DNA of 17,557 bases from an uncultured archaeon (GCA_964645535.1 CAZYCQ010000062.1:1-17557); one strand, 5' to 3'. Shown: positions 1-17,557, numbered from the stretch's first letter. Program-made: numbers and translations. Notes: generated by a model from the letters alone, not told the origin.

Positions 1-2
1 CT

Positions 3-320
3 TTTTTTACCTGTCTGGAAACCATATTGTATAACGGGGGCATCCCGGGGGTAATTGAATTGAAGTCAGTTGTGAAACGAGGTGGGAGGGTCTTGATTCT
101 GTGTGCCCGGCATCGGGTGGAAAATGAGGAACTGATTGACCGTATGGATGTGAAGGGTTGTAGCATCTGCAATCCCCAGCAATTGGGCGATGCTTTTGAA
201 CGCTTGGCATCCCGGTGGATCATGCGGTGTCTGACCTTGGAAAAGCTTCATGGTGAAGGACGCTGTGTACCGACCTTTGAGCCCTATGATCGGTATATCG
301 GGACGGATCCTGTCCCCTGA
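3..320 (+). CDS. Probable 3' part of a hypothetical protein running in from the left edge
   Basis: The frame is open from nt 3 to TGA at 318-320 (the track ORF 27..320 uses an internal TTG). The composition is protein-like. VIELKS weakly resembles a PD-(D/E)XK ExK motif, which is not sufficient for a call. An in-register antisense ORF (66..389) competes with it. Confidence 0.4.
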   Translation, partial: FFTCLETILYNGGIPGVIELKSVVKRGGRVLILCARHRVENEELIDRMDVKGCSICNPQQLGDAFERLASRWIMRCLTLEKLHGEGRCVPTFEPYDRYIGTDPVP

Positions 321-434
321 TTTTTTCGCTGCATGTATTGCCTTCCTTAAAGATTGATGTATCTGTGCTGATGAATTCGACTGATGCATTCGGAACGGTT
401 CAAATAGAATGAAAGGATGGATATTTGTAGCAAA

Positions 435-440
435 GAGGTG
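435..440 (+). promoter_or_regulatory. Shine-Dalgarno site GAGGTG
   Basis: GAGGTG lies 5 nt before ATG 446. The same hexamer precedes the actin gene. Confidence 0.7.
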
Positions 441-445
441 TACCT

Positions 446-2569
446 ATGAAAAGGGTTTACAGTACCTATACCATGATTTTGCTTCTAGCAGTTTCTTTGG
501 GGTTCATCAATCTTGGAACCCAAGTCTCTGCCGATGCGACAACCACCTTCCAGACCGGCGATCGCCTAACCTACGTGGGTGATTCGTTCTATCTGGATTA
601 TGGTGAAAACAGTTTTACTGCATATATCGATCCTGAGAACAACGGCACATTCTTCCTCGGCAGGGATGAATGGAAATTGACTGAGTTTGTTCTGGATGGG
701 AATACATCAGCCGATGTTTTTGTCATCCGGAATGAACGAGGCTTTGACTCAATTTTCCTGATCAACACCAATACCGAGGCATTGCCTGGAAGTTATTGGA
801 ATGCGACGTCCTATGTTTACGATAGCGATCCGAATGTACCTCCCAATGACGGCAATTTCTCAGATTATCAGGATCTGAGTGGGCAAATGGATCATGAGTT
901 CAACCGTGAAGATTCCTCTGCCAATGCGACCTATGCCTACATGCCTCCTGAGTTTTTTGCAGGGGACTTTATTGTTCCCGGTTTGGATTTCGGTGGTGAT
1001 GCAGGTTTTGTCCTTCCCGATCTGTCTGTGAGTGTGACGAAAAGCGTGAGTACCGGTACGGGTAGCTATGTGATCAACGGGCAGAATTTCACCAACCTTT
1101 CCTTGAGGGTCTTTACCATGCGGGCCTTCGGAAGTATTGCCGGAACCATGAACATTACCATTCCTACACCTGAATTCGATGCTATTGCTGCAATGGATTA
1201 CAATGTGACCTATCTGAATGAAGTGGAATTTGTCTATGATTCTGCCACAGGCATTCCTTTGGAGATAAATCGCGATGAATTTTTCTGGGTTGACGGTAAC
1301 TTCAGCACCGGAGCATTTACCACCATGATGTATGATGAATTCGGAGTTCCTTTCAACGTCACACTTGATATGTCCGGTGATTTCTTCTTTGAAAACGACA
1401 ATGTTGAGAACCTTCAGTTGGCATTTGCCAGCAGCCATTACGGTCTTGCCCGTCCTGTTTCATTCGGTGATCCTCCCCTCAAGGAGAATGATGTTCTTAC
1501 CTATGATTGGGGACAATACGGCGACTTTGAAATCAGTGGATATGTTCAAGGGGAGTTGTTTGACGAAAATGGCACCTTCATGAACAACATCATTTCCACG
1601 AACCATATGACTTCAACAGAGGAAGGTTCGGGAACCACTTCCGTTGAGGTGTACCGTCACTATGCTGATGCATTTGAGGCTCTCATTTGGACTGAGGGTT
1701 CCATTAATAGGCAGGAAACAAGTGAGGAGAGTTTCTACGATGGGTTCCAGTGGAACAACAATTCATACACCTCTCCTGTGGACACTTCTCCGGTGATGAA
1801 GGTCATGCCCCTGTTTTCATCTTCGAACTCCTCACTTGAGATGTGGATTCCTCCCTTACCTAGCTATCCAAATCCGATGTTCGAAGGTGATGACAACGCT
1901 GATGGGCTTTTCGGTGGGGATCTCTTCGGTTTACCGATCGATTTCAGTGTGATCCCTCATGACATCCCGATGACAGGTTCCTTTGTTCAGACAGAAGGTC
2001 CCTATACTTATGAGATCAACGGCTTCACCTTCGAATTCCCTGTGGATGTCTTCACTTATGAATACGATTCCAGCTTTAGTGACACCCAATACTTTGACAA
2101 TTATCAGATCATTCTCAGTGGTTCTCTCTCAGTCACTGCAACTGATGTCTATGATCCTGTCACGGGTGTCTTGGTGGAAAGGGGTCTTGACATGAGCGTT
2201 ACGTTGTCAATTCAGGTCATGGAGATGGCACAGCCTGCTCAGAATGGTCCTTCTGAACCCGGCATGCACCTGGTTGAAGGGAGCTTGGATCTTGCAGCGA
2301 GTTTCTCCGAATGGAACGTACTTACTGCACACCCCCACAAGTACCTTGAAGCTCCTCCCACCAACAACACGTCGGTACCTTCTTCGAATTCCACCAGTCC
2401 CACTGAACCTACCGACACCAATACTTCCACATCAACTGCAAATACCAGTGCGACTACCAACGGCACCACTTCCTCTCCCTCTTTCGAGAGTCCCTTGCCT
2501 GGTTTTGAATGGGCAGCACCTCTGACTGTCTTTGCAACATTGGTGATCCTGAGGAAACGCCGCAGCTAA
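446..2569 (+). CDS. Cell-surface glycoprotein (707 aa) with two tandem ~310-aa domains and a PGF-CTERM-like sorting signal
   Basis: N-terminal signal peptide (MKR + hydrophobic stretch + VSA-D). Very acidic, beta-rich body with many N-x-S/T sequons and a Ser/Thr/Pro/Asn linker. The C-terminus is LPGFE + hydrophobic helix + RKRRS, the tripartite PGF-CTERM pattern. Confidence 0.85.
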   Translation: MKRVYSTYTMILLLAVSLGFINLGTQVSADATTTFQTGDRLTYVGDSFYLDYGENSFTAYIDPENNGTFFLGRDEWKLTEFVLDGNTSADVFVIRNERGFDSIFLINTNTEALPGSYWNATSYVYDSDPNVPPNDGNFSDYQDLSGQMDHEFNREDSSANATYAYMPPEFFAGDFIVPGLDFGGDAGFVLPDLSVSVTKSVSTGTGSYVINGQNFTNLSLRVFTMRAFGSIAGTMNITIPTPEFDAIAAMDYNVTYLNEVEFVYDSATGIPLEINRDEFFWVDGNFSTGAFTTMMYDEFGVPFNVTLDMSGDFFFENDNVENLQLAFASSHYGLARPVSFGDPPLKENDVLTYDWGQYGDFEISGYVQGELFDENGTFMNNIISTNHMTSTEEGSGTTSVEVYRHYADAFEALIWTEGSINRQETSEESFYDGFQWNNNSYTSPVDTSPVMKVMPLFSSSNSSLEMWIPPLPSYPNPMFEGDDNADGLFGGDLFGLPIDFSVIPHDIPMTGSFVQTEGPYTYEINGFTFEFPVDVFTYEYDSSFSDTQYFDNYQIILSGSLSVTATDVYDPVTGVLVERGLDMSVTLSIQVMEMAQPAQNGPSEPGMHLVEGSLDLAASFSEWNVLTAHPHKYLEAPPTNNTSVPSSNSTSPTEPTDTNTSTSTANTSATTNGTTSSPSFESPLPGFEWAAPLTVFATLVILRKRRS

Positions 2570-2810
2570 AAACTTGGTAAAATAGTTTAACGAAAATTCA
2601 ATCTATACAATTCACATGTAATTTACAATTGATTTGGACATTAGTTTAAAGAAAGGCAGTGAAATTATTCTGTTGGCTAGAAATCTGTGTCCGAGCGGGG
2701 CAATCTATTGATCAAATATTTTTCTAATAATAAAAAGAAAATATGAAAAATACGTGTAGAATGGTGTTTCACCGATTTAGACGCGCAAATTGTCGGATAT
2801 ATTTTTGCAC

Positions 2811-2822
2811 AAAAGTTATATA
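2811..2822 (+). promoter_or_regulatory. Archaeal BRE + TATA box of the actin gene
   Basis: AAAAG-TTATATA lies about 65 nt upstream of the ATG, implying a 5' UTR of roughly 40 nt that contains the SD site. The lipase promoter is near-identical (CAAAAG-TTAAATA). Confidence 0.65.
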
Positions 2823-2873
2823 CTAGAAAATCGTACACCTATCTTGAAGTGATGTCCCCCACGGACATTCGCT

Positions 2874-2879
2874 GAGGTG
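2874..2879 (+). promoter_or_regulatory. Shine-Dalgarno site GAGGTG of the actin gene
   Basis: GAGGTG lies 8 nt before ATG 2888. Confidence 0.7.
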
Positions 2880-2887
2880 TATGAACA

Positions 2888-4024
2888 ATGAGTGAAGAAG
2901 TAACCGGAAGACCCCTCGTTATTGATAATGGTACTGGTCTTTCCAAGAACGGTTTTGCAGGAGAGGATCAGCCAAGATCCGTCTTCCCCACCTTGGTTGG
3001 CTATCCAAAATACCAATCCATCATGACTGACGTCGACCACTATGTAAGGGACTACTACATCGGAGATGAAGCTCTTAACCTTCGTGGTGTCCTGAAACTT
3101 GAATACCCCATCGAACACGGTGCAATTGAATCCTGGGATGCAATGGAAAAGATATGGAACTTTACGTTCTTCAATGACCTGAGGGTCAATCCCGCAGAAC
3201 ATCCCGTCCTCCTGACCGAGCCTCCTCTCAATGCCCTTTCAAACAGGGAAAAGATGGCAGAGCTCATGTTTGAGACCTTTAATGTCCCTGCACTCTATAT
3301 TTCCATGCAGGCTGTGCTTTCCCTCTATGCATCCGGAAGAACCACTGGTATCGTCGTTGACTCAGGTGACGGTGTTACCCACGTTGTCCCTGTCTATGAA
3401 GGATTCGCCATCACTCATGCCATCAACAGGATCGACATCGGTGGACGTGACATTACGGACTACCTCCGAAGGCTGCTCAGGCAGAGAGGCTATTCATTGA
3501 CCTCCAGCGCTGAGAAGGAAATCGTCCGTGACATCAAGGAGAGGCTGTGCTATGTTGCCCTCGATCCTCAGAAGGAACTTGCCTTGGCAGACAAGGTCTC
3601 CGGAATGGAAAAGAGCTATGTCATGCCTGACGGTGACACCATCACCATTGGACAGGAGAGGTTCTTGGCACCTGAACTCTTCTTCAATCCCAGTGCAATG
3701 GGATCTGAGGAGCAATCCATGCCTGAACTGATCTATAACTCCATCAATGAATGTGACGTTGACATCAGACCTCACCTCTACAGCAACATCGTTCTTTCCG
3801 GTGGATCAACCATGTTCCCCGGTCTGAAGGAGAGATTGCACAAGGAGCTCAGCTCAATGGTGCCAGAAGCAGTCGAGATCAAGATCGTCGCCCCGCCCGA
3901 AAGACGCTATTCCGTCTGGATCGGCGGTTCCATCCTTGCCAGTCTCAAGACCTTCAACAAGATGTGGGTCAGCCGCAAGGAATACAATGACTCTGGACCC
4001 AAAGCAGTCTACAGATGCATTTAA
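2888..4024 (+). CDS. Actin (Asgard actin, conserved Lokiactin type), 378 aa
   Basis: Colinear with eukaryotic actin throughout: phosphate 1 [65 protein letters not shown] (phosphate 2), [40 protein letters not shown]. The D-loop [15 protein letters not shown] and the RCI C-terminus are Asgard-like rather than eukaryotic. Confidence 0.98.
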
Positions 4025-4059
4025 ACTAATCCGATATCCTATACTTGATAGCTTGATGA

Positions 4060-4065
4060 TTTTTT
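4060..4065 (+). terminator. Possible oligo-T terminator of the actin gene
   Basis: T6 run about 35 nt after the stop codon. Archaeal intrinsic terminators are T-tracts. Confidence 0.35.
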
Positions 4066-4181
4066 GAATATAATCAATCTGAAACTTGCAATGCGTTTGT
4101 TCACTTGCTCGATCATTTCAAACTATTACTGAAGAAGGGTTAATTACGCTTTTCTTCTCCGAAACCATTTTAAAATCTACC

Positions 4182-4212
4182 TTGCTAATGGAGTTTAGCA
4201 AAGTTTTAAAAA
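4182..4212 (+). promoter_or_regulatory. Inverted repeat (candidate regulator site) abutting the BRE/TATA of the wHTH gene
   Basis: TTGCTAA-tggagt-TTAGCAA (4182-4201) is followed by AG-TTTTAAAAA (4204-4212), about 25 nt before ATG 4237, which is leaderless spacing. Confidence 0.55.
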
Positions 4213-4236
4213 GAGATAACAATATGGACTTAACTT

Positions 4237-4941
4237 ATGTCTGGCTCATCGTTGATGCTGAAACTTTTGGCAAGTATCGAAAAACACCCTCTTCGTTTCC
4301 AGATATTGCAAACATTGGATCGAGAAAAAGAGCTCTGTTTCAATACGCTTTCAGCGATGCTTGAGGTCAAAAAGAATCAACTGGCCTATCATCTAAAAGT
4401 TTTGGTTGCTGAGGGTCTGATTGTCAAGAATGCTCATACCGGGAAATATAACTTGACTGCACTATGTCAACTTATTTACCAAATTTATTTTCACATTCCG
4501 GAAGTCAATCGATTTTTGTCTCATCTTTATCGTAATCCATCTATTGAGATACCATCAATAATACAGGAGCTGTATTGGCAACATCTCTCGAAATACAAAA
4601 TTATTGATTCCGAAGATGATCTTCTGTCGTTTGTCCCTGAACTTGTGGATGGGAAACCATTCCATCTCTCTCTCAATTTCAACCCTGATGAGCTTTCAGA
4701 CTTCGGAATCCTCATCAATGTCTGCCGCAAGTTACAGATAGATGAAAAGTATACCAGCTTCTACAAGGTATTACCCGACTTCAGGTTCATCATGCTCAAT
4801 TCAGAAAAGGTATTTATTGCTTTCATTGATGACAGAGGGGATGTTCTTCCATATTTTGGTATTGCCTCAACGGATATGGATTTGATTTCATATATCAAGT
4901 CAAAAATCGTTGCTGCTCCTCCGGAAGTCAAGATTTATTGA
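4237..4941 (+). CDS. Winged-HTH (ArsR-like) transcriptional regulator with a TrmB-like C-terminal effector domain
   Basis: N-terminal HPLRFQILQTL...FNTLSAMLEVKKNQLAYHLKVLVAEGLIVK...GKYNLT is a typical ArsR/HTH_5 pattern. C-terminal RFIMLNSEKVFIAF...GIASTDMDLISYI resembles the degenerate PLD-like domain of TrmB-family proteins (less certain). Confidence 0.8.
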   Translation: MSGSSLMLKLLASIEKHPLRFQILQTLDREKELCFNTLSAMLEVKKNQLAYHLKVLVAEGLIVKNAHTGKYNLTALCQLIYQIYFHIPEVNRFLSHLYRNPSIEIPSIIQELYWQHLSKYKIIDSEDDLLSFVPELVDGKPFHLSLNFNPDELSDFGILINVCRKLQIDEKYTSFYKVLPDFRFIMLNSEKVFIAFIDDRGDVLPYFGIASTDMDLISYIKSKIVAAPPEVKIY

Positions 4942-4995
4942 GAATTGGAAAAGCCAGAATGCCATGGAAAATATTCAACTTATATTTTTCTCGGA

Positions 4996-6309
4996 CTAGA
5001 AAGAGACCGGGTGATCATAGACGTATAGCTTCATCCCATAGAACCCGTTATTGTCGTTTCCTGTTCCCATTATCTGTACATAAATCCAATCTATGCCGTA
5101 TTCTTTTATCCAGACATGGTCGAACCCCTTGCCCCCTGATGCAGTTACCCACGGATTGCAAAAGGGATTTTGGGTATCATAGCCATAACAAAGTCTGAAC
5201 TGAACGGGAGGTCCCGCAACAGTTACATAGACATCGGCTTGCTGCCCTTTTTTCCCAATTTTATATGTGTCCTTATAGATGCCTGCGATATATCCCACAG
5301 TTTCTGCAACTTGATCATGAAAAAACCCATCGTTGTTGAACCAAATTGTATTGTTGGTTATATCCAAGGCATTTGAAAATCCCCATTTAGCATCCTCATT
5401 GCTTCCCCCATCAATCAATTTATAGTTAACATGCCTTGCCATGTCGCCGAACGAATTTTGCGCATTATTGTATCCATTTTCATAAATGACATACTCATTG
5501 CTGTTTGTCCATTCAAAACCATAAAATGTCCCATCTACTGTAACTCCGATACTGAAGCTTGTTTCATATCCTCCTTTCACAGTCCATCTGTCAATAATAT
5601 TTCCCAGATCATCTTTGAGCCTATAAATCAAGTCAAGATAAAGCTTCCCTGTTGTAACAACACCCCCTTCAATGGCATGATTAAAATCTTCAGTTTGTTC
5701 CACACCAAACTTGGCCGCTGTCAATTTCGCCTCTGTCCAAAGCTTTATGCCGATATTTCCTCCTTTTCCATATCCATCTTTATCAACGATATTCCAATCA
5801 AAGTTTAAACCAAAACAGATTTCTGCCTCAAGATTGAGGAGATCCTTCCAACTTCCTTCTTTAATTCCAAGGGTTTTGGTTAAGGCATAGAGTTTGTTCG
5901 TTTTTACTGTCCACGGACAGAATGTCAATTGACTATTCCCTTCAAATCCTGATTCTACAAGATGATGGTTTTCCCATCTAAGATAAACGCTGATTTCATT
6001 ATCAACGGATGCCTTTTTCGTCGCAATATCCGTCTCATAATTAAATTTCAATGTTCCTTGGGCAATTTGCGTATAGTTCCCTAAGTAATATGAACCGACC
6101 ATCGTAAAGGAAAATGCAATCCCTTTTAGCCCAATCAGCTCCCTAAGTACAGCTTCCACATCCCATTCAAATTCATACGCACCAAACCCGAAATTCATGT
6201 TAAAACTATAGGTTGGTTCGTTGTGGTTCCCTGATACAGGTGCAGCCAAAGCAAATGCTGAAGTTACTATCACCGACAGGGTAAGTATCCCAATAAGTTT
6301 TCTGTACAC
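4996..6309 (-). CDS. Secreted beta-rich hypothetical protein with a C-terminal PPC-like (pre-peptidase C-terminal) domain
   Basis: The track ORF starts at 6384, but GTG at 6309 has an SD site (AAGGTGG) 5 nt upstream and begins a signal peptide (YRK-LIGILTLSVIVTSAFALAA). The body has alternating aromatic/polar beta patterns. The end (FSNALDI...GYIAGIYKDTYKI...IYVQIMG....GFYGMKL) resembles PPC domains. Confidence 0.7.
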   Translation of the reverse strand: MYRKLIGILTLSVIVTSAFALAAPVSGNHNEPTYSFNMNFGFGAYEFEWDVEAVLRELIGLKGIAFSFTMVGSYYLGNYTQIAQGTLKFNYETDIATKKASVDNEISVYLRWENHHLVESGFEGNSQLTFCPWTVKTNKLYALTKTLGIKEGSWKDLLNLEAEICFGLNFDWNIVDKDGYGKGGNIGIKLWTEAKLTAAKFGVEQTEDFNHAIEGGVVTTGKLYLDLIYRLKDDLGNIIDRWTVKGGYETSFSIGVTVDGTFYGFEWTNSNEYVIYENGYNNAQNSFGDMARHVNYKLIDGGSNEDAKWGFSNALDITNNTIWFNNDGFFHDQVAETVGYIAGIYKDTYKIGKKGQQADVYVTVAGPPVQFRLCYGYDTQNPFCNPWVTASGGKGFDHVWIKEYGIDWIYVQIMGTGNDNNGFYGMKLYVYDHPVSF

Positions 6310-6587
6310 ATTGTCCACCTTTGGTGAATGGGATATCGGCCAGAAGTATTTTAATTGTGGCTCAACAGACTTCAAACAGGTCAAAAGGGTTCGAATTAAT
6401 CAAAAAAAATTGACCTTTTTCAGTCGTTGGATTGTAATTTCCACTTGTAAGGCTAATTGATCATCCGGTAAGTCCTGCAAATCTTCTGGGGGTGTGATGA
6501 AAAATACGCAAAGGAAAATAAAAGAACTGTTTCACAATAATATCCATCCCTAGAAAAATTGATTAAGCGATTTCCCATAGGGAATTC

Positions 6588-7877
6588 ATGGAATTAGGTC
6601 TAGCCCATCACGACCCGAATGATCCGAACTTCACTTCCCATGTCTTCATTTGGAGAGATAAGGCCTACTGTATAGGTTGTACAACCAACAAGGTCTTCAT
6701 GCATCTTGTCCTGCCTGTTTTGGTGGTGGGGCTGCTCTCAATTGGCACTTCCGAATTGATGATTTTCGGAACACTCCTTGGATTTTCCACAGCGATTACA
6801 TCCTACGAGGTCTTTAAAGGTCACCGTTTGGGAATCTACCTGCAAATGATCCCTAATCTTTTTACCATGTTCTCCCTATATTTGGTGGCGACAACTCCAG
6901 TTGATCTGGAGCTTCTACAAAGGCTTGCTATCGCCACTGTGCTGACATTCCCTCAATTCGGAATCTATGGTTTCAAAATCCTTGCACAACGTGATTTCAA
7001 CAGAAAACCTGTGAAATTCATATCTCGTCTAATGTTTATTGTTGGATTTTTCTTTGCCCTCACCGGATTTGTTGAGGCGCCGGTGCAGGCCGGTCTGTAC
7101 ATCGGAGTGGTGGCATATCTCTTTTTCAGGATCCGTGAATTTTCCTCCCATATCGTAGGTGGAAACTCCCATGCGCTCCTTCCGGATTGGGTCTATCCCC
7201 TTATTTCCCGTTACTCTTCCCTGACCGTCCCCCTTATGCTTGTTCTTTTCATGTTAGGGATTGCAAAGTTTCCCTCTTCCCAAACCTGCTTTGTCTCAGC
7301 GGGTGCAGTTCCATTTCTTTCCCTCAGTAACCTAAGCTACTGTCCCAATTGTGGTGATCCAGTTGAGCCTCATGAGAAGTTCTGTGACAAATGCGGCACA
7401 AGTCTATCTCAAGCAACTCCTTCCAAGGCAATGGATACTCCTCCTCAAGGGGCATACCCTTCCCAAGGTCAATATCCACAAGGGCAGCAACCTCCCGCTC
7501 AATATCCTCCCAATCAATATCCACAAGGACAACAACCTTCTGGTCAGTATCCCCCCAGTCAATATCCTCCCGGTCAGTATCCACAGGGAGGATATCCTCC
7601 TCAATCGGGAGCCTATCCGGGATATACTGGTGCCTATCCTGGAAGCATGACTCGTCCAAGTTCTGAGGAAGATAAATGGAAGGCTGCTGTCGGTGTTGGT
7701 ATTGGAATTGCCGTTCTCGTTTTCCTTCTCACTACAAACATTGTCTCCGCAATTGTTGCTGGAATTATCGGCGGGATCGGCACTTATCTTTTCCTATCAA
7801 CTGACAACTGCTGTATCCAATACTGTATTCTTGATACTTGTTCTGACTGTATCTGCTCAATTATTTCAGATGACTAG
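6588..7877 (+). CDS. Multi-pass membrane protein with a zinc ribbon, Pro/Gln/Tyr/Gly repeats, a C-terminal TM hairpin and a Cys-rich tail
   Basis: N-terminal HH...H...YCIGC (DUF2085-like), then about 7 hydrophobic segments, then YCPNCG-x7-FCDKCG. A pentapeptide xQYP(P/Q) repeat follows, then two Gly-rich TM segments and [16 protein letters not shown]. Confidence 0.85.
7449..7643 (+). repeat. Coding 15-nt degenerate tandem repeat (xQYP[P/Q] pentapeptides, then GAYPG x2)
   Basis: [45 protein letters not shown], with CA(A/G)TATCC recurring at multiples of 15 nt. Confidence 0.85.
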
Positions 7878-8479
7878 AATTCATAGTTTTGAGGCGGTCG
7901 ACCGTATCTTCTGACAAAGTTGTTATAAGCTCCGACTTTATTGACGGAATCTATCATGCCTACCAGCCAAAGGATAAGAGGAACAATGATCGTCCAAGAA
8001 AGAACAATGGTGAGAATGAATATCAGTAGTCCCATTCCGACCTTTCCAACATAGATGTGGCCAAAGCCTGGAAGGAAGAAAGAAAGTATGAATGCAACCG
8101 CTCCATTTTTCTCCATTCCTGTATTGTATCCTCCGAACTGTTGAGCAGGAAACTGTCCTTGGGGATATTGTGGTGCAGGGTACTGTCCTCCCTGCTGGGG
8201 TGGGGGATATTGACCTCCTTGTTGAGGTGGGGGATACTGTCCTTGGATATAAGGTGGTGCAGAACCTCCTTGGGGTGTGGCAGGATATTGGTTTGGTGGA
8301 GGGTATTGTCCTCCTTGTTGAGGATACTGACCTTCTGTAGGTGATGGCGTAACAGCGGTTCCTTCGGCTGCTGGCTTCATGGGTGTGCTAATGCTTTCCT
8401 CGAGCTTGGCTCCGCAACTGACGCAGAATCTTCCGTTGTCATCATTTGCGGTTCCACAGGTGTTGCAATATTTTGTCAT
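7874..8479 (-). CDS. Zinc-ribbon + Pro/Gln/Tyr/Gly-rich + TM2-domain membrane protein
   Basis: KYCNTCG-x7-FCVSCG zinc ribbon, then QYPPPQQGG repeats, then [28 protein letters not shown], the TM2-domain signature. Its TAG overlaps the TAG of the convergent gene on CTAG 7874-7877. Confidence 0.9.
8186..8239 (-). repeat. Coding 27-nt tandem repeat (QYPPPQQGG x2, with flanking partial copies)
   Basis: Units CAGTATCCCCCACCTCAACAAGGAGGT and CAATATCCCCCACCCCAGCAGGGAGGA are 22/27 identical, and all differences are synonymous third positions. Confidence 0.9.
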
Positions 8480-8648
8480 GAGCTAACTTCAACTTACATC
8501 CTTTTTTTGTTTTCCCACTAAGAAAAAAGAAATGACCAAAATTAAGGTATTTTTCACTTTTTCAAATGGCTGTTTTCTGCTCCCATTCGAAAACACACAC
8601 TCTTAAGGCTTGAAACGGGATTTCTGCACAATTGCGGAAGAAAATTCT

Positions 8649-8662
8649 ATAAGGTTTATAAA
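8649..8662 (+). promoter_or_regulatory. BRE/TATA box of the pilin-like gene
   Basis: ATAAGG-TTTATAAA ends about 24 nt before ATG 8686 and no SD site is present, consistent with a leaderless transcript. Confidence 0.65.
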
Positions 8663-8685
8663 GCTTGTCCGCAATATAGTAAGAT

Positions 8686-10563
8686 ATGAGATTCATCCAG
8701 AGTCGACGCTCCATCTCTCCAATGGTTGCCGTCCTTTTAATGGTTGGGCTTGCCATTGGTGGAGCGGCTACAATTGCAGTTGTTTATACCAACTCCCTAG
8801 ATGATGCTCCATCAGTGGCTTCCTCCGAAACTAAACAAGAATATGCAGGTTCGTCCAATGGTGGTGCATTGACCCCTTCAACACTAACGACAGAGATCGT
8901 TCAGCTCAACCAAAATGCACAAACAGGCACCATCAGTTCGGTCAAGGTATCTGTTACGAACAATGGAAATACTACCATTTATGTTCAGAGTGCTTCAGTG
9001 AGTGCGGGTGCTGGTTCAAGCAATGCAGAATGGCAGATCACTTCTGTTGAAGGTGCTACTCCTGTAGATGCTAATGGTGGATCATATGAACCTGGTGAAG
9101 AATTTGGTGGCTATGCCATCGCTCCGGGTCAGACAGCCACATTCACTGTTAGTGAAACCTCTGGCAATCCTGTCAACCAAATTCCGCAGGATCAGGCAAA
9201 CTTGGTTTCTGTCAATTTGAAGGCAGGCGATCAACCTGGAATAAATAACCTCAGGATTTCAAGTTCTTCTATTGCATTGGAAGATCCAATGGCACCCATT
9301 GAAGTCCGTGCAGCTTTGCTTTACTATGGAGGGAAGACAGAACACAGCCAACGGGCTTGGCAAAACCTATTTCAGAGTAGTTTCTTTGAAGGATCGATGC
9401 GTACAAAGAATATTGACTTCCAATTCGACAAAAATGCAGACTCCTACGATTTCAAGCGAATGGAATTGAATGCAACTGAACTCGCAGAAAACTATGATGT
9501 TGTTGTCATTGCCATGTGGGCAGTCCACAACAACATCGCAGATGTTGTATCCCAGCTTTACAGTCTTGGAGTGCCAATGGTTTTCTACGGTAGTATCCAC
9601 AAATTCCATTCTGAAGACATTAATTTTGATGTCACTGCACAGGTTGTTGGACTTGCACCAATTACTGATGCAGATGGTGATGCAGAAGACCTTAAATTCA
9701 CAACCCAATCAGATCCAATCAATGTTCTTAGTGGAATGGATCTTTCCAACCTTCCAGCACTTGAAGATGATGACCATATAGAGATTGACGAGGATGATCT
9801 TGCAAATGCCACTGATGCAACCCCCATTGTCTATGCGACATCTGAAGATGATGTAACGGTCACCGCTCTTGCTTTCCGCGATGGTTCCGCAAGGGTTGTA
9901 TCTTCCCCTCTTGATCCTCATGACGCGGGTCATGATGCTGAAGCCGTTTTCGAGTTGGCTTTGCCCCGAAACATGCTGATGGCTGCCATTGATGAAGGAC
10001 AGAGATTGACGCAGGAAGGTTCAATTCAATTTGAATCGATTTCCTTTGAAACTTACAGGAGAGATGATCACAAAATAAGACCAACCATAGAGGCTACCGT
10101 ACAGGATGGTGACATCAATCTATTACAGGGTGATATCACATTCGAATTCTCCATGCCCGCAGGAATGGACTTTGATATGAGTGGTCATTCAAAAGCCCGG
10201 ATTCAAATCGAATCTTCTGGAATGTCACGCACTTATGTCTCTACTGAACGAATCGAGAAGGATGGAAATGTTCTGAGATTTTCCCTCGAAATGGATCATC
10301 ATAGGAACCATCGTGGGGATAGAAGTCTCCTTTACCTCTTTGAAGGCGACAACATCACCATTACCTTCCCTGTACGTAGTAGTCACAGTCTTAAATGGAT
10401 GGAAATAGATGAAGATGTCGATCTCTCTGCCCAATTCGATTGGGTTATCAGTGCTGAATGGTATGGTATGGATGGTGCTGTCTACTCTGGAACCCATACT
10501 TTCACAGAATCAGTCATTGAAACTGCCTCCGCTTCACAACCAGTTCTAAGAGATCAGAGTTAA
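8686..10563 (+). CDS. Large archaellin/type IV pilin N-terminal domain protein (class III signal peptide), putative adhesin or minor pilin
   Basis: MRFIQSRRS|ISPMVAVLLMVGLAIGGAATIAVVY matches the archaeal prepilin pattern. It is followed by an Ig-like segment (VSVTNNGNTTIYV...IAPGQTATFTV), an alpha/beta segment resembling a glutamine-amidotransferase-like fold (YDVVVIAMW...LYSLGVPMVFYG) and a beta-rich acidic C-terminal domain. Confidence 0.8.
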   Translation: MRFIQSRRSISPMVAVLLMVGLAIGGAATIAVVYTNSLDDAPSVASSETKQEYAGSSNGGALTPSTLTTEIVQLNQNAQTGTISSVKVSVTNNGNTTIYVQSASVSAGAGSSNAEWQITSVEGATPVDANGGSYEPGEEFGGYAIAPGQTATFTVSETSGNPVNQIPQDQANLVSVNLKAGDQPGINNLRISSSSIALEDPMAPIEVRAALLYYGGKTEHSQRAWQNLFQSSFFEGSMRTKNIDFQFDKNADSYDFKRMELNATELAENYDVVVIAMWAVHNNIADVVSQLYSLGVPMVFYGSIHKFHSEDINFDVTAQVVGLAPITDADGDAEDLKFTTQSDPINVLSGMDLSNLPALEDDDHIEIDEDDLANATDATPIVYATSEDDVTVTALAFRDGSARVVSSPLDPHDAGHDAEAVFELALPRNMLMAAIDEGQRLTQEGSIQFESISFETYRRDDHKIRPTIEATVQDGDINLLQGDITFEFSMPAGMDFDMSGHSKARIQIESSGMSRTYVSTERIEKDGNVLRFSLEMDHHRNHRGDRSLLYLFEGDNITITFPVRSSHSLKWMEIDEDVDLSAQFDWVISAEWYGMDGAVYSGTHTFTESVIETASASQPVLRDQS

Positions 10564-10594
10564 TCATTCACCCGTGTTTCAGCCGTTAACTAAT

Positions 10595-10618
10595 TTCAAA
10601 GGCTTCTTTTTCTTTGAA
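10595..10618. terminator. Inverted repeat with T-rich loop between convergent genes
   Basis: TTCAAAG-gcttcttttt-CTTTGAA in the 57-nt gap between two stop codons. Confidence 0.4.
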
Positions 10619-10620
10619 TA

Positions 10621-12174
10621 TCAATTGCATACAGGATGATCAAAGTAAACCGACACTTTCGATAGCCCAATTTCCCCTCTAATTCCAAACGGGTCGGTTG
10701 TTCGCAGAAGAGGTTTTATTCTAACTCCATCTGACCAAGTTCCAAGATCTGTGTTTTCAAGAATGGGTGAAAGTCCCCCTTTTCCCAAAAGAAATTCTGC
10801 CATGCCTATGAGTCTGCTTAGAAATGCCTGATGGTAAAGAACTCCTTGAATGAGGTCTGTTGGAGTATAGTGGTTTGCAAGTTCTCTTGGAAACCCATGA
10901 AAGTCCGTTTGGACAGTGATGAATGAGACATTTTGGAGAACCCCTTTTCCATCACGGGAACGAATCCGTTCAAAGAGATGTGCTGTCAGGCATCCTGGAA
11001 CCACATTGTCCCTGTCATAGAATACCACATTTGCAACAGTTTCATTGGGGAGTTTAGTCATATTTCCTTTTAGAGTATCAACCCATCCTGCTTCAATATC
11101 CAATGCCAATGAACCATTTGCCCATCCCTGCTCAATTACTTTGGTGGCTATGAAGGGCACCATTCCCCCTCCAAGCGAATGACCCGCTATCATCACTCTG
11201 GTCAAATCAAGATTGTCGGAACCCATGCCTATTTCGCTAGTTTCTTGTAAAATACTTCCAATGACGGTTTCAATCCCCTCCCAGACAATCCGATATCTGT
11301 AAGGGTTTTCCTTTATGATTTTCGGCTTTTCTTTGAGTTCTGGATATTCTTGATCTGCAAGCGCTTCAATTTTTTTGTCAAAGGTTGTTGGATATTGCAC
11401 ATAGATACCAAAGAAACCTCGTGAGGCAATCTGTCTCATTGTCTGGTCATAATATTTTGGATCCGTTCCCCCATGGCCATGAAGGAAAATGAAAATTGGT
11501 ATCTTGACTGGAATTGGATGGGGAACATAAACGAATGTAAACCAATTGTTTCCAGTATTCTCAGGAACTGCGAGTTCCCTGATGGTCTTATTGAAATCAT
11601 TGTCAAGTTGGAATCTTTCCACCTCATATTTTCCAAATTCAGTCTCAGTTAACCCTGGCGATGGTGCTGGAGCAATTCTAGCAACAAGGGATGGTGTAAT
11701 CAAGACCAACATTAAGCTTGTGACAATGATCATTCTTACAATATTCCCCTTGTCTTTACTCTTCCATGCCTCCCATCCCCATATCCCCGTTGGAAACAGC
11801 AACAGACTTCCAAGGACAAATGGGAAATACTGGACTGCCTCCATGAAAAAGTTGATGTTAAGAAGGAAGAATATCGTAACCATTCCAATGGTCAATCCAA
11901 AAAGGAAGTTTGAGGCCTGTAACGCTTGTTGTCGCCATTGTGGTAATTTCAGGAGAACAGACAGGCTCATACTAACTGGAATTAGAAATGTCAGCATCCA
12001 GGCTCCCGATGATTCGTAATTTGGACGAACCCTGACAATCATCTCCGCAATTCGTTGGAAAGCGTACCAAATGGATCCGGTACTTAACCAAAGCCATCCC
12101 AAAAAAGTCATGGGAAGTGCAATTCCGGCAATAAATGCTGATTGTTTCATCTGTCGTTTCTGAACCACACCCAT
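10621..12174 (-). CDS. Membrane-anchored alpha/beta-hydrolase (chlorophyllase/cutinase-like)
   Basis: About 5 N-terminal TM segments, PIFIFLHGHGG (oxyanion region), IASRGF.GIY and the nucleophile elbow AGHSLGGG. Candidate acid residue in YDRDNVV and candidate His in LANHYTP. Alternative start at ATG 12150. Confidence 0.88.
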   Translation of the reverse strand: MGVVQKRQMKQSAFIAGIALPMTFLGWLWLSTGSIWYAFQRIAEMIVRVRPNYESSGAWMLTFLIPVSMSLSVLLKLPQWRQQALQASNFLFGLTIGMVTIFFLLNINFFMEAVQYFPFVLGSLLLFPTGIWGWEAWKSKDKGNIVRMIIVTSLMLVLITPSLVARIAPAPSPGLTETEFGKYEVERFQLDNDFNKTIRELAVPENTGNNWFTFVYVPHPIPVKIPIFIFLHGHGGTDPKYYDQTMRQIASRGFFGIYVQYPTTFDKKIEALADQEYPELKEKPKIIKENPYRYRIVWEGIETVIGSILQETSEIGMGSDNLDLTRVMIAGHSLGGGMVPFIATKVIEQGWANGSLALDIEAGWVDTLKGNMTKLPNETVANVVFYDRDNVVPGCLTAHLFERIRSRDGKGVLQNVSFITVQTDFHGFPRELANHYTPTDLIQGVLYHQAFLSRLIGMAEFLLGKGGLSPILENTDLGTWSDGVRIKPLLRTTDPFGIRGEIGLSKVSVYFDHPVCN

Positions 12175-12207
12175 TAAAGGATTACTTACTAGCTAATCCC
12201 CTTTTGG

Positions 12208-12219
12208 AAAACTTATTTA
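12208..12219 (+). promoter_or_regulatory. BRE/TATA-like element in the 65-nt divergent gap
   Basis: AAAAC-TTATTTA ends about 21 nt upstream of ATG 12240, supporting that start over 12135, which would overlap the hydrolase head-to-head. Confidence 0.45.
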
Positions 12220-12239
12220 CTCATATTCCATCCAAACAC

Positions 12240-13424
12240 ATGGATGCAGATCAAGTGGTTTTCCTAGGATGGACGCTCTCCATTTTCTTCACTGCAATCT
12301 GCATCTTTCAGACAGGGCTCATCATACTGAAACGTGGAATTCCCATAGTGATGAAAACCATCTCCGGATATTTTCTGATCTCGATATGGTCTTTTGCTGC
12401 ACTGACTGTTGCAACATTTATTCCTCCTGAGGAACGAGTTATCCCCATCATCCTTGTTGTAATCCTTTTCATTATTTCCACCCAGCAGATTATCATTGCA
12501 AACTCCTTCATTAAGGGAGATACCGGCTTTATTGTACGATTGATGCTTGCTCTTGGCTTGATCGGTCTAGGGTTACTTTTCGCCCAAGGTATCTACCCAA
12601 CAATATCTTTTGTTTCAATAGTGGAAAGTGAAGGATTTTACTATTCAAAAATTCAATCTGTATTGCTTCTTATCTTGACTGCCCGAGGCCTATTCCTCTT
12701 TTATCTATTTGGATTTGTAATCACGAAAATTTTTACAGATTGGCGAATCCGTTCGAGTCGACCATTCCTCTATGCTGCCGCAAGCTTGGGTATCGTTTCC
12801 TTCACCATCATTTTTGTTCATTTTCTTCTTGTTCCTCTTATCGATAATTTAATGATCAATACCCTTATCTTTGTTTCCGTTCGTTTGCTTGTCATTCTTG
12901 CCATTGTCCTATTGAACATAGGTGTTCTAATGAACACACGATACGTCTTGGCTACACTTCGAGGAATTTCCGAAACTTTCTTCAGCAACATATTGAAATT
13001 TGCCATCTATACCTACGATCTGCATGGACCTCAAGTGCGGTTTTCCCATGGTTTTGAGAATGGGCATTCCGATGAGGACATCGTTTTCATCCGCCTTCTT
13101 ACACTGGGAATGGCTGGTCTTTCAATTCTTGGACGGGGTGATGATCATGTTGAAGGATCTGCAATCATCCCTGTTGTGGATGGGGAGAGCCAAGAAGGTC
13201 TGATTGTGAGCAAGTGGGTTGGAAACGGCGACACCAAAACCTTTCTCTCCATTCTCATTGTAGTCGATCCACAAAGACTGTGGTTGATTCAAGACCGATC
13301 CATTTGGGAATTTGCCTTGAATAACTACCTTGAATCAGCGAAAGATATCTCTGAAGTTGATTTTGAAGAGTTATTCACTTTCATCAAGGAATTGATGGTC
13401 GACATCAGCATAAATCTCGTATAA
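12240..13424 (+). CDS. 7TM membrane protein with a cytoplasmic C-terminal longin/uDENN-like domain (394 aa)
   Basis: Seven hydrophobic segments in the first ~240 aa, with a longer loop between TM4 and TM5 (HisKA-7TM-like layout). A soluble ~145-aa domain follows, beginning LKFAIYTYDLHGPQVRFSHG. The CDS is secure; the domain call is by motif resemblance. Confidence 0.7.
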   Translation: MDADQVVFLGWTLSIFFTAICIFQTGLIILKRGIPIVMKTISGYFLISIWSFAALTVATFIPPEERVIPIILVVILFIISTQQIIIANSFIKGDTGFIVRLMLALGLIGLGLLFAQGIYPTISFVSIVESEGFYYSKIQSVLLLILTARGLFLFYLFGFVITKIFTDWRIRSSRPFLYAAASLGIVSFTIIFVHFLLVPLIDNLMINTLIFVSVRLLVILAIVLLNIGVLMNTRYVLATLRGISETFFSNILKFAIYTYDLHGPQVRFSHGFENGHSDEDIVFIRLLTLGMAGLSILGRGDDHVEGSAIIPVVDGESQEGLIVSKWVGNGDTKTFLSILIVVDPQRLWLIQDRSIWEFALNNYLESAKDISEVDFEELFTFIKELMVDISINLV

Positions 13425-13446
13425 TTTAGCCTAAACGCAAAAAGCA

Positions 13447-14026
13447 ATGCATAGCTTTTCTGCAACCCATTCGAAGCTCTCTTTTGAGATAAGCCCACGA
13501 AATTACATGGAAATCAACGTATGGAGAAAATGTATGGAACAAATTTTGGAGGATATGGTGCTCCTTACTACGCAGATACTTGGATTTATTCATTCACAGA
13601 AAATAATTGGATCAAGAAAGAGTCAACCGTCTCTCCTTCCTATCGTTCAGACGCAAAACTTGAATTCAGTCCTGTCTTGAAAAAGCCCGTGCTTTTCGGT
13701 GGATCTAGCAAGGTTGCAGACGACAAGCTTTGGATTTATTCGGAAAAAGCACTTCTTCATGGATAGACTTGGATTTGCCGACAACTTCTGGACAGCGTTC
13801 CCTTCACGATTTTGCAATCGGTAATTCCACAGGAATTGTCTATGAGGGCAATTTTCTGAAAACAACATTTCAACTTAATGTAACGAAGGTTAACCTTGAG
13901 GATACTTTGTCCGATACCAGCGCCGAAAAAGTTTCTTCTTCAGCAGGTGTTGCCTTATTAACCCTGATTGCGATTTTACCCCTTATCCAACGTAATATTC
14001 CACAAAAGAAAACTCGAATGTCGTAA
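13447..14026 (+). pseudogene. Frameshifted, 5'-degraded Kelch-repeat surface protein remnant
   Basis: Frame 13521..13766 has two Kelch blades (FGG..Y.DTWIY....W......PSYR; VLFGG......LWIY). The expected continuation (STSSWIDL...GQRSLH) is in another frame (13730..14026), switching at the A5 run 13744-13748, and ends in a hydrophobic anchor plus basic tail. There are too few blades for a propeller and no signal peptide. The 5' boundary is uncertain. Confidence 0.72.
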
Positions 14027-14224
14027 ACTGATTTTGCAAAATCAATGCATGGACAATTTCGGTTGCAATAATTTGAACCCAAAAAAATGTCTGTAAAGAA
14101 TCTTTGGCAGAAAGTTGTGTAAAGTTTCACATCCTTGGATTTCTAAAATCCAAAGCATCATCTCCATGTAAATTGAAAATGGATTTTCACCATACAACAA
14201 TCTTTTTCTTGACAGAAACATGCT

Positions 14225-14252
14225 CAATCAGTAAAGGTTTTGATTGCAATCA
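14225..14252 (+). promoter_or_regulatory. Promoter/operator of the second wHTH regulator
   Basis: CAATCA (14225-30), then AAAGG-TTTTGAT (weak BRE/TATA), overlapping a perfect palindrome TGATTGCAATCA (14241-52). Confidence 0.5.
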
Positions 14253-14265
14253 TTCAACCTCCCAT

Positions 14266-15009
14266 GTGAATATTTCCACCGAGGAATTCAGGAACATCGT
14301 GTTGACTGAAACCACTTCACAGATATTCATTACCCTTCTTCTTTATGATACCCTAAACCTCAAGGAACTTGCTGCTTTGACCAACAAACTAGAGACCACG
14401 ACCCTCCATCAGATTCGAAAATTGCTTAAACAGGGAATTATTGAGGTGGATGCTGAAAAAAGTGCGAGAATGCGTGGCAAATTTTATCGGGTGACTGAAC
14501 AAGCCAAAACAGCATTCAAGCAACTAATTCAAACCGGACAGCATCCCATTTCTGAACAGCAGGAACCATCCTTTGATGAAGGTGAAGATATCTATAGATC
14601 TCTGTTCCGAAAAGTCAAGGAGGTTGATATGGAAACCATTTACCGGTCTTCTGAAACAATTGCAAAGATCAGTCAGAGCATTCAAAATATTTCCTTACAG
14701 AACCTTAACCTGCTCATTGATGCAGCCTCCTCTTTTGAAGGTGATGAAGATTCGTTCATTGAATGGTGCAAATCTCGAGGAATTCCTATGGGTGAATTCA
14801 GGATGGCTGCAACCACAATTCCGCTGAAAAGTGCTTCCCAATATCGCAAGTTGGTTAAAGAACTTATGGCCTTCCAAGAACGCATACTTGCGATGAAAAA
14901 GGATTTCATGGAAGAAGAGGGCAATGGGAATTTTCCACAATTTGATCAATTTGTCTACCTGTTCAGCTCATCCATCAACAAACCTCTGTTCGAAGAAGAT
15001 TTCGATTGA
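14266..15009 (+). CDS. Winged-HTH (ArsR/TrmB-like) transcriptional regulator
   Basis: QIFITLLLYDTLNLKELAALTNKLETTTLHQIRKLLKQGIIEV...RGKFYRVT is a wHTH with wing. The start is reassigned from TTG 14104 to GTG 14266 because the upstream translation looks non-coding and a promoter-like element precedes the GTG. Confidence 0.8.
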   Translation: MNISTEEFRNIVLTETTSQIFITLLLYDTLNLKELAALTNKLETTTLHQIRKLLKQGIIEVDAEKSARMRGKFYRVTEQAKTAFKQLIQTGQHPISEQQEPSFDEGEDIYRSLFRKVKEVDMETIYRSSETIAKISQSIQNISLQNLNLLIDAASSFEGDEDSFIEWCKSRGIPMGEFRMAATTIPLKSASQYRKLVKELMAFQERILAMKKDFMEEEGNGNFPQFDQFVYLFSSSINKPLFEEDFD

Positions 15010-15025
15010 ATCACATGGTTGCATA

Positions 15026-15100
15026 TTTCACCTTTTGGTAGGTGAAAGTTTATTTGGAATCAATATTGAATTAATTCAATTATTGAACTTTTGTTGGTGA
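15026..15100 (+). promoter_or_regulatory. MFS gene promoter with hairpin, TATA, nested palindromic operator and SD site
   Basis: TTTCACCT-6-AGGTGAAA (15026-47), TTTATTT (15049-55), TCAATATTGA (15060-69), perfect 16-bp ATTGAATTAATTCAAT (15065-80), TTCAAT-T-ATTGAA (15075-87), and SD GGTGA (15096-100). Confidence 0.75.
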
Positions 15101-15104
15101 CTGC

Positions 15105-16487
15105 ATGACAGAAAAGACATCCCTCTATCCAGATGGTGAAATACCTCAAAAAACTCCTTCTTCAACCAAGAACCTCTTGAAGAATTGGGATTTTTCTGCT
15201 CTTTTCTTTGGGGGATTGATTTCTGCTATCGGATCAAATTTCAGTTATATCGCAACCTTGTTCCTCGTAATTCACTTGAGTCGTCATCTACCCTTGGAAC
15301 TTGCCGCACAATCTGTATCGTTCATCTATATTTTCCTGATGATCCCTAACGTTCTTATTGGCCCCTTTAGCGGTGTATTGGTGGATAGGATTGATCGAAA
15401 AAGGTTGATGGCTTTTGCAGAGTTTCTTGGAGCCTTCACCTCCTTTGGACTAATGCTTGCAGATACGTTGGGAATGGTCTATGCACTTGTATTCCTGAGT
15501 TCCTTCACTCGGTTGATATTTCAACCGGCAAAGGGTGCTTCCATCCCCCGGATAGTCGAGATTCAGGATCTTGTCAGGGCAAACAGCCTTAATCAGACAG
15601 TTTTCCAGATGTCCAGTTTGATTGGTCCAGCATTGGCAGGCGTAACCATTGCAAAATTTGGAATTCCCACTGCCTTCCTTATTGATGGAATTTCATACCT
15701 TGTTTCCTTTGTGATGATCCTTTCCATTTCAACTGATTTGAAACCAGAAACAGACGGAAAGAAGTTGACTCTCGGAAAAACCATTAAAGACATCAAAAAA
15801 GGGCTGAAATTGACCTTTGGTGAACGGGTCATAGGATTCATCATGGTTTTCTTCCTCATTGCCGTTGGTGCCATCGGCATGATCAATCCCTTGCTTTCCT
15901 TTTATCTTGAATCGACATTCAATTTGGGAGAAGAGGCATTTGGATTTCTTATCAGCTTTTCCTCAGTCTCAGGGTTGCTCAGTGCGGTAATCATTTCCTC
16001 CAAAGGGCAAATCCGAAATAAAGTGATGATGATCCTAACCACTTTCGGAATTATCGGGGCGGCAATGTACCTGCTTGGACTAGCCCCATCCCTTGGAAAC
16101 CCTGTCCTTTGGCTTTATGTGTCCATGGGTCTTATTGGCATGGTCAATGTTCTCATTTCCATTCCTCTCTCAACCCTTCTCCAAACCCTGATAGCCAATA
16201 ATGATTTGGGGAAGGTATCTTCGTTCATGAACACTTCCCTCTCAATTGCACAGCTTTCAAGTGGTCTCGTCGCTTCCTATCTTGTCCTATTTCTGACCAT
16301 CGATAGGCTTTTCCAATTCTTGGGGATTTTTCTTTTTGTTCTCACGATACTAGGCGTTTCTCTTGCCAAACTGACAGGGTTGGATACCTATGCCATTACT
16401 CGGGAAATGGAGATTGTCCTGCGAAAAGAGGCATCTCCTTCCCGAGACGAAATTGACAAGGGAACCAAAGAATCCCTACCTTCCTGA
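15105..16487 (+). CDS. MFS transporter (DHA3/macrolide-efflux-like)
   Basis: About 12 TM segments, motif A GVLVDRIDRKRLM, F.PA..A.IP.IV....L.RANSL, LIGPALAG, and LLQT......LGKVSS. Confidence 0.93.
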   Translation: MTEKTSLYPDGEIPQKTPSSTKNLLKNWDFSALFFGGLISAIGSNFSYIATLFLVIHLSRHLPLELAAQSVSFIYIFLMIPNVLIGPFSGVLVDRIDRKRLMAFAEFLGAFTSFGLMLADTLGMVYALVFLSSFTRLIFQPAKGASIPRIVEIQDLVRANSLNQTVFQMSSLIGPALAGVTIAKFGIPTAFLIDGISYLVSFVMILSISTDLKPETDGKKLTLGKTIKDIKKGLKLTFGERVIGFIMVFFLIAVGAIGMINPLLSFYLESTFNLGEEAFGFLISFSSVSGLLSAVIISSKGQIRNKVMMILTTFGIIGAAMYLLGLAPSLGNPVLWLYVSMGLIGMVNVLISIPLSTLLQTLIANNDLGKVSSFMNTSLSIAQLSSGLVASYLVLFLTIDRLFQFLGIFLFVLTILGVSLAKLTGLDTYAITREMEIVLRKEASPSRDEIDKGTKESLPS

Positions 16488-17363
16488 CTACCAAAACCTC
16501 AGCTTTCTGAGAATGGGACATCTGTCACATAGGGATAGATTGCAAGTGTCATCAAGTATTTTCTGTGCATCTGGATCATGCGGATCAAGGGATGTCAAAA
16601 TGCCTTCCATCAGCTGAAGATAGGTTTTCATTTGATGTTCCTTTCGAAATGGACCCTGAATGACATTCAAAAGAGTTTCAAAATCATCGCCACTATGGAT
16701 ATTGTCGTCCGTAAGAATAAACTGGCCTTTGCTTCCCACTACATAAAATGGCTCGCAGTGATAATATCCCATGGCTCTTGAAGGAACACATGGGACAAGA
16801 TCCTTTGCATACAATATTTCATATCTGTCCGTGAAGGCAGTCCTCATATAGTTTGAAAAATCTTGATTCCCTATTCTTGGTATGGCAAATCCATAATACA
16901 CGATCTCAGAGGCATACCTTGCCTTAAGCTCAGGAAGCGCTATCTCTCCAATTGCTGCACCATAGGAGTGACCCGTAACATAGATGACCTCAACATCATC
17001 CTTAATGGGATCGATACAGGTGTATACTGCATCTCGGATTTGACCCCATGCCTGATAAAAACCACTGTGGATCTTTCCTGTATGGTTTGGATAGTCCACA
17101 AGATCAAATTGAAGATTATCCCAAATGTCAAAGATATGATTGGTTCCCAAAAGAACAATATACACATTCTTCTTCGCTTCTGACATATCCTGTATTGCCA
17201 CGTATCCCTGTGCATTTCCAGTTCCATCCATAGCCGCGGCAAAATCAACGACCAACTGGGTACAAAGGCTTGAATTTGAAGGAATGGATGGATTGTCGAA
17301 ATCCAAGTATAACGACTCAATGTAGCCTGCCAAATCTTTTGCAAGATTCTGATTGAATGGCAT
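16488..17363 (-). CDS. Class 3 lipase (Lipase_3) family protein
   Basis: IVLLGT (oxyanion), KIHSGFYQAW, IYVTGHSYGAA nucleophile elbow, GFAIPRIGN..F, KDLVPCVP (acid), GYYH and EHQMKTY (His). Its stop directly abuts the MFS stop. Confidence 0.93.
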   Translation of the reverse strand: MPFNQNLAKDLAGYIESLYLDFDNPSIPSNSSLCTQLVVDFAAAMDGTGNAQGYVAIQDMSEAKKNVYIVLLGTNHIFDIWDNLQFDLVDYPNHTGKIHSGFYQAWGQIRDAVYTCIDPIKDDVEVIYVTGHSYGAAIGEIALPELKARYASEIVYYGFAIPRIGNQDFSNYMRTAFTDRYEILYAKDLVPCVPSRAMGYYHCEPFYVVGSKGQFILTDDNIHSGDDFETLLNVIQGPFRKEHQMKTYLQLMEGILTSLDPHDPDAQKILDDTCNLSLCDRCPILRKLRFW

Positions 17364-17384
17364 GAAATACCATGAACAATATGT

Positions 17385-17397
17385 TATTTAACTTTTG
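17385..17397 (-). promoter_or_regulatory. BRE/TATA box of the lipase gene
   Basis: Minus-strand CAAAAG-TTAAATA ends about 22 nt before ATG 17363, which is leaderless spacing. Confidence 0.65.
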
Positions 17398-17557
17398 TTT
17401 GAAACTTTTAGACCATCAGTTTTCGATTGCAAAATGTACCGTCCTGTTTCTCAAATATCCATGGTGACTGACCCAAGATTCAATGGAATGGGTGTAGTTC
17501 CTTTCTTTCATTTATCTCAAAATCTCCAAATGGATTAGGAAAATGATTAAAATATGA

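Follow-up and report, generated by a model that had tools for sequence, protein, structure and literature searches.

Longin folds occur in SNAREs, adaptor sigma subunits and the SRP receptor, where they exert no catalytic action on a GTPase. In FLCN, NPRL2 and SMCR8, which act with FNIP, NPRL3 and C9orf72, respectively, the longin domain belongs to the GAP class, is accompanied by a C-terminal DENN domain (FLCN and SMCR8) or an NPRL2-type C-terminal domain, and is brought to the membrane by partners. According to the main text of PMC12290439, a GP motif precedes the second strand in FLCN, NPRL2, SMCR8, C9orf72 and one class of Asgard longins, is absent in FNIP2, NPRL3 and other longins, adjoins the arginine finger in space and is a mark of GAP-type longins. 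In FLCN, the loop of residues 10-16 (Phe10, His14 and Pro16) contacts RagC, and Arg164 is the finger (PMC9473554). NPRL2-like longins fused to two-component and other signalling domains have already been published for Asgard archaea, as described in the main text of the preprint by Liu et al. (bioRxiv 10.1101/2020.10.19.343400). These archaea have many eukaryote-like small GTPases and longin and roadblock regulators, and pairings between the two are hard to assign because regulators and GTPases are rarely encoded together (PMC10933270).

The locus described here lies in a stretch of 17,557 nucleotides (the window) from an uncultured archaeon (GCA_964645535.1, CAZYCQ010000062.1:1-17557), contig C62 of a genome of 3.6 Mb that is 89% complete. 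The host is an Asgard archaeon of the Heimdall group. The gene at 12240..13424 (+) encodes P0001 (394 aa plus stop), in which a 7TM module is followed by a C-terminal longin domain, and our analysis shows a 7TM protein that is conserved, restricted to Asgard archaea and equipped with a cytoplasmic longin tail of FLCN/NPRL2-like type carrying the GP motif. Unlike FLCN, NPRL2 and SMCR8, with which it has no detectable sequence similarity, P0001 has its longin fused to a 7TM module, ends with that domain and lacks both the C-terminal DENN domain and the NPRL2-type C-terminal domain. Seven helices, a predicted N-out/C-in arrangement and a cytoplasmic C-terminal output are common to P0001 and to GPCRs, 7TMR-DISM and similar receptors. 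However, those receptors signal through a kinase/cyclase domain or through a heterotrimeric G protein that is a separate molecule, whereas the output of P0001 would be its fused longin.

The first-pass annotation of this DNA had assumed such a fusion to be novel, which is too broad. NPRL2-like longin signalling fusions are already known in Asgard archaea, and the 7TM-longin architecture is new as a variant of them. A transmembrane or 7TM fusion has no mention in the main texts of bioRxiv 10.1101/2020.10.19.343400 and PMC12290439, and no paper on a 7TM-longin protein was found in the literature searched. The Asgard longins termed 'NPRL2-like' or 'FLCN-SMCR8-type' in those main texts have GP and Arg motifs in common with the domain family of P0001, and from these descriptions, through which alone the two were matched, we infer that the tail family is the class that they report.

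The gene and its relatives

The open frame spans 12135 to 13424 (+) and contains an earlier in-frame ATG at its upstream end. Translation probably starts at the ATG at 12240, which was preferred because the product (MDAD...) aligns there with the start of its orthologue P0003 (MDAG..., the MDA being conserved), because the public gene call for P0001 is the 394-aa form, and because the form starting at 12135 would overlap the divergent gene at 10621-12174. The extension (12135..12239, +) lacks conservation in the orthologue and, from this sequence comparison, was judged to be probably untranslated.

When 1.84 billion representatives were searched exhaustively with the profile, homologues of P0001 were retrieved in only 22 other cluster representatives (23 proteins in total). 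P0003 is 51% identical to P0001 and its synteny is conserved, and three paralogues are encoded in the host genome, making four copies on contigs C62, C5, C22 and C31. With 22 further representatives, three paralogues and a syntenic orthologue, the gene is no chance pattern. The four paralogues fall in four separate subclades, which argues that they are old and maintained; three have the conserved arginine discussed below and one does not. When the narrow family alignment was used as a query for related loci, two Heimdallarchaeota MAG contigs were retrieved. A survey of Asgard genomes for the architecture, as had been proposed earlier, found it in 8 of the 400 genomes. The 7TM profile matched six of these strongly, and all belong to one order. 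Every match in the 400 genomes runs directly into a longin, and none was found alone or with another output.

Fold and motifs of the longin tail

The longin domain occupies residues 246-394 (149 aa; 12975..13421, +), with the modelled order beta-beta-alpha-beta-beta-beta-alpha-alpha-alpha. The first reading of the sequence had placed a soluble domain from about nucleotide 12990, and the domain does start near 12975-13000. An AF2 model of the tail, built on a 23-sequence tail alignment, is confident (pLDDT 90.5, pTM 0.86). Its DSSP elements are, in tail numbering, E8-15, E18-25, H34-52, E61-69, E71-82 and E89-97, followed by three helices. In the numbering of P0001, these are beta1 at 253-260 (FAIYTYD), beta2 at 263-270, a helix at 279-297, strands at 306-314, 316-327 and 334-342, and helices to 393, so that the protein ends one residue past the last longin helix. 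The beta-beta-alpha-beta-beta-beta-alpha-alpha order proposed from the sequence agrees with the elements of this model.

In a Foldseek search of the PDB, the best match was 8yqg, followed by the FLCN-FNIP2 complex (6ulg_N), 4zy8 (Lst4) and GATOR1, with probabilities of 0.99-1.0 and E-values of only about 1e-3. A second aligner, independent of Foldseek, gave as its top match 6nzd_H of the lysosomal folliculin complex (11.2, 132, 3.2 A), a chain that is presumably FLCN, judged by its residue range of 2-268. It also retrieved 4zy8_C (Lst4 longin; 10.7, 126, 3.5 A), 8yqg_B (Lokiarchaeal Roadblock-Longin; 10.6, 137, 3.8 A) and 8fw5_B (GATOR1; 9.6, 130, 3.4 A). Lower structural matches were all longins as well, from adaptor sigma subunits, C9orf72-SMCR8, CPLANE, DENND10, sedlin, Mon1-Ccz1 and VAMP7. 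The best matches are thus GTPase-regulating longins and not longins of the SNARE type. The earlier proposal of a longin fold, to be checked with AlphaFold and Foldseek, is upheld by these matches to the longins of FLCN, Lst4, GATOR1 and C9orf72-SMCR8, and not to PAS, GAF or roadblock domains. As modelled, the tail of P0001 has the longin fold, and its closest solved relatives are those of the folliculin/FNIP(Lst4)/NPRL/C9orf72-SMCR8 group. The Lokiarchaeal longin of 8yqg, at 12-19% identity, belongs to a soluble protein and is joined to a roadblock domain, whereas that of P0001 is fused to a membrane module.

No sequence match to P0001, its tail or the family profiles was detected in Pfam, NCBIfam or the PDB sequences. 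The Pfam longin profile PF13774 matched neither P0001 nor its tail nor any of the 23 family tails; since PF13774 covers SNARE longins only, this does not argue against a longin fold. The Folliculin profile PF11704 had no match in the host genome. The NPR2 profile PF06218 had none in 47 genomes of the order, and because it likewise matched none of the control genomes, that search is uninformative. The link of the modelled tail to FLCN and NPRL2 is one of fold and short motifs, not one at the level of sequence. A roadblock/LC7 assignment was rejected, as the tail begins with two strands, has no N-terminal helix and does not match PF03259; five true PF03259 roadblock genes are found elsewhere in the genome. 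A two-copy complex prediction of the tail, run without controls, scored 0.00 and counts neither for nor against dimerisation.

The GP motif of P0001 (H262-G263-P264; 13023..13031, +) forms the beta1-beta2 turn, and its glycine is conserved in at least 90% of 30 aligned domains. The first-pass annotation had likened this strand-x-GP-strand start to the longins of folliculin and NPRL2, and the resemblance corresponds to the GP motif published in the main text of PMC12290439. The folliculin sequence that it gave, FCELHGP, agrees with Phe10, His14 and Pro16 in the RagC-contacting loop of FLCN (PMC9473554). Across the superfamily alignment, whose 30 domains span all architectures, the near-invariant positions are the glycine of the GP motif, the G.G that follows helix 1, the proline of strand 3 and one arginine of the beta4-beta5 loop. 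The G.G corresponds to G298-R299-G300 in the helix1-beta3 loop of P0001 (13131..13139, +). At the position of R299 between these two glycines, arginine is typical of the 7TM clade and is kept in the nearest relatives, while soluble relatives have glutamine. R299 is, as an alternative, a candidate substitute arginine for P0001.

The beta4-beta5 loop of P0001 (W326...K333; 13215..13238, +) is shortened relative to the consensus W..D..Q.D.R..G.TY. The arginine of the D.R motif is present in 28 of the 30 domains and is missing only in P0001 and its orthologue, through the shortening of the loop. The maximum-likelihood tree groups the Arg-less pair as a terminal clade, with support 100/99, inside the Arg-bearing 7TM-longins, and the loss is therefore recent and specific. 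By strand topology, the loop and the GP turn share one end of the sheet. The fingers of FLCN (…KDSLARG…) and NPRL2 (…YSRN…), the latter being R78, are taken by us to sit in the same beta4-beta5 loop. For yeast Npr2, the adjacent Arg-Asn is confirmed (PMC12999518). Strand order and sequence, rather than superposition, suggest that the family D.R arginine would be equivalent to the finger residues FLCN R164 and NPRL2 R78.

This beta4-beta5 arginine would be the only candidate for a catalytic finger beside the GP motif, and P0001 lacks it. GAP catalysis by P0001 alone is unlikely because the conserved arginine is missing, and in contrast to the GAP class of FLCN, NPRL2 and SMCR8, any such activity of the protein would be putative. 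The loss suggests that P0001 is a non-catalytic partner. As for the earlier interpretation of the protein as a membrane sensor wired to GTPase regulation, its structural part stands. The sensor role and the GTPase target would be putative, and the loss of the near-invariant arginine in both P0001 and the orthologue speaks against a catalytic role.

The seven-helix membrane module

The membrane module (12255..12935, +) was delimited from hydropathy, the helices of the model, conservation and a positive-inside count. Seven TM segments had been read from the sequence at the outset. Kyte-Doolittle windows likewise give seven hydrophobic stretches, and a full-length AF2 model of low confidence (pLDDT 48) contains seven long helices and a beta-hairpin in the TM4-TM5 loop. 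As this model was built from only two sequences, it served for helix counting and not for a fold search. The approximate limits of the helices, all on the + strand, are 12255-12329 (TM1), 12363-12425 (TM2, with a conserved GY..L...W), 12438-12509 (TM3, conserved Q82), 12528-12596 (TM4, conserved G106/G111/Q116/P120), 12654-12728 (TM5, conserved R149-G150), 12762-12833 (TM6) and 12849-12935 (TM7, conserved R215). Conserved Gln, Arg, Pro and Gly positions thus lie inside the helices.

Among the 16 full-length family members, Lys and Arg residues total 140 in loops 1, 3 and 5 and the first 25 residues past TM7, versus 29 in the N-terminus and loops 2, 4 and 6. This charge bias predicts an N-out, C-in topology with the longin tail in the cytoplasm, in line with the C-in orientation expected in the first-pass annotation. 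The outside loops comprise 5, 4, 19 and 5 residues, and there is no ectodomain. The sole sizeable exposed loop, between TM4 and TM5 (residues 121-138; 12600..12653, +), is the one predicted as a beta-hairpin in the low-confidence model, and its motif S.G.YYSK is conserved with the orthologue. With outside loops of 4-19 residues, any sensing would sit within the bundle or the membrane.

Neither Pfam nor NCBIfam contains a 7TM family that matches the module in sequence, which sets it apart from described 7TM receptors. An internal 3+1+3 duplication of the SWEET/PQ-loop type was considered and found to be unsupported (hhalign probability 0.2%).

Longin fusions, genomic context and possible function

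The domain of the tail is far more widely distributed than the 7TM module, as its profile matches 82 of the 400 Asgard genomes. In the host genome, it also retrieved two proteins in which the domain stands alone (186 and 201 aa) and two longer, soluble proteins. Elsewhere in Asgard archaea, tail-like domains lie behind Response_reg (E 6e-19) or TPR arrays (E 2e-33) and, in another ORF, in front of a PAS domain (E 9e-8). Within single genomes, the tail is homologous to standalone and fused Asgard longins at E-values of 1e-8 to 1e-20. The domain is most often partnered by receiver, PAS and TPR modules. Since the domain is found standalone or fused to these and to other membrane domains, it behaves as a signalling module, which supports the earlier view of the longin as a signalling output. 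By sequence comparison, the longin of P0001 is a member of a family of modular signalling domains restricted to Asgard archaea.

Several of these fusions were recorded in their own right. Response regulators of about 284-302 aa, consisting of a receiver and a longin-type domain, are encoded in Heimdall- and Thor-group genomes (L044:1111-1962, +; L033:1489-2394, -; and about 30 more); their public names are just 'response regulator' or 'CheY-like', which leaves the longin output without annotation. A longin-type domain also terminates proteins of about 600-740 aa with long TPR arrays (L026, L032, L036 and L039, from genomes G068, G141, G139 and G137), and the complete genome G137 contains at least nine TPR-longin genes, a lineage-specific expansion. 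In L022, L023 and L045 (genomes G044, G043 and G078), a closely related longin tail follows other multi-pass membrane modules that the 7TM profile does not match. This may point to repeated origins of membrane attachment for the longin, or else to rapid divergence of the membrane part.

The first-pass annotation had proposed to look for GTPase and roadblock genes adjacent to the architecture. This search came out negative in the host genome, where none of the eight family genes has a GTPase, roadblock or other longin gene within 10 kb, and no GTPase or roadblock gene was found beside the 7TM-longin genes of five relatives among the matches listed. The neighbours of the paralogues are unrelated housekeeping genes (LeuRS, amidase, oxidoreductase and DUF6997). 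Asgard GTPases are generally not in operons with their regulators (Tran et al., PMC10933270), and the missing synteny is therefore weak evidence. The host genome has at least 31 matches to Ras-like GTPases, one of them Rag-like. The best Rag-like match (G000:C2:74909-75433, -; Gtr1_RagA, E 2.6e-27) lies within a 530-aa open frame and is therefore fused to further domains. The only regulator-GTPase adjacency seen in this genome is a pair of the MglB-MglA type, in which a roadblock gene is directly upstream of an Arf/MglA-like GTPase gene (G000:C19:6701-6970 and 7122-7667, +).

The reading that we prefer, and to which we give an even chance, is that of a seven-helix anchor gating a cytoplasmic longin platform that binds a Ras-superfamily GTPase, with the P0001 copy being non-catalytic. 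The helix bundle would anchor the platform on the cytoplasmic side of the membrane and would probably gate it upon a small or membrane-borne ligand. Conserved polar residues lie within the helices, and the loops outside are very short. The longin would in turn bind a Rag-, Arf- or Rab-like GTPase in the manner of eukaryotic longin pairs. The arginine, the putative catalytic finger, was lost by a lineage-specific deletion, which would make P0001 a platform subunit without catalysis, like FNIP, NPRL3 or C9orf72, that may hold or present its partner. It perhaps pairs with one of the three Arg-bearing 7TM-longin paralogues of the same genome. A bolder version, in which these proteins are a prokaryotic counterpart of receptor-to-G-protein coupling, is distinctly improbable. 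In it, a ligand-gated 7TM receptor whose tails pair, Arg-bearing with Arg-less as in FLCN-FNIP or NPRL2-NPRL3, switches a Rag- or Arf-like GTPase directly at the cell membrane, and the eukaryotic lysosomal nutrient-sensing longin GAPs would descend from such receptor-coupled Heimdall-group modules.

It is rather unlikely, on present evidence, that the tail is unrelated to GTPases and acts as a dimerisation or docking module in an Asgard-specific signalling pathway. Such a tail might signal to two-component proteins or transcription factors, or it might be a membrane-remodelling adaptor like the SNARE and adaptor longins. This would be consistent with the lack of a genomic link to any GTPase; however, the operon habits of Asgard GTPases (PMC10933270) weaken that argument. 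The commonest domain partners belong to classical prokaryotic signalling and P0001 itself lacks the conserved arginine, whereas that near-invariant arginine is, in its relatives, what a GAP would need. The structural ranking, with GTPase-regulating rather than SNARE-type longins at its head, and the GP motif, reported in the main text of PMC12290439 as specific to the GAP class, also argue for a GTPase. A winged-helix gene 680 nt downstream would also fit this reading, but it is not conserved beside relatives. That gene (14104-15009, +; 301 aa) is on the same strand, its matches to HTH_34 and TrmB are weak and below the cut-offs, and no counterpart was found in the 1.5-kb flanks of the relatives.

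That the module is a tether and not a receptor, its helices only anchoring the longin platform for constitutive recruitment of GTPases or other longins, is likewise unlikely. Lipidated LAMTOR1, which anchors Ragulator, would be the model. A tether would suit the very short outside loops and the lack of an ectodomain, as well as a 7TM module that never occurs alone or with another output, unlike typical modular sensor domains. It would also suit the practice of other Asgard lineages, which put the same longin on unrelated membrane segments (L022, L023 and L045). However, one or two helices would suffice for an anchor, and the module has seven, in which Gln, Arg, Pro and Gly positions are conserved; four diverged paralogues kept per genome also suggest different specificities. 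The last alternative, a tail that is merely longin-like and is instead a roadblock, PAS, GAF or profilin-like domain binding small molecules or proteins, is exceedingly improbable, a non-longin fold being effectively excluded by the tail model.

The 7TM-longin fusion fixes the site at which such a platform acts, the cytoplasmic face of the cell membrane, and it also suggests an input. The four paralogous tails, three with the arginine and one without, are a small defined set to be matched against about 30 GTPases of the same genome. Should a GTPase pairing be found, it would help to explain how the lysosomal nutrient-sensing GAP complexes arose; if there is no pairing, the longin domain family is a new kind of archaeal signalling output module. 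For annotation, a longin domain that is not annotated is present in many Asgard proteins listed as 'response regulators' or 'hypothetical membrane proteins'.

Within the window, the divergent neighbour (10621..12174, -) begins 65 nt from the start codon of P0001 and encodes a protein of 517 aa with about four N-terminal TM helices and weak alpha/beta-hydrolase matches (esterase/lipase/PHB-depolymerase). It keeps its position beside the orthologue. Gene order is conserved with the orthologue locus of a metagenomic relative (L001/L002) in a block that runs from actin through genes for a zinc-ribbon membrane protein, a protein of 625 aa and the 4TM-hydrolase to the 7TM-longin, and the downstream genes are not kept there. 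Small ORFs at 13447-14130 lack homologues in the related loci compared and are probably not genes. The conserved block is headed in the window by a eukaryote-like actin gene (2888-4024, +; PF00022, E 3e-137). A second Lipase_3 gene lies at 16488-17363 (-), and a 707-aa secreted surface protein is encoded at 446-2569 (+), whose C-terminal helix weakly matches Heimdall-CTERM (NF045529, E 0.0014, below the cut-off).
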